Below the pieces are notes generated by a model. That model saw nothing but the letters and a program-made list of their open reading frames with translations. It ran no database searches and was not told the origin of the DNA. Of a stretch of DNA of 64,000 nt, positions 1-64,000 are shown piece by piece (positions within the stretch are counted from its first letter, which is position 1; every line of letters begins with the position of its first letter). This stretch comes from Acidimicrobiales bacterium (lineage in GTDB: Bacteria > Actinomycetota > Acidimicrobiia > Acidimicrobiales > Aldehydirespiratoraceae). Location of the stretch: contig OY730440.1 of assembly GCA_963422655.1 (NCBI GenBank), forward strand, positions 1,908,054 to 1,972,053, read 5' to 3'. A program made the position numbers and the translations under genes.

Positions 1-843
1 CGCCGCCGTCGGGGTGGGGTGGGCGGTGTGAGCCACCTCATCGGCCACGCTGCGGTCGGTCTCATGGCCGATCCCGGTGAACACCGGGCGCCCGCAGGCT
101 GCTATGGCCCGAGCCACTGTTTCGTGGTCGAAAGCGGCCAAGTCGGTGCGGCTGCCACCGCCTCGGACCACCACCACCAAGTCGCCGACGCTCGCCGCGG
201 CCGAGATGGCGGCGGCGATGGCTCGAGGTGCCTCCCGACCCTGAACGGGGGTATGTACCTCTGTCACTTCGAAGGCGAAGCGGCTGCGTTCGAGCCGGGA
301 CATGAAATCGGCGTGGGCGGCGCTGCCCAGCGAAGTGACCAGGCCGACCCGCAGCGGTACCGGGGCCATACTGCGAGCGGCGTTAGCCCGCAGCAGACCT
401 TCGCTGGTCAGGGTCTTCATCAGTACCTCCCGCTCGACGACCAGCCGTCCGAGAGTGTGGGCCGGGTCGATGGCGGTCATCTGGAGCTGGATCCTGCCCG
501 CGGGCGGGTAGTAATCGACCGTCGCCTCGATCCGGACCTCGACCCCGTCGGTCATGCGGACGGCGTTGCCGTGGCGCTTGAGCATGGCGTTCACCCGGAC
601 CCGGGCCTCGTTGAAGAGAACGACGTTGACTCTGGCGGCCGGGGTCCCGCCCGGTTGCGGCGCCGGTTCGACGAGGTCGAAGAACACGGGGCCGCCGGCC
701 ATCCGGTGGATGTTGCCGATATCGCCGGTGACCCACACCCTGTCCGGGAAGGCCTGGCCGAGGACACCCCGTAGCCGATCGGCCAGCTCGCCGACGGTCA
801 GGGTCGCCGCGGTCGCCCTCGGATGGCTCGCCTCGGTGCTCAC
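1..843 (-). CDS. xseA: Exodeoxyribonuclease VII large subunit (3' end outside the window)
   Basis: Not in the ORF track. My translation from GTG 843 gives an OB-fold start (VWVTGDIGNI) and the XseA motifs VVRGGGSRTDLAAFD and GIGHETDRSVADEVA..TPTAA. Confidence 0.93.
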   Translation of the reverse strand, partial: MSTEASHPRATAATLTVGELADRLRGVLGQAFPDRVWVTGDIGNIHRMAGGPVFFDLVEPAPQPGGTPAARVNVVLFNEARVRVNAMLKRHGNAVRMTDGVEVRIEATVDYYPPAGRIQLQMTAIDPAHTLGRLVVEREVLMKTLTSEGLLRANAARSMAPVPLRVGLVTSLGSAAHADFMSRLERSRFAFEVTEVHTPVQGREAPRAIAAAISAAASVGDLVVVVRGGGSRTDLAAFDHETVARAIAACGRPVFTGIGHETDRSVADEVAHTAHPTPTAA

Positions 844-848
844 ACTGA

Positions 849-2717
849 CTACGACGAGTCGAGCTCGACCCGGACCAGCGTCTCGTACAGCTCTTCGTAG
901 AGCCCTCCTGAGCGGCGCAGCTCCTCGTGGGAACCCGACTCGATGATCCGGCCCTCGTCGAGCACCACGATGAGGTCGGCGTCGGTAACGGTCGACAGCC
1001 GATGGGCGATCACCAGCGAGGTCCGGTCCGTCAGGGCTTCGGCCAAGGCCTCCTGCACCTGGGCCTCGCTCTCGCTGTCGAGATGCGACGTGGCCTCGTC
1101 GAGGATGACGATGGCCGGGTCTTTCAACAGCATCCGGGCGATGGCCAACCGCTGTTTCTCGCCTCCCGAGAGCCGGTAACCTCGTTCACCGACGACAGTG
1201 TCGTAACCGTCGGGCAGGGCGGCGATCACGTCGTGGATGCGGGCGGCCCGGCAAGCCGCCTCCAGCTCGGCGGCGTGGGCGGACGGTCGGGCATAACGCA
1301 GATTGGCGGCCATGGTGTCATGGAACAAGTGCGGGTCCTGGGTCACCACCCCGATGGCCGAACGCAACGAGTCCTGGGTCAGGTCACGGACGTCGGTGTC
1401 GTCGACGAGAACGGCGCCGCCGGTCACGTCGTGGAGCCGGGGTACCAGCGAAGCCAACGTCGTCTTGCCCGAACCGGACGGACCCACCAGCGCCACCATC
1501 CGACCCGGTTCGATGATGAGGTTTATGTCGCTCAGCACCTCTCCGGACGGTGAGCCCGGTTCGCCGACCAGCGACTCCGCCGTACCCTCGGCCGGAGGCG
1601 GGTAACGGAACCGGACCTGGTCGAAGCGGATCCGTCCCACCGGATCGACGAGATCGCAGGCGTCTTCGGAATCGGTGATCGGGTTCGGGGTGTCGAGCAC
1701 CTCGAAAACCCGTTCGAAGCTCACGAACGCGGTCATGACGTCCACCCGGGCGTTGGATAGGCTGGTCAGGGGCATGTAGATGCGCACCGTGTAGAGGCCG
1801 AGGGCGACCAGCGTGCCCGCTGTCAACGTTTCGTCGATGGTGAGGTGTCCGCCCAGCCAATAGACGATGGCGGTGCCCAATGCTCCCACCAGCGTGAGGG
1901 CGATGAGAAAGACCCGCGAGTACATGGCGCTGCGGACACCGATGTCTCGCACCCTCCCGGCCCGGTCCCCGAAGTCGGCTGCTTCGGTGGCGTGGTTACC
2001 GAAGAGCTTGACCAGAAGGGCGCCGGCCACGTTGAACCGTTCGGTCATCGTGTCGTTCATCGAAGCGTTGAGGTTCATCCCCTCTCGCGTGATGGCTTGG
2101 AGGTGGCGCCCCACCCGGCGGGCGGGCAGGATGAACAGCGGGAGGATGAACACGGCCAACAGTGTGAGTCTCCATTCGAGCAGGAACATGGCGATGAGCG
2201 TCCCCGCCAGCGTGATCACGTTGCCGATCACGGTCCCCAGCGTTCTGGTGAAGGCTCGCTGAGCGCCGATCACGTCGTTGTTGAGCCGGCTGACGAGCGT
2301 CCCCGTTCGGGTGCGGGTGAAGAACAGGATGGGCATGCGTTGTACGTGATCGAACAAGGCGACCCTCAGGTCGAAGATCAGCCCTTCGCCCACCCTCACC
2401 GACAGCCAGCGCTCGACCAGCGATCCGACGGCCTCGCCCAGGGCCGCCGCCACCATGGCCGCAAACAAGATATTGAGGTAGCCGCCGTTGCCGTCTACGA
2501 TTGCGACGTCGAAGATCTTGCGAATGAACAAAGGCGGGAGCAGACCGAGGAAGGTCGAGGCCACGATCGTGGCCATGAAGGCTCCGATCAGGCGCCGGTA
2601 GGGGCGAGCGAAGGACCAGACCCGACGCCGGGTCTCGCGGCTGACCCGGCGGCCCTTCAGGTCCGAACGGTCCGCTGACACGGAGCGCATCACCTGGAAC
2701 TGGTTGGCTGCGGTCAC
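849..2717 (-). CDS. ABC exporter, fused permease/ATPase
   Basis: TM domain, GPSGSGKT, LSGGEKQR, ILDEATS. In-frame GTG 2717 follows GGGAGG. Confidence 0.93.
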   Translation of the reverse strand: MTAANQFQVMRSVSADRSDLKGRRVSRETRRRVWSFARPYRRLIGAFMATIVASTFLGLLPPLFIRKIFDVAIVDGNGGYLNILFAAMVAAALGEAVGSLVERWLSVRVGEGLIFDLRVALFDHVQRMPILFFTRTRTGTLVSRLNNDVIGAQRAFTRTLGTVIGNVITLAGTLIAMFLLEWRLTLLAVFILPLFILPARRVGRHLQAITREGMNLNASMNDTMTERFNVAGALLVKLFGNHATEAADFGDRAGRVRDIGVRSAMYSRVFLIALTLVGALGTAIVYWLGGHLTIDETLTAGTLVALGLYTVRIYMPLTSLSNARVDVMTAFVSFERVFEVLDTPNPITDSEDACDLVDPVGRIRFDQVRFRYPPPAEGTAESLVGEPGSPSGEVLSDINLIIEPGRMVALVGPSGSGKTTLASLVPRLHDVTGGAVLVDDTDVRDLTQDSLRSAIGVVTQDPHLFHDTMAANLRYARPSAHAAELEAACRAARIHDVIAALPDGYDTVVGERGYRLSGGEKQRLAIARMLLKDPAIVILDEATSHLDSESEAQVQEALAEALTDRTSLVIAHRLSTVTDADLIVVLDEGRIIESGSHEELRRSGGLYEELYETLVRVELDSS

Positions 2718-2773
2718 GGCCGTCCTCCCGGCTGAGTCGAGCTTACGCAAGGAAGGGCCGGTAGCGTTTCGGG

Positions 2774-4135
2774 GTGGACCGCGACACGGCCGTCGCACTC
2801 CAGACCGATCATTACGAGGTCACGATGGTGGCCGCTTCGCTCGCTTCGGGTATCGCCGACTGCCGCGCCGTCTTCGAAGCCTTCACCCGCCGCCTGCCCG
2901 AGGGCCGGGCCTACGGCGTGGTGGCCGGCATCGACCGGGTGATGGAGTCCATCGAGAGGTTCCGTTTCGACGACGAGGTGATCGATCACCTGATCAGCGC
3001 CGGTGTCATATCCGACGGTCCCGTGGCCGGCTGGCTCCGCCGCTACCGGTTCGGAGGCAATGTCACCGGTTATGCCGAAGGGGAGTTGTTCTTCCCGTAC
3101 TCGCCGGTGATCACCATCGAGGGGTCCTTCGCCGAGTGCGTAGTGCTCGAGACCGTCGTGCTGTCGATCCTCAACCACGACTGCGCGGTCGCATCGGCGG
3201 CGGCCCGCATCCACGACGTGGCCAACGGTCGCCTCCTCATCGAGGGTGGGAGCAGGCGCACCGATCCCGACGCAGCCGTAGCCGCGGCCCGGGCCGCTCA
3301 CGTGGGGGGCTTCGACACGACCTCGAACCTCGAAGCGGGCCGCCGCTACGGCATCCCCACCGGCGGTACCGCCGCTCATGCCTTCGTGCTCGCCCACGAA
3401 AGCGAGGCGGCCGCTTTTGCCGCCCAGGCCGAGGTGCTGGGCGCCTCCTCCACCTACCTGGTCGATACGTTCGACGTGCTCGAGGGCATCCGTCGGGCCG
3501 TCGAGGTGGTCGGACCGTCCATAGGCGCGGTGCGTATCGACAGCGGCAACCTGCTGGCTGACAGCATCAGGTCTCGCTCCCTGCTCGACGAGCTGGGGGC
3601 GACAGGCTGCCGCATCGTCGTGTCGGGCGACCTCGACGAGTACCGGGTGGCCGAGTTCGAGCAAGCCCGGGCTCCTATCGACGCCTACCTGGTGGGAACG
3701 AGCCTGGTCACGGGGTCGGGCCATCCCACCGCCTCGATCGTCTACAAGCTGGTGGCCATCGCCGACTCGTCGGAGCCCGATGCTGTCCTGCGAGCCGTCG
3801 GGAAGCTCTCGCCGGGCAAGGCGACCGTGGGAGGCCGCAAGAACGTGCACCGCACCGTCGACGAGAACGGCTTCTGGTCGGCCGAGGTGCTCTCGGTACT
3901 GCCCGTGGAGGTTCCCGACAGCTCGCACGACCCCCAGAGCGGTCTGATCGCTGCGGGCGAGCCCATGGTGGCCGGCGCCGTCGACGTGGCTCGGGAACGC
4001 TGCGTCCAGCGCCGGGATAGGCTGCGGCCTTCAGACCGCACCCCCCATCCTCACCGAGCCCCGGCCATCCCGACGGTCTGGGTGGGGGTGGAACAACCCG
4101 TCGAGAAGGAGCCGGAGCCATGCGGCGAGCCTTGA
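2774..4135 (+). CDS. pncB: Nicotinate phosphoribosyltransferase
   Basis: TDHYEVTM, GTAAHAF, LVDTFD, VRIDSG, VYKLV motifs; adjacent to pncA. Confidence 0.93.
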   Translation: MDRDTAVALQTDHYEVTMVAASLASGIADCRAVFEAFTRRLPEGRAYGVVAGIDRVMESIERFRFDDEVIDHLISAGVISDGPVAGWLRRYRFGGNVTGYAEGELFFPYSPVITIEGSFAECVVLETVVLSILNHDCAVASAAARIHDVANGRLLIEGGSRRTDPDAAVAAARAAHVGGFDTTSNLEAGRRYGIPTGGTAAHAFVLAHESEAAAFAAQAEVLGASSTYLVDTFDVLEGIRRAVEVVGPSIGAVRIDSGNLLADSIRSRSLLDELGATGCRIVVSGDLDEYRVAEFEQARAPIDAYLVGTSLVTGSGHPTASIVYKLVAIADSSEPDAVLRAVGKLSPGKATVGGRKNVHRTVDENGFWSAEVLSVLPVEVPDSSHDPQSGLIAAGEPMVAGAVDVARERCVQRRDRLRPSDRTPHPHRAPAIPTVWVGVEQPVEKEPEPCGEP

Positions 4136-4713
4136 TTGTGGTCGACGTTCAAAACGACTTCTGCGAGGGTGGGGCCTTGGCGGTGGCAGGGGGAACGGCC
4201 GTGGCTCGATCCGTCACCGAGCTGGTCGGAACCGACCGGGCCGGCGGCGCCTACCAGTACGTGGTGGCCACCAAAGACTGGCACGTGGATCCCGGCGGGC
4301 ACTTCGCGGCTCTGGGCACCGCCCCGAACTTCGTCGACTCCTGGCCGGTTCACTGCGTGGCGTCCTCACCGGGAGCCGAGTTCCATCCCGCTTTGGCCGT
4401 GGCCGTCGACGAGGTGTTTCTCAAGGGTCGTTTCAGCGCCAGCTACACCGGTTTCGACGGCGGCGCCGTCAGCGACGAGAGCATTTCGCTGGGCTCGTGG
4501 CTGACCGAGCGCGATGTGGAGGCGGTTGACATCGTGGGCCTGGCCACCGACCACTGCGTACGAGCCACCGCCCTCGACGCGGGCAGAGCCGGGTTCGAGA
4601 CGGCGGTCCTCGTAGACCACTGTGCCGGGGTGGCACCCGCCACCACCGAGGCCGCTCTGGCCGAGATGGCCGAGGCCGGTGTCATAGTCGTCGGCCCGAA
4701 TGTTCAGGTTTGA
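4120..4713 (+). CDS. pncA: Nicotinamidase/pyrazinamidase
   Basis: VDVQNDFCEGG, DWH..HF, WPVHC, GLATDHCV. Confidence 0.93.
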   Translation: MRRALIVVDVQNDFCEGGALAVAGGTAVARSVTELVGTDRAGGAYQYVVATKDWHVDPGGHFAALGTAPNFVDSWPVHCVASSPGAEFHPALAVAVDEVFLKGRFSASYTGFDGGAVSDESISLGSWLTERDVEAVDIVGLATDHCVRATALDAGRAGFETAVLVDHCAGVAPATTEAALAEMAEAGVIVVGPNVQV

Positions 4714-4733
4714 TCGAGTTCAGGTTTGATCGA
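4702..4733. repeat. Perfect 16-bp tandem duplication GTTCAGGTTTGATCGA x2
   Basis: Read directly; spans the pncA stop. Confidence 0.9.
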
Positions 4734-4744
4734 GCCCGGGCCGG

Positions 4745-5407
4745 TCAGCTACCGGGCTGTTTCACCACTCTCAGGTAGGGCAACGGCGCCTTCCAGCCCT
4801 GCGGGTACTTCTCGGCGGCCTGCTCGTTGGATACAGCCGGGACTATGATGACGTCTTGGCCCTGTTTCCAGTCGGCCGGTGTGGCCACCTGCTCGGCCGC
4901 GGTGAGCTGGCACGAGTCGAGCAGGCGCAGGATCTCGGCAAAGTTGCGGCCCGTGGTCATCGGGTAGGTGAGCGTGGCCTTGATCTTCTTGTCGGGTCCG
5001 ATGATGAACACCGACCGGGCCGTGGCGTTGTCAGCGGCCGTGCGTCCCTGCGAGGTGTCGCCGGCATCAGCGGGCAACATGTCGTAGAGCTTCACGACAT
5101 CGAGGCCGGGGTCTCCGATCAGCGGGTAGTTGACGGTGTTGCCGGTGGCCGACTCGATGTCGGCCGACCAGCCCCGGTGGTCGCTGACTCCGTCGACGCT
5201 GATGCCGATGATCTTGCAGTTGCGGGCCGCGAACTCGGATTCGAGGCCGGCTACGGCCCCGAGTTCGGTGGTGCACACCGGGGTGAAGTCCTTGGGGTGG
5301 GAAAAGAACAGCGCCCATCCGTTGCCGATCCACTCGTGGAAGTCGATCGTTCCCTCGGTGGTGTCGGCCGTGAAGTCGGGGGCTGTGTCGTTGATTCGCA
5401 AGGCCAT
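4745..5407 (-). CDS. 1-Cys peroxiredoxin (Prx6 type)
   Basis: FSHPKDFTPVCTTE, YPMTTGRNF, ATPADW. Confidence 0.95.
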   Translation of the reverse strand: MALRINDTAPDFTADTTEGTIDFHEWIGNGWALFFSHPKDFTPVCTTELGAVAGLESEFAARNCKIIGISVDGVSDHRGWSADIESATGNTVNYPLIGDPGLDVVKLYDMLPADAGDTSQGRTAADNATARSVFIIGPDKKIKATLTYPMTTGRNFAEILRLLDSCQLTAAEQVATPADWKQGQDVIIVPAVSNEQAAEKYPQGWKAPLPYLRVVKQPGS

Positions 5408-5422
5408 CTCTACCTCCTGTAG

Positions 5423-6313
5423 CTAGTGATCGGTGAATCCTAAGTGGTTGGGTCGGGATTTCCAATCCCGATGGAGTCCCGCCCCGGCGTGAACGGCCAG
5501 GGTCGTGACCACGATGGCGCCTCCGACGTAGGCCGGGGCCCGGATCGCTTCGTCGATCACCAAGGCGGCGAGAACGGGACTCAGAACCGTCTCACCCAGC
5601 AAGAGCAGCGTTGTCTCGGGGCTCGAGAGGTAACGGGCTCCCGCCGCGATCAGGCCGAGGGCGCCCGGAACCACTACGAGGCCGAGCAACAGCAGCGCGG
5701 GAAGATCTCCGGATTCGATGGCGGGTGAGGTTCCGATGCCGGCCAGCACGACGAACCCCGCCACGTTGCCGATAGCGGCCGCGGGCACCATGTCGATGTG
5801 GCTGTGAGCGCGGACGATGGTGAGATTGCCGGCCATTCCAAGAGAAGCGATGAGTGCGAGCATTTCACCGGATCGAACCCCGGCATCGAGGGACCCGCCG
5901 ACGGCAATGGCCACACCGACCAAGGCGAAGGGTATGGCCACCAAGGTACGGGGAGGGATCGGTACGCCGAGCAGAAGGCGGGTAAAACCGACGGCCCACA
6001 TCGGTGAAAGGGCTAGTAGAAGTACCACGTTGGCGACGGCGGTGTTGTTCACCGCCACGACAAAAGAGATGGTGCCGATGCCCCACAGCCCGCTGGAGGC
6101 GGCGCCCCACGGGCCCAGAGATCTCAGGGTCTCGGTCAGTCGTGACCGGCGGTGAACCGCGACGAACGCTCCGAGCGCAACGGCCGACAATCCCGTACGC
6201 CACACGGCGTTGGTGAGGCTCGGCGCCTCGATGAGGCGCACCAGTGTCGCATCGGGGATGATCACGGCCACACCCAGAGAGGTCAGCAAGAAGCCGCGTT
6301 GATGGTCGGTCAC
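5423..6313 (-). CDS. DMT/EamA family transporter
   Basis: About 10 hydrophobic helices in two EamA-like halves. Start taken as GTG 6313 because the longer ORF runs into the tRNA. Confidence 0.85.
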   Translation of the reverse strand: MTDHQRGFLLTSLGVAVIIPDATLVRLIEAPSLTNAVWRTGLSAVALGAFVAVHRRSRLTETLRSLGPWGAASSGLWGIGTISFVVAVNNTAVANVVLLLALSPMWAVGFTRLLLGVPIPPRTLVAIPFALVGVAIAVGGSLDAGVRSGEMLALIASLGMAGNLTIVRAHSHIDMVPAAAIGNVAGFVVLAGIGTSPAIESGDLPALLLLGLVVVPGALGLIAAGARYLSSPETTLLLLGETVLSPVLAALVIDEAIRAPAYVGGAIVVTTLAVHAGAGLHRDWKSRPNHLGFTDH

Positions 6314-6315
6314 CG

Positions 6316-6402
6316 CGGAGAGTATGGGATTCGAACCCATGGTGACCCGGAGGCCACAACGGCTTTCGAGGCCGCCCCATTCGTCCGCTCTGGCAACTCT
6401 CC
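6316..6402 (-). tRNA. tRNA-Ser(CGA)
   Basis: GGAGAGT..ACTCTCC-G acceptor stem, anticodon arm GCGGC-CT-CGA-AA-GCCGT, long variable arm, GGTTCGAATCC; CCA not encoded. Confidence 0.96.
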
Positions 6403-6412
6403 GAGAGTGAGG

Positions 6413-6859
6413 CTAGCGACGAGCGGCGAAGAAATCGGTGAGCAGGGCCGAGCATTCGTCGGCTCGCACACCTGCGGTGATCCCCAGCTCGTGGTTGAGA
6501 CGGGGATCGACCCCCAAGTTGTACAGCGAGCCCAAGGCCCCGGCCTTTCCGTCGGCGGCGCCGTAGACCACCCGGCCGACCCGGGCCTGCTGGAGGGCCC
6601 CGGCGCACATGGGGCACGGTTCGAGCGTCACGGCCACCGTCGCTTCGCTCAGCCGCCAGCTCCCGATCCGGGCCGCGGCGTCCCGCAGCGCCAGGATCTC
6701 GGCGTGGGCGGTGGGGTCGCCGGTCAGTTCCCGCTCGTTGTGGCGCCGGGCCATCAGCTTGCCGCCGACGGCCACCACGGCACCGACGGGCACGTCACGG
6801 TGGGCCTCAGCCGCGCGGGCCTCCTCCAAGGCCAGTCCCATCAGCTCTTCATCGTCCAT
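6413..6859 (-). CDS. tadA: tRNA adenosine(34) deaminase
   Basis: DPTAHAE, TLEPCPMCAGA. Confidence 0.93.
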   Translation of the reverse strand: MDDEELMGLALEEARAAEAHRDVPVGAVVAVGGKLMARRHNERELTGDPTAHAEILALRDAAARIGSWRLSEATVAVTLEPCPMCAGALQQARVGRVVYGAADGKAGALGSLYNLGVDPRLNHELGITAGVRADECSALLTDFFAARR

Positions 6860-6869
6860 TGGGTCGTTG

Positions 6870-7715
6870 CTACGGGTCGATGTCGGTTGCCATCAGGTGA
6901 CGCAGGGCCAAGGCTGCGGTCCTGGTGAGCTCGCCGTCGACCACCGGCAGGCTCACGCCGTCGATCTGGCCGATCGACTGCACACACCGTATGGTCGAGG
7001 TCAGGAATGCTTCGGGAACACCGGGGAGCTCGCTGATGGGCAGATGGGTCTCGGTTGCGCCCACCAACTCCAACAGGAGTTCTCGGGTCACGCCGGCCAG
7101 GCAGCCGGTGTCGAGGGGGGGAGTGTGGAGCGTGGCGCCGTCGGTCCAGAAGATGTTCGAACCCGTGCCTTCGCTCACCCGGCCCCGGGTGTCGGCGAAG
7201 ATCGCCTCACTGGCCCCCTGGCTGCGGGCATGGCGCAGCGCCAGCACGTTCTCGGCGTAGGAGATGGTCTTAACTCCGGCTGTGGCCCCCAGATCGTTGC
7301 GCCGGAACGGCACCACTGCCACCGCCGTCGCCGCCTCCGGAGCCGAGGGAGGGGCTCCGGCCATGACGATGGTGGAGCCACCCCGGTCGCCTCGCACCGA
7401 GCCCAGCGGTCCGCTCCCACTGGTGACGGTCAGTCGTAACACTCCGGCGTCGGGGGCCGAGTCGAGGCACGCAGTGATGGCGCTGCGCAAGACGCCGTCG
7501 CTGTAGGGGCAGTCCAGTGCCAGCGCCGCCGCTGATCTTCGTAGTCGTCGGAGGTGGCGGCCGACGGCGAAAGCGGCTGGGCCGTGCTCGGTGTGCACTA
7601 CCAGCAGTGTCTCGAACACGCCGTCACCGGTGAGCACCCCGTGGTCGTCGACATGCAACTGCGGGTGATCGGTGTCGACCGGACGGCCATTGACCCAGGC
7701 GGCCCGGGCGCTCAT
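6870..7715 (-). CDS. Class IV aminotransferase (PabC/IlvE-like)
   Basis: GDGVFET, HLRRL, VKTISY, EGTGSN, LAGVTR, FLTST. Confidence 0.9.
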   Translation of the reverse strand: MSARAAWVNGRPVDTDHPQLHVDDHGVLTGDGVFETLLVVHTEHGPAAFAVGRHLRRLRRSAAALALDCPYSDGVLRSAITACLDSAPDAGVLRLTVTSGSGPLGSVRGDRGGSTIVMAGAPPSAPEAATAVAVVPFRRNDLGATAGVKTISYAENVLALRHARSQGASEAIFADTRGRVSEGTGSNIFWTDGATLHTPPLDTGCLAGVTRELLLELVGATETHLPISELPGVPEAFLTSTIRCVQSIGQIDGVSLPVVDGELTRTAALALRHLMATDIDP

Positions 7716-7826
7716 GGCCCGAGCCTAGTGGCGCTCGTTTCCGGGGTTGTCCTCGGCGGTGGGTGAGAGTCGGATGAGAGTTGCCTGAGGTAACCACCGA
7801 ACCGGAAACCTGAGAGTGCAATCCGG

Positions 7827-7911
7827 CGGAGGGTGTGGGATTCGAACCCACGGAGGCTCTCACCTCACACGCTTTCCAAGCGTGCCCATTCGGCCGCTCT
7901 GGCAACCCTCC
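7827..7911 (-). tRNA. tRNA-Ser(GGA)
   Basis: Anticodon arm CACGC-TT-GGA-AA-GCGTG, long variable arm, GGTTCGAATCC. Confidence 0.96.
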
Positions 7912-7975
7912 GGATCCGTGGTCCCGTTTCTCGGGACCCGAGATTCGGCACCGGAGGCTATCGTGTGAACCCAGC

Positions 7976-8109
7976 GCCCGCTTCGGGGTGTGACGGCCGG
8001 GTCCTGTGCGACGGGAGCCTGTGAATCGAGTCAGGGTCGGAAGGCAGCAGCTCTCAGCAGAATCTTCCGGGTGCCGCAGACCGCCTGGCCGTCACGCCCG
8101 GAAGCGGGC
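7976..8109 (+). ncRNA. ffs: SRP RNA (4.5S)
   Basis: Helix-8 signature TCAGGGTCGGAAGGCAGCAGC inside a long hairpin closed by GCCCGCTTC/GAAGCGGGC; sits between tRNA-Ser and dnaX. Confidence 0.93.
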
Positions 8110-8189
8110 TCGAGATCGGTTTCGCCAGCTCTACCGGCTCGGCCGACCTATTACCGCCAATGGCCAACCCCAGTTGGAGTCCACGGCAG

Positions 8190-10070
8190 ATGGCATACCA
8201 GTCGCTGTATCGTCGCTACCGGCCCCAGAGATTTGCTGAGATCAAAGGTCAGAGCCATCTCATTACGGCGCTGCAGACGGCGGTCGTGGCGAGTCGAGTC
8301 GGCCACGCCTATCTGTTTCACGGCCCGCGGGGCACGGGTAAGACGACCACGGCCCGGGTTCTGGCCAAGGCGCTGAACTGCACCGACCTGACCGACGGTG
8401 AGCCGTGTGGTGTCTGTGAGTCCTGCGTTTCTATCGGGCAGGGACGATCATTCGATCTTCACGAGCTCGACGCCGCGTCCAACAACAAGGTCGACGACAT
8501 GCGGGCTCTGCTGGAGCGGGTCAAGCTCGGCACTCCGGGCCGGGTCAAGGTGTACCTGCTCGATGAGGTGCACATGCTTTCTTCCGGAGCTGAGAACGCC
8601 TTGTTGAAAACCCTGGAGGAGCCGCCTGATCACGTCACCTGGGTGCTGGCCACCACCGAAGTCCACAAGGTGGCAGAGACGGTTCGCAGTCGTTGCCAGG
8701 TCTTCGAGCTCGCCTTGCTGGGGGCTGACGTCCTGGCCGAACACGTGCGTTTCGTAGCCGATGACGCCGGTTTGGATATCACCGACGAGATCGTCGAGTA
8801 CGTGGTGACGACTGGGGCCGGGTCGGTCCGGGACGCGCTCAGTACTCTCGACCGGGTCACGGCGGCCGGGGGTATAGCCGAGGTCGACGACTCCATCGAG
8901 CGAGTCCTCGACGGATTGACCGACCAGAATCCGGCGGCGGTGCTGGGGGCGGTGAGCGATGCCCTGGGCGGGGGCCGTGACCCGCGCCGCATAGGTGAGC
9001 AGGTGTTGAGCGCGGTGCGTAACGCCTTTCTGGTTGCTATGGGTGCGTCGCCGTCACGGCTGACCACCGATGAGCGGGCTCGAGCCGATGCCTTGGCGGC
9101 GCGGCTGGCCCCGCCCTTGTTGACCAGGGTTCTCGAGACCCTGGGTGTGGCGCTGGTCGAAATGCGCAAGTCTGTCGATGCCAGGATCGATTTGGAAGTG
9201 GCGCTGATACGGCTGTGTCGGCCTGACGCCGATCCCACCCTGGACGAGCTGAAGGATCGGGTGGCCCGGCTCGAAGCCGAGTTGTCGAGCCGCCCGGCTG
9301 GTGCACCGACCCGAGCGAGCCCGCCGACCCGAGCGAGCCCGGCTGGTACCGGAGCCGCTGGGCTCGCCGGTGTCGAGGCATCTGGTACCAGCGCCGCTCC
9401 CGGAGCGGCCGGGCCCGCCGGTGTCGAGGCATCTGGAGCCACCGGCGCCGGGCCGGTTCACGATGGAACCCGAGAAACCGATCCCGGCGACGGCCGACCC
9501 TTTGCCGAGGCTCGTCGGCTCCTGGCTGATCGTCGGGGCTCGGGCGGGGGGTCGGTATCGACGTCGGCTCCGGTGACGGAAACTCCGCCACCGCGGTCGG
9601 CGCCTCCCGTACCCTCGATCGATTTGTACGCACTGAAGCCCCGGACACCTACCGAAGTGGTGGATCTGGCCGGTCGGTATCTCGGCATGGACCGCGACGC
9701 GGTGGTGGCTCGGGCCAAAACCATGCTCGGCGGCGACGGACCCCGAGACGCCGAGGCTCTTGCACCGCTGTGGAAGAGCCTTGTCGATACCGCCGGTGCG
9801 GGCGTATCTGATCCCGAGCCAGCATCCGATGAACCCGAACCAGTCCTACCCGACTCTTCTGAGGTTCCCGATCCCGATCCCGTTCTCGTTCCCGATCCCG
9901 ATCCCGATCCCGATCCAGCGGCAGCGTCTCGTTCGGTCGATGCTGCTGATCCCGTTGAAGCCACCGATCGGGCCGAGGCCGCCGGTCCGATCGGCAGCCT
10001 GTTCGATCAGATCTCCGAAGTCTTCCCCGGTGCCGAACTGGTCACCATCGACAAGGACGACGCCCGGTGA
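8190..10070 (+). CDS. dnaX: DNA polymerase III subunit gamma/tau
   Basis: YRRYRPQRF, GPRGTGKTT, Zn cysteines, DEVHML, ALLKTLEEPP, SRC; low-complexity C-terminus. Confidence 0.96.
   Translation: MAYQSLYRRYRPQRFAEIKGQSHLITALQTAVVASRVGHAYLFHGPRGTGKTTTARVLAKALNCTDLTDGEPCGVCESCVSIGQGRSFDLHELDAASNNKVDDMRALLERVKLGTPGRVKVYLLDEVHMLSSGAENALLKTLEEPPDHVTWVLATTEVHKVAETVRSRCQVFELALLGADVLAEHVRFVADDAGLDITDEIVEYVVTTGAGSVRDALSTLDRVTAAGGIAEVDDSIERVLDGLTDQNPAAVLGAVSDALGGGRDPRRIGEQVLSAVRNAFLVAMGASPSRLTTDERARADALAARLAPPLLTRVLETLGVALVEMRKSVDARIDLEVALIRLCRPDADPTLDELKDRVARLEAELSSRPAGAPTRASPPTRASPAGTGAAGLAGVEASGTSAAPGAAGPAGVEASGATGAGPVHDGTRETDPGDGRPFAEARRLLADRRGSGGGSVSTSAPVTETPPPRSAPPVPSIDLYALKPRTPTEVVDLAGRYLGMDRDAVVARAKTMLGGDGPRDAEALAPLWKSLVDTAGAGVSDPEPASDEPEPVLPDSSEVPDPDPVLVPDPDPDPDPAAASRSVDAADPVEATDRAEAAGPIGSLFDQISEVFPGAELVTIDKDDAR
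9867..9916 (+). repeat. CCCGAT hexamer tract encoding (PD)n in dnaX
   Basis: Two CCCGAT runs; further 18-bp and ~60-bp duplications at 9306-9436. Confidence 0.8.
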
Positions 10071-10104
10071 GCGGCGTTGACAGGGGCCGTTTCGGAGTCG
10101 GGCC

Positions 10105-10710
10105 ATGAGCTACACGGTCACGGTCCAGACCCTCATCGACCAACTGGGTCGGTTGCCGGGGATCGGACCGAAATCGGCGCAACGAGTCGCCCTGCACCTT
10201 CTGAAGCTTCCGGCTGGCGATGCCAACCGCTTGGCTCGGGCCATCATCGACGCCAAGGAGAGGGTGTCGGTGTGCCCGCGGTGCTTCAACCTGGCCGAGG
10301 GCGGCGGTGAGTGCGCCATCTGTTCGGACCCTCGTCGGGATCAGAGCTGCATCTGCGTGGTGGAAGACCCCTCCGACATCGTGGCTGTGGAGCGAACCCG
10401 GCAGTTTCGGGGCCGTTACCACGTGTTGCAGGGGGCTTTCAGCCCTATCGACGGAGTGGGAGTGGAGCGCCTGCGGGTCAAAGAGCTGTGCGACCGTGTC
10501 GCCGCTGAGGGTGTCGTAGAGGTGATCGTCGCCACCAACCCCAACCTCGAGGGAGAGGCGACGGCCACATTGGTAGCCCGGTACCTGGCTTCACACGGTG
10601 TCCGCATCACCCGGATCGCCAGCGGGCTCCCGGTCGGCGGCGATCTCGAATACGCCGATGAACTCACCTTGGGCCTGGCTCTGGAAGGCCGCCGGGTCCT
10701 CGACGGCTGA
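10105..10710 (+). CDS. recR: Recombination mediator RecR
   Basis: [11 protein letters not shown] HhH, C4 zinc finger, TOPRIM ([17 protein letters not shown]). Confidence 0.97.
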
Positions 10711-10737
10711 GAAGGTTGTCTCGACATCGGGGCGATG

Positions 10738-10858
10738 CAAACAGATGGAGCCCCGTCACGCTGACCGGGGGGTGAACGGGGGGGATGAACACGGCCCGGC
10801 GGAACCGCATGACGAGGCTCCATCGCACTTCGAGGAGGAGGGTGGACCTCGACGTGTT
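10738..10858 (-). ncRNA. Candidate sRNA with C-rich loops (6C/F6-like architecture)
   Basis: Two hairpins with CCUCC and C6-C7 loops downstream of TTGTAA-17-TAAAGT; ends stem+UGUUU; no credible ORF. Confidence 0.6.
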
Positions 10859-10864
10859 GCGGTT

Positions 10865-10893
10865 ACTTTACAATGTTGACGAAACAATTACAA
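10865..10893 (-). promoter_or_regulatory. Sigma-A-type promoter TTGTAA-N17-TAAAGT
   Basis: -35 at 10893-10888, -10 at 10870-10865, in an AT-rich patch. Confidence 0.65.
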
Positions 10894-10980
10894 TACCCTG
10901 CTAAAGATATTTTTTCTCGGCGGTCGGAATCGGTTGATCGATCTGATCCGGTTCGGGCCAGTGGTAGGTAATCTCAGATC

Positions 10981-11382
10981 GTGCTGCTCACCGAAATCGA
11001 TCATGTGGCCATTGCCGTACGAGATCTCGATGCCGCTGTGGACTACTACCGGAACGCCTTGGACGCCGAGGTGCACCACCGGGAGCTGGTGGAGGCCGAC
11101 GGGGTGGAGGAAGTGTTGCTGAAGGTGGCCGACAGTTACATCCAGCTCATTGCGGCCACCCGTTCGGATTCCCCTGTCGCCAAGTTCCTGGCCGCCAGGG
11201 GCGAAGGTCTGCACCACGTGGGTTACCGCGTCGAAGACTGTGCCGAGGCGCTGGCTCGGATGATCACGGCCGGGGCCACTCCCATCGATGCGACTCCCCG
11301 GCCCGGAAGCCGAGGCACGACAGTGGCCTTCGTTCATCCCAGAGGATCATTCGGAACTCTGATCGAGCTCGTCGAGGAGTAG
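10981..11382 (+). CDS. mce: Methylmalonyl-CoA epimerase
   Basis: IDHVAIAV, GEGLHHV, FVHP..GTLIELVE. Confidence 0.92.
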   Translation: MLLTEIDHVAIAVRDLDAAVDYYRNALDAEVHHRELVEADGVEEVLLKVADSYIQLIAATRSDSPVAKFLAARGEGLHHVGYRVEDCAEALARMITAGATPIDATPRPGSRGTTVAFVHPRGSFGTLIELVEE

Positions 11383-11390
11383 CCGGGACG

Positions 11391-12257
11391 GTGATGGTTC
11401 ATCTGGTTGACGGCACCTACGAGCTCTTCCGATTTCACTACGCCCCTTCGAACCGTGACCAGCGTTTCGGAGCGCAGCTAGGTGTGCTCAAGACGGTCCT
11501 CGATCTCGTCTCCGATGGCGCCACCCACATCGGGATCGCTACCGATCACGTCATCGAGTCGTTCCGCAATGATCTGTGGCCCGATTACAAGGACGGATCC
11601 GGGGTGGAGCCCGATCTGGCCGCTCAGTTTCGTGAAGTCGAGGAACTGCTGGAGCTGGCCGGCTTCGCGGTCTGGCCCCAAGTCGCCTATGAGGCCGATG
11701 ACGCCTTGGCTGCGGCCGCAGCAATGGCCGCGGCCGACGTTCGTGTCGAGCAGGTGATCATCTGCACGCCCGACAAGGACTTGGCCCAGTGCGTCACCAG
11801 AGACGGCCGAGTGGTCCAGTACGACCGGCGACGAGGCGTTCTCTACGACCACGCCGGGGTGATCGAGAAGTTCGGCGTTACGCCGGAGTCGATTCCCGAT
11901 TACCTGGCTGCGGTGGGCGATTCTGCTGACGGCTTCCCCGGCCTCCCCGGCTGGGGAGCCAAGTCCGCAGCCACCGTCCTGGCCCGTTACGGTCACATCA
12001 CCGAGATACCACTGGACCCGGCCCAGTGGGACATCGAGGTACGGGGCGGGGCTCGACTGGCCCGGTCGCTCCGGGAGAACTTCAACGACGCGGTCTTGTT
12101 CCGTCGGATCGCCACGGTCGACCTCGCCGCTCCGGTGGCGGCCACGGTCGACGACCTGGCCTGGTCCGGTCCGGCCGCCGGGCTCGATGATTTCTGTGCT
12201 GCGCTCGGGGCCGAGCTGCTCGCAGCCCGGGCCCACCAACTGTCGGCTCGGCCGTGA
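11391..12257 (+). CDS. Stand-alone 5'-3' (flap) exonuclease, PolI N-terminal family
   Basis: LVDGT, EADD, TPDKDLAQ, GDSADGFPGLPGWG. Confidence 0.92.
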   Translation: MMVHLVDGTYELFRFHYAPSNRDQRFGAQLGVLKTVLDLVSDGATHIGIATDHVIESFRNDLWPDYKDGSGVEPDLAAQFREVEELLELAGFAVWPQVAYEADDALAAAAAMAAADVRVEQVIICTPDKDLAQCVTRDGRVVQYDRRRGVLYDHAGVIEKFGVTPESIPDYLAAVGDSADGFPGLPGWGAKSAATVLARYGHITEIPLDPAQWDIEVRGGARLARSLRENFNDAVLFRRIATVDLAAPVAATVDDLAWSGPAAGLDDFCAALGAELLAARAHQLSARP

Positions 12258-12296
12258 ACGGCCCGGTTGCGAAGATGCAGTCCTACCCGACCACCT

Positions 12297-13397
12297 TCAA
12301 CCCGCCTTGGGCCCGCTTCGATCCGCTGCGGCCAGTACCTCGCTGATTCCGATCGGTACGGGCACCTCCACTTGGTCGAACCGGCACGAGCTCGCAATGC
12401 GGTCGGGGCGCCAGCGCACCAATCGAGTGGTGCCGCGGAAGCGACCGTTGAGCATCGCTTCGTATCTGACTTCGGCAACCAGCTCGATACGAACCGGGGT
12501 CCATCCTCGATCACCCCGAACCGACGACCAGCGGTTGGGGGTGCCGGGCATCGTCGTGCCGCCAGCGTGGGCGTCCGGGTTCATCCAGGCCGCCCACGGG
12601 TGATCGGCGGGATCGGGTAGAACATAGGGGGCCAGCTCGTCCATCAGCTCGCCTCGCCGCCGGGCGGTGAAGCTGGCCGCCACGCCGCAATGGTGCAGGT
12701 TGCCCTCACCGTCGTACAGTCCGACGAGCAGCGATCCCACACCCTTGCCGTCGGCGTGCAGCCGGTAGCCAGCTACCGCAACGTCGACAGTGCGGGTGTG
12801 TTTCACCTTGAACTGGGCTCTCTTGTCGGGCCGATAGGGGTCGTCGCGAGGTTTGGCCATGAGACCGTCGAGCCCGGCACCCTCGAATCGCACATACCAG
12901 TCGTGGGCCATGTCGCGTTCCAGAGTGGATGGGGCCAGATGGACGGGCGGAGCGAAGGCCCTGCTCAACGTTTCCAGCACCCTTCGCCGGTCACGGAATG
13001 GCTCCGCCATGAGATCGGTGGCGCCCACGGCCAAGACATCGAAAACCATGAGCTCGGCCGGAGTCTCGTCCGCCAGCCGATCGACCCGGCTCCGGGCGGG
13101 GTGGATGCGCTGCTGGAGAGCGTCGAAGCCCAGACGGTCGTCGTCGAGTCGAACCACGATCTCACCGTCGATCACGGCTTTGTCGGGGAGCCCGGCCGTC
13201 AAGGGCTCGAGCAACTCGGGGAAGTAGCGGGTGAGCGGGCGTTCGTTGCGGCTGCCGAGCTCGATCTCGTCGCCGTCTCGGAATACGATGCAGCGGAAGC
13301 CGTCCCATTTCGGCTCGAAGGCCAGGTCTCCTTCGGGGATCCGGTCCACGGCTCGGGCCAGCATCGGCTTCACCGGTGGCATCACGGGCAGATCCAC
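12297..13397 (-). CDS. ligC: ATP-dependent DNA ligase, LigC type
   Basis: PPVKPMLA, EPKWDGFR, GLDGLMAK, RWRPDR. Confidence 0.92.
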   Translation of the reverse strand: MDLPVMPPVKPMLARAVDRIPEGDLAFEPKWDGFRCIVFRDGDEIELGSRNERPLTRYFPELLEPLTAGLPDKAVIDGEIVVRLDDDRLGFDALQQRIHPARSRVDRLADETPAELMVFDVLAVGATDLMAEPFRDRRRVLETLSRAFAPPVHLAPSTLERDMAHDWYVRFEGAGLDGLMAKPRDDPYRPDKRAQFKVKHTRTVDVAVAGYRLHADGKGVGSLLVGLYDGEGNLHHCGVAASFTARRRGELMDELAPYVLPDPADHPWAAWMNPDAHAGGTTMPGTPNRWSSVRGDRGWTPVRIELVAEVRYEAMLNGRFRGTTRLVRWRPDRIASSCRFDQVEVPVPIGISEVLAAADRSGPKAG

Positions 13398-13420
13398 GTC
13401 TGTGATCCTACGATGCCGCC

Positions 13421-14566
13421 ATGACCTTGGAAATCCGGCCCTTCGAGATCGACATCGGCGACAGTGAGATCGCCGATCTCCACCACCGGTTGCAACGCAC
13501 CCGCTGGCCCGAAGCCGAGGTGGTCGCCGACTGGTCCCAGGGCATTCCTCTCGCCTACCTCCAGGACGTGTGCGAGTACTGGGCCACCGGTCACGACTGG
13601 AATCGTTGCCAGACCCGGCTCAACTCCAAGCCCAACTATCTCACCAGCATTGACGGGCTCGACATCCACTTCCAACACATCCGGTCCCCCCACTCCGGCG
13701 CCCTGCCCATGATCATCACCCACGGCTGGCCCGGCTCCGTCGTCGAGTTCCAGAAGGTGATCGACCCGCTCACCGATCCGACCTCCCATGGCGGGGATGC
13801 AGCCGATGCCTTCCACCTCGTGCTGCCTTCGCTGCCGGGCTACGGGTGGAGCCAGAAGCCGTCGAAGTCGGGAACCGGGGTGGAGCAGATCGCGGCCATG
13901 TGGAACGAGCTGATGGCGCGCCTCGGCTATGACAGCTACGTGGCCCAGGGCGGTGACTGGGGTTCGGCTGTCACCACCTGCATCGGAATCCAGAACCTGG
14001 GGGCGTGCCGGGCCATCCACACCAACATGGTGGTGGCCGGCCCCTCGCCCGAGATGCTCGAGGGCCTGACCGAATCAGAGCAAGCCTGCATGGATGCCCT
14101 CAGCTACTACGGCCGGTGGGACTCCGGGTACTCCAAGCAGCAGTCGACCCGGCCCCAAACCATCGGTTACAGCCTGGTGGACTCACCGGCCGGTCTGGCC
14201 GCTTGGATACTGGAGAAGTTCTGGTCCTGGACCGACCGGGATCGCCCCCTCGAGGAGTCGTTCAGCCGTGATGAACTCCTCGACAACGTGTCGGTGTACT
14301 GGTTCACTGCTACCGGGGCGTCATCGGCCCGTCTCTACTGGGAGAGCTTCGACTCCTTCGGGGCCACGCCGGAAACCGTTGACATCCCCACGGCCTGCAG
14401 CATCTTTCCCAATGAGGTCATCAGCGCCAGCCGCCGGTGGGCGGCCCGACGCTACACCGATATCCGCTACTGGAACGAGCTGTCGGCGGGGGGACATTTC
14501 GCCGCCTTCGAGCAGCCCGACCTGTTCGTCACCGAGATGCGATCGGCATTCCGGGCCCGGCGCTGA
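13421..14566 (+). CDS. Epoxide hydrolase (microsomal-type alpha/beta hydrolase)
   Basis: HGWPGS, QGGDWG, GGHFAAFEQP. Confidence 0.95.
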   Translation: MTLEIRPFEIDIGDSEIADLHHRLQRTRWPEAEVVADWSQGIPLAYLQDVCEYWATGHDWNRCQTRLNSKPNYLTSIDGLDIHFQHIRSPHSGALPMIITHGWPGSVVEFQKVIDPLTDPTSHGGDAADAFHLVLPSLPGYGWSQKPSKSGTGVEQIAAMWNELMARLGYDSYVAQGGDWGSAVTTCIGIQNLGACRAIHTNMVVAGPSPEMLEGLTESEQACMDALSYYGRWDSGYSKQQSTRPQTIGYSLVDSPAGLAAWILEKFWSWTDRDRPLEESFSRDELLDNVSVYWFTATGASSARLYWESFDSFGATPETVDIPTACSIFPNEVISASRRWAARRYTDIRYWNELSAGGHFAAFEQPDLFVTEMRSAFRARR

Positions 14567-14649
14567 CCGGGGGAGTCGGCCCGGCCCGGTCAGGGGCGTG
14601 GGACCGGTCGGCGCAGTTCCCCGGCCGAGTCAGGGGCTGTGGGGCCGGT

Positions 14650-15834
14650 TCAAGTGCGGCGACCTCGGTCGGTTCGTTTCAAGAAGTTGTCGAAGAGGGG
14701 GACGGTGAAGGCTGTCTCGCCATGAGCGGGACTGTAGATCACGCCTTTGCTGATCAGTCCTGAACGGCGGGGGGCGACGGAGTTGACCTGCACGCCCAGC
14801 TCGGCAGCTATGTCACCGGATCGGTGGGGACCGGGGCCGATCTCGGCCATGGCTTGCAGGTACTCTCGTTCCTTGCGGGTGAGGCGGTCGTAACGGACGC
14901 GGAAGAAGTCCCGGTCGAGCTTGTCGATGACATCGGCTCGTGCTGCGTGTACGTCGTTGCCGGTGATGGGGTCAGCCGGCGCCGCGTTCCAAGTGTGATA
15001 TCCCCATTCTTGCAGGAAGTAAGGGTAACCCTGTGACTCCGCGACGATCAGCTCGACACCGGCTGGTTCGAATCGGACGCCGAGGGCCCGGGCCGGACAG
15101 TCGATGGCCTTGGCTGCGTCGTCAGGGTCCAGCTTGCCGATTTCGGGAAGCTCGAAGAGCCGCTCGGCATAGGATCTTGCCTTGCCGAGCTGCCCCGGAA
15201 GCTGGGGCAGGCCCGCCCCGGCCAGCACGACCGGCAGATCGAGTTGGGTCGTTCGATGGATGGCAGCGATCAGACCGGCCAGCTCGCTTTCTTCGAGATA
15301 CTGCAACTCGTCGACGGCCAGCAGCAGCCCCGAGTCACAAGCTGAGGCTGCCTCACCGACCGCTGCTAACAGATCGGTCAGGTCGTCCGCCAGCAATCCC
15401 GAGTCGGCCCGGCCCGGTAAAGGCTTAACCCCTACCTTGATCGAAGACCCGGTGGGAAGGGTGTGAGTGGTGGTGAACGAGCTGAGCACCCTGATCGCAA
15501 GCTCGACAGCCCGGCGAATCACATCCTTGCCTTCGTTCAGCTCCAAGAGTATCCGACGTATCCGACTGGCCAGCAGTTCTCCGAAATCGCTGGTCTCGGA
15601 TGCCTCGATGAATCCCGATCGCATTCCTTGGTCAGCAGCGACCGCCATGAAGCGGTTCAACAACACAGTTTTGCCCACACCCCGCAGCCCGATAGCGATA
15701 CAACTCTTGCCCGGCCGCCGGTCGAGTGCCCTCCGAACGGTGATCTCGAAGTTGTCGATCAACTCGTCGCGTCCGATCAGCGTTGGCGGTGCCGATCCGG
15801 CTCCGGGCCGGTAGGGATTCTCGAAGCGATCCAT
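14650..15834 (-). CDS. Orphan AAA+ ATPase with C-terminal winged HTH
   Basis: NPYRPG, Walker A GLRGVGKT, Walker B LLAVDELQ, GYPYFLQ, wHTH-like tail. Confidence 0.85.
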   Translation of the reverse strand: MDRFENPYRPGAGSAPPTLIGRDELIDNFEITVRRALDRRPGKSCIAIGLRGVGKTVLLNRFMAVAADQGMRSGFIEASETSDFGELLASRIRRILLELNEGKDVIRRAVELAIRVLSSFTTTHTLPTGSSIKVGVKPLPGRADSGLLADDLTDLLAAVGEAASACDSGLLLAVDELQYLEESELAGLIAAIHRTTQLDLPVVLAGAGLPQLPGQLGKARSYAERLFELPEIGKLDPDDAAKAIDCPARALGVRFEPAGVELIVAESQGYPYFLQEWGYHTWNAAPADPITGNDVHAARADVIDKLDRDFFRVRYDRLTRKEREYLQAMAEIGPGPHRSGDIAAELGVQVNSVAPRRSGLISKGVIYSPAHGETAFTVPLFDNFLKRTDRGRRT

Positions 15835-15970
15835 ATCAACGGAAGTTACTGAATCTTATCCATCTTATTCAGCACTATGAGAATCTGTCTGATTAAACAT
15901 AAGATCTGCATAATTCAACCCAGGGACCGCTTCGGGGGTGTTCGCGGCCGCAACGGTAATCTTGTGGGCC

Positions 15971-17527
15971 GTGAGCGATGGATCGATGCAGGAAAAACTC
16001 GACGATCTGCGGTCTCGTAGAGCCCAGGCCCTTTCGGCTGGCCCGGCCCGGGCGGTTCAGCGTCAGCACTCCAAGGGCAAGATGCTGGCCCGAGAACGGA
16101 TCGACTACCTGCTCGATGACGGTTCGTTCCACGAGCTCGACATGCTGGCCCGGCATCGGGCTCACGAAGCCGGCCTCGATGACCGCCCCTACACCGATGG
16201 GGTGATCACGGGTTGGGGTGAGATCGACGGCCGCAAGGTGTTCGTGTTCGCGCAGGACTTCACCGTGATGGGCGGAGCGCTCGGAGAGGTGTTCGCGGAG
16301 AAGCTTCACAAGGTCATGGATCTGGCTCTGGCTACCGGAGCTCCCGTAGTGGGGCTCAACGACGGGGCCGGCGCCCGTATCCAGGAGGGTGTCGTTTCCC
16401 TCGACGGCTACGGCGGCATCTTCTACCGCAACGTGCAAGCGTCGGGGGTCATACCTCAGATATCGGTGATCCTCGGGCCGTGCGCGGGGGGTGCCGTGTA
16501 CAGCCCGGCTATGACCGACTTCATTTTCATGGTGCGGGAGAAGTCGCACATGTTCATCACCGGTCCTGACGTGGTAAAGACCGTCACTGGCGAAGAAGTG
16601 ACCTTGGAGGAGCTGGGGGGTGCGGTCAGCCACGGCACCAAGTCGGGGGTGGCCACCTTTGTCGCGGCCAGCGAGCACGAGGTTCTCGACGACGTCAAGA
16701 CTCTGCTTTCGTTCCTGCCGTCCAACAATCTCGAACAACCGCCGGTGTACAAGTCGGCTGACGACCCCGACCGGCTCTGCGGGGCGCTGGCGACGGTTCT
16801 CCCCGACAGCCCCAACGTCCCCTACGACATGAAGTCGGTGATAACCGGGGTCGTCGACGACGGAGACTTCTTCGAGTACCACCCTTCTTGGGCTCGCAGC
16901 GTTGTGTGCGGGTTTGCCCGGATCGACGGACGCTCGGTCGGGGTGGTGGGCAATCAGCCCGCCGTTCTGGCCGGGGTGCTCGATATCGAGTCGGCTGAGA
17001 AGGCAGCCCGGTTCGTCCGCACCTGTGATGCTTTCAACATCGCCTTGATCACCTTTGTCGACGTACCCGGTTTCCTGCCCGGCGTCGATCAGGAGCACGG
17101 CGGTATCATCCGCCACGGCGCCAAGCTGCTCTACGCCTATTGCGAAGCCACCGTCCCCCGTATCTCGGTGATAGTGCGCAAGGCTTATGGTGGAGCTTAC
17201 GTGGTGATGGACTCCAAGGGAGTGGGCTCGGATTTGTCCTTTGCCTGGCCGTCAGCGGAGATCGCGGTGATGGGTTCGCAGGGGGCAGTGGAGATCCTTC
17301 ACCGCCGGGAACTGGCCCGAGCCGACGACCCGACTCGCCTTCGCGATCGGCTCGCCGATGATTACAGGAACCGGTTGACTCACCCCTACATCGCGGCTGA
17401 ACGCGGTTTCGTCGACGATGTCTTCGAACCACCGGAAACCCGGCGCAAGATCGTGGCCGGTCTGCGGATGCTGGCATCCAAGCAGGAGGGGATCATCGAG
17501 CGCAAGCACGGGAACGTGCCGCTGTGA
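15971..17527 (+). CDS. pccB: Acyl-CoA (propionyl-CoA) carboxylase beta subunit
   Basis: GARIQEG, GPCAGGAVYSPA, DVPGFLPG, RKAYGGA, KHGNVPL. Confidence 0.93.
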   Translation: MSDGSMQEKLDDLRSRRAQALSAGPARAVQRQHSKGKMLARERIDYLLDDGSFHELDMLARHRAHEAGLDDRPYTDGVITGWGEIDGRKVFVFAQDFTVMGGALGEVFAEKLHKVMDLALATGAPVVGLNDGAGARIQEGVVSLDGYGGIFYRNVQASGVIPQISVILGPCAGGAVYSPAMTDFIFMVREKSHMFITGPDVVKTVTGEEVTLEELGGAVSHGTKSGVATFVAASEHEVLDDVKTLLSFLPSNNLEQPPVYKSADDPDRLCGALATVLPDSPNVPYDMKSVITGVVDDGDFFEYHPSWARSVVCGFARIDGRSVGVVGNQPAVLAGVLDIESAEKAARFVRTCDAFNIALITFVDVPGFLPGVDQEHGGIIRHGAKLLYAYCEATVPRISVIVRKAYGGAYVVMDSKGVGSDLSFAWPSAEIAVMGSQGAVEILHRRELARADDPTRLRDRLADDYRNRLTHPYIAAERGFVDDVFEPPETRRKIVAGLRMLASKQEGIIERKHGNVPL

Positions 17528-17733
17528 GTGGCGGGGTGTCGGTACCGGCCGTCCCGCCTTCGGGTCTGGTGATCACGCCGGCCCCGACCCCCGACGAGCT
17601 TGCCGCCATCTTGGCCGTCTGCGAGATGCTTTGGCCCGACCTCGACGAGGTGAAGATTCCGGGCCCCTCGGTGGCTTGGCGATACGCAGGTCGCCCTTGG
17701 CGCCGTCGACGGCGCTACGGCGGCTGGGCCTGA
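17524..17733 (+). CDS. Acyl-CoA carboxylase epsilon subunit
   Basis: PTPDELAAILAV and a W/R-rich tail; GTGA overlap with pccB. Confidence 0.75.
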   Translation: MSGGVSVPAVPPSGLVITPAPTPDELAAILAVCEMLWPDLDEVKIPGPSVAWRYAGRPWRRRRRYGGWA

Positions 17734-18347
17734 ATCGGGCCGGGCCGGGCCAGCACGGCCGGGGCCGGTGAAGCCAGCAAGAGCGGCAACCGATCCAGGT
17801 AGTCCCGGCGAGAGAGGATGCCCGCCCCCAGCGATCGGAGATGGGGGGTGGCCCACTGGACATCGATCAGACGACGATGCTGATCACGCAAGCCTTCGAC
17901 CAAGGCGACCAGCGCCACCTTGGAAGCATCCCGGACCCGGTGGAACATCGATTCGCCTGCGAAAAGGCCGCCGATCGAAACTCCGTACAGCCCACCGGCC
18001 AACTCTGCGTCGAGCCAGGCTTCCACGCTGTGGGCGTAGCCGGCCCGGTGCAAATCGATGTAGGCGCTTCGGATCCGTTCGTCTATCCACCCCGAGGGCC
18101 GAGCCGGATCGGAACAGGCCTCGATGACGGCTTCGAAGGCGGTGTCGATCCGGATCTGGAACTTAGGACGGATCTGGCGCAGCGACCTGTGGACGATGAG
18201 GTCGTCGAGCTCGAGGACCCCCCGGGGATCCGGTGACCACCAGACCATGGGGCCGCCGGGTTCGGCCGGCATCGGAAAGAAACCTCGCCGGTAGGCGGCC
18301 AGCAGAGCGGCCGGCTCCAGCCCGGTCGAACTCGGATTCTGCCCCAT
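17715..18347 (-). CDS. aat: Leucyl/phenylalanyl-tRNA--protein transferase
   Basis: AYRRGFFP, WWSPDPR, AHSVE, GESMF, DASKVA. Confidence 0.95.
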   Translation of the reverse strand: MGQNPSSTGLEPAALLAAYRRGFFPMPAEPGGPMVWWSPDPRGVLELDDLIVHRSLRQIRPKFQIRIDTAFEAVIEACSDPARPSGWIDERIRSAYIDLHRAGYAHSVEAWLDAELAGGLYGVSIGGLFAGESMFHRVRDASKVALVALVEGLRDQHRRLIDVQWATPHLRSLGAGILSRRDYLDRLPLLLASPAPAVLARPGPIQAQPP

Positions 18348-18459
18348 GGCTATCCTGTGTCTCGCCGTCCCGGGCGCCTCGTTCCTGGCCGGCAGTTTCT
18401 GGTGGTCCCATGGTTGGGAGACGGGAGTGACGAAAGCCGACCTCTGGCCCGTTCGGGTT

Positions 18460-19386
18460 TCAGCTCTCCTCGATCGTGACCGAGTGAACGGTCACGGGCC
18501 GGGAAGGAGCCCCGCCGAGTTCTCCGGTATCGATGTGGAGGTCCATGATCGACTGCAACACGGCCAGCCCGACGGCGTCAGTAGCGCCGAACACCACGTA
18601 CACGCCCTGACTGTCGAGGTGAGCCGCGTTTGGTCCGGTGGTGAAGAAGAACTGGGCCCCGGCCGAGTCGATTCCCTGGGATCGAGCCATGACGATCTGG
18701 CCTGGTTCGTAGCGGTACGGTCCGACTGGTTCGCCAGTGGTCGGGTCGATGCCGAAGGCTGGTTCATCGCTGATCGTGTAGCCGGGCCCGGGATCGCCCG
18801 GGCTGTCGGTGTGAGGTGACCCGCCTTGGATGATGTCGATGGACGGATCGGTCCGAAACAGCAGGGTGCTGTCGTAGTAACCCCAGCGGGCCAGGGTGAC
18901 GAAGTTGTTGACCGTGCCCGGGGTGGAGGTCGTAGTCAGATCGAACCGGATCTCGCCTTCGCTCGTGTCGAACACAGCTGCGTAGTGCCGGGAAGGATCG
19001 ATACACAGGGGTGGAGGTCCTTCAAAGTCGAGGACCGGGCCCGAGGCGCCGTTCGGCTCGGGGCAGTCGCCGCTGCCGTAGGCGAACACGGCACCATTCA
19101 ACTCGGTTTGGAGGTCGGGTGGGGTATCCGATGGGGTGTCCGATTCGGTTGGAGGCAGGGAATCAGTTGAGATCTCGGTTGAGACGATGTCCAACTCGGT
19201 TCGGTCGGTGCTGCCGACGAAGAGTCCGGCTGCCAGTGATATCACCATGGAGATCACCAAGAGCCCGGCCGAACCGCCGACTAGGTAGCGCCGCCGCCGG
19301 ATCCGGCGAGCCTCGGCCGTTCTTTGAGCCTCGACGACTCTCGCCATTCGGACCCGGCGTTTCTTGACGTCACGATTGGTCGGCAC
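18460..19386 (-). CDS. Membrane-anchored cyclophilin-type peptidyl-prolyl isomerase
   Basis: N-terminal TM helix; TVNNFVTLA..GYY, QGG, GPGY, QFF. Confidence 0.9.
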   Translation of the reverse strand: MPTNRDVKKRRVRMARVVEAQRTAEARRIRRRRYLVGGSAGLLVISMVISLAAGLFVGSTDRTELDIVSTEISTDSLPPTESDTPSDTPPDLQTELNGAVFAYGSGDCPEPNGASGPVLDFEGPPPLCIDPSRHYAAVFDTSEGEIRFDLTTTSTPGTVNNFVTLARWGYYDSTLLFRTDPSIDIIQGGSPHTDSPGDPGPGYTISDEPAFGIDPTTGEPVGPYRYEPGQIVMARSQGIDSAGAQFFFTTGPNAAHLDSQGVYVVFGATDAVGLAVLQSIMDLHIDTGELGGAPSRPVTVHSVTIEES

Positions 19387-19454
19387 GGAACTGAAACTAC
19401 CGGGTGAGAGGCTTACCCTGATCGAAAGGCTCAGAATTCATAGACTTTCGGTTC

Positions 19455-19985
19455 GTGAGAGCGATGGTGTGCGGCATGGTGATCTCTGGTTTCGTCCTGC
19501 TCGGTTCGTCCTGCTCGACGTCGGGCGGCGGTGCCAGCGAGATTCCAGGCTCTTCTGACCCGACCCGCCCGGTCTCGCCGCCAACGATCGCAGGGGACGA
19601 TACCACGGTGGTCCAATCTGGCGGAGTAGTGAGGGTGGACGAGGCCACCTACGAGGTGAGCGTCACTTGTTACCGACCGAACCCCGATGTAGTGCTGGTC
19701 ACCGGGGGTGGGTTCGACCCGGAATCGGAAGAAGTGGTCAAAGTCTACATTGACGTCGATGACGATTCCCCATATGTAGGTATCTATCTGAACAACGGTG
19801 AGACGGTCATCGAAGCGAGCCTCAGTGAACCTCTCGATGTCTTCATGCAGGATGGGGTGATCCGAGCGGCGGCCATCCGTTTCGTGCGAGATCTCGACTT
19901 GGAGACGGGACTGAGCACACCAGCGGGGTTCGGCGAAGTAGAGATCATCTGTCGAGGTTTCGAAGAAACCCTTCCAACACAATGA
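19455..19985 (+). CDS. Putative lipoprotein of unknown function
   Basis: Signal peptide with lipobox LGSSC; TAGACT -10 just upstream. Confidence 0.7.
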   Translation: MRAMVCGMVISGFVLLGSSCSTSGGGASEIPGSSDPTRPVSPPTIAGDDTTVVQSGGVVRVDEATYEVSVTCYRPNPDVVLVTGGGFDPESEEVVKVYIDVDDDSPYVGIYLNNGETVIEASLSEPLDVFMQDGVIRAAAIRFVRDLDLETGLSTPAGFGEVEIICRGFEETLPTQ

Positions 19986-20028
19986 AGTTCTGTATTCTGG
20001 GACATTCTATATACGGCCGTTTCTTCCA

Positions 20029-21717
20029 TCAGGTCGTGGCCGATATTTTGGATTGTTGCTGAATGAGGATCGCTGCCATAGCGCAACTCAAGCCGAGAAG
20101 GAAGTTATACGACCCCATGGTGAGAAAATGTTGAAACGGTAAAGCAAATAAACCCAGCATGATCACCAGTCCGGTGACAATATCCCTGGTCAGGGACATT
20201 GTCATAGTCCAACGAATACGGATCAATGAGAACAGACCCAGCACAAACAGCAGTATCGGAATTATGCCAGCTTCTCCTAACAACATTATGTACACATTGT
20301 GGACACCCTCTGGTCGGCCATCGCGCTGGATGGGGTTACCCTCAATACTATGTAACTGATCCAAACCATGACCGAAGATAGGTGATTCCAGAGCCTTTTC
20401 GATGCCGCTTTCCCATTCCCTTATCCGCCTTTCCATGGAACTGTCAGTCCTACTCGATTCGCCCCTGATCGCTTTTACTACCTCACTTTGTTTTAGACCG
20501 GGCTGTAGATCTGGCACGATGGGCGTGTTACCGGACGCTGCCACTTCTTCAGATGTCGATGTGAGTGGGGTAGTTTCTTGCGGCGGCTGAACAGCGATTG
20601 AGGGTTGATCCACATTGTCGGGTTTCTCCAGTTGGGGGCTGGCGCACTGATAGGGGATGAAAGTCCGCCACTGTTGCCATTGCCCATCTTTGGGCCCCAG
20701 CCGGTAATGGTAAAGGGTGATGGTCTTGTTCTCAACGGGGGTTTGCCAGATCAGCATCGTGTGGTCGATCCCTGCTGTAGTGGTAAACCGAACTGTATCC
20801 CCAAGCTTTTGGTCTCTCAGCGGGCGCACCTCTACAGTGTAATCCTTCCCGGGAGTCAGCGTATCTTGTTCCGCCCCGTGAACTCTGTAAGTGGTGAAAG
20901 TGCAGTCAGTTGAGTGCAGTGTAAGTGCCAGCGGGTTGAAGTAATAAACCCCTATACTAGCCAAACAGAGAACAGTCAAGCCGACACAAAGGATCCCTTG
21001 TCGGAGTCGACTAATGTTTGACAGCAGAAACGACACCAAAAATATAGCAAGAACCAAAATCGAAGTTTTAGAAAACGTGTGAAATGCTGCGAGTACTCCT
21101 AGGGCCTGAGCCAGGTATCCAATGAGATACCGGCGGTTATAGAACACAAATATGGTCCCTATGGCTACCGTTATAGAAGCGATAAATCCCGCATTATTGG
21201 GATCAGTGAACGCTCCGGCATATCGATAGCGAAGGCTTTGATCTACAAAGAAGCCGAGATCTTGCAAAACAGGCGTAGCCAGAATAAAGGTTGAACTTAT
21301 AATCAGGATAACGAGCATCCATTTCAACAACGCCTCGACCCCAATTCTTTCTAAAATAAAGCGGCCACCAAGAATGGCCGATAAGGTAACAGTTGAGAAT
21401 AAGGCTAGGCGTGCTACATCCCGGATCTCCAACTCGGTGCCAGTAATGAGCGAGACGGTTGAGCTAATGATCAGATAAGAAGTCATCGTGGCCATAATCA
21501 ATAACCCAGGCGTGCCAATAGTCTTCCACGAGCGAATATCTATGAAACCTAGGAGGAATAGGCAACATATAGATACAGACACTAAGACGATCGGTCTTAT
21601 TGCAGTTCCCTGCATATTTGTGAGGGCCAGGGTAGCCAGGATCCAGAATGCAAACGTGATACACAAGACAGAGATGTGCTCTAATCTCTTCCAGAGAAAC
21701 GGTATCAGGGACAACAT
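20029..21717 (-). CDS. O-antigen ligase/Wzy-family membrane protein with inserted FN3-like domain
   Basis: Multi-TM; R..G.F.DPN, TFSK, R...W, PIFGHG, HNVY..LLGE.GI motifs; low GC. Confidence 0.85.
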   Translation of the reverse strand: MLSLIPFLWKRLEHISVLCITFAFWILATLALTNMQGTAIRPIVLVSVSICCLFLLGFIDIRSWKTIGTPGLLIMATMTSYLIISSTVSLITGTELEIRDVARLALFSTVTLSAILGGRFILERIGVEALLKWMLVILIISSTFILATPVLQDLGFFVDQSLRYRYAGAFTDPNNAGFIASITVAIGTIFVFYNRRYLIGYLAQALGVLAAFHTFSKTSILVLAIFLVSFLLSNISRLRQGILCVGLTVLCLASIGVYYFNPLALTLHSTDCTFTTYRVHGAEQDTLTPGKDYTVEVRPLRDQKLGDTVRFTTTAGIDHTMLIWQTPVENKTITLYHYRLGPKDGQWQQWRTFIPYQCASPQLEKPDNVDQPSIAVQPPQETTPLTSTSEEVAASGNTPIVPDLQPGLKQSEVVKAIRGESSRTDSSMERRIREWESGIEKALESPIFGHGLDQLHSIEGNPIQRDGRPEGVHNVYIMLLGEAGIIPILLFVLGLFSLIRIRWTMTMSLTRDIVTGLVIMLGLFALPFQHFLTMGSYNFLLGLSCAMAAILIQQQSKISATT

Positions 21718-21764
21718 GTGTTTATCCTTCAGCTACGTAGTTGAGTTGACCGCCAAAAGTGAGT

Positions 21765-22856
21765 CTAACTCCGGGCCAGACTGTGCAACTCGGAAGCCAC
21801 GCGATCATACCAGTTCGAGCTGCGAAAGTACTCCCCACGGCGTGTGGCGCCTTCGCACAGCCGTTGGTACAGCTCGGGGTGTTCGAGCAACCGCTCGATC
21901 GCGGCCTGGACCTCAGCAGCAGAACCAGGTTCCACGAGCAGTCCGCTCTCTTCGTGCTCGACGAGCTCGGGCACACCCCCCCACTTGGCAGCGATGACAG
22001 GTAGTCCACATTGAAAGGCCTCGAGAATGACACCAGGATATCCTTCGTATCTGCAATAGCTAGGGAACAGCAGTAGATCGTGCTTGCTGAGGGTCTGAGG
22101 CACTTCGGCCGGTTCCAGAACGCCTCTGTAAGACGCTCGGGGATGGTTCTCGAACCCGTGGAAGTCGGTGTCTGACATATGAGGACCGAAAACATTGAGA
22201 TGACAGTTCTCAGGCAGGTGATGGCATGCGTCAAGGGCTTCGGTCAGTCCTTTGGACATGTGTAACTGGCCGAGGAAGACGAGTTTTTTGACGTTCTTTC
22301 GCTGGTTAGTGCCGGGTGTCTCAATATCTCTGACATTGGGGAACCAGCGAAAATTGGCTGGGTTATCGAAGCTGCGGCACAACTGCTGTGTTTCAACGTA
22401 CACCAGTGAGGATCGCATATAGGTTCGATTGGCCAGCCCGCGGGTCAGAGCACTGTATCCCTCGTAGACTCCCCTCAAACCAGACCCGGAGAATCGCAAT
22501 ACCATGGGCTTGTGTGTGATCTTACACATAATCCATAGCGATGAAGCTACGACCGTCGCTGAATAAGGTGCGATAATCAGGAATACGATCTGAGAGTGCC
22601 GGAGCTTCTTAGCAGCTTTCCAAACTACCCGGATGAACCTAGCGAGGCGGATTATCCGAATCTTCCAGGTAGATATATTAGTCACACTCCCCGATGTATC
22701 AATGATATCCAGATCGAAACCTCGCATGCTCAATTCACGGACCGACTCCGAAGCCAGCACTTTGTTGCCACCGATAACATTGGTTTCGGATCTTCCGGTA
22801 TCCGGGAGTGGGCCGATAAGAAGTATGGTCGGCCTTCGACTGTCTTTTTTGGTCAA
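21765..22856 (-). CDS. Glycosyltransferase family 4
   Basis: KGL, FPSY..EGYPGVILEA..G.PVI. Confidence 0.92.
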   Translation of the reverse strand: MTKKDSRRPTILLIGPLPDTGRSETNVIGGNKVLASESVRELSMRGFDLDIIDTSGSVTNISTWKIRIIRLARFIRVVWKAAKKLRHSQIVFLIIAPYSATVVASSLWIMCKITHKPMVLRFSGSGLRGVYEGYSALTRGLANRTYMRSSLVYVETQQLCRSFDNPANFRWFPNVRDIETPGTNQRKNVKKLVFLGQLHMSKGLTEALDACHHLPENCHLNVFGPHMSDTDFHGFENHPRASYRGVLEPAEVPQTLSKHDLLLFPSYCRYEGYPGVILEAFQCGLPVIAAKWGGVPELVEHEESGLLVEPGSAAEVQAAIERLLEHPELYQRLCEGATRRGEYFRSSNWYDRVASELHSLARS

Positions 22857-22929
22857 CGCAGTTCCATTCCTTGAATACTGAGGGCAAAGGTGAGCAGTCC
22901 AGCTCCGTTTCGGTTATTGGATTGGTTGG

Positions 22930-24306
22930 TTACGAAGAAGTGGGTATTTCTCTTGGTCTGCGGGTGAACACAGATCGGCTTGCAGCTCGCAAGAAACTTG
23001 CATCGCTGGTTCGTGGGAACCAGGTCGAGAGCCAAGCCACTCGGGTTGTTCTGTGGTAAACGACCATGAGAAGAAGATATCGGCATATCATGCCGGCAGT
23101 CATGGCCCAGGCTGCGGCTTCGACGTCAAGTTTTGAGTAGAGCAAGAGAAGCGTGCAGAGGTTGACACACAGTCCCAAAAAGACTGCCCACGAACAGATA
23201 GCGGGGAGGTTAGTGCCTTTGAAGTGTGTCATGAGTATCCCGGAAGCGGCATATGCAAGTATACCGGGTGCGATGATCCAAAGCAGCGGAACTACCGGCA
23301 GGAAAGCTTCCGAAAGAAGGAGGCCGATCAGTGGTGTACTGAGCACGAGAAAAGTAATAAGAGGAACGGCGGTAAATATAGAGACAAGGCGTAAGCAGAG
23401 CGCAACCAGTTCGGTATGCCCGGTGCCTGCAATACGAGGTAGCAGTGCTTTCCCGATCGAGTTAGATATCAACATGAAGGCGAGCATGAATGCACTTGCC
23501 GTGGAGAACAGACCAATTTCGGTCTGGCTCGATATCAACCCGAGAACCACAACACCGATTTGAGGTTCTAGAGCGTTTCCGATCCGCGCTATATGGAATT
23601 TAAAACCGTAGCTGAGAATGCGAGTTAAGTTCTGGCGGCGGGGCATCTCGAAGGCCAGCCCGCAATGCTTTCGCAGGTCTAGTAAACAAGCGACTACCAT
23701 GACGAAATGACCGATGGCGAATGATACGACCGCTCCGTTCACCCCAAGCCTTTGGTACCAAACAAAAATCAGGATTGTCAGCATATTCACTACGACACGG
23801 AGCATTGAGAAAATCGCTAGACGCCTGAAGCGTCTGTGGGCAACGAGTTGATGATCGAGCGATACAGAGATCACCGTAAGCGGAATCAATAGAAGCGTAA
23901 GTAGGAATGTGTTTGTCTCTGCTCTTTGGAAGAAGCTGATATCGCTGTAGATCAGCGGAATCGCCAGTGCGACAGCGGATCCTCCACCGATGAGACCGAT
24001 GATCATGGCAGAGGACACGCCTTGAGAAACACTTATATGTCTCGCCATGACAAAGTACTGTGTACCCTGGGCAGCACCAGGCGTGAAGGCTAAACCGAGT
24101 AGAGTCCCGAACACAATACAGACGGCATAGGCCCCTCTTCCTTCGGGACGAAGGATATTGGAAAGGATTACCTGTATCAGGAAGCTCAGTACAGCCACAC
24201 CGGCCAAGGTCAGGAACATTACAGACACGTCCTGCCCGCCGGTTGTGCCTGGAACTTTTAGAACATCTGCTTTTCTTGGCTTCAATTTGAAAGGATGCTC
24301 TTGCAA
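22930..24306 (-). CDS. Polysaccharide flippase (Wzx/MOP family)
   Basis: About 12 TM helices, L.PEGRG.Y motif, flanked by GTs. Confidence 0.85.
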   Translation of the reverse strand: MQEHPFKLKPRKADVLKVPGTTGGQDVSVMFLTLAGVAVLSFLIQVILSNILRPEGRGAYAVCIVFGTLLGLAFTPGAAQGTQYFVMARHISVSQGVSSAMIIGLIGGGSAVALAIPLIYSDISFFQRAETNTFLLTLLLIPLTVISVSLDHQLVAHRRFRRLAIFSMLRVVVNMLTILIFVWYQRLGVNGAVVSFAIGHFVMVVACLLDLRKHCGLAFEMPRRQNLTRILSYGFKFHIARIGNALEPQIGVVVLGLISSQTEIGLFSTASAFMLAFMLISNSIGKALLPRIAGTGHTELVALCLRLVSIFTAVPLITFLVLSTPLIGLLLSEAFLPVVPLLWIIAPGILAYAASGILMTHFKGTNLPAICSWAVFLGLCVNLCTLLLLYSKLDVEAAAWAMTAGMICRYLLLMVVYHRTTRVAWLSTWFPRTSDASFLRAASRSVFTRRPREIPTSS

Positions 24307-24312
24307 GCAGAT

Positions 24313-25353
24313 CTAATCCAGCGGTGTGCCGGGCCGGATATCATGTCGGCCCCCTCTGGAGAGCCGGGCCGGAACCAAGAAGCCGATCCCCCAGCTCAGG
24401 TGCATGGCTGTGAGAACCAGCGGAAGGAAGGCAACCAACGCTTCCCGCCGCCTGAAACCCACGACCACCGACCCGACCACAATGGTCATGATGTATGTAA
24501 ACAGAAGGATCGCTATTGGCCCCAAGATTCCGACGAGGGCCAACACCCCCCCAGCCGCAAAAGCCAGAACCAACGCAGGAGAGGCAAGGTGGCGAAGGCG
24601 GGCCGAAGTCGGGTGTTTCCAAATCACAACTGACTTCCATCGTCCGTAATTGAAATATTGGTTTGTCAGTGCCCAGAGCGTGCTCCGAGGCCGGTAACTC
24701 GATACCAGTTCTGGATCGAACCATATGATCTTCCCCTGCTTCCGCAACCGGTAGTTGAGTTCGTAGTCCTGATTTCGAGCCAGTGAGGTATCGTATCCTC
24801 CGATCTCTTCCAGAGTCTCCCGCCGGAACACGCCCAGAAAAGCGGTATCGGTGACTCCTTCTTTTCCCCTCAGACGATGGCGAGAGTTGCCCACTCCCAG
24901 TGGGGTGGTCATAGCTATCGCGACGGTCTTTTCGAATAGGGTAGTTCCTACCGGTTGTTGCCATCCACCGATATTTGCTGCGCCTGTCCGCTCCAACGTT
25001 TCCACGGCTCGACTCACGTACTCGGTTGGAAAAGTAACGTGAGAGTCACATCGTATTATGATATCGCCGGTTGCCGACTCAAAGCCCAAGTTGCCTCCGT
25101 GCCCCGTAGATTTATCCGGATTCGCAATTAGCCGTACCTCCGGGTAGTCCTGCCGGATGAGTTCAGATGTAGCTGGCGTGTCGGAACCATCGGCTACGAG
25201 AATTTCTATCGGACCTGCGTAGTCTTGGGCCAGGATCGAATCTATACTTTGAGATATATACGCTTCAGCATTGCGAGTCGGGATCACTACCGAAATGCTA
25301 GGGGGTATTGAAGAAACTTCTGAGTCTGAGTTTGGGGAATTATGGGTGTTCAT
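24313..25353 (-). CDS. Glycosyltransferase family 2 (ExoA-like)
   Basis: SVVIP, R.DSH, RNQDYELN.R, C-terminal TM helices. Confidence 0.92.
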   Translation of the reverse strand: MNTHNSPNSDSEVSSIPPSISVVIPTRNAEAYISQSIDSILAQDYAGPIEILVADGSDTPATSELIRQDYPEVRLIANPDKSTGHGGNLGFESATGDIIIRCDSHVTFPTEYVSRAVETLERTGAANIGGWQQPVGTTLFEKTVAIAMTTPLGVGNSRHRLRGKEGVTDTAFLGVFRRETLEEIGGYDTSLARNQDYELNYRLRKQGKIIWFDPELVSSYRPRSTLWALTNQYFNYGRWKSVVIWKHPTSARLRHLASPALVLAFAAGGVLALVGILGPIAILLFTYIMTIVVGSVVVGFRRREALVAFLPLVLTAMHLSWGIGFLVPARLSRGGRHDIRPGTPLD

Positions 25354-25391
25354 GAGTGGATATTCATTTAGATCGTTTGGTACGGTCCCTG

Positions 25392-25421
25392 GTGAAGCTC
25401 ACTGTCGTGAAGCTCACTGTC
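25392..25421. repeat. Perfect 15-bp tandem duplication GTGAAGCTCACTGTC x2
   Basis: Read directly, upstream of the GT2 gene. Confidence 0.85.
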
Positions 25422-25489
25422 ATATTCCTGATTACTGGGTATGAGCGGACTGGTATCGAAATCAAGTTGAGATAGATCGGACAAGGGGT

Positions 25490-26299
25490 TTAGTTCGGGC
25501 AGCCTGTTTCTGTGAGTATCTGGGGTAGTCGGCCTGATTTGAAGGATGTCACCACACCGTCGACAACATTGAATACGACTCGGTAGTTGCGGTCCCCAGG
25601 ATCAGTAGGTACGAAGATGAGGTCGGTACTGTTGTCGGGCTGAGTTTTGCGTTGGATCTTGTCGCCGAAAAGGCCGATCACCACGTCTTGGGTTGTGCCG
25701 ATGCCTACACCGGATCGGGTGGTGATAGGGCCGTCTTTGATGTCGACGCGTTCGATGGTTCCCTCATGGACCAGAAATGTGATCCCTTCGGGGCCTTCAT
25801 GCGGCACGGTGTGGAAACATTCGGTTGACGAGTTCAGAGGGATAAAGACCGTTCCAGCCGCTTCTTGTGCCCTGTTCACGGTCATCCCGAAGGTCACCGC
25901 GCCTAAGCCGACAGTGGACACGGCCGAGTCGGCATCAAGGGTAGGCGGTCCGTAGTCGTCGGCGTTGGGAGGCACGGTGGTAGGCACCGGGATGGTCGTT
26001 GGCGGTGGCTCGGTCGTGACGGTGGTGACGGTGGTGACGATGGTGACCTCGCTGGTGCTGGGGGCGGGGTTCGGTTCCTGTTCGGTTCCGTCGACCTCGG
26101 TTTCTTCTGCCTGCACTGTGGCTTGGTCGCCGTCGTTACCGGTCAAGAGCCATGCGCCGGCTCCGGCCAGAGCGATGAGTACGGCTACGACACTCAGGAT
26201 CAGCCCCCACCTGATGCGGGGTGGTTCATGGAGAGCCCTGTACGGGGTCGGGTCGTAAGACTGCGGTTCCTGCTCGATGGCTATAAGACTACGTGCCAT
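25490..26299 (-). CDS. Single-pass membrane protein with Thr/Pro linker and extracellular domain
   Basis: TM helix, T/P-rich stalk, T.SGVGIG motif, two Cys; start uncertain. Confidence 0.7.
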   Translation of the reverse strand: MARSLIAIEQEPQSYDPTPYRALHEPPRIRWGLILSVVAVLIALAGAGAWLLTGNDGDQATVQAEETEVDGTEQEPNPAPSTSEVTIVTTVTTVTTEPPPTTIPVPTTVPPNADDYGPPTLDADSAVSTVGLGAVTFGMTVNRAQEAAGTVFIPLNSSTECFHTVPHEGPEGITFLVHEGTIERVDIKDGPITTRSGVGIGTTQDVVIGLFGDKIQRKTQPDNSTDLIFVPTDPGDRNYRVVFNVVDGVVTSFKSGRLPQILTETGCPN

Positions 26300-27545
26300 T
26301 AGCCCGTCACGCTCAACACTGGCCCATGTCGGGTCCATAGCCCACCGAACCCGAGTACTGGTAGGCTTGGTGCTAGCCGTTGCCGCCGTGACCTCGAGCT
26401 GCGGCGACGGGAGTGCTCCGGGGGCCGTCACCGGCGGGGCCGAGGTTCTCACCGCCACTACTACTGCCGCCACGACTGAGTCCGCTGGGCCTGTACCTGC
26501 CGCCACGACTGCTGCCGGGACTACGTCCTCTGTGGCCGGTGAGCCCACTGCGGTGGCCGCCCGCCCGTCTGAGTGCACGGACCGGATTCCGCTGGCGACG
26601 GCCGCCGGTCAATTGGTACTGGCTCTGGCGGCCCAATCCGGGATCGGTGACCTCACCGGCGCCTTGATCGACGGCCGCCTCGGTGGTCTGGTACTCGTTG
26701 GTGACTTGGATGTCGGCATTGGTGCTGCTTTGGCCCCGCTGGCCCGAGTCTGGCCGCCACCGATAGTTGCCGTCGATGAGGAGGGTGGTTCTGTTCAGCG
26801 TCTCGGCTCCGTCTTGGGGGAACTGCCCTCGGCTCGGTTCGTGGGCGACAGCGGCGACCCGACCGTTGCTTTCGAGCTGGGTCGCGCCCGGGCCGCCGGT
26901 GCGGCCGGTCTGGGAATCACCATGATCCTGGCCCCCAATCTCGATGTCGGGAACTCATCGGGTGTGGTCGAGCGGACCTACGGTGACGACGCCGATACGG
27001 TGACAAGATTCGGACTGGCTTACGCGGCCGGTCTGACTGTCGGTGGTGTAGTGCCGGTGGTCAAGCACTTTCCCGGGCATGGATCGACCGAAGCCGATTC
27101 GCATTTGGTGCTGCCGGTCACGCCACCGCTCGACCGTCTGCGCCGAGCCGACCTGGTGCCCTTCGTCGCGGCTGCCCGCCGGGTCCCGGCCGTGATGATG
27201 GGCCATCTGGCCGTTCCCGGCCTCACCGGCAGCGAACCGGCCACCCTGTCGGGCCCTGCGGTCGATCTGCTGCGAAAGGATCTGGGGTTCGGAGGCCTGC
27301 TGATGACCGACGATCTGGCCATGGATGCTCTCGACCCCCTCACCGTGGCCGAAGCGGCCGAACTGGCCTTGGCGGCGGGCCACGATCTACTCATCGCCGG
27401 CCCCTCACAGGACGCCGTGACGGCCGTAGATCGTCTGGCGGATGCAGTTACGGACGGGCGACTCGACCGCAGCCGAATCGATCAGGCCCTGATCCGAGTG
27501 CTGGCCGTCAAAGGCCTCGATCCCTGCGCCATGGTTGCCGGGTGA
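26277..27545 (+). CDS. GH3 beta-N-acetylhexosaminidase-like lipoprotein
   Basis: VDEEGG.VQR, KHFPGHG...DSH, TDDLAM; lipobox VTSSC; true start unclear (see findings). Confidence 0.88.
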   Translation: MAIRLRAISPSRSTLAHVGSIAHRTRVLVGLVLAVAAVTSSCGDGSAPGAVTGGAEVLTATTTAATTESAGPVPAATTAAGTTSSVAGEPTAVAARPSECTDRIPLATAAGQLVLALAAQSGIGDLTGALIDGRLGGLVLVGDLDVGIGAALAPLARVWPPPIVAVDEEGGSVQRLGSVLGELPSARFVGDSGDPTVAFELGRARAAGAAGLGITMILAPNLDVGNSSGVVERTYGDDADTVTRFGLAYAAGLTVGGVVPVVKHFPGHGSTEADSHLVLPVTPPLDRLRRADLVPFVAAARRVPAVMMGHLAVPGLTGSEPATLSGPAVDLLRKDLGFGGLLMTDDLAMDALDPLTVAEAAELALAAGHDLLIAGPSQDAVTAVDRLADAVTDGRLDRSRIDQALIRVLAVKGLDPCAMVAG

Positions 27546-27589
27546 GCCCGAGTGAACCATTACGAGCGCTGGAAGTTCTCGAGCATGTG

Positions 27590-27665
27590 TGGTGGGCCGC
27601 CCGGGGCTCGAACCCGGCACCTTGGGATTAAAAGTCCCCTGCTCTACCCGATGAGCTAGCGACCC
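27590..27665 (-). tRNA. tRNA-Lys(TTT)
   Basis: 76 nt, anticodon loop CT-TTT-AA, GGTTCGAG, encoded CCA. Confidence 0.96.
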
Positions 27666-27739
27666 TCTGTGAGCGTAGGCCGTGAACGGCCCGTTCCGAT
27701 CCCGGAGACAGCCTCCGGCCGCCTACCTAGGATGAAGCA

Positions 27740-28978
27740 ATGAGCGAGGCCCACGAGCTCGTCGCCGGGCTCGACCTGTACGATCCCACCTTCATAGCCG
27801 ACCCTTACCCTCGGCTCGGCCAGCTCCGGGAAGTGACGCCGGTGTTCCGCAACGAGCTGACCGGCCAATGGATGCTCACCCGGTTCGACGACGTGCACGA
27901 GACACTGAGGGATCGTCGGCTGGGCCGCACCTACCACCACCGCTACACCGACAGCGAGCTGCCGGGCCCCGGACCGGATCCGCGTTGGGCCTCGTTCAAC
28001 CAGCACGAGAGATGGTCGTTGTTGAGTCTTGAACCCCCCGACCACAGTCGCATACGGCGGCTGGTCTCGAAGGTGTTCACCCCCCGATCGGTGACGGTGC
28101 TGCTCCCTGTCATCTCCGCGCTTTCCCAAGAGTTACTGGGTAGATGCCGGGAACTGCAGAGTTTCGACCTGCTGGCCGACTACGCCCAACCCTTCTCTGT
28201 AGGGGTTATCTGCTCGGTGCTGGGCGTTCCACATCGTGACACCCACCGCTTGCTCGATTGGTCCCATGCCATCGTCAAGATGTATGAGTTGGCGGCCACG
28301 GACGAAATGAAGATCCGAGCCGACCGAGCCGCTGGTGAGTTCATCGACTACACGCGGGCGCTGATCGAGGACAAACGTCGAACCCCCGACGGATTGCTGG
28401 TCTCGAACCTGGCTCGGGCCACCGATGGCGGTGACCGGCTCACCACCGACGAGATCGTCTCCACCACGATGGTCCTGCTCGAAGCCGGTCACGAAGCCAC
28501 CGTCAACACCCTGGGGAACGGGATGAGGGCGTTGCTGACCCATCGTGACCAGTGGCAGCGGTTGATCGGCGGAGAGGTGGATCCGGCCACCGCGGTGGAA
28601 GAACTGCTGCGTTACGACTCTCCCTTGCAGATGTTCGACCGATGGGTTCTCGAACCCGGTGTCGAGATCGCGGGCCAGTCCATGGCCGTGGGCGAAGTGG
28701 TGGCCATGCTCTTCGGGTCGGCCCAGCGTGATCCCCGTCGATTCGACGCTCCCGACCGGTTCGATATTGGTCGGGGTGATCCCGCCCACATCGGTTTTGG
28801 TGGAGGCATCCATTTTTGCGTGGGAGCGCCGCTGGCTCGCCAAGAGCTGGCCGTGGCGCTCTCGGATCTCAGCCGGTGGTTCACCAATCTGGAACTTGCG
28901 GCCGAACCGGTCCATCACCCGACGTTCGTGCACCGCGGCCTCACCGAACTGCGGTTGGCGAGCTCCCGGAACCGGTGA
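27740..28978 (+). CDS. Cytochrome P450
   Basis: AGHEAT, EELLR, FGGGIHFCVG. Confidence 0.96.
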   Translation: MSEAHELVAGLDLYDPTFIADPYPRLGQLREVTPVFRNELTGQWMLTRFDDVHETLRDRRLGRTYHHRYTDSELPGPGPDPRWASFNQHERWSLLSLEPPDHSRIRRLVSKVFTPRSVTVLLPVISALSQELLGRCRELQSFDLLADYAQPFSVGVICSVLGVPHRDTHRLLDWSHAIVKMYELAATDEMKIRADRAAGEFIDYTRALIEDKRRTPDGLLVSNLARATDGGDRLTTDEIVSTTMVLLEAGHEATVNTLGNGMRALLTHRDQWQRLIGGEVDPATAVEELLRYDSPLQMFDRWVLEPGVEIAGQSMAVGEVVAMLFGSAQRDPRRFDAPDRFDIGRGDPAHIGFGGGIHFCVGAPLARQELAVALSDLSRWFTNLELAAEPVHHPTFVHRGLTELRLASSRNR

Positions 28979-29008
28979 TCGCGATGCTGCTGACGTCGAT
29001 GAGAGGTT

Positions 29009-29398
29009 TCACCGAGCTGCGGTCGGTGAAACCCCGGGCGGTTCGAACCGGTGCGACTCCAAGTCGCTGCGGCTGATCCACTCCAGGGTCCGGGCGTGGG
29101 TCGCTTCGAGGACTACCGGAGGCGCGACCCCCGCTTCGAGCGCCTCGGCCCAGCGCGACGCGCCCAGACACCACCGATCACCGGGGCGAAGCCCAGCGAA
29201 ACCGATCTGGGGGTGAGGCGTCGCCAAGTCGTTGCCAACCGCGGCGGAGAACTCGAGAAACTCGGCGGTGACCACCGCGCACACGGTGTGCACGCCGTGG
29301 TCATTGCCACCGGTGTTGCAGCACCCGTCCCGGAACCAGCCCGTGAGCGGGTCATGAGAACAGGGCTGGAGTTCTTGGCCCAATACGCTCTGCGCCAT
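29009..29398 (-). CDS. DUF2237 family protein
   Basis: PCS.DPLTGWFRDGCC, HTVCA, GNDL.TP, GDRWC. Confidence 0.88.
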   Translation of the reverse strand: MAQSVLGQELQPCSHDPLTGWFRDGCCNTGGNDHGVHTVCAVVTAEFLEFSAAVGNDLATPHPQIGFAGLRPGDRWCLGASRWAEALEAGVAPPVVLEATHARTLEWISRSDLESHRFEPPGVSPTAAR

Positions 29399-29455
29399 GT
29401 GAGGAGTCTGGCATACCCACCGGCCCCGAAGCACCCGAACGGGAGAGTTCGCGGC

Positions 29456-29493
29456 GCCGACCGGCCATTACCGAGCCGACCGGCCATTACCGA
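29456..29493. repeat. Perfect 19-bp tandem duplication GCCGACCGGCCATTACCGA x2
   Basis: Read directly. Confidence 0.88.
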
Positions 29494-29508
29494 GGTTCGG
29501 TAGGTACT

Positions 29509-29745
29509 GTGGATCGGGTGGGCGATGCTTCTGATCGGCTGAGCGAAAGTAGCGAAACCAACGGCGAGCTGACCCACCTGAAGCAGGATCTGGACCGCGT
29601 CGAGTCGGTGATGGCTGCCCTCGACGCCGGCGAGCGGGCCGAAGCCGAAGCTTTGGTCTCCGAATTGGCTCGCCGAACCGAAATGAGTTCGCCTCACCCC
29701 GCTCGAGCTTCCGGTATCTCGGCCAAGTCGTCGGAGGGGTCGTGA
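29509..29745 (+). CDS. Small helical hypothetical protein
   Basis: Amphipathic coiled-coil-like core; fills the gap between genes; 3' overlap with the convergent gene. Confidence 0.45.
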   Translation: MDRVGDASDRLSESSETNGELTHLKQDLDRVESVMAALDAGERAEAEALVSELARRTEMSSPHPARASGISAKSSEGS

Positions 29746-30293
29746 GCGAGCGGCGTCGGCGGTGCCGCAGGCGCTGGAGTCGGCGGTATCTCGGCCAAGT
29801 CGTCGAAGGCGAGGAGGTAGCCCGCAGCCCGTTCCGAGAGCGGATTGCGATTCACGAGCTCGTAGAAGGCAGCCGAGTGGTCGGGCACGACGAGATGGGC
29901 CAGCTCGTGGACGATCACGTAGTCGAGCACCCACGGCGGCACTTCCGTCAGCCGGCTCGATATGCGGATGTGTCCCGTCCCGGTCGTGCATGATCCCCAG
30001 CGATAACGCTGATTGGTGGACCAACGAATGGAGACGGGTTCGGGCAGATCGAACCGGTGAGCCACTCGGCGGGCTCGGTCTTCGAGGTCGACGTTGTAAC
30101 AGCGGCGCTCTTTCTCCATGCGGGCGACGATGCCGGAGACGGTTCGGTGCTCCTCTTCGGGCGACATCCAGTCGGGGATGCGGATTTGGACGACGCCTTT
30201 CACGATGCGGGCCGAAACAGTTTTGATCCGTTTGGCGCTGCGGATGACCCGCACCGGATACCCACCCCGCCAAGCCGGGAGGTCAGCGGTCAC
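29694..30293 (-). CDS. M48/YgjP (DUF45) family metallohydrolase
   Basis: RWGSC, YVIVHELAH, H...F; GTGA overlap with the upstream gene. Confidence 0.88.
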   Translation of the reverse strand: MTADLPAWRGGYPVRVIRSAKRIKTVSARIVKGVVQIRIPDWMSPEEEHRTVSGIVARMEKERRCYNVDLEDRARRVAHRFDLPEPVSIRWSTNQRYRWGSCTTGTGHIRISSRLTEVPPWVLDYVIVHELAHLVVPDHSAAFYELVNRNPLSERAAGYLLAFDDLAEIPPTPAPAAPPTPLAHDPSDDLAEIPEARAG

Positions 30294-30883
30294 CGGGTCT
30301 CCGTGACAGCCGGATCGGCGTCGTGTCCGACCAGGGTCACCCGGCGGCCCAGGTGGGACCGCCCGGCGCCGACGGCGAACCAGCGACCGTGGAGGTGGTC
30401 GATCCGTCCAGAATCGTCGCCGAGATGGCGTTCCAACCCGTAGATGACACCGGCGTGGGAGACAGCGAGAACATGGCCCGATCCGCTCCCGTCGGATATC
30501 CGATGCAGTGCGGCCAAGGCTCGATTCGCTACCGACGAGTCGGGTTCCCACCCGGGCGGGTACCGGCCCTGGTCGATATGACCGGGATAGTCCCGCTCGA
30601 TCTCGGCCCGAGTGAGACCCTGCCAGGCCCCGGCATCGCGCTCGCGCCAGTCGGCATCGACGGTGACCGGCCCCACCTCGAGCACCTCGGCTATCAAGAC
30701 CGCAGTGGCGTGGGCCCGGTCGAGATCGCTGGTCACCACGGAGTCGATGCCGTTCAATGCCGCGGCTGCAGCCCGGGCCTGGACCATCCCGGTGTGGGTC
30801 AGAGGTGGATCGGCTTGGCCCTGCCATCGGCCGGACTGATTCCACTCCGACTGGGCATGCCGGATGACCAAGATGTTCAACAT
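30290..30883 (-). CDS. Histidine phosphatase family protein
   Basis: RHAQSEWN, SDLDRA, VSHAG. Confidence 0.9.
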   Translation of the reverse strand: MLNILVIRHAQSEWNQSGRWQGQADPPLTHTGMVQARAAAAALNGIDSVVTSDLDRAHATAVLIAEVLEVGPVTVDADWRERDAGAWQGLTRAEIERDYPGHIDQGRYPPGWEPDSSVANRALAALHRISDGSGSGHVLAVSHAGVIYGLERHLGDDSGRIDHLHGRWFAVGAGRSHLGRRVTLVGHDADPAVTETR

Positions 30884-30956
30884 GACGAGGCCTGACCGTA
30901 CCGGTAGCCGTTGACAGCCTCGCGGATGGGCCCAGGAAAGGGTTAGCATCGTCGTC

Positions 30957-31262
30957 GTGGCCAAGCTCCGGCTGTTCGCCTCGGCCAGAGAGATGGCCGG
31001 TCGCAGTCACGACACCATACCCGGCGCCACGGTTCGAGAGGTGCTGGAATGCGCCTGCGAACGCTACGGTCGGGACTTTGCGGGTCTGTTGGAGATATGC
31101 CAGGTGTGGCTGAACGGCGAGCCGGTCGGGTCCGGCGAACCGGTCGACGACAGCGACGAGGTCGCAGTGCTGCCTCCCGTTTCAGGGGGTGACGGCCCGG
31201 CCCGGCCGTCACTGGCTGGGCTCGGCGAACCGACCTCCAGCGTTACCCTGCCCGGTTCGTGA
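30957..31262 (+). CDS. MoaD/ThiS sulfur carrier (GG not terminal as written)
   Basis: LFA..RE.AG, NG, DEVAVLPPVSGG followed by 23 extra residues. Confidence 0.85.
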   Translation: MAKLRLFASAREMAGRSHDTIPGATVREVLECACERYGRDFAGLLEICQVWLNGEPVGSGEPVDDSDEVAVLPPVSGGDGPARPSLAGLGEPTSSVTLPGS

Positions 31263-32476
31263 TCCGCGTCGCGGCCCTGTCGCTGCACACGTCACCTCTG
31301 GTGCAGCCCGGACGGGGCGATGCAGGCGGGATGAATGTCTACGTTCGCGAGCTCGTCTCGTCTCTGGCCCAGACCGGCGTGGAGACCACCGTGTTCGTGC
31401 GGCGATGGTCCGATGCTCCCGATGTCGTAGAGGTCGAGCCCGGCTTCAGGGTCGTCCACATCGACGCCGGTCCTTCGGACCTGGCCAAGGGAGCGCTGCT
31501 GTCCGTCGTCGACCGGTATGCCGACGGTGTGCGGGCCTGTCTCGATGGGTACGAGACCGACGTTCTGCACGCCAACTACTGGCTCTCGGGGGTGGCCGGG
31601 CACCGGCTCAAGCACGAGCTCGGGCTTCCTCTCGTCTCCACCTTCCACACCTTGGCCCGGGTCAAGGCCGAGACCGGGGACCCCGAACCGCAGCGCCGGG
31701 TCGAGGCCGAAGCCGAGGTGGCGGCCTGCTCCGACGTGATCACCGCCAACTCCGGGGTCGAGTCCCGCCAGCTCGAGGAACTCTACGGCGCCGATCCGGC
31801 CCGCGTCCATATCGTGCCCCCGGGCGTGGATCACGCCTTCTTCTCGCCCGGGGACCGGGGCGGAGCCCGGGTTGCGCTCGGTTTGGGTGCGGGGCCGATT
31901 CTGCTGTTCGTCGGTCGTATCCAGCCCCTCAAGGGTCTCGACGTGGCTGTCGGCACCTTGGCCCGTCTGGTCGAGTCGGGCCACCCCGATGCCCGGCTGC
32001 TCGTCGTCGGCGGCGCCTCGGGCCGTGAGGGCGAAAGAGAGTTGCGCCGCATCAGTAGAAAGGTTCGCCAGCTCGGGCGGGCGGATCGGATCGACTTCGT
32101 TGCGCCCCGCCCCCATCACCTGCTGTCCACCTACTACCGTGCTGCCGACGTGTGCTTGGTACCGAGCCGGTCGGAGTCTTTCGGTCTGGTCGCCTTGGAG
32201 TCGGCTGCCTGCGGCACGCCGGTGGTGGCCGCTGACGTCGGCGGCCTCCGGACCCTCGTGGACCATGGCCGGACCGGCCATCTGGTGGGTAGTCGCCACC
32301 CGGGCGACTATGCCGCTTTGGTCGATCGGATACTGACCGACCCCGACCATGCCGATGCCCTGTCTCGAAACGGGGTCGCGATGTCCAGTCGATACACTTG
32401 GGCCGCCACCGCCGCTCGCCTCGAGCGGATCTACCGCGATCTCTGGGCCCGTCGGCTCGTGGACTGCATGGCCTGA
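31259..32476 (+). CDS. mshA: D-inositol-3-phosphate glycosyltransferase
   Basis: HTSPL.QPG.GDAGGMNVY, YWLSG, GRIQPLKG, ESFGLVALE; followed by ybjN. Confidence 0.88.
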   Translation: MIRVAALSLHTSPLVQPGRGDAGGMNVYVRELVSSLAQTGVETTVFVRRWSDAPDVVEVEPGFRVVHIDAGPSDLAKGALLSVVDRYADGVRACLDGYETDVLHANYWLSGVAGHRLKHELGLPLVSTFHTLARVKAETGDPEPQRRVEAEAEVAACSDVITANSGVESRQLEELYGADPARVHIVPPGVDHAFFSPGDRGGARVALGLGAGPILLFVGRIQPLKGLDVAVGTLARLVESGHPDARLLVVGGASGREGERELRRISRKVRQLGRADRIDFVAPRPHHLLSTYYRAADVCLVPSRSESFGLVALESAACGTPVVAADVGGLRTLVDHGRTGHLVGSRHPGDYAALVDRILTDPDHADALSRNGVAMSSRYTWAATAARLERIYRDLWARRLVDCMA

Positions 32477-32484
32477 GGCCTGAG

Positions 32485-32949
32485 GTGGAAACGGCGCCCG
32501 CTTCTCCTGACGAGCTGGACCGGTACGAAGCGTTCATCGACTCGTGGCTGGAGGCCGAAGCCGACAACAACTGCACTATCGACGCGGTCGAGCGCCCGCC
32601 GGCGGGAGAGCGGCGTTGGTACGTGCGCATTCACGGCGAAGAGAAGGACGTGTGGACCATCTGGTTCACGCTGGGCCAGCGCACCCTGCGCTACACGACC
32701 TACCTGGTTCCGGCGCCCGAGGAGAATCATGCCCGTTTCTACGAGCATCTTCTGCGCCGCAACCGGGGCCTGACCGGGCCAAAACTCGAAATCGGCCCCG
32801 AGGATGCCGTGTATCTGTCCGGGGCCGTTCCGCTGGCTCACGTCACCTCTGCCGGCCTCGATCATATTCTGGGGTCGATGTATGCCGCGGTGGAGTTGAT
32901 CTTCCGGCCCGCCATGCGCATCGGGTACGCCTCGAGGTTCAAGGGCTGA
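32485..32949 (+). CDS. YbjN-domain protein
   Basis: GEEK, PEENH..FY..LLRRN; conserved position after mshA. Confidence 0.82.
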   Translation: METAPASPDELDRYEAFIDSWLEAEADNNCTIDAVERPPAGERRWYVRIHGEEKDVWTIWFTLGQRTLRYTTYLVPAPEENHARFYEHLLRRNRGLTGPKLEIGPEDAVYLSGAVPLAHVTSAGLDHILGSMYAAVELIFRPAMRIGYASRFKG

Positions 32950-32975
32950 ACGGCGGCGACTGCCCCGTCCCGGCA

Positions 32976-33114
32976 TCCGTAAATTGATTTGCATTCTAAT
33001 ATATTTCAGATCATTCTGATCATATTCCGGTGGAGTGACTGCAGCGGACGTTCGGGGAAGTGCGACCGATGCTCGCTCCACCGGAATGAGTACCCGGGTG
33101 TTCACCTAGCATGG
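32976..33114 (+). repeat. 139-bp direct repeat, copy 1 (promoter + hairpin)
   Basis: Identical to 33278-33416. Confidence 0.95.
33024..33087 (+). ncRNA. Candidate hairpin sRNA, copy 1 (copy 2 at 33326-33389)
   Basis: 12-bp perfect stem ATTCCGGTGGAG/CTCCACCGGAAT starting at the predicted +1 of TTGCAT-17-CATTCT. Confidence 0.55.
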
Positions 33115-33119
33115 CGGGT

Positions 33120-33281
33120 CCGTTTCTCCTGACGAGCTGGACCGGTACGGAGCGTTCATCGACTCGTGGCTGGAGGCCGAAGCCGACAACAACTGCATCT
33201 TCTGCGGCGCAACCGGGGACTGACCGGGCCAAAACTCGAAATCGGCCCGAGGATGCCGTGTATCTGTCCGGGGCCGTTCCG
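33120..33281 (+). pseudogene. Decayed second copy of ybjN
   Basis: Two fragments matching ~32498-32576 and ~32745-32831, with substitutions and an indel. Confidence 0.9.
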
Positions 33282-33416
33282 TAAATTGATTTGCATTCTA
33301 ATATATTTCAGATCATTCTGATCATATTCCGGTGGAGTGACTGCAGCGGACGTTCGGGGAAGTGCGACCGATGCTCGCTCCACCGGAATGAGTACCCGGG
33401 TGTTCACCTAGCATGG
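33278..33416 (+). repeat. 139-bp direct repeat, copy 2
   Basis: Identical to 32976-33114. Confidence 0.95.
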
Positions 33417-33421
33417 TGGGC

Positions 33422-34210
33422 GTGACCCGGCTTCAGGTGATCGGTGGCGGAAGGATGGGCGAAGCCCTGCTGGCGGGGCTGATCGCCTGCGACTGGGCGG
33501 CACCGACCGACTTTTACGTCGTCGAACCCAACCAGACCCGCCGGGCCGAGTTGGCTGTGACGGTGCCGGGCCTGGCGCTGGGCACCGCCCCTGTCAGCGG
33601 CGTCGATGCGGTCATCGCGGTGAAGCCGGATCTCGTAACCGCCGTTCTGCCCGGTCTGGCCGCGGCTGGGGTGGGCCGGGTGCTGTCGATCGCGGCCGGA
33701 GCTCGAACCGGTGCCATAGAGTCCTGCCTCCCGGCCGGAATCCCGGTCATCAGATGCATGCCCAATACTCCGGCGCTGGTGGGCAGGGCCGCCACTGCAA
33801 TTGCCGCCGGCAGTTCGGCCACCGCCGACGACTTGGCCTGGGCCACTTCGATACTGGCCGCGGTCGGGGTCGTCGTCATCGTGGACGAGGCCGATCTCGA
33901 TGCCGTGACCGGATTGTCCGGCAGCGGGCCGGCTTACCTGTTCGAGCTGGCCGAGGCTCTGCGGGCCGCCGGTGTGGCTCAAGGGCTCGACGCCGGGATC
34001 GCTGACGTCCTCACCCGTCAGACCCTGCTGGGAGCGGCTACCATGCTGGCCGGCTCCGACCGGGACCCGGCCCAGCTCCGGTCCGACGTAACGTCCCCCG
34101 GCGGCACGACCGCCGCCGGTTTGGCCGTTCTGGCCGAGGCCGGCTTCGAGAGACTCTTCGACCGGGTGGTCGCGGCGGCGACGGAACGATCCCGCGAGCT
34201 GGCCGGATGA
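33422..34210 (+). CDS. proC: Pyrroline-5-carboxylate reductase
   Basis: GGGRMG, AVKP, RCMPNTP, GSGPAY, TSPGGTT. Start either ATG 33413 or leaderless GTG 33422. Confidence 0.96.
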   Translation: MTRLQVIGGGRMGEALLAGLIACDWAAPTDFYVVEPNQTRRAELAVTVPGLALGTAPVSGVDAVIAVKPDLVTAVLPGLAAAGVGRVLSIAAGARTGAIESCLPAGIPVIRCMPNTPALVGRAATAIAAGSSATADDLAWATSILAAVGVVVIVDEADLDAVTGLSGSGPAYLFELAEALRAAGVAQGLDAGIADVLTRQTLLGAATMLAGSDRDPAQLRSDVTSPGGTTAAGLAVLAEAGFERLFDRVVAAATERSRELAG

Positions 34211-35085
34211 GCCGCTACGGCACGGTTTCCTTTCTCTCCGATTTCGGACTCGAAGACGAGTTCGTCGGCGTCGTGCATTCCGTTATCGCTTCGATTGCCC
34301 CAGAAGTGCGGGTAATCGACATCACTCACGGCATCGCCGCCCACGATGTTCGGGCCGGGGGTCTGGCTCTGGCCCGGGCTGTTGCCTACCTGAACCGGGG
34401 TGTGGTGCTGGCTGTGGTCGACCCTGGGGTCGGGTCCGATCGCCGCCGAATCGCGATCGAGGTGGGGGAGGGGTCCTCGGTGTTGGTCGGTCCCGACAAT
34501 GGCCTGCTGGCGCCGGCCGTCGCCCTGGTCGGTGGCGCCGCCCGGGCGGTGGAGCTGACCAGCGGCGATCACCGGCTCGGTGCGCCCGGTGCCACCTTCG
34601 ACGGTCGTGACGTATTCGCTCCGGCCGCGGCTCATCTCTGCCTGGGAGTTCCCCTCGACGAGCTGGGTCCGGAGGTGGACCCGGCCTCGCTCACCCCTGG
34701 CCTGTTACCGGTATCGCGTCACCACGACGGCGAACTGGTAGCCGAGGTCCTCTGGGTCGATCGATACGGCAATTGCCAGCTCAACCTGGATCCCGGCGAT
34801 CTGGCCCGAATGGGGCCAGTCGTCCAGATGGTGATCGGAGACGAGCTGCGTACCGCTGAGGTGGTAACCGCCTACGAAGCCATCGGCCCGGGTCGGATCG
34901 GCCTGGTCACCGACTCGTACGGCCTGGTGTCGATGGCGGGAGCTCGCCGGTCGACCGCAGCCGAGCTCGGGATCGTAGAAGGGGCGTTGGTTCGGATCCG
35001 TCCGCCTCACGACGGCGAGCCCGTCGGCGTCGCCACCTCGGTGGCCCTGGGGCGTCACCGAGATGATCGACAGGGTGACCGATGA
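34207..35085 (+). CDS. SAM hydrolase / SAM-dependent halogenase family (DUF62)
   Basis: SDFG..D, DITH, VVDPGVG..RR, GPDNG, TFDGRDVF, DRYGN. Confidence 0.92.
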   Translation: MSRYGTVSFLSDFGLEDEFVGVVHSVIASIAPEVRVIDITHGIAAHDVRAGGLALARAVAYLNRGVVLAVVDPGVGSDRRRIAIEVGEGSSVLVGPDNGLLAPAVALVGGAARAVELTSGDHRLGAPGATFDGRDVFAPAAAHLCLGVPLDELGPEVDPASLTPGLLPVSRHHDGELVAEVLWVDRYGNCQLNLDPGDLARMGPVVQMVIGDELRTAEVVTAYEAIGPGRIGLVTDSYGLVSMAGARRSTAAELGIVEGALVRIRPPHDGEPVGVATSVALGRHRDDRQGDR

Positions 35086-35171
35086 GGCGAGGGACCACTG
35101 TCGTTATCGTCGTATTGCTGGTGGCTATCCTCGCCGCCAGCGTTGTCCAGCTCTTCTGGCTGGCCCGTTGA
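35082..35171 (+). CDS. 29-aa single-TM small protein MRRGTTVVIVVLLVAILAASVVQLFWLAR
   Basis: ATGA overlap with the DUF62 stop; basic N-terminus plus hydrophobic helix; below the ORF-track cutoff. Confidence 0.65.
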   Translation: MRRGTTVVIVVLLVAILAASVVQLFWLAR

Positions 35172-35199
35172 GGTCGATCTCGACCCTGGAAGGACCAGC

Positions 35200-36705
35200 G
35201 TGAACCTCGCCACCATCATCGATGATCATCCCGACGGCCATACCGCCCTTGTCGCGGGCGGTGACCGCATCAGCTTCGGACGCCTTCGGAGTGAAGTGGC
35301 TGAGCTTCGGGGCGCGCTGAGGGCTCTGGGGCTGGAGCCGGGGGACCGGGTCGCAATCATCTGCGCCACCAATCCCCGTTTCGTCCGATCATGGCTGGCC
35401 GTGCTCGGTGCCGGCCTGGTTGCGGTTCCGCTCAATCCCTCCAGCCCTGGTCCCGAGCTCCAGCAGGAGTTGGCCGCGGTCGAAGCTCGAGCCGTAATCG
35501 TCGGACCGGCCGGTCAGGCTGCTTTCGCCTCGATAGACCGGTCCGAGCTCAGCGGCTTGGAGTATGTGTTGGTGGCGGCGGGCTCCGATCTTGCGGGTTC
35601 GACAGACATCGACGCCGCCGCCCGCACCGCAGAGCCGACGGCGGTGGTCGAGCGGGGCAACGACGACTTGGCCGCCTTGCTGTTCACGAGCGGAACTGCG
35701 GGATCGCCCCGGGCCGCTCGACTAACTCACGAGAACCTGTCCAGCAACATTCGCCAAGTGCAATCCCACCCGCTGCGGGCCGTGAGGGGCGACGACGTGG
35801 GTGTTTGCATCGTTCCGCTCTACCACGTGTTCGGTCTCAACGCTGTTCTCGACCCCTGCCTGTACGGCGGGGCCACCCTGGTTCTGGTCGAGCGCTTCGA
35901 CCCGGTCTCTCTGCTCGAGACCATCGCCACCGAGAATGTCTCGCTGCTGGTCGGCCCGCCCGCCATGTGGGCTGCCATCGTCGACCTCGATCCGCTTCCG
36001 GCCGTTTTCGAAGGCGTCCGGCTCGCCGTCTCAGGGGCGGCCGCCCTGCCCGAACGGGTTGCTCGGGCCGCCCGCGGGCTTGGGATACCCCTCAATGAGG
36101 GCTACGGCCTCACTGAAGCCAGCCCCAGCGTGACCGTCGGAACCGGTGACGGCGTGCCGATCGGCTCGATCGGTACGCCCATATACGGGGTGGAGCTGCG
36201 TCTGGTGGACGCCTCCGGCGCCGAAGTGCCCGCCGGTGACCCGGGCGAGATCTGGGTGCGCGGCCCCAACGTCTTCGACGGCTACTGGAACGACGTCGAG
36301 GCCACGGCCCGAGCCCTCGACGACCAACGTTGGTTGCATACCGGTGACATCGCCGTGACCGATGACGATGGCTTCCTCTACATCGTGGACCGCATCAAAG
36401 ACCTGATCATCGTGTCGGGGTTCAACGTGTACCCGGCCGAGGTGGAGACGGTTCTGGTCAGCCACGACGCCGTATGCGACGCGGCTGTGGTCGGAATCCC
36501 CCATCCCCACACCACCGAGGCGGTCAAGGCCTTCGTGGTAGTCGCTGGCCCCGAGGTCGAGGAGGATGAGCTCGTCGAGTGGTGCGCGGCTCGTCTGGCT
36601 CGCTACAAGTGTCCGACCAAGATCGATGTCGTCGATGAGATCCCTCGAGACGCCGCCGGTAAGCTTCGGCGTCGGGAGCTCGTCCAGTATCCGGATCACG
36701 GGTAG
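35200..36705 (+). CDS. Long-chain acyl-CoA ligase (AMP-binding)
   Basis: FTSGTAG.P, EGYGLTE, HTGD, DRIKD. Confidence 0.93.
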   Translation: MNLATIIDDHPDGHTALVAGGDRISFGRLRSEVAELRGALRALGLEPGDRVAIICATNPRFVRSWLAVLGAGLVAVPLNPSSPGPELQQELAAVEARAVIVGPAGQAAFASIDRSELSGLEYVLVAAGSDLAGSTDIDAAARTAEPTAVVERGNDDLAALLFTSGTAGSPRAARLTHENLSSNIRQVQSHPLRAVRGDDVGVCIVPLYHVFGLNAVLDPCLYGGATLVLVERFDPVSLLETIATENVSLLVGPPAMWAAIVDLDPLPAVFEGVRLAVSGAAALPERVARAARGLGIPLNEGYGLTEASPSVTVGTGDGVPIGSIGTPIYGVELRLVDASGAEVPAGDPGEIWVRGPNVFDGYWNDVEATARALDDQRWLHTGDIAVTDDDGFLYIVDRIKDLIIVSGFNVYPAEVETVLVSHDAVCDAAVVGIPHPHTTEAVKAFVVVAGPEVEEDELVEWCAARLARYKCPTKIDVVDEIPRDAAGKLRRRELVQYPDHG

Positions 36706-36725
36706 ACCCACCGCTAGGAGTCTGC

Positions 36726-37985
36726 GTGTCCCTCGTCGTCATCGGCTGCAACCACCGGTCGACTTCTCTCGACTTGCTCGAGCGGATGACCGTTGCCGCC
36801 GCCGACTTGCCCAAGGCCCTTCACGACTTGGCTTCGGCCGAGAACCTCAGCGAGGTGGTGGTGCTGTCCACCTGCAACCGCATCGAGATCTACGTCTTGG
36901 CCGAGCGGTTCCACGGGGGCTACTCCGACGTTCGGGAGTTCTTGGCCCGCCACTCCCATCTCCCGCCCGAAGCGGTGGCCGACGAGCTCTACTCACGGCA
37001 CGAAGCCGAGGCGGTGCGCCATCTCTTCTCGGTGGCGGCCGGCCTGGACTCCGTGGTCGTGGGGGAGCACGAGATCCTGGGCCAGGTTCGCTCGGCCTGG
37101 GAGTCGGCCCGAGTCGAGGGAACGGTCGGGGCCACTCTGGGCCCGCTGTTTCGCCGGGCCGTGGAGACGGGCAAGCGAGCCCGGACCGAGACGGCCATAG
37201 GCCGCGGGATCGCATCGGTGTCTCAGGCCGCAGTGGCGCTGGCCCGGGATCGTCTCGGGGACATGACCGGCCGGACCGTGCTGGTGGTCGGCGCCGGCGA
37301 GATGGCCGAGGGAACCCTCGAGTCGCTGGCCTCCGCCGGAGCCGGTGACATCGCGGTAGCCAATCGCACCTGGGATCGGACCCTCGCCTTGGCCGAGCGG
37401 TGCGGGGGTCGAGCCGTATCCCTGTCCGAGCTGCAGATCGCCTTGGCCTCGGCCGATCTGCTGGTGACCACCACCGGCGCCCAAGAGCTGATCCTCGCCC
37501 ACGGCGACATCGACGCGGTCATGACTCGTCGAACCGGATCCGAACTGCTCATCGTGGATGTGGCTGTACCCCGCGATGTCGACCCGGCTGCCGGGGACCT
37601 GCCCGGTGTCACCCTGCTCGACATGGACGACCTGAGCGCTTTCGTGGCCCGGGGCCTGGCCGACCGAACCCGTGAGGTGGACTGGGTCCGATCCATCGTG
37701 GACGACGAAGTGAAGCGCTACCTCGATTTCATCTCAGCCCGCCAGGCTGGCCCGCTTATCGCCGCCCTGCGAGACCGGGCCGACCGGATCCGCAGCAACG
37801 AACTGGCCCGCCACGCCAACCGTTTGGCCTCCTTGGACCCCGATCAGAGCGCGGCGGTGTCCTCGCTGTTGCACGGCGTGGTCAACAAGTTGCTGCACGA
37901 GCCCACGGTTCGGCTCAAGGCCGCGTCCGGCCATGCCCGCGGTGATCGGCTGGCCGAGGCACTGCGCGATCTCTTCGACCTGTAG
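36726..37985 (+). CDS. hemA: Glutamyl-tRNA reductase
   Basis: LSTCNRIE, GE.EILGQV, GAGEMA, D.AVPRD. Confidence 0.96.
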   Translation: MSLVVIGCNHRSTSLDLLERMTVAAADLPKALHDLASAENLSEVVVLSTCNRIEIYVLAERFHGGYSDVREFLARHSHLPPEAVADELYSRHEAEAVRHLFSVAAGLDSVVVGEHEILGQVRSAWESARVEGTVGATLGPLFRRAVETGKRARTETAIGRGIASVSQAAVALARDRLGDMTGRTVLVVGAGEMAEGTLESLASAGAGDIAVANRTWDRTLALAERCGGRAVSLSELQIALASADLLVTTTGAQELILAHGDIDAVMTRRTGSELLIVDVAVPRDVDPAAGDLPGVTLLDMDDLSAFVARGLADRTREVDWVRSIVDDEVKRYLDFISARQAGPLIAALRDRADRIRSNELARHANRLASLDPDQSAAVSSLLHGVVNKLLHEPTVRLKAASGHARGDRLAEALRDLFDL

Positions 37986-37988
37986 ACC

Positions 37989-38876
37989 ATGGCACTCCGG
38001 GCTGCCACCCGTGGTAGTGCCCTGGCCCGATGGCAGACCGCTCATGTCGCGGGCCTGCTCACCGAGGCCGGCGTCGGTTCGGTTGAACCCGTCGTGGTCT
38101 CGACCACCGGTGATCGCCGGGCCGACCGGCCCATCCACACCATGGGCGGCAAGGGCGTGTTCGTGGCCGAAGTCCAGGCTGCGGTACTCGACGGCCGGGC
38201 CGACGTCGCCGTGCACTCGGCCAAGGATCTGCCGGCTCGGACCCCCGGCGGTTTGGTGCTGGCAGCCGTGCCGGCTCGGGCCGATCCCCGCGACGCCCTG
38301 GTGGGGTGCGCGCTGGCCGACTTGGCCCCGTCGGCCCGGGTAGCCACCGGATCGGTTCGCCGCCGAGCCCAACTGGCCTGGTTGCGGCCCGATCTCGTCT
38401 TGGCCGAACTGCGAGGCAACATCGCTACCCGCCTGTCCAAGGCGGCTGGTTTCGACGCCATAGTCATGGCCGTGGCTGCGCTCGACCGGCTCGGAGCAGC
38501 CCCGGCCGTTGTCGACGTGCTCGACCCGGCCGTGATGCTGCCTCAGGTGGGCCAGGGAGCTCTGGCCGTGGAGTGCCGGGCCGATGACGGGCCGACACTC
38601 GAAGTCTTGGCCGCTATCGAGCACCGGCCCTCCCGGCGGGCCGTGGATGCCGAACGGGCCTTTCTGGCCACCATCGACGGTGACTGCAGCGTTGCGGCCG
38701 GGGCTCATGGTGTGATCGGTCCCGATGACCGGGTAGATCTCACCGGCTTGGTGGCGTCACCGGACGGACGGGTCGTGGTCCGAGAGCGGGGCACCGGTGA
38801 CGACCCATTCCGGCTGGGTCGGTTGGTGGCCCGCCGCCTCCTCGACGGCGCCGGCGCCGCGGTCGGCATCCGATGA
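37989..38876 (+). CDS. hemC: Hydroxymethylbilane synthase
   Basis: TRGSALA.WQ, VHSAKD, RGNI.TRL, GQGAL. Confidence 0.96.
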   Translation: MALRAATRGSALARWQTAHVAGLLTEAGVGSVEPVVVSTTGDRRADRPIHTMGGKGVFVAEVQAAVLDGRADVAVHSAKDLPARTPGGLVLAAVPARADPRDALVGCALADLAPSARVATGSVRRRAQLAWLRPDLVLAELRGNIATRLSKAAGFDAIVMAVAALDRLGAAPAVVDVLDPAVMLPQVGQGALAVECRADDGPTLEVLAAIEHRPSRRAVDAERAFLATIDGDCSVAAGAHGVIGPDDRVDLTGLVASPDGRVVVRERGTGDDPFRLGRLVARRLLDGAGAAVGIR

Positions 38877-39640
38877 AGGAACGGCCGATGAAGGAACAGC
38901 CTCTGGTCGGGTTGCGGATCGTGGTCTGCCGGCCCCTGGATCAGTCGGTCGGTTTGGTGGAACTGCTGGAGGAGGCCGGAGCCGAACCGGTGAGCGCACC
39001 GGTCATCGCCATCACCGATCCCCCCGATGGCGGCGCGGCGTTGAGGGGCGCGATGGCCGGCCTGACCCGGGGTGACTGGCTGATCGTCACCAGTCCCAAC
39101 GGAGCTGACCGGGTGGGTGAGGCTCTGGCCGGTTCGATCCCGCCCGGCGTCAGGGTGGCTGCTATCGGGCCGGGCACGGCCCGGCGAGCGACCCAGGTCG
39201 GGCTGCGGGTTCATCTGGTGCCTGAACGGGCTGTCGCCGAGGGCTTGCTCGAAACCTTCCCCGCTCCGGCCGGGTCCGGCCGGGTCGTGGTGGCCCGGGC
39301 GGAGGTGGCTCGAGCGGCGCTTCCCGACGGCCTGAGGTCGGCTGGGTGGGATGTCACCGACGTAGCGGCCTATCGCACCGTGACCAGCGATCTCACCGCC
39401 GAGCAGAAACGTCAGGTGGCCGGCGCCGACGGGGTGGTGTTCACCTCTTCGTCGACCGTCGACCGGTTGGTGGCCGCGGTCGGGGCCGGTGCCGTCCCGT
39501 CCCTGGTGGTCTCGATCGGCCCGGTCACTTCGGCCACCGCCGCCGGTTACGGTGTCGCCGTTACCGTGGAAGCGTCCGACCACACCATCGAAGGCACCAT
39601 CGAAGCTCTCGAGGAGCACGCTTCGTCCTGGCTGGATTGA
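38873..39640 (+). CDS. hemD: Uroporphyrinogen-III synthase
   Basis: TSPNG, IGPGT, AYRT, FTSSSTV, IGPVT. Confidence 0.92.
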   Translation: MKERPMKEQPLVGLRIVVCRPLDQSVGLVELLEEAGAEPVSAPVIAITDPPDGGAALRGAMAGLTRGDWLIVTSPNGADRVGEALAGSIPPGVRVAAIGPGTARRATQVGLRVHLVPERAVAEGLLETFPAPAGSGRVVVARAEVARAALPDGLRSAGWDVTDVAAYRTVTSDLTAEQKRQVAGADGVVFTSSSTVDRLVAAVGAGAVPSLVVSIGPVTSATAAGYGVAVTVEASDHTIEGTIEALEEHASSWLD

Positions 39641-39684
39641 CCGATGACTCTGGGGCCGAGATGCAGGCTGGGTAACCTCCCGGA

Positions 39685-40665
39685 GTGGCTTTTCCCCGGT
39701 ATCGCTTCCGTCGCCTCCGGGCCACGTCGGCTCTGCGGCGGCTGGTGGCAGAGCATCGTCTGCATCCCGACGACTTGGTCGCTCCGCTCTTCGTGCGGGA
39801 AGGGATAGACGAACCCCAGCCCATCGCCTCGCTGCCGGGACAGGTCCAGCACACCCGGCGGTCGCTGAGGGCCGAGGTGAAAGAGCTGGCGGCACTGGGG
39901 GTGCCGGGGTTGATCCTCTTCGGTGTCCCCGAACGAAAGGACGCCCGGGGATCCGAGGCTTGGAACCCCGACGGGATCGTGGCCGTGGCGCTGAACGATC
40001 TGCGCGACGACCATGGTGACGACATGGTAGTGATGAGCGATCTCTGCCTCGACGAGTACACCGATCACGGGCACTGCGGCGTGATCGACGACCGCGGTGA
40101 CGTCGACAACGACGCCACCGTCGACCTCTACGCCCGGGTGGCGGTGACCCAGGCCGGTGCCGGCGCGGGGGTGGTAGCGCCGTCGGGGATGATGGACGGG
40201 CAGGTCGGCATCATCCGAGCTGCGCTCGATGGCGCCGGATTCACCGGCACGGCCGTCCTCGCCTACTCGGCCAAGTACGCCACCGCCCTGTACGGGCCGT
40301 TCCGTGACGCGGTGGGCGTGGAGATCGCCGCGGGCGGTGATCGCCGCCGCTACCAGCAGGACGTGGCCAACGCTCGGGAAGCCTTGGACGAGATCCGAGC
40401 CGATATCGACGAGGGGGCCGACATGGTGATGGTGAAACCGGCGCTGACCCACCTCGACGTGATCGCCCGGGCCCGAGCCGAGATCAACCGCCCTCTGGGG
40501 GCGTACCACGTGTCGGGCGAGTACGCCATGGTCCACGCCGCGGCTCGGATGGGCTGGCTCGACCTCGACGCGGTAGCCGCCGAGCAAGTGCTGGCCGTGA
40601 AACGAGCCGGGGCCGACTTCATCCTCACCTACTTCGCACGGCTCCTGGCCGAGACGATGCAATGA
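39685..40665 (+). CDS. hemB: Porphobilinogen synthase
   Basis: DLCLDEYTDHGHCG, APSGMMDG, MVKPA, VSGEY. Confidence 0.97.
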   Translation: MAFPRYRFRRLRATSALRRLVAEHRLHPDDLVAPLFVREGIDEPQPIASLPGQVQHTRRSLRAEVKELAALGVPGLILFGVPERKDARGSEAWNPDGIVAVALNDLRDDHGDDMVVMSDLCLDEYTDHGHCGVIDDRGDVDNDATVDLYARVAVTQAGAGAGVVAPSGMMDGQVGIIRAALDGAGFTGTAVLAYSAKYATALYGPFRDAVGVEIAAGGDRRRYQQDVANAREALDEIRADIDEGADMVMVKPALTHLDVIARARAEINRPLGAYHVSGEYAMVHAAARMGWLDLDAVAAEQVLAVKRAGADFILTYFARLLAETMQ

Positions 40666-40672
40666 CCGGTCG

Positions 40673-41992
40673 GTGGCCACCCTCGTGAGCGCCACCGGTT
40701 CCCGACCGGCTCCGACCGGCTCCAACCGGAGCCTCTTCGAGCGAGCCCGAAGGGTGATCCCGGGTGGGGTGAACTCGCCGGTGCGGTCGTTTCGAGCCGT
40801 GGGCGGAACTCCTTACTTCGTCGCTCGCGCCCACGGGCCGTTCGTCTACGACGTCGAGGGGCGGCGCTATATCGACTATGTCCAGAGCTACGGGCCGGGC
40901 ATCTTGGGGCATGCCCACCCGGCCGTGGTCGAAGCGCTGCGCGACGCGGCGAGCCGGGGTACCAGCTACGGCGCCCCCACCGAGAACGAGGTGCTGATCG
41001 CCGAGGAGATGTGCGCTCGGGTGGGCGGGTTGGAAATGGTGCGGTTGGTGTCGAGCGGAACCGAGGCGGTGATGTCGGCCGTCCGGTTGGCTCGGGGTGT
41101 CACCGGCCGATCCACCGTCGTCAAGTTCGCCGGGTGTTATCACGGGCACAGCGACGCTTTGCTGGTGGCGGGCGGATCAGGCGTGGCCCAGCAGGGCCTG
41201 ATCGGGTCCGAAGGGGTGACCGAGGGGGCGGTGGCCGACACCGTTGTCGCTCCCTACAACGTCGTGCCCGATCTGGATTCCAGCGTGGCCGCGGTCTGCG
41301 TGGAACCGGTGGCCGCCAACATGGGTCTGGTTGCTCCTACCGAAGGTTTCCTGGAAGGGCTGCGAGCGGCCTGCGACGAGGCCGGGGCGCTGTTGCTCTT
41401 CGACGAGGTGATCACCGGGTTCCGCTTGGGTCGAGCCGGCGCCACCGGGTGGTTCGGGGTACGACCCGACTTGTGGTGTTTCGGCAAGGTGATCGGCGGG
41501 GGGCTGCCCATGGGCGCCTTCGGGGCTTCGGCTGCGATCATGGCCGGTATCGCTCCGCTGGGTGGTGTGTACCAGGCCGGCACGCTGTCGGGGAATCCCC
41601 TCGCCACCGCGGCCGGTCTGGCCACCCTGGCCCAGCTCGATGCTGACGCTTACGCCCGGCTCGAGTCGGTGGCCTGCCGGTTGCAGGCCGGCCTGATCGA
41701 GGCCTTGACCTCAGCGGGGGTGACCGCGGTCGTCCCCCGGGTCGGTCCGCTGCTGGGTCTGTTCTTCACCATCACCGAGCCGGTCGATTTCGATACGGCC
41801 GGGCTGGCCGCCGACAACGGCATCTATCCCCGGTTCTTCCACGGGATGCTCGAACGTGGGGTAGCCCTGGCCCCGGGCCCTTACGAAGCGATGTTCCCGT
41901 CGCTGGCTCATACCGCCGCCGAGGTCGACGCCACCATCGAGGCCGCAGCCGAGGTGGCCCGTGACATGGCCCGTGACATTGACGGTGCATGA
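40673..41992 (+). CDS. hemL: Glutamate-1-semialdehyde 2,1-aminomutase
   Basis: PGGVNSPVR, SGTEA.M, YHGH, DEV.TGFR, GKVIGGG. Confidence 0.96.
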   Translation: MATLVSATGSRPAPTGSNRSLFERARRVIPGGVNSPVRSFRAVGGTPYFVARAHGPFVYDVEGRRYIDYVQSYGPGILGHAHPAVVEALRDAASRGTSYGAPTENEVLIAEEMCARVGGLEMVRLVSSGTEAVMSAVRLARGVTGRSTVVKFAGCYHGHSDALLVAGGSGVAQQGLIGSEGVTEGAVADTVVAPYNVVPDLDSSVAAVCVEPVAANMGLVAPTEGFLEGLRAACDEAGALLLFDEVITGFRLGRAGATGWFGVRPDLWCFGKVIGGGLPMGAFGASAAIMAGIAPLGGVYQAGTLSGNPLATAAGLATLAQLDADAYARLESVACRLQAGLIEALTSAGVTAVVPRVGPLLGLFFTITEPVDFDTAGLAADNGIYPRFFHGMLERGVALAPGPYEAMFPSLAHTAAEVDATIEAAAEVARDMARDIDGA

Positions 41993-42016
41993 GTCAACGG
42001 TGATACAAACGGTTCC

Positions 42017-42475
42017 ATGGCTTGGACAATTCTGGTTGTCAACGGTCCCAATCTGAATCTGCTGGGGGATCGGGAACCCGACCTGTACGGTGCGGTGACC
42101 CTCGATGAGATCAGCCGCGGCCTCGACGACTACGGTGCAGACCGCGGCGTCACCATCGAGCACTTCCAGTCCAACATAGAAGGCGAACTGCTCGACGCAC
42201 TTCATGGTGGTCGTGGCTCTGCCGACGGGATCGTCCTCAACGCCGGCGCCTTCACCCATTACTCGATCGCGCTCCGCGATGCCATTGCCGCCGTCGGTGT
42301 CCCTGTGGTCGAGACCCACATCTCCAACGTGCACGCCCGGGAGGACTTCCGCCACACCTCGGTGATCGCGGCCGTGTGCCTGGGGGTGATCGCCGGTTTC
42401 GGCCCGACCGGATACCGGCTCGCCGTCGATGCCCTGATCGACCATCTCGAATCCCGACCAGCACCCGGGCCATGA
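42017..42475 (+). CDS. aroQ: Type II 3-dehydroquinate dehydratase
   Basis: NGPNLNLLG.REP..YG, HISNVHARE.FR. Confidence 0.96.
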   Translation: MAWTILVVNGPNLNLLGDREPDLYGAVTLDEISRGLDDYGADRGVTIEHFQSNIEGELLDALHGGRGSADGIVLNAGAFTHYSIALRDAIAAVGVPVVETHISNVHAREDFRHTSVIAAVCLGVIAGFGPTGYRLAVDALIDHLESRPAPGP

Positions 42476-43494
42476 CCGCCGGTCCCGCCGTGCTCGAGCT
42501 GGCTGGTCACGAGGTACGGGTTACCAACCCGGCCAAGGTGTTCTTCGCCGAGCGGGGTGAGACGAAGCTCGATCTGGTCCAGTACTACCTGGCTGTGACC
42601 GAGCCTCTCCTGAGGGCCATGGGAGGGCGTCCCGTCTTGCTGGAGCGCTACCCCGACGGAGCCCAGGGGTCGTCGTTCTTCCAGAAGCGGGTTCCCAAGG
42701 GCGCGCCCGAATGGCTGCGCACCATGGTTGTGAGCACCCCCAACGGCACCACCTCCAATGCCATGGTCGCAGCCGATATCGCTCACGTGGTGTGGGCCGT
42801 CAACATGGGCTGCCTCGGCTTCCACGTGTGGCCCAGCCGCGCCACCGACCCCGATCATGCCGACGAACTACGAATCGATCTGGATCCTCAACCCGGCGTG
42901 AACTTCGACCAGGTCCGGGAGGCGGCCATGGAGGTGCGGGCCGCTCTCGACGAGCTGGGACTGACCGGTTTCCCCAAGACGTCGGGTCGCAAGGGCCTGC
43001 ATGTGTACGTGCGGTTGCTGCCCCGCTGGGACCCCTTTCAAGTCCGGGCCGGAGCCGTGGCCCTGGCCCGGGAACTGGCCCGACGCCGGCCCGATCTGAT
43101 CACCGACGCTTGGTGGAAGGAAGAGCGAGGTCGGCGGGTGTTCGTCGACTTCAACCAGAACGCCCCGCACAAGACGGTGTTCGGGGCGTGGTCGGTACGG
43201 GCCCGGCCCGGGGCCCAGGTATCGACGCCGATCCGATGGTCCGACGTAGCCGACGTCGAGCCCGATGAGCTGACCATCGCCACCGTGCCGACCCTTGTGG
43301 CCGACAGCGGGGACGCCTGGGCCGGCATCGATGACGAGTTGTGCTCGCTGGAGTTGCTGCTGGATTGGCACCGCCGGGACATGGCCAGCGGGTTGGCGGA
43401 TGCTCCGTGGCCGCCGGTCTACCCCAAGATGCCCAACGAAGGGCCCCGGGTGGCTCCGAGCCGGGCTCGCAAGCGGGCCGGGCCGGTTTCGTGA
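42472..43494 (+). CDS. Stand-alone LigD polymerase-domain protein (Prim-PolC type)
   Basis: RYPDG...FFQK, IDLDP, KTSG..G.H, WWKEERG, DFNQN. Confidence 0.92.
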   Translation: MTAGPAVLELAGHEVRVTNPAKVFFAERGETKLDLVQYYLAVTEPLLRAMGGRPVLLERYPDGAQGSSFFQKRVPKGAPEWLRTMVVSTPNGTTSNAMVAADIAHVVWAVNMGCLGFHVWPSRATDPDHADELRIDLDPQPGVNFDQVREAAMEVRAALDELGLTGFPKTSGRKGLHVYVRLLPRWDPFQVRAGAVALARELARRRPDLITDAWWKEERGRRVFVDFNQNAPHKTVFGAWSVRARPGAQVSTPIRWSDVADVEPDELTIATVPTLVADSGDAWAGIDDELCSLELLLDWHRRDMASGLADAPWPPVYPKMPNEGPRVAPSRARKRAGPVS

Positions 43495-43528
43495 CGTCCG
43501 GGCTCGCCAGCCTCACCTCCCGCCAGCC

Positions 43529-44716
43529 TCACCTCCAAGGGCTGTCACGCAGTGCTTTCGCTATCCTGGTCAGGTACTCCTCCTGAACCTGCTGACCGAA
43601 GGTGACGCCGGCCTTATTGAGATGCTCGTTGGCGATGTCCAGTTCGTCGAATATGTCCTTGACGATAACGTCGGCAACGACGGCCCGGGCGATGTCCTCG
43701 GCCATTTCCTCGCGCAGTTCCTTCGCCTGCTTCACCACGGCGTCGGTGGCGGCTCGACGGCCGCCGGTTCTGGCTGCGTCGAAGACTTTTTTGCTCACCG
43801 TGACCGTCTGACGCACCCCCGAACCGGACAGGCCCGGAATGGGCACCATGCCGAGGGCGTAGATGGCTGCGGAGAGGTAGTCGCCGTTGATGGCGTAGTA
43901 GAGGGCTCGACCCATGTCCACCAGATCACCGATCACCGGGACGAATGACACCGCGTCGAGGAGCAGGTTCAGGTCTAGGTTCACGAGCGGCTCCGGACGG
44001 TTGTGGGCGCGGTCGTCGAGGACTTGGTTAACGGCCCTGACCAAGTCCGGCGACAGCTCGTAACCGGTCAGGAAAGCCTTGAAGTCCTCGCGGCTCAACA
44101 CGCTGTCGGGAGCTCCTCCCTCAGCCGCGGTGTCGATCAACCCCAATAGGGGCAGCAACGTCGCCCAAGCCGTTGCCTTGGTGACGAAGGCGTCTATGTC
44201 TTCCAGCGACAGGAGCCCGTCGCTGTCGCTGTCGTCGTGGTGGAAGTCACGTTCATAGCCTCCGGCGAGGTAGCTGTCGTTGCCCTTGGCCGTTTCCACT
44301 TTGTCGAAGAAGTCACTGTGGGCCAGCAACCAGGTCGCGGCAGTGCGGGCTGATCCGGTCATCTCGTCTCTGGCCCACTCCAAGTCGCGGCGCGACAACC
44401 GGCCGTCGGTCTCACACGGGACGCCCTGGGTCTCGATGAGCTGGAAGTGGTTCCGCAAGTGCTCCAGGGCAGCCAGTCCTGCGTTCATGTCGGACCCGCC
44501 CAGGGTGATGAGACGTACCCGACCGATGAGATCGCTGGCGATGGCTTTCAGGGTGTCAGCAGCTCCGTGGACCTCGGTGTCGGCGTCGGTGACCGGATCT
44601 TCGAGCAGGGCCGCGGACTCGGCCAGCAGATCGTACAGCGCAATCGCGTCGGCGGTGAGGTAGTCGGCCGCGGTCGTCAGGCATTTGTGCAGCTCCACGG
44701 AGCTGGTCACGTTCAT
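43529..44716 (-). CDS. Hypothetical protein with EF-hand-like repeats and pre-toxin (PT-TG-like) segment
   Basis: DSDSDGLLSLED loop; LLDAVSFVPVIGDLVD..ALYY...GDY..AA...G.VP segment. Confidence 0.7.
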   Translation of the reverse strand: MNVTSSVELHKCLTTAADYLTADAIALYDLLAESAALLEDPVTDADTEVHGAADTLKAIASDLIGRVRLITLGGSDMNAGLAALEHLRNHFQLIETQGVPCETDGRLSRRDLEWARDEMTGSARTAATWLLAHSDFFDKVETAKGNDSYLAGGYERDFHHDDSDSDGLLSLEDIDAFVTKATAWATLLPLLGLIDTAAEGGAPDSVLSREDFKAFLTGYELSPDLVRAVNQVLDDRAHNRPEPLVNLDLNLLLDAVSFVPVIGDLVDMGRALYYAINGDYLSAAIYALGMVPIPGLSGSGVRQTVTVSKKVFDAARTGGRRAATDAVVKQAKELREEMAEDIARAVVADVIVKDIFDELDIANEHLNKAGVTFGQQVQEEYLTRIAKALRDSPWR

Positions 44717-44828
44717 CAACAGGAGATCGTCTATGGAACAATGAAACAACATCATGTACCATGTTGTCAAGGGGTAATTCACAGAACCAGTGAGCCAGCC
44801 CGGTCCCTCGGCGACCTACCATCGACTC

Positions 44829-45746
44829 GTGGCCACCCCTGTACGCATCGCTGGCGAGGTTCGTGACGCGCTGGCCGGAGGGGCACCGGTCGTGGCCTTG
44901 GAGTCGATCCTTGTGTCCGAGCTCGGTTTACCCGCGCCGGCCAATCACCGTTGCATGGAATTGATGACGGCTGCGATCGTGGCCAGTGGAGCCATTCCAG
45001 CCCTCACCGGTGTTCTCGACGGCCGAGCCGTCGTGGGCGTCACCGGTGCCGAAGCGGACCGGCTGATGGCCGGGAGCACCAAGGTCACGGCCCGTGACCT
45101 GGGCGCAGCGGTGGCTCGACATCTCACTACCGGCGTCACCACCGTGTCCGCCTCGGTCACGCTGGCCGCCGCCGTCGGCATCGAGGTCTTTGCCACCGGA
45201 GGGATCGGCGGTGTTCACCAGGGGTCGCTCCTCACCGGCGACGTGAGCCAGGATCTGATGGCACTGGCCCGCCACCCGGTCGTGACCGTGTCGGCCGGAG
45301 CCAAGGTCTTCCTCGACCTTCCCCGCACCCTCGAATATCTGGAGACCCTGGGCGTACCGGTGGTGGGCTGGAACACCGGCCGGTTCCCGGCTTTTTACGT
45401 GAGGGACTCCGGAGTGAGTGTCGCCCACACGGTACGGGACGGCTCGGAGGCAGCCGCCCTGTTCCGGGCCGGTGCCAGTGTGGGCCACCCCACCGGGATG
45501 CTGGTGGCCAACCCCATCCCAGCCCGTGCCGAGCTGGATCCGGCCATAGTCGAAACTGCCGTGGAACAGGCCCTCACCGCGGCTGAACACCGAGGCTTGT
45601 CCGGAACGGCTGTCACCCCGGCCGTACTGGAGGCCATAGCCGTCGCTACCGGCGGTGACAGCATCGCAGCTAATCTGGCTCTGGCCGAGTCGAACGCCTC
45701 GGTGGCGGCTTCCATCGCCGACGCGCTGGTTCGGGGCGAGGCATGA
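44829..45746 (+). CDS. psuG: Pseudouridine-5'-phosphate glycosidase (PsuG/IndA) family
   Basis: VVALES, TTVS, FATGGIGGVH, GAK..LD, TLEYLET.GV; start from leaderless TACCAT-N6-GTG. Confidence 0.85.
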   Translation: MATPVRIAGEVRDALAGGAPVVALESILVSELGLPAPANHRCMELMTAAIVASGAIPALTGVLDGRAVVGVTGAEADRLMAGSTKVTARDLGAAVARHLTTGVTTVSASVTLAAAVGIEVFATGGIGGVHQGSLLTGDVSQDLMALARHPVVTVSAGAKVFLDLPRTLEYLETLGVPVVGWNTGRFPAFYVRDSGVSVAHTVRDGSEAAALFRAGASVGHPTGMLVANPIPARAELDPAIVETAVEQALTAAEHRGLSGTAVTPAVLEAIAVATGGDSIAANLALAESNASVAASIADALVRGEA

Positions 45747-46942
45747 GCGACGAGCTGTTCCTCGAGATCGTGACGGATCCCAGCGTCATTCCCGATCCCT
45801 ACCCGCACCTGCGCCGGCTGCGCGAGACGGCTCCGGTTCACAAGCTGAGCTTCACCGACTACTGGGTCCTGACCCGGTTCTCCGATTGCCGGGCCGTGCT
45901 GCGGGATCCCCGGATGGGCCAGCCCGAACCGACCGACGACCCCCCGACTCTGGTACCGGGGGCCGGTCGGGATCGGGGCGAGGAGAGGTCGCTGCTGTTC
46001 CTGAACCCGCCCGACCACACCCGGCTGAGGTCTCTGGTCAGCCGGGCTTTCACTCCTCGACGGGTCCAAGGCCTCGAAGCTTCTATCGCGGCCATGACCG
46101 ACGAGCTCCTCGACGAGCTGGCCGGGACGGGCGGCGCGGACGTGATCGACATGTTGGCCTTCCCGCTGCCAGCCAACGTCATCAGCGAGCTGGTCGGGGT
46201 GCCTCGCCGGGACCGGGACTGGCTCCGACCGCTGATCGCGGATCTGTCCGCCACCCTGGAGCCCGGGTTGCTCGCCGATCCGGAGCGGGTGCAGAGATCC
46301 GGGGAGCAGGTCGGGGCTTACATCGACGACCTGATCGAGACCCGACGCCGCCAACCTCGAGACGACCTGCTCTCGGGACTCATCGCGGCCAGCGACGGCG
46401 AGGACCGGCTCACCCAGGAGGAGGTCGCTCTCACCACCTCGCTCATCTACGCGGCCGGGTTCGAGACGACGAGCAATCTGATCGGCAACATGGTCCATGC
46501 CCTACTGCGCTACCCCGACCAGCTCGCCCGACTGCGGACCGATAGGTCGCTGGTGGCCACCGCGGTGGACGAGGTGCTCCGCTACGAGCCGCCGGTGCAG
46601 ATCGACGGTCGCTATGCCTTCGAGGCAATCGAGGTCGGGGGCGAAGTGATCCCGGCCGGTCATGCCGTTATGACCCTGCTGGGAGCGGCCAACCGCGATC
46701 CGGCTGCGGTCACCGATCCCGACTGCTTCGACGTGGGCCGGGCCGAGGTTCCCATGCTGTCGTTCTCCTCGGGGATCCACTACTGCCTGGGTGCATCACT
46801 GGCCCGGCTGGAGAGCCGGGTGGTACTGGACCGGCTTCTGGACCGGTTCGGCACCTGGGAGCTGCTGGAGGGGGACCCGCCCTGGAAGCCCCGCTTCACG
46901 CTGCGAGGCCTGGCCCGTCTGCCGGTCCGCTTTTCTTCTTGA
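45743..46942 (+). CDS. Cytochrome P450
   Basis: AGFETT, DEVLR, FSSGIHYCLG; ATGA overlap with psuG. Confidence 0.96.
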   Translation: MSDELFLEIVTDPSVIPDPYPHLRRLRETAPVHKLSFTDYWVLTRFSDCRAVLRDPRMGQPEPTDDPPTLVPGAGRDRGEERSLLFLNPPDHTRLRSLVSRAFTPRRVQGLEASIAAMTDELLDELAGTGGADVIDMLAFPLPANVISELVGVPRRDRDWLRPLIADLSATLEPGLLADPERVQRSGEQVGAYIDDLIETRRRQPRDDLLSGLIAASDGEDRLTQEEVALTTSLIYAAGFETTSNLIGNMVHALLRYPDQLARLRTDRSLVATAVDEVLRYEPPVQIDGRYAFEAIEVGGEVIPAGHAVMTLLGAANRDPAAVTDPDCFDVGRAEVPMLSFSSGIHYCLGASLARLESRVVLDRLLDRFGTWELLEGDPPWKPRFTLRGLARLPVRFSS

Positions 46943-47167
46943 GTTGCCTCTTGTCGAGTTGCCGCCCGGCGTAGCGGCCTCGGGCTCGGTGGGGTCGGGG
47001 TTGCGTCGACTTCTCGGCTAAACCCGAAGACTGCTCGAGGAGCTGACAACCGTCGGCGGCTTGCAGCTCAACCGGGTTCTCGGGCGAGACTCAGCCGGGT
47101 TCCCTGTCGAGACCTGACCGAACGGCCGCCACCGATACATCCGAAGTCGACACACCCACACCTTCCA

Positions 47168-48601
47168 TCACACCCCCCATTGGTAGGCAGTTCTGCCGGC
47201 TGGCTCGACTCGGTTTTCTTGCTGGATCTCTTGCCGAATCGTTGTGCGTTCGTCGCGGGGGTGGCCGCCGGGGTTTGGCGGATCGGACTGATGGTGGCTG
47301 TGGTGACGGCCGGTCGGATCGGGCGGTTCGAGTTGTGGTCTGCCGTTGCGGTGGGTGATCTGCCAGTTGTGGTCGTGAATGTTGTGGTGGCACCGCCAGC
47401 AGACCAACACCAGTTCGGTGATACGGGTCTGCCGTGACAACGAGAAGGGCACGGTGTGGTGTGCCTCACACCGTTGGGGCCCGGCCCCGCATCCGATGCA
47501 GCCGCCGTCTCTGGCAATCAACGCCCGCCACTGCGCTTTGGTGGCGGTGCGGAAGGTGGCTCCGTGATGTAGAGGTTTGCCTTTGTCGAAAAGAATCCCG
47601 CTGAGATTGGCGTCACATACGAGCCGTTCGAGCACCGTCGGGGGTATGGGCCCGCTGCCTGCGATCTCGCACCGCCCCGCCGGGTTGTCGCCGGTCAGCA
47701 CGTCGAGATCGGCCACCACGATGACCTCCGCTCGGGGTCTGCCGCCATTCTGGTTCTGCGAATCCTTAGGAGCGATCGTTCCTGCGGTGAGCTCTTCGAG
47801 AGCGTCGGCCATCAATTGACCGAAACTCCGTCTCGTCTTGCCGAGGCTGGCACCGTCATCTGTAGAACCCGAACCGGGCTTACCGCTTCCAGCGGGGCCG
47901 TTGCCGCTGTTTTCAGGGGCGCCAGTGCTAACTGGGCCGTATGTGCTGCTGTGTTCGCAGGCCAGCCTCCGATCCTGTTTTTGCAACTCTTTGGCTGCTT
48001 GCTCGACGCGGCTGCGGATCCTGGCGCCGGTCTCGGGATCGAGCTCACCGCGAAGATGGGTCATGCCGTGCCGGTCCCAGATCTTCAGATATCGCCGTTG
48101 TCGCTTGCGCAGGTAATCGCCGTGGCCGTGGTCATCGGAGTGGCGCTGGGTCCAATCCTCTACCTCGGACGCGAAACGATCAGGTGACAACTCTCGGGCC
48201 TTGGCCAGCAGAGCTGTCGCAGCATCAACCGACTCTGGTGTGGTGCGTTTGGCCGCATCCACCAGCCGTCCGGCGTTACCCAACGCCACCTCACCGGCAT
48301 CGACCGCGGAACGCAGACCGGGCATCTCGTCCAATACCTCAGCCGCGCTCACGCTGCGACGAGCCTGCCACCTGGACTTACCGGCCCGCTCACCCAATAC
48401 TTCTACCCCGCCATCGCCATGCCGCTCACGTAAGGCGATCAGCCGAGCCAGATCGGTCTGCACCGCCTCCAGCCTCACCTCGACCGCTTTGGTCCGAGAC
48501 AGCGCGTCCTTCAGATCTGCGACCGGTTCACGTCCGGTGCGGATCGTCTCCAACGCATCGGCCAAACCGGCGGCAACGCGGTCGATGGCCTGGATCAACA
48601 T
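47168..48601 (-). CDS. DUF222-HNH endonuclease (13E12-repeat family)
   Basis: G.LDPETG, MADAL, RLVCDA, RDGGC..C....CEAHH...LVLVC..CH. Confidence 0.9.
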   Translation of the reverse strand: MLIQAIDRVAAGLADALETIRTGREPVADLKDALSRTKAVEVRLEAVQTDLARLIALRERHGDGGVEVLGERAGKSRWQARRSVSAAEVLDEMPGLRSAVDAGEVALGNAGRLVDAAKRTTPESVDAATALLAKARELSPDRFASEVEDWTQRHSDDHGHGDYLRKRQRRYLKIWDRHGMTHLRGELDPETGARIRSRVEQAAKELQKQDRRLACEHSSTYGPVSTGAPENSGNGPAGSGKPGSGSTDDGASLGKTRRSFGQLMADALEELTAGTIAPKDSQNQNGGRPRAEVIVVADLDVLTGDNPAGRCEIAGSGPIPPTVLERLVCDANLSGILFDKGKPLHHGATFRTATKAQWRALIARDGGCIGCGAGPQRCEAHHTVPFSLSRQTRITELVLVCWRCHHNIHDHNWQITHRNGRPQLEPPDPTGRHHSHHQSDPPNPGGHPRDERTTIRQEIQQENRVEPAGRTAYQWGV

Positions 48602-48629
48602 GCCAAGACATTAGTTGGGGGGTGTGACA
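48602..48629 (-). promoter_or_regulatory. PafBC/RecA-NDp-like leaderless promoter TGTCAC-N10-TAATGT-N6-ATG
   Basis: Same geometry as the mycobacterial TGTCGG-N10-TANNNT motif. Confidence 0.65.
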
Positions 48630-48868
48630 ACAGCAGCTGAAGAACACTCCGCAGTTGCTCGGCCCAAGGACAATTGGATTCTCCAAGTGGTTATGGTGAT
48701 CTGTGGGTTCGAGACGGCAGCGTTGCTGCGACTGCGCAGCGGTTCGGGGGGTGTTGTTTGCTCGTGTGTTGTGTCCGTGATCATATCGTCGGAGGTGGAG
48801 GCTCGGGTGATCGCGGCGCGCCTCGAGACTATGGCCGGTGAACTCGGGCGAGAAGGCCGATTGAGTAA

Positions 48869-50038
48869 TCATCGAATCGGCTGTGATATGACCGGTATGT
48901 CAGTCCTTTGGAGATCATGATGTGGTCCGAAGGGGTCGGTTATGGGCGGACGTTCCGATCGCACCGCCAGCCGTAGTTGCCGGAGGCGGTCGCTGGCCCG
49001 GTAGTAGCGGCCTCGCCGTTCTCCGACAGCAACCAGGAATCCGAGATCGACTATTTTCTTGAGATCGGATGAGGCCACCCTCTCGCTGACGGCTGCGTAA
49101 GCGATGTGATCGGATCTCCGGACCCGGAACCCCATGGCCGCGTTGTACAGCGACCCCATGTTTCGCTCGTCCATACCGGCCCCGATCCGTTCTTGATCGA
49201 GAAGGCTCCACAGTCGGTCGGTCTCGGTTATCTGGTGATCGAAGACGGTGGCCTGATGATGATGGGCCCGAAGTGCGAAACGTAGCCAGGGCCGAGCATC
49301 ACGTTGCGGGTTCCATACGGGTCCTCCGACCTCGTTCAGCACCCGGTAATAGGCAGTGGTATTGCGCCCGAGGTAACCTTCGATACTGGAGAAATGTGGG
49401 TCGAGCGTGCCCTCACGCCCCAGCACCAGGGTTTGAAGTGCTCGTGACATCCGACCGTTCCCGTCCTTGAACGGATGGATCATCACAAAGTTGAGGTGGG
49501 TCATAGCGGCTTGAACAATGGCCGGGACCACCTTGCCGGTATCGCTCAGGTGATGTATCAGCTCTTCGATCAGTTCGGGAACCTTCCGGGCATCGGGGCC
49601 TTCGTAGACCGGGTCTTGACCGTCGTGGACGTAGATGGCGCCGGGGCGGTAGTGACCGGGACGGCAGCGGGGGTCGTTTTTCGTCATCATGTAGTGGATG
49701 GCTCTTACCACCCCGTCGTTGTAGGTGAAGTGCTCATCGGCAGCGAGCTGAAGTATGTAGGTCATGGCATCCCAGTAGCCGTGAACTGCATTCCAGTCGG
49801 AGCCGGTTGCCTCGAACGGTTCCACACCGTCGACGGCGGCGTTGGCGTCGTCCCGGCTGACATGGAACCCCTCGATGGCATTGGAGGACGCTACGTTGGC
49901 GGCAGCCACCGATCGTCGCAGGGGTCCGAACCAGCGGCGGGGTTGGTGCAATCTCGACCTAAGGCGGCGCTGGGTGTCTTCGATGGAGGCGAGCACCGCG
50001 TTCTCGGTGTCGTCCAGTTCGGGAGTTTGGAATAACAT
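48869..50038 (-). CDS. Fic family protein with C-terminal HTH
   Basis: SNAIEG; HPFKDGNGRMSR. Confidence 0.94.
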   Translation of the reverse strand: MLFQTPELDDTENAVLASIEDTQRRLRSRLHQPRRWFGPLRRSVAAANVASSNAIEGFHVSRDDANAAVDGVEPFEATGSDWNAVHGYWDAMTYILQLAADEHFTYNDGVVRAIHYMMTKNDPRCRPGHYRPGAIYVHDGQDPVYEGPDARKVPELIEELIHHLSDTGKVVPAIVQAAMTHLNFVMIHPFKDGNGRMSRALQTLVLGREGTLDPHFSSIEGYLGRNTTAYYRVLNEVGGPVWNPQRDARPWLRFALRAHHHQATVFDHQITETDRLWSLLDQERIGAGMDERNMGSLYNAAMGFRVRRSDHIAYAAVSERVASSDLKKIVDLGFLVAVGERRGRYYRASDRLRQLRLAVRSERPPITDPFGPHHDLQRTDIPVISQPIR

Positions 50039-50085
50039 ATCCGTAATTCCCTTACCAAGAGTGCTTCATCGTTTATTAAAGGCAC

Positions 50086-51264
50086 TCAGTCCCACAATTG
50101 CACCTTCTGACTGCCGTAAGGGTCGTCGGCTGGCCGAGCCGGCCGCATGGTGCGGATCTCGTGCCAGAAGTTGTGTACCTCGGGGGTGGGCTCGTAGTAC
50201 CGGGTCCGTCTTTCGCCCACTGGCTGCAGCAGGCCGGCGCCAGCCATGGCTGCGAGATCTCTGGTGGCCATCGTGTTACTGATTTCCTCACCGGTCGTCG
50301 AACGTATGATCTTCACGTACAGCGAGCGGCGTAGTTGCCAACCCCTGGCGGCGTCACAGAGTGCACCAACTACTCGATCGGGCAAGTTGTGACGGGCCGC
50401 GGCTTGTTCGCAGCGATCCCAGAGGGCTTCTGTCTCGGTGATCCTGGTGAGCAGGGTCCGAGCCTGTCGGTAGTGCGCGGTCAGGCAGAACCTGATCCAT
50501 GAGCGGGCGCTTCTCTGGGGTGACCATGTTCCTGCCGACACTTCGCGAAGAGCGTCATAGTAAGCCAACGAGTTGTGGCCGAGGTACGCCTCGATGCTGC
50601 AGAACGCCGGGGCCAGTACGCCATCACAGCTCAAAATGAGGGTCTGCAGGCAGCGAGCCATCCGACCGTTGCCGTCACTGAAGGGATGTATCAGGGTGAG
50701 GTTGAGATGAGCCATGGCCGCAGTCACCATGGTGGGAGCCTTGGCGCTGGAGATCTGGTCGAGGAGCTCGTCGATCAGCGGCTCGACCGAGTCCCGCTCG
50801 GGAGCTTCGTAGACGACGTCGCCGTTGGCGTCTTGCGCCCACACCGCCCCCGGTCGCCACTGGCCGGGATGCTTGGAGAGGTCGTATCCGACCATCATGA
50901 AGTGCAGCGACCGCAGCAGCGAATTGTCGATGGTGGGTGATGTCGGCGCGAGCTGGATCACGAAGGTCATCGCATCGCGGTAGCCGGCGATTGCCAGCCG
51001 GGTCTCGTCGGTGACCGTAGGCGGTTCCTCGCCGTCGATAACCGCGGCTACGTCCTCGACGCTGGCGTGGTATCCCTCGATGGAGTTCGATCCCTGCACC
51101 GCCCGAGCCAGAGCGGCCCGGCGAAGCGTTCCGTACCAGCGGCGCGGAGGATGCACGTAGAAGCGCAGATCGTTCTGCAGCTCGCCGATCCGTTTCAGTG
51201 CGAGCTCATCGGCGTCCGACAGAGACGGAATCGAGTAGATCACCCGGTCGATTCTAACGCGCAT
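50086..51264 (-). CDS. Fic family protein (paralog)
   Basis: SNSIEG; HPFSDGNGRMAR. Confidence 0.94.
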   Translation of the reverse strand: MRVRIDRVIYSIPSLSDADELALKRIGELQNDLRFYVHPPRRWYGTLRRAALARAVQGSNSIEGYHASVEDVAAVIDGEEPPTVTDETRLAIAGYRDAMTFVIQLAPTSPTIDNSLLRSLHFMMVGYDLSKHPGQWRPGAVWAQDANGDVVYEAPERDSVEPLIDELLDQISSAKAPTMVTAAMAHLNLTLIHPFSDGNGRMARCLQTLILSCDGVLAPAFCSIEAYLGHNSLAYYDALREVSAGTWSPQRSARSWIRFCLTAHYRQARTLLTRITETEALWDRCEQAAARHNLPDRVVGALCDAARGWQLRRSLYVKIIRSTTGEEISNTMATRDLAAMAGAGLLQPVGERRTRYYEPTPEVHNFWHEIRTMRPARPADDPYGSQKVQLWD

Positions 51265-51295
51265 AGCTACTCAGTGCATCCATAATTTATATATG

Positions 51296-51363
51296 TAACA
51301 TACTGATATGTTAAAATCAAACGACCGCGAAAATTAAACGACCGCGAAAATCAAACGGCCGCG
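51296..51363. repeat. Palindrome TAACATA-N4-TATGTTA followed by three 17-bp tandem repeats (AAAAT[C/T]AAACG[A/G]CCGCG)
   Basis: Read directly, upstream of the Fic pair. Confidence 0.85.
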
Positions 51364-51394
51364 GTGAAAAGCCGGACCCGATACTGGCTCAGGG

Positions 51395-52270
51395 TCAGCG
51401 GCCTTTCCATCGAGGGGGCCGGCGGTCCCGGAAACTGGCCACGCCCTCGGCGGAGTCCTGCGTGCGGCTGTTGAGCTCCACTGCCATGGCCTCGTCGTGG
51501 GCCATGGCGGCCCGATCGGCGTCGAGGCTCCGGTTCACAAGCCATTTGGTCAGCCCGAATGCTCGGGTGGGTCCGGAGGCCAGCCGCTCGGCCCATTCGG
51601 TGGTGGTGTCGCCCAGGTCGGGGTGGGCGACGACCCGGTTGACCAGCCCCAGCTCCAAGGCCCGCTGGGCCGGAAGGTCCTCGGCCAGCAGGAACAGCTC
51701 CATGGTGCGGCGGGTGCCGATGATGCGGGGCAGCAACCAGGGCCCGAGAGCGTCGGGCACCAGCCCCCGCCGAGCGAAGACCTCGATGAAGCGAGCCCGG
51801 TCGCTGCTGATCACCAAGTCGCAGGCGAAGGCGAGATGGGCGCCCATCCCGGCCGCGGTGCCGTTGACCGAGGCGATCACCGGCACGTCACAGTCGAGGA
51901 CGGCTCCGAACAGCCGGTACTGGCCGTCGAGCATCATGCGCCTGATGTCGCCGACCGCCGGTTGCGAGCCGACCCCGGCCTGATCGGCTGAGACGTTTGG
52001 ATCCGGTTCGGGGTCGCGATCGGGTCTGAGGTCGGCGCCGGTGCAGAAGAACTGGTCGCCAGTTGCGCCGATCACTGCGCACCGGGCCGACCGGTCGGTG
52101 TTCAAACCGTCGAGGATGTCGCGGATACGGTCCCGGCCCTGCGGGTGCAAGGCGTTGCCGACAGCGGGTCGGTCGATGGTGATCCAGGCCACACCGTTGC
52201 GATGCTCCAAGCGGATCTGCTCGGCGATCGGTCGCTTGGCCGGCCGGCCGATTGGCCCGTCGGTGGTCAT
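51395..52270 (-). CDS. Enoyl-CoA hydratase/isomerase family
   Basis: FCTGADL, VNGTAAGMG, ACD, GLVPD, GLVNRV. Confidence 0.92.
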   Translation of the reverse strand: MTTDGPIGRPAKRPIAEQIRLEHRNGVAWITIDRPAVGNALHPQGRDRIRDILDGLNTDRSARCAVIGATGDQFFCTGADLRPDRDPEPDPNVSADQAGVGSQPAVGDIRRMMLDGQYRLFGAVLDCDVPVIASVNGTAAGMGAHLAFACDLVISSDRARFIEVFARRGLVPDALGPWLLPRIIGTRRTMELFLLAEDLPAQRALELGLVNRVVAHPDLGDTTTEWAERLASGPTRAFGLTKWLVNRSLDADRAAMAHDEAMAVELNSRTQDSAEGVASFRDRRPPRWKGR

Positions 52271-52288
52271 AGCTGGCAAGCTACCCCC

Positions 52289-53074
52289 ATGCCGATACTT
52301 ACCAGTCATCCCGAAGGCGCCCCATCCTGGGTCGACCTGGCCACCACCGACCCGTCCGGAGCCCGGGCCTTCTACGGGGCCCTGTTCGGTTGGTCGTTCG
52401 ATATCAATCCCATCGAGGGTGGCGGTGAATACGTCATGGCCACCAAGGGAGGCCACAGCGCAGCCGGGATCTTTCAACAACCTCAGGACCAGATCGATGC
52501 GGGCATGCCCCCGCTGTGGAGCGTCTACGTCACGGTCTCAGACGTGGACGAGGTCATGGGCCGGGTCGCCCCGGCCGGGGGGCGGGTGTACATGCAGCCC
52601 TTCGAGGTCATGACCGCGGGCCGTATGGGCGTCGTCGGTGATCCCACTGGGGCTGGTATCTGCCTGTGGCAGCCCCGTGACAGCATCGGCGCCGAGCTGG
52701 TCGGCGAGCCGGGCGCCTTCTTCTGGGCCGAGCTGCACACTTCCGGCGCCGCCGACGCCGCGGCGGCCGCAGCCGACTTCTACGCCGCCGTTCTGGGCTG
52801 GGAGTCGACGTCGGCGTCCGAGGGGCCGTTGGGGCCGACATCGATGTTCGTGGCGGCGGGCAGCCCTGTCGCCAGCGCCGTGACTGTCCCTGCCGATCAC
52901 GGACCGCCCCACTGGCAGGTGTACTTCGGGGTCGAGGACTGCCACGCCGCCTGCGAGACGGTGATCGCCGCTGGTGGCGCCGTGGTGCTCGACCCCATCG
53001 ACACGCCGCCGGGCCCGATAGCGGTCATGACCGATCCGTCCGGAGCGGCCTTCAGCGTGGTCGGCTTGGGCTGA
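52289..53074 (+). CDS. Two-domain VOC/glyoxalase (CFP32-like)
   Basis: WVDL.T.D, FY.ALFGW, DPTGA, present twice. Confidence 0.92.
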   Translation: MPILTSHPEGAPSWVDLATTDPSGARAFYGALFGWSFDINPIEGGGEYVMATKGGHSAAGIFQQPQDQIDAGMPPLWSVYVTVSDVDEVMGRVAPAGGRVYMQPFEVMTAGRMGVVGDPTGAGICLWQPRDSIGAELVGEPGAFFWAELHTSGAADAAAAAADFYAAVLGWESTSASEGPLGPTSMFVAAGSPVASAVTVPADHGPPHWQVYFGVEDCHAACETVIAAGGAVVLDPIDTPPGPIAVMTDPSGAAFSVVGLG

Positions 53075-53106
53075 TCGGCTGGATCGACGGCACCCCGGAC
53101 TCCGCC

Positions 53107-54669
53107 ATGGCCTCCACCGAAGCACTCGGGCTCTGGAGGATCGCCGAGTCCGATCCCGACCGTCGAGCCGTCGTCGATCCCGATCACCGGTCGGTGACTT
53201 TCTCCGAACTGGCTGCGGCCACCAACCGCATCGCCTCGGGGTTGCGGGCGGCTGGGCTGGATCGGGGCGATCAGGTCACCACGTTGCTGCCCAACTGCAT
53301 CGAACAGTTGGCGGTGTGTTTGGCTGCCTACCAGTCCGGTCTCTACGTCACCACCGTCAACTGGCACTTGGTCGGCCCCGAGATCAGTTACATAGTCAAC
53401 GACGCCGAGACCAAGGCCCTTGTCGTTCATACCCGCTTCGGTGCCGAGGCGGTGCGGGTGCTCGAAGACTGCGTCACCCCGAAAGCCAACCGCTTCGCCG
53501 TGGGCGGACCGGTGGACGGGTTCCGGCCCTTTTCCGAACTGGTCGACCCTCATTCGCCCGACCGGCCCTCCGACCTCGCCACCGGGTCGTTCATGTTCTA
53601 CACCTCGGGCACCACCGGCCGCCCCAAGGGAGTGAGAAGAGCACTCGATCCCCGCCACCCCGACGAGGCCGCCGCTGCTTCGGGAGGCCTGCTGATGCTG
53701 TTCGGCATGACCCCCCACGACGACAACGTGCACCTCACCCAGGCCCCGCTGTACCACACCGCCGTCAACTCCTGGACCACGATGGCGATGCACATGGGTC
53801 ACACCGCTGTGCTCATGGATCGCTGGACGGCCCCGGGCGCTCTGGAGCTGATCGAGCGCTACCGGGTCACCAACTCCCACATGGTCCCGACCATGTTCAA
53901 CCGCCTGCTCCAGCTCCCGGTCGAGGTGCGGGACAGCTCCGACGTGTCGTCGCTGCGCCACATGATCCACGCCGCTGCCCCCTGCCCGGTGGAGACCAAG
54001 CGCAGGATGATCCAGTGGTGGGGGGACGTGGTCTGGGAGTACTACGCCGCTACCGAAGGAGGTGGCACCTACGTGTCGGCCCAGCAGTGGCTGGCCAAGC
54101 CGGGCACCGTCGGCAAACCCTGGCCCGGTTGCGAAGTGATCGTGGTGGACGAGAACGGAGCCGAGCTCGAGCCCTTCGAGTCGGGCACCGTCTACATGAA
54201 GATGCCCGGGGCCTCATTCGAGTACAAGGGTGATCCGGCCAAGACCGACAAGAGCCGCCTGAGAGGCTTCTTCACGGTCGGAGACGTCGGCTATCTCGAC
54301 AGCGACGGCTACCTGTTTCTCAACGACCGGGCCGGCGACATGATCATCGTTGCCGGGGTCAACATCTACCCGGCTGAGATCGAAGGAACCCTGGTTCAGC
54401 ACCCGGCCGTAGGCGACGCAGCCGTGTTCGGTGTGCCCAACGCCGACACCGGTGAGGAGATCAAGGCGGTGATCGAGCTGAGGGCGGGCTGGGAACCGAC
54501 CGAGGCTACGACGGCGGCCATCATGGAGTGGCTGCGGGTGAGGGTGGCCAAGCAGAAGCTGCCCCGCTCCGTGGACTACACCGCCGAGCTGCCCCGGGAC
54601 CCCAACGGCAAGTTGTACAAGCGCCGGCTTCGCGACCCGTACTGGCAGGGGCATTCCACGGCCATCTGA
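53107..54669 (+). CDS. Acyl-CoA synthetase
   Basis: YTSGTTGRPKG, EYYAATE, VGD.G, GKLYKR. Confidence 0.94.
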   Translation: MASTEALGLWRIAESDPDRRAVVDPDHRSVTFSELAAATNRIASGLRAAGLDRGDQVTTLLPNCIEQLAVCLAAYQSGLYVTTVNWHLVGPEISYIVNDAETKALVVHTRFGAEAVRVLEDCVTPKANRFAVGGPVDGFRPFSELVDPHSPDRPSDLATGSFMFYTSGTTGRPKGVRRALDPRHPDEAAAASGGLLMLFGMTPHDDNVHLTQAPLYHTAVNSWTTMAMHMGHTAVLMDRWTAPGALELIERYRVTNSHMVPTMFNRLLQLPVEVRDSSDVSSLRHMIHAAAPCPVETKRRMIQWWGDVVWEYYAATEGGGTYVSAQQWLAKPGTVGKPWPGCEVIVVDENGAELEPFESGTVYMKMPGASFEYKGDPAKTDKSRLRGFFTVGDVGYLDSDGYLFLNDRAGDMIIVAGVNIYPAEIEGTLVQHPAVGDAAVFGVPNADTGEEIKAVIELRAGWEPTEATTAAIMEWLRVRVAKQKLPRSVDYTAELPRDPNGKLYKRRLRDPYWQGHSTAI

Positions 54670-54706
54670 GATCGCCGACGACGCCTATCCGGGCCATACT
54701 GGGACG

Positions 54707-56293
<1,587 letters not shown>

Positions 56294-56323
56294 GGTGGCA
56301 GCACTGGCGCGACGGGGGCCAGC

Positions 56324-57619
56324 GTGACCTCGACATTCGAGCATTACGCTCGCCGTCTCGAGGCCCACCGGCTGGTCGAGGATGCGGTGATCACCCGAGC
56401 CGAGCTGATCGAGGCCGTGCGGGCCATCGACAGTGCCGTGGCTGCAACCGCCGGTCGCGGGTTCGAAGCCACCCCGTTCACCCCCAGCCCGGAGCTGGCC
56501 GCCGCTGTCGGCCTCGGCCCGGATACGGAGCTTTGGGTCAAGGACGAGACCGGCAACGTGTCGGGCTCCCACAAGGGCCGCCACCTCTTCGGTGTCGCCC
56601 TTGCCCACCGGCTGGCCGGCAGGGTCGGTGACGCTCCCTACGCCATCGCGAGCTGCGGCAACGCGGCGTTGGCCGCAGCCGTGCTGGCCCGAGCCACCGA
56701 TCACCCCTTGGACGTGTACGTGCCCACTTGGGCCAACCCCGCCGTTGTGGATCGCATCACCGAGCTGGGGGCCAGAGTCGTCTACTGTCCCCGTTCGGAG
56801 GGTGTGCTCGGCGATCCCGCCCATCAAGCCATGAAGGCCGCGGTCGAGGCCGGAGCCGTGCCCTTCTCGTGCCAGGGCACCGAGACCCCGACCACCATCG
56901 ACGGGGCCCGAACCCTGGCCTACGAGATGGCAGACACTCTGATCGCTACCGACGCCAGAGACCCGGCCCGCCTCGACCGGGTCTTCGTCCAAGTCGGCGG
57001 TGGTGCCCTGGCCACCGGGTTGGTGACCGGGCTGGGAGGGCTCGACCTGCGACCGGTGATCCACGCTGTGCAGCCGGCCGGCAACCATCCCCTGATCCGA
57101 GCCTGGGACCGAGTCACCGCCGAGAGCACCGGCCTGGGGTCCCCTGCCACCAACTCGGCTCGGGCCGAGATGGCCGGCCACATCGGGCCGATGGACAACG
57201 AGTCGGCCCGTTCGGTAACACAGCGCTTGGCCGCCAACCCCGAGCGGTACATGACTCCGTGGGAACACGAACCGGCTTCCTACGCCACCGGCATCCTCGA
57301 CGACGTCACCTACGACTGGCTGGCCATCATCGAAGCGATGCTGGCGTCGGGTGGCCATCCCGTGGTGGCCGACGAAGACGACCTCCGCCGAGCTCACCGG
57401 CTGGCTCATCTCCACACCGACATGGCCGTGTGCCCCACCGGCGCGGCCGGGCTCGGCGGCCTGCTCGCTCTGGTCGGGACAGAGGGCGGCACCGGCGGCA
57501 CCGTTTGTGCCGGCGAGCGGGTGGCGGTGCTGTTCACCGGCCGTATGCGCCCCGGCGATCCCGATCCTCGGGCCGACCGCCCCGAGACGCCGAGCCCTTC
57601 GGGTCAGTTGGAGGGCTGA
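56324..57619 (+). CDS. PLP-dependent fold-II enzyme (threonine-synthase-like)
   Basis: KDET.N.SGSHK.R, ASCGNAA, VGGGAL, VLFTG. Confidence 0.88.
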   Translation: MTSTFEHYARRLEAHRLVEDAVITRAELIEAVRAIDSAVAATAGRGFEATPFTPSPELAAAVGLGPDTELWVKDETGNVSGSHKGRHLFGVALAHRLAGRVGDAPYAIASCGNAALAAAVLARATDHPLDVYVPTWANPAVVDRITELGARVVYCPRSEGVLGDPAHQAMKAAVEAGAVPFSCQGTETPTTIDGARTLAYEMADTLIATDARDPARLDRVFVQVGGGALATGLVTGLGGLDLRPVIHAVQPAGNHPLIRAWDRVTAESTGLGSPATNSARAEMAGHIGPMDNESARSVTQRLAANPERYMTPWEHEPASYATGILDDVTYDWLAIIEAMLASGGHPVVADEDDLRRAHRLAHLHTDMAVCPTGAAGLGGLLALVGTEGGTGGTVCAGERVAVLFTGRMRPGDPDPRADRPETPSPSGQLEG

Positions 57620-60600
57620 CCGGCGGGCCCGGCCGGTCCGGCCCGATGCTTGGCCATGGCCTCGCGGACCTCCTCGACCGCTGCAGCCAGATCGGGTAGC
57701 TCGGCCTCCACCGCCCCGCCGGCCCGCAGGAACACGAAAACCACCTTGATCACCTTCTCACCGGTCACTTCTTCGATAGCGGCGGCATAGCCGGCCCCCT
57801 GCCACCGGTAGCGGTCGAGCAGGTCGGCCACGTTGTCGCCATCGACTTGATCGGTCTTCCAATCCACCACCACCAACCCGTCCGGAGCTCGGTAGATCAG
57901 ATCGATATAGCCCTCCAGCAGTTGACCGCCGATGGGGGCGGCCACCCACAGCTCGCGGCGGTGCCAGTCGGCGGCGGCTGCGGCCCGGGCCACGGCGGTG
58001 GCCAACCCGATCCGGGCCAGGCTGGTCACCCTCTCGGTCTTGGAGCCGACGCCCTCGGCTTCGGCCTGGGCTCGGGCCAGGTCCTCGACTCCTTCGCCGG
58101 TGGCCAGATCGACCATCTGCAAAACGCTGTGGATGGCTCGTCCCATGGCCGTGCCGTAGCGGCCCTTGCTCCGAGCTGGCCCTTCGAGGTCGGACTCGGC
58201 TTTGGCCAGGCCGGGGTCGTCGGCGTGCTGCTCGGCTTTGGCCAGGCCGGGGTCGTCGGCGTTGGGCATGGTGCGAGCCAGTGTGGTGGCCGACACTGCC
58301 TCCGGTTGCGAAGCCCGGGCCAGGACCCGGGTCCGTTCGGCCAGCCAGGCGTCACGGTCGGGCGGGGGCACCATCGCGGTCGGGGTCGGGTCGGGTCGGG
58401 TAGCCGGGCGGGTGGGCTGGGTGCGACCGAAACCGAGCTCGGTGTGCAGGACATGGGCCACCTCGGCCGCCCCCGCGTCGGCCAGCGCCGATGCCGCCGT
58501 CACTCCCGGTTTGACGTCGGCGGTGCGGTGCAAGCTGACGACGAGATGGTCACGAGCCCGGGTGCAAGCCACGTACAGCAACCGGATGCGTTCGTGGTAG
58601 TCCATCTGCTCGTCGATGGGCTGCCATTGCTCGAAGCCGTCGGAGTGGACCCCAGCCTTGAGCCGGACCGCGGGGGGGCGACCGGGCGGGAAAGCGATGG
58701 TCGGTCCTCGGGCCGGCTGCCGCAGCCGGGTGGTCAGGCCCGAGACCACGACGATAGGAAACTCGAGGCCCTTGGCTCCGTGGATGGTGAGGATCCGCAC
58801 GCTGTCGTCACCGGTCTCCGGCAGCACCGTTTCGGTGACCCGAGCATTCTCGGCCCCTTGGAGACGGGCCCAGTCCAGGTAGCTCCGCAGGTCGGTGCCG
58901 CCCACATCGGACCAGGCCCGGGCTTGGTCCACCACAAACCGCAGGCGCCTCCAATGGTCGCGGGGCCGAGCGGCGGCCACAGCCGTCTCCAGCACCCCCC
59001 GTTCTCGGATGAGCCGGTCCAGCAGCACCGGGGGGCTGGTCCACAGCCGAGCCTCGTGGAGTGTCCGCAGATGGGCCAGGCCCTGAGCCACCGGATGGTC
59101 CGAGGGCGTGTCGGGCGGGGGGTCGGCCAGCAGCGAGAACCACCCCCCACAACCGAGCCGCCAGTGGGCCAAGTCGTCGTCGCCGCAGCCGTACAGCGGT
59201 GAGCGCAGGGCCGCCACCACGGCCAGATGGTCGGTCGGGTCGGCCACGGCGGTCAGGGCCAGGAGAAGATCTCGCACTTCCCGGGTGGTGTACACCAGCG
59301 ATGAGGTCTCGACCCGGTATGCAACGCCGGCTCGATCCAGTGCCCCTTCCAAGGCGGCCAGGCTGGTCCGAGCCGGCACCAGGACGGCGATGTCGCTGGG
59401 CCCCGCCGGTCGCCACCGGGGATCGGCGAGGGTGCCCTCGTCCACCCCCCACCCCTCGCCCAGCGCGGTGGCCACTGCACCGGCCACTTCATCGGCTTCT
59501 ATCTGGCGGAGCTTGTCGGCATTCAGTTCGGCCTCGATGGGTTCGGCCCCGAGTACAGCCACGGCCGGCCCCGACCCGCCCGGGCGGCGCCGGGCCTGCA
59601 AGGGCGTGTAGTCGGGTTGGCTGGCTTCGGTGTAGGTGATGAGCCGGCCGAAGACGGCGTTGACCCACTCGACTATGGCCGGGACCGACCGGAAGTTGGT
59701 GACCAGGTTGGTGCCGTCTCGGCCGAATCGCTCTCGGGCTCGCAGGTAAGTAGCAATGTCGGCCCTTCGGAAACGGTACACCGACTGCTTGGGGTCGCCC
59801 ACGAAGAAGAGCCGACCCTCTTCGGTGTCGACCAAGTCCCAGGAGGTGTGTCTCCCGTCGCCCGAGCCGGCCAGCAGAACGGCCAGCTCGATCTGGATGG
59901 GGTCGGTGTCTTGGAACTCGTCCAGCAGTAGATAGCGGTAGCGCTCTCGCAGCGCCGCTGTGACCATCAGGCCATGGTCGGGGTGTCGCAGCAACTGTCG
60001 GGCCCTGACCAGAAGATCCTGGTAGTCGAGACGCCCCGACTTTCGGCGTTGTTCGGCCGCGTCCAGGGTGAAGTCGGCCAGCCGGGACACGAGATGGTCC
60101 AAGGCCGCGGTCGAGGTGGCCTCGGCGATCTGGGCGCACGTATGCGGCAACTCCCTCACCCGCGTCCTTATCTCTTCCATCTCCTCCTTGCGTTCTTGGT
60201 TGCCGTGCCGGCTGCTCCAGTTGCCCATGGCACCCCGGCGACCGAACTTTTCTTGGCTCAGCGCTTCGATCGCTTCCAGCCGGTCGATCTCGTCATCGGA
60301 TTCGAGCCGCCCGACGTAAGGCTCCAACCTGTCGATCTTGCGGTAGAGCTTGTCCTCGGGGTCACGACAGACGCTCCGTAGCGCCAGCACCTCCGCCAGC
60401 GCGGCCCGGGCCGCCTCCGCGTCCACCGGTGGGGGCGGAGCGACATGGCGCCCGATGCCGGTCTCGACCAAATCCCAGTTGTCGTCCAGAGCGACGGCCA
60501 GCTTGCGTAACTGGGGCAGATGGACCCCGCTCACCTCCAGCACCAGCAGGGACCGACCCGCCTCGGCTTCGTCGAGGAGGCGGTCCACGAACACCTGCCA

Positions 60601-61077
60601 CCGTTTCTCCAGTTCGATCTGGGAGCTGATCTCGTCGAGCACTTCGACTCCGGGCGGAAGACCGGCCTCGACCGGGTGTTCGCTCAAGATCCTCAGGGCA
60701 AAGGCGTGGAGCGTGTCGACTACGGCGGTATCGAGCTGGTGCAGAGCCGTCGTAGCCAGGGGGCCCAGTTCGGCTTCGATGCTCTCCAACCGTCGGCGGA
60801 TCCGATCCCGCAGCTCTCTGGCTGCCTTCTCGGTGAAGGTGATAGCCACGATGCGCTCCATGGGGATCCCGGACCGGACCAACGACTCGACCCGATCGAC
60901 GAGGGCTCGGGTCTTGCCCGATCCGGCCCCGGCTTCCACGAAAAGAGTGCGGCCGAGATCCGAGGCGATCATGTCTCGTGCGGGCTGATCGGTCAGGGCA
61001 TCGGCGCCGGGGGGTCCAAGACCGGTTCGGGTGCCGGCCGGGCTGGGCTCGGGCGGTAGGTTCGAATGGTCGGTCAC
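57604..61077 (-). CDS. AddA/AdnB-like UvrD helicase-nuclease
   Basis: AGAGSGKT, ITFT.KAA, DEFQDT, GDPKQS.Y.FR, TIHGAKGLEF, YVA.TRA, G.ID..DWKT. Confidence 0.93.
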   Translation of the reverse strand: MTDHSNLPPEPSPAGTRTGLGPPGADALTDQPARDMIASDLGRTLFVEAGAGSGKTRALVDRVESLVRSGIPMERIVAITFTEKAARELRDRIRRRLESIEAELGPLATTALHQLDTAVVDTLHAFALRILSEHPVEAGLPPGVEVLDEISSQIELEKRWQVFVDRLLDEAEAGRSLLVLEVSGVHLPQLRKLAVALDDNWDLVETGIGRHVAPPPPVDAEAARAALAEVLALRSVCRDPEDKLYRKIDRLEPYVGRLESDDEIDRLEAIEALSQEKFGRRGAMGNWSSRHGNQERKEEMEEIRTRVRELPHTCAQIAEATSTAALDHLVSRLADFTLDAAEQRRKSGRLDYQDLLVRARQLLRHPDHGLMVTAALRERYRYLLLDEFQDTDPIQIELAVLLAGSGDGRHTSWDLVDTEEGRLFFVGDPKQSVYRFRRADIATYLRARERFGRDGTNLVTNFRSVPAIVEWVNAVFGRLITYTEASQPDYTPLQARRRPGGSGPAVAVLGAEPIEAELNADKLRQIEADEVAGAVATALGEGWGVDEGTLADPRWRPAGPSDIAVLVPARTSLAALEGALDRAGVAYRVETSSLVYTTREVRDLLLALTAVADPTDHLAVVAALRSPLYGCGDDDLAHWRLGCGGWFSLLADPPPDTPSDHPVAQGLAHLRTLHEARLWTSPPVLLDRLIRERGVLETAVAAARPRDHWRRLRFVVDQARAWSDVGGTDLRSYLDWARLQGAENARVTETVLPETGDDSVRILTIHGAKGLEFPIVVVSGLTTRLRQPARGPTIAFPPGRPPAVRLKAGVHSDGFEQWQPIDEQMDYHERIRLLYVACTRARDHLVVSLHRTADVKPGVTAASALADAGAAEVAHVLHTELGFGRTQPTRPATRPDPTPTAMVPPPDRDAWLAERTRVLARASQPEAVSATTLARTMPNADDPGLAKAEQHADDPGLAKAESDLEGPARSKGRYGTAMGRAIHSVLQMVDLATGEGVEDLARAQAEAEGVGSKTERVTSLARIGLATAVARAAAAADWHRRELWVAAPIGGQLLEGYIDLIYRAPDGLVVVDWKTDQVDGDNVADLLDRYRWQGAGYAAAIEEVTGEKVIKVVFVFLRAGGAVEAELPDLAAAVEEVREAMAKHRAGPAGPAGQPSN

Positions 61078-61099
61078 GGGTGTCGCTTCTACCGAACGG

Positions 61100-64000
61100 T
61101 CACGGCTGGGGCGGCGACGTGATGGACTCGAGCAGCTCGGGCTCGGCCACGGCCAGATACCGGTGCAGGTCGGTATCGCTGGTCTTGCGCTGCCAGTCGT
61201 GCCATTGGTCACGGGTGCCGAGCCCATCGGGGTCACAGAACCGGCAGGGGATCCAGGGCCGCCAGTTCGGGGGTTCGGGATGCAGCGGATACAGCCCCCC
61301 GGTGATGCCGTCGATCATGGCGCCCACGGTCTGCAACACTCGGGCCTGCACCGGCTCGGTGACGTCGTAACCGAGACTCTTGAAGCCTTCCTTGGCCGAC
61401 ACGAACCAGTAGTCGGCCCAAACCGGAGCGTCGATGTCCTCCAGGCTCCGCCGGAGAGCTGCGCTGTAGAGGCCGAGTTGGAGATGACGTCCGTTCGGAC
61501 TGGGATTGTCAGGGCTCAGTTGTTTGTAGCGCCGGCTGGAACCGGTCTTGTAGTCGATGACGACGAAGCCCCCCCCGTCGGTGGTGTCGACGCGGTCGAT
61601 CGATCCTCGGAACCTGATGGTGAGACCTCGATCCAGCTCGATGGTCACCTCGCCGTGGCTCGAATCTGGTTGGCCGAACCCGAGCTCAGCCGCCATGGGA
61701 ACCGAGCGGTGACGGGCTCGCATCTCGTCGTCGAAGTCGACGAAAGCGTCCAGATCGGCCAGAAGTCGGCGACGATCTCGGTTCCAGTACAGGGTTCGCC
61801 CGGTCTGGCCCCGGGCTTCGAGCCGGTCGCATTCCTGCTCGGCGATCTCACCGAGCCGGCGTCGGCGCGGTTCGGGCCAGGGTTCGGCCGGAGCGGGAAC
61901 AGCGCTCTCCTCCAAGGCCTCGGTGAGCCAGCTCTTGAGGCTGTGGTGAACCAGATGGCCTCGGGTCAACGAGCTGATTCGATACTCGGTTTCGGGATTC
62001 TCGACGGGGTTCACACCCAACACCTGGCTCACGAAGTAGGCGTGGGGGCACTCGGCCCAGGCTTCGAGCCCGGTGGCCGAGACGATGGTGTCAGCCGCGG
62101 TGGGGTCGGGGAGCGCTGCGCTCCGCAGGTTTGCGTCACGGGCCAGGTTGCCGTCGAAACGGGTGAATCGGTTCGAGGCTCGGGCCAGTCTCAGCTCTAT
62201 GCCTCGGCGTAGCTCGACTCGGCGACAGACCGACGGGTGAGCCAGGATCGACTCGGCCTTGTCATGTTGGTGGGGGTGAGGTTGGTGGCGGTCGTGGAGG
62301 CCGAGCAGGGCCCGCATGTCGTACTCTTGGACGTGGGCAGGGAAAGTCGTCTGCCGTAGCCCGGTTACGAACGACGGCACCTCGGTTTCGATTTCGATGG
62401 TGCCGGAACCGGTCCGGGCCGGTAGCCAGCGGCTGCGGACATGCTGGGCCGAACGGCGGAGATCGCCTCGGGGGTACGACAACAGGGACTGTTCGGCCGC
62501 GGCCAGCACCTCCAGGAGAGCTCGATGATCGTCGCCGGGGGCGGTCCGCAACGCCAGGTCGGATCCGACCGCGATTCGTTCCCGGTCCGGCAACAAGACG
62601 TCGTCGTGGCGGTGGGCCGGGAAAACTCCCTCCGCCATACCGCACACCACCACCAGATCGAGCTCGACTCCCAGCGCCAGACCGACCGGGCCGACGAGCA
62701 CGCCGGCCCCGAACCGGCCGTGGCGGCCCGGGTGATCGGCCAATTCGAGCCTCAGGGCCTGTCGGAAAGCGACAACCGAAGGCTCGGGGTCGATACCGTC
62801 GAGCTCGCCGAGCCGTTCGACGGTGGCGCCGACGGTACGGGCGTGGTCTTGCTCGTCGTCGGGCCAGTGGCCCCGGTCGGTCTCGGTGCCCAGGTAGTCA
62901 CCGATGAGCCCGGTGCACCATCGGCTCAGCTTCCTCCAGCTCCGAGCTTCGGATCCCCGGTCGAGGTCGGCATGGAGCCGGGCGACGAAAGCGGCCAGCT
63001 CCCGGGTCCGTTCGGCGCTCTGCCGTCGATGTTCGGCTCGGCCGGGTTGCTCCTCACCGTCATGATCGCGGCTGGCTTCGATCTCGTCGGCCTCGGCTTC
63101 GATCTCGTCGGCTTCGGCTTCGAGCTCGTCGGCGTAACGGCCCAGACGCTGTGCCCACTGGTCGGCTCCGGCCACCACTGCGGCCGCTCGGGCCACCCGT
63201 TCCCAGGTCGCGGCCGGGACGGGCCGGCGCTTGAGGCGCGGCTGGCTTCTCCGGGGGCGGGGCCGGCTCGGGTCGCTCTCGCCGGAGGGCCCGCTGGGCT
63301 GGTTCGGGTTGCTGGGCCGGTTCGGGTCGTAGCGGATCGGTGCTGCCGCCAACCAGGCGGTGACGTCGCGTCGGGACATGTCGTTGTCGGTCAAGGCCAG
63401 CATGGCGAGCAGCGATCGGCCCAGCAGCGAAGTCTCGGCCGTGGGCACGGTGGCGCCGCACCATTGGATTCCGGCTGAGTCGAGGGCGTCGCCGACCAGC
63501 CGGGCGTACGGGTCGGACGATCCGTACAGGATGGCGCAACGGCCCAGCCGGCTGCCGGTGCGGGCCGCTTGCATCACGGCTCTCACCGCGTGGCGGACTT
63601 CGTCGTCGGCATCGGAGACGCTCAGGATTCGATCGGGTCGGGTTACGTGCTCGCCGGGGCCGGCGGGAGCTTCGGCCCGTATTGCCGGTGCAAGCCGGCG
63701 CAGCGATGCCTGCACGGCGGCGTCGGCGTCGGCCACTCCGGTGGTTCCAGCGATGACGGTCAGGGTGGAGTGTTCGGCGGCGGCCCGAAGCAGTCGAGCC
63801 TGGCCATCGGTGAGCCGCTGAGGTAAGAAGACGATGACCCGGCCCAGCTCGACCCCGATCGTTCGACCATCAGCGGCTATCACCCCAACCGCGGCCGTCA
63901 TGAGCTGCTGCTCGTCGTAGAACCGATCGGCGAGGGCAGCTCTTGTGGCCCGATGGATACGGATCACGTCGGCGGCTCGGCTCGAGGTGGCAGCCAGCCG
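61100..64000 (-). CDS. AddB/AdnA-like PD-(D/E)XK nuclease (5' end outside the window)
   Basis: S.T.LE.W..CP, G.IDRVD, IDYKTG, QL.LY, C..C; frame open to the window edge. Confidence 0.9.
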   Translation of the reverse strand, partial: RLAATSSRAADVIRIHRATRAALADRFYDEQQLMTAAVGVIAADGRTIGVELGRVIVFLPQRLTDGQARLLRAAAEHSTLTVIAGTTGVADADAAVQASLRRLAPAIRAEAPAGPGEHVTRPDRILSVSDADDEVRHAVRAVMQAARTGSRLGRCAILYGSSDPYARLVGDALDSAGIQWCGATVPTAETSLLGRSLLAMLALTDNDMSRRDVTAWLAAAPIRYDPNRPSNPNQPSGPSGESDPSRPRPRRSQPRLKRRPVPAATWERVARAAAVVAGADQWAQRLGRYADELEAEADEIEAEADEIEASRDHDGEEQPGRAEHRRQSAERTRELAAFVARLHADLDRGSEARSWRKLSRWCTGLIGDYLGTETDRGHWPDDEQDHARTVGATVERLGELDGIDPEPSVVAFRQALRLELADHPGRHGRFGAGVLVGPVGLALGVELDLVVVCGMAEGVFPAHRHDDVLLPDRERIAVGSDLALRTAPGDDHRALLEVLAAAEQSLLSYPRGDLRRSAQHVRSRWLPARTGSGTIEIETEVPSFVTGLRQTTFPAHVQEYDMRALLGLHDRHQPHPHQHDKAESILAHPSVCRRVELRRGIELRLARASNRFTRFDGNLARDANLRSAALPDPTAADTIVSATGLEAWAECPHAYFVSQVLGVNPVENPETEYRISSLTRGHLVHHSLKSWLTEALEESAVPAPAEPWPEPRRRRLGEIAEQECDRLEARGQTGRTLYWNRDRRRLLADLDAFVDFDDEMRARHRSVPMAAELGFGQPDSSHGEVTIELDRGLTIRFRGSIDRVDTTDGGGFVVIDYKTGSSRRYKQLSPDNPSPNGRHLQLGLYSAALRRSLEDIDAPVWADYWFVSAKEGFKSLGYDVTEPVQARVLQTVGAMIDGITGGLYPLHPEPPNWRPWIPCRFCDPDGLGTRDQWHDWQRKTSDTDLHRYLAVAEPELLESITSPPQP

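Follow-up and report, generated by a model that had tools for sequence, protein, structure and literature searches.

What is it that this genome carries twice between ybjN and proC, and why have the two copies stayed identical while the gene fragment between them decayed? In the window, by which we mean the whole 64,000-nt stretch that was analysed, the initial annotation had seen a cassette of promoter and hairpin, kept by selection at two copies as a regulated, stand-alone small RNA. All features of the locus lie on the + strand. A family-4 glycosyltransferase gene (31259..32476; Pfam PF00534, PF13439 and PF13579), possibly MshA-like, is followed by an intact gene of the ybjN family (32485..32949; PF10722, E = 7.8e-9) that has orthologues in 37 of 40 family genomes, by a first copy of the repeated unit (32976..33118), by a remnant of ybjN (33120..33277) and by a second copy of the unit (33278..33420). 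The latter lies directly 5′ of proC, the gene for pyrroline-5-carboxylate reductase (33422..34210; PF14748 and PF03807), whose start is a GTG that is conserved in an alignment with relatives.

Each unit combines the same three elements. Copy 1 consists of a putative promoter P1 (32989..33017), made of TTGCAT (32989-32994), a 17-nt spacer and CATTCT (33012-33017); of a 64-nt hairpin RNA gene with apical UUCGGGGAAGUG (33024..33087), found as an inverted repeat and matched by a covariance model at 51.9-54 bits; and of an orphaned copy of the proC -10 element, TAGCAT (33107..33112), which is now 5′ of the ybjN remnant and has no start codon at the proper distance. In copy 2, P1 (33291..33319; TTGCAT 33291-33296, 17-nt spacer, CATTCT 33314-33319) precedes a hairpin RNA gene with a predicted start at ~33326 (33326..33389; GGGGAAG at 33356-33362), and TAGCAT (33409..33414) stands 7 nt before the GTG as the putative -10 element of a leaderless proC promoter. 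The motif TTGCAT-N17-CATTCT, the 64-nt hairpin and the short inverted repeats TCAGA-N4-TCTGA and GATCA-N3-TGATC are all present as first described.

The 143-nt repeat is a real, strain-specific tandem duplication. Its two copies are 99% identical, with one mismatch (33115/33417), lie 302 nt apart and are the only ones in the 3,008,857-bp single-contig genome; repeat search recovered the 139 identical nucleotides reported at the outset (32976-33114 = 33278-33416). Reads were checked through Logan unitigs of runs X1 and X2, which belong to one sample and may be that from which the genome was assembled. The 139-nt repeat forms a unitig of its own, about twice as deep as those next to it (30.5 vs 14-18 and 16.8 vs 8-9), and all three novel junctions (33085-33180, 33168-33275 and 33252-33307) are crossed by unitigs with 0 differences; together these rule out an assembly artefact, the misassembly that had been named as a possible undoing of the initial reading. 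In a second sample, X3, a contig covering 33246-33900 likewise runs through the junction between remnant and unit.

The segment between the units is colinear with ybjN in three pieces of 78, 54 and 36 nt (D2, D3 and D4), recognized as direct repeats of the intact gene, and the 57-aa frame that covers it has no Pfam match. Over 168 aligned nucleotides it carries 4 substitutions (33123, 33150, 33207 and 33219), all derived relative to a sister strain diverged by ~2%, and the decrease of the repeat spacing from 622 to 450, 449 and 302 nt gives deletions of 172, 1 and 147 bp, the first and last of which lie at 3-4-nt microhomologies (GCA, TCCG); the earlier count of about four substitutions, a 1-bp indel and two deletions was thus accurate. 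The original event would have been a recent duplication, specific to this strain, of a segment of ~622 bp reaching from early ybjN to the start of proC, after which the second ybjN copy would have been cut down by deletions at the microhomologies. In itself, this duplication is a minor matter at the level of one strain.

What was duplicated is, judged from comparative sequence analysis, a previously unreported gene for a small hairpin RNA, conserved throughout Acidimicrobiia and normally single-copy. The 64 nt at 33326-33389 form a hairpin whose folding energy of −38.3 kcal/mol (z = −5.6) was equalled by 0 of 200 shuffles and whose apex bears UUCGGGGAAG; a covariance-model scan detects this hairpin in 88 of the 107 genomes examined from the family Ca. 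Aldehydirespiratoraceae, all compared genomes being MAGs, with a single match in every carrier except the genome studied (two) and G108 (three), a fragmented assembly with 7% contamination. It is kept in 10 of the 11 genera of the family, genus g4 having lost it and retained ybjN, and accompanies ybjN in Acidimicrobiales MAGs at 67 of the 80 loci. It extends to further orders of the class, with the exact 16-nt apex present in 5 of 8 such genomes; outside Acidimicrobiia the apex occurs in 1 of 369 genomes vs 3 of 401 with a reversed-pattern control, which is not above chance. When the 143-nt unit is searched by BLAST against 60 relatives, a single 38-nt piece is returned, in G001, so that sequence search alone hides the RNA family; the covariance model is usable at once for annotating the element in MAGs. 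Soils, waters, sponges and wastewater are rich in Acidimicrobiia, almost none of which have, to our knowledge, been cultured.

The hairpins of relatives range in length from 55 to 95 nt, and their stems vary freely yet stay paired; Y-GGGGAAG, with U before the Y, always lies in the apical loop, the only part that is invariant class-wide. Compensatory changes occur at 10 of 16 pairs among 22 family sequences. With alignments A4 and A6 fitted to the structure of the model, which favours the pairing counts, 58 family sequences have 93.1% of cells paired, vs 37-52% in slid controls, and 138 double-change cells, vs 9-34 after sliding, a result reached by 0 of 500 shuffles; in 40 sequences of other families, which were left out of model building, 95.9% of cells are paired (38-49% when slid), 14 of 16 pairs show compensatory changes and double-change cells number 152 (vs 20-41). 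The check on relatives that the initial annotation had proposed therefore turned out in its favour, the stem being both conserved and covarying across the class. G-U and U-G pairs are frequent, which places the RNA on the + strand, the strand of proC. In the strain diverged by ~2%, a single one of the hairpin's 64 nt has changed, vs 8 of 79 in the rest of the unit (p = 0.042).

The initial annotation had recognized no known family, and none emerged: with Rfam 15, cmscan at E ≤ 10 over 32400-33900 found nothing over the hairpin, and at E ≤ 1 over seven loci of other genera and families it gave one unrelated weak match only. The hairpin is not a disguised SRP RNA (RF00169), as that of this genome lies elsewhere (window 7995-8093, 66.3 bits). 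Nor is it a MITE or REP element, which it resembles in having more than one identical copy of a stretch with a hairpin; here there are only two tandem copies, arisen by a local duplication that included ybjN, and relatives have a single copy at the same locus. A riboswitch was discarded as well, given that the apical loop alone is invariant class-wide and the downstream genes are unrelated. Closest in kind is 6C RNA (RF01066), likewise a small actinobacterial RNA transcribed on its own, with conserved letters in its loops and varying stems, which probably acts, as the present RNA may, without Hfq through loop pairing; it has, however, two hairpins with C-rich loops, as opposed to one hairpin with a G-rich loop, and the present RNA is, unlike 6C, limited to the class Acidimicrobiia. 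The genome studied has 0 matches to 6C RNA, and cmscan finds none at the locus. A full-text literature search, judged from its search results, brought to light nothing on an element of this kind, nor any small RNA reported from Acidimicrobiia. Being single-copy, syntenic and strongly covarying, with a promoter of its own, the element would constitute a well-supported RNA family for the class.

Evidence for that promoter comes from relatives: TTGNNN-N16-18-TANNNT lies upstream of the hairpin in 78 of 94 instances, compared with 4/94 downstream and 0/94 on the opposite strand, and P1 of both copies occupies the corresponding position. The hairpin RNA would accordingly have a sigma-A-type promoter and a predicted start at the hairpin foot, so that its 5′ end would be base-paired. 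The relatives' promoters are near consensus and AT-rich. A simple sigma-70 scan of 32400-33900 gives 0 promoter-like sites, TTGCAT/CATTCT falling under its threshold; with CATTCT in place of TANNNT and no scan match, expression in the genome studied may be weak. Of the sequencing runs listed as containing the stretch, none is recorded as RNA. Over the same interval a scan for terminator-like sites also yields 0, with no U-tract after the hairpin, and tails after the hairpin in relatives are mostly not U-rich; transcripts from P1 may run on into proC.

Retention of this promoter before unrelated or even convergent genes supports a stand-alone RNA, as had been proposed. The gene downstream of the hairpin is proC (within 450 nt) in 51 loci, a gene for an MFS efflux protein in 16 and another in 52, the last including genes for an M23 peptidase, a membrane protein and, in convergent orientation, OMP decarboxylase (pyrF). 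On balance we favour, as a somewhat better than even proposition, a recent tandem duplication of a conserved small structured RNA gene that acts autonomously in this family, where the RNA would, as part of the same explanation, be an autonomous non-coding transcript. As to how such an RNA might work, its exposed purine loop could pair with a pyrimidine-rich partner, a suggestion that we rate as plausible but rather short of probable; candidate partners would be a CUUCCCC-like mRNA site or the anti-Shine-Dalgarno end of 16S rRNA. The loop is probably accessible to ribosomes, since in MFS loci it is placed as a Shine-Dalgarno sequence. In the genome studied, words complementary to the loop are common (one 10-mer has 20 copies), most probably as a coding-frame effect, and none of the 16 loop-complement sites near crude gene starts, based on rough gene calls in this genome only, is convincing. 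The loop also recalls plasmid copy-control RNAs, antisense or kissing-loop RNAs with a U-turn loop: both have a long stable hairpin, and the loop opens here with U-N-R (UCG or UUG), after which 6-7 conserved nucleotides might act as a seed. Unlike these, the element is chromosomal, single-copy and class-wide, and neither a complementary partner loop nor a target was found for it.

A less probable explanation, though not a remote one, is that the hairpin acts in cis as a 5′ module rather than in trans, offering a protected, paired 5′ end and, in its loop, a Shine-Dalgarno sequence and start codon. In other families this is what the MFS-type loci display: in 15 of 16, GGGGAAG is followed at -1 to +5 nt by an open, in-frame GTG or ATG, the MFS frame opening directly behind it or 2-5 nt on, so that the efflux gene starts inside the hairpin with GGGGAAG as its Shine-Dalgarno sequence, an arrangement that the initial annotation had not foreseen. 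Most hairpins are also co-directional with the next gene, and in 51 loci the distance to the proC start is 46-370 nt; the lack of a U-tract terminator and the mere ~7 nt that compact loci leave between hairpin end and proC -10 box point the same way. In the genome studied, the module would then act by read-through into proC, as a leadered mRNA or by interference, or would be the decaying relic of an MFS leader. Against the first stands the promoter that proC appears to have for itself, as had been suspected: TANNNT lies 5-8 nt before the in-frame start in 49 of 54 loci, vs 1 of 54 out of frame, and proC is leaderless with or without an adjoining hairpin and has no Shine-Dalgarno sequence. Moreover, in genus g2 the next gene is the convergent pyrF, which ends ~45 nt past the hairpin loop, and in g5 and M23-type loci it begins 150-170 nt away, in g5 apparently with its own promoter and Shine-Dalgarno sequence. 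Against a relic stands the fact that this family, which is without the MFS gene, keeps a covarying hairpin in 10 of its 11 genera, where a relic would have decayed; a translational leader of an efflux gene was rejected for the genome studied, which has no orthologue of the MFS and in which the frame from the hairpin loop stops after 9 codons. The 5 hairpin loci retrieved from other orders of the class are all without MFS, with proC right after the hairpin in 4 of the 5, so that the MFS gene may be a later arrival.

In tet, cat and erm leaders, translational attenuation hairpins hold the ribosome site of resistance or efflux genes, and the 15 of 16 MFS-type loci are alike in having Shine-Dalgarno sequence and start within a hairpin. 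They differ in that this sequence is in the loop rather than buried in the stem, that there is no conserved leader peptide and that the hairpin persists where no efflux gene follows, as in the genome studied. The ompA and aprE leaders are 5′-terminal stabilizer stem-loops that need no invariant loop and are tied to one message; the element resembles them in its paired 5′ end, counted from the predicted start, and, unlike them, keeps loop and promoter before unrelated or convergent genes. The hairpin seems to lead an unusual double life: it stands free in some families, and in others an efflux pump gene has its ribosome site and opening codons inside it. This makes it a natural system for asking how stand-alone RNAs turn into translation starts or arise from them.

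It is improbable, by our estimate, that the element instead serves to bind, or to act as a decoy for, a protein or the small ribosomal subunit, its loop mimicking a natural ligand such as a Shine-Dalgarno sequence or the top of helix 45 in 16S rRNA. The invariance of GGGGAAG far exceeds what the Shine-Dalgarno sequence of a dispensable gene requires, the loop is a ribosome site in MFS loci, and the near-consensus, AT-rich promoters of relatives would also suit such a role. In addition, when the ancestral apex CCGTTCGGGGAAGTGCGG is set, ungapped and hairpin on hairpin, against the helix-45 hairpin of the genome studied, CCGTACCGGAAGGTGCGG, 14 of 18 positions agree, among them the stem steps U-G, G-C, C-G and C-G. 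This match could be due to chance, as by a rough estimate one of 14/18 is expected about 1 time in 5 in ~4.5 kb of rRNA; helix 45 has a GGAA tetraloop whereas the element has a hexaloop, the closing pairs also differ, and the family's own apex, GCUCGGGGAAGUGYG, is less like helix 45 than the ancestral one. The constant neighbour ybjN, furthermore, persists in genus g4, which lost the hairpin. In its fullest form, to which we likewise give only a slim chance, the hairpin would be an abundant ribosome-ligand mimic that titrates small subunits or a loop-reading factor and was later captured by the MFS gene. If so, a U-turn GGGGAAG loop would imitate the Shine-Dalgarno sequence or helix 45 apex, the balance of leadered and leaderless translation could shift in a lineage that has leaderless genes such as proC, and the MFS gene would have taken a ready-made ribosome-binding hairpin as its own start. 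Mimicry of the anticodon loop of tRNA-Pro next to a proline gene, suggested by the UYGGGGA of the element's loop, was dropped because the loop size does not fit and position 33 is mostly C; the link to proC, broken in many lineages, weakens it further.

The initial proposal that selection for a double dose of a regulated RNA keeps the copies identical while the co-duplicated gene decayed fared worse, and we regard it as very improbable. The contrast on which it drew is one of 0 differences in 139 nt of the unit vs 4 in 168 of the remnant, all four derived, and a second copy could conceivably offset the weakened -10 element (CATTCT). It is, however, not significant (Fisher p = 0.13; p = 0.38 for 4/168 vs 1/143 over the full unit), and the identity extends to spacer positions at which the sister strain varies freely, which speaks for a young duplication or gene conversion rather than selection. 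One copy is also the rule among family carriers: every relative examined has a single one, the contaminated G108 excepted. Regulation through operator palindromes finds no support either, in that both short inverted repeats are broken in the sister strain by changes at 33320 and 33322 and have no counterpart in G001 or G002.

That the hairpin merely ends transcription of the glycosyltransferase-ybjN operon, is just a palindrome at the DNA level or arose through misassembly has a negligible probability: its G+C-rich stem and constant position 60-250 nt past the ybjN stop, where the two adjoin, would suit a terminator, but a conserved promoter separates it from ybjN, other genes intervene in loci L015, L017 and L021, no terminator-like site or U-tract was detected and termination needs no invariant loop sequence, while G-U pairs imply an RNA-level constraint on one strand and read-derived unitigs confirm the assembly.

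Two ideas about the reading frame that opens at the loop GTG were also set aside, a peptide product in this family, as frames from that GTG or from the next start vary there between 1 and >130 codons and encode nothing conserved, and translational coupling to proC, as the position of the loop-frame stop relative to the proC start follows no pattern. By chance alone, about one-third of the frames would stop at the GTGA overlap.

The ybjN-proC spacer of the window lies in a region that is G+C-rich on inspection. Pfam searches place upstream of it a gene for a family-4 glycosyltransferase (31259-32476) and a gene of the ybjN family (32485-32949), and downstream of it proC (33422-34210, taking GTG 33422 as its start) and a SAM hydroxide adenosyltransferase-type gene; the SRP RNA of the genome (RF00169, 66.3 bits) is found at 7995-8093, ~25 kb upstream. 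Within the spacer a stretch of 143 nt, hereafter the unit, is present twice in direct orientation (32976-33118 and 33278-33420); the sole mismatch between the copies, at 33115/33417, makes the 139 identical bases counted in the initial annotation correct. Each unit carries a promoter-type element (TTGCAT-N17-CATTCT) ending six bases before a 64-nt hairpin (33024-33087 and 33326-33389; −38.3 kcal/mol, z = −5.6, with 0/200 shuffles equally stable), as well as a TAGCAT box that in copy 2 is placed 7 nt ahead of the proC GTG. As the initial annotation supposed, the hairpin is not a known Rfam family: Rfam 15 has no match to this region (E ≤ 10) or to seven other loci (E ≤ 1), and full-text literature searches listed no paper on it. 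It is a new, well-supported RNA family of a poorly studied class, Acidimicrobiia.

A BLAST search with the unit returned just one 38-nt piece, in a single same-genus genome whose ybjN-proC spacer has an AT-rich promoter followed by a hairpin with two compensatory stem changes and an identical apex. Within the family (Ca. Aldehydirespiratoraceae) ybjN is present in 37/40 genomes, and all 22 spacers of loci continuing into proC contain a hairpin of variable stem with the apex CUCGGGGAAGUGYG; RNAalifold assigns these 22 loci 16 pairs, 10 of which show compensatory double changes. In alignments of related sequences fitted to the model's own structure, 93.1% of cells are paired among 58 family sequences (37-52% with partners slid), with 138 double-change cells (9-34 slid), values matched by 0/500 shuffles; in the same kind of alignment, a covariance model built from the family alone (R3) pairs 95.9% of cells (control 38-49%) in 40 sequences of other families and orders, none used in building it, with compensatory changes in 14/16 pairs and 152 double-change cells (control 20-41). 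The stem conservation in relatives on which the initial reading as an RNA depended thus takes the form of covariation both inside and outside the family. Numerous G-U and U-G pairs show that the RNA lies on the same strand as proC. The only part universal across the class is the invariant purine loop, U-Y-GGGGAAG; many non-family lineages additionally keep the sequence of the outer stem (GGCCCGAGG / CCUCGGGCC), and do so whatever its reading frame, which puts the constraint at the RNA level.

Another covariance model, R2, detects the element in 88/107 family genomes (66/79 of good quality), at one copy per genome, more than one match being confined to the genome of the window (G000, two) and the fragmented G108 (three). 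By the same model it is missing from the genus g4 (0/4) and from 11/39 genomes of the genus g5. At L007, L013 and L023 (g4) and at L029, ybjN is kept without the hairpin, a natural loss usable for comparison; there ybjN is directly followed by the membrane-protein gene found after the hairpin in g5. A YbjN alignment used to search for related loci yielded 80, every one in an Acidimicrobiia MAG; the nearest carry the labels Ca. Aldehydirespiratoraceae or Aldehydirespirator, and others Microthrixaceae, Iamiaceae or 'Acidimicrobiaceae'. The element directly follows ybjN in 54 of the 80 by R3 (E ≤ 0.1) and in 13 more by a loop-motif-plus-fold scan (67/80). In a sample of the order, 23/148 non-family genomes match at E ≤ 0.01 under strict filters, and 15/17 loci have a GGGGAAG-loop hairpin, 11 of these 15 adjoining ybjN. 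Matches in the class sample extend to five genomes of other orders, where the hairpin follows ybjN at each locus examined and proC follows the hairpin at 4/5. Outside the class 4/~140 genomes match by model, one match being canonical, one merely plausible and two false; the canonical copy (L193) belongs to G517, a genome of 880 contigs and 4% contamination listed in another class of the phylum, and may be contamination or a true outlier. The exact 16-nt apex occurs twice in G000, in 5/8 genomes from other orders within the class, in 0/23 sampled same-order genomes, whose apices differ by at least one base, and in 1/369 genomes of other classes; read backwards, as a control, the pattern occurs in 3/401. 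Among the genomes searched, the element looks like a family limited to Acidimicrobiia.

In 78/94 instances a promoter pattern, TTGNNN-N16-18-TANNNT, is found among the 95 nt preceding the loop, compared with 4/94 in the 95 nt downstream and 0/94 on the other strand. From the end of its −10 box to the first paired base there are 6-9 nt, a spacing that points to a transcript starting at the foot of the stem; we infer the expression and the 3' end of the hairpin RNA as well as this transcription start. Around the −35 region the sequence is AT-rich and conserved (TTTCA-TTGCAT-TTCA) and may serve as an UP-like element or as a binding site; in most loci (e.g. L018, L100, L189) TTTCA(T) words are repeated ~11 nt apart. 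G000 is among the 16 instances failing the pattern, its −10 being CATTCT, and a simple scan at its hairpin locus found neither promoter nor terminator. Between −10 box and hairpin it has a short direct repeat, GATCAT-TCT-GATCAT (33311-33325; 33009-33023 in copy 1), and about a dozen bases more than the comparison genomes G001 and G002, which suggests that in this lineage the ancestral TANNNT box was displaced or weakened by a small local duplication.

That the element is a cis-acting 5' module is one rival reading to be weighed against its genomic contexts. When 131 loci, some representing the same genome twice (L090 = L160, L005 = L103, L014 = L136), are classed by the feature following the loop, proC lies within 450 nt in 51, an MFS transporter gene follows in 16 and something else in 52, and 12 have no element. 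In g5 a membrane-protein gene of no Pfam family, which seems to have a promoter and a Shine-Dalgarno sequence of its own, begins ~170 nt downstream, and in several families an M23 peptidase gene (PF01551) lies ~150 nt downstream. In the genus g2 the gene after the element, for OMP decarboxylase (PF00215), is convergent with it and has its 3' end ~45 nt beyond the loop (L084, L085, L145-L149, L154), and yet the element, with no co-directional gene after it, is kept in 15/18 genomes; an unterminated hairpin transcript would run antisense to the 3' end of that gene. Other genes intervene between ybjN and the element at L015, L017 and L021. The suggestion that proC has its own leaderless −10 and does not need the hairpin is borne out class-wide: at the proC loci (L004-L189; window 33409-33424) a TANNNT box is separated by 5-8 nt from an in-frame start in 49/54, as opposed to 1/54 for an out-of-frame control, a count that includes loci with the hairpin a kilobase away, and proC appears leaderless across the class. 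Reading frames that begin at the GTG of the loop vary in the family between 1 and >130 codons (9 in G000), and no peptide that they encode is conserved there. The element is independent of its downstream gene, and these varied contexts, together with the intervening genes, the leaderless proC and the absence of a conserved peptide, lead us to favor an autonomous RNA gene; of the regulated stand-alone sRNA selected at two copies that was first proposed, the stand-alone part is supported by the promoter pattern and the varied contexts.

At the MFS loci (among them L088, L090, L096, L150-L153, L159, L161, L163, L165, L175, L181, L189) the loop is used as a ribosome site. In 15/16 an open in-frame GTG or ATG, interchanging at one position, follows GGGGAAG directly or 2-5 nt later, which places GGGGAAG as a Shine-Dalgarno sequence; the 3' arm of the hairpin forms the first 10-25 codons, and the N-terminal tails so encoded show no conservation at the protein level. 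The gene, situated between hairpin and proC in several families, encodes a ~405-aa DHA1-like efflux protein that falls below every NCBIfam cut-off (best, a bacillibactin exporter model, 85-98 bits against 600) and has no orthologue in G000 (best match 30% identity over half its length). Free hairpins could be orphaned leaders of this gene; because it is absent from 5/5 examined loci of other orders, with proC directly after the hairpin in four, we lean towards its having captured a pre-existing hairpin. Such dual use, as free RNA and as translation start, is unusual.

As for the autonomous RNA itself, U-turn loops presenting a seed are a form familiar from antisense RNAs, and UCG or UUG followed by GGGGAAG has it. 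The RNA would then act via its loop, pairing with a pyrimidine-rich partner, a proposal that we rank first but consider possible rather than probable; a search of G000 for sites complementary to the loop gave nothing usable. A decoy for ribosomes or for a loop-reading protein is the other rival reading, with a lead in the ancestral apex matching the genome's own 16S helix-45 hairpin at 14/18 positions, but by our estimate such a match somewhere in the rRNAs has a chance of about 1 in 5.

The two copies in G000 are not a dispersed repeat or multi-copy MITE, since no third copy of the unit exists in the 3.0-Mb genome, which is a single contig. None of the sequencing runs that contain the stretch is recorded as RNA; four runs of one study contain it as Logan contigs, compared over 32400-33900. 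In X1 and X2, runs of one sample, the 139-nt repeat is a separate unitig of depth 30.5 (against 14-18) and 16.8 (against 8-9), indicating about two copies, and zero-difference unitigs span every novel junction (33085-33180, 33168-33275, 33252-33307), which speaks against the misassembly initially considered; this sample may be the assembly's source, so that the agreement represents read consistency rather than independent replication. A contig from another sample (X3; 33246-33900) includes the remnant/unit junction, and X3 and X4 lend some independence. Between the copies, the ybjN remnant comprises three colinear pieces (78, 54 and 36 nt) with 4 substitutions in 168 aligned nt; stepwise repeat offsets (622 > 450 > 449 > 302) imply a ~622-bp duplication that later lost 172, 1 and 147 bp by deletion, the two large losses at 3-4-nt microhomologies, in agreement with the about four substitutions, 1-bp indel and two deletions first noted.

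Run X4 also contains a sister strain ~2% diverged, whose contigs enter the unit from ybjN (32935-33015) and from proC (33288-33900) and overlap by 30 nt if a single unit is assumed, with no diverged contig over the remnant; to judge from these contigs, this strain probably has one unit. Compared with it, each of the four changes in the remnant is derived, indicating decay. Between the same strain and G000, 1 of the 64 hairpin positions differs, in an internal loop, as opposed to 8 of the remaining 79 nt of the unit (p = 0.042), a contrast that shows purifying selection on the hairpin, with the identity of the whole unit better explained by young duplication or gene conversion. Selection for two identical copies finds no support, as the remnant (4/168) does not differ significantly from the unit (1/143 or 0/139; Fisher p = 0.38 or 0.13) and the identity extends over spacer positions that vary between strains. 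The two short inverted repeats taken for an operator fare no better, both being broken in the sister strain by changes at 33320 and 33322 and having no counterpart at the corresponding place in G001 and G002. The duplication is a minor event at strain level.
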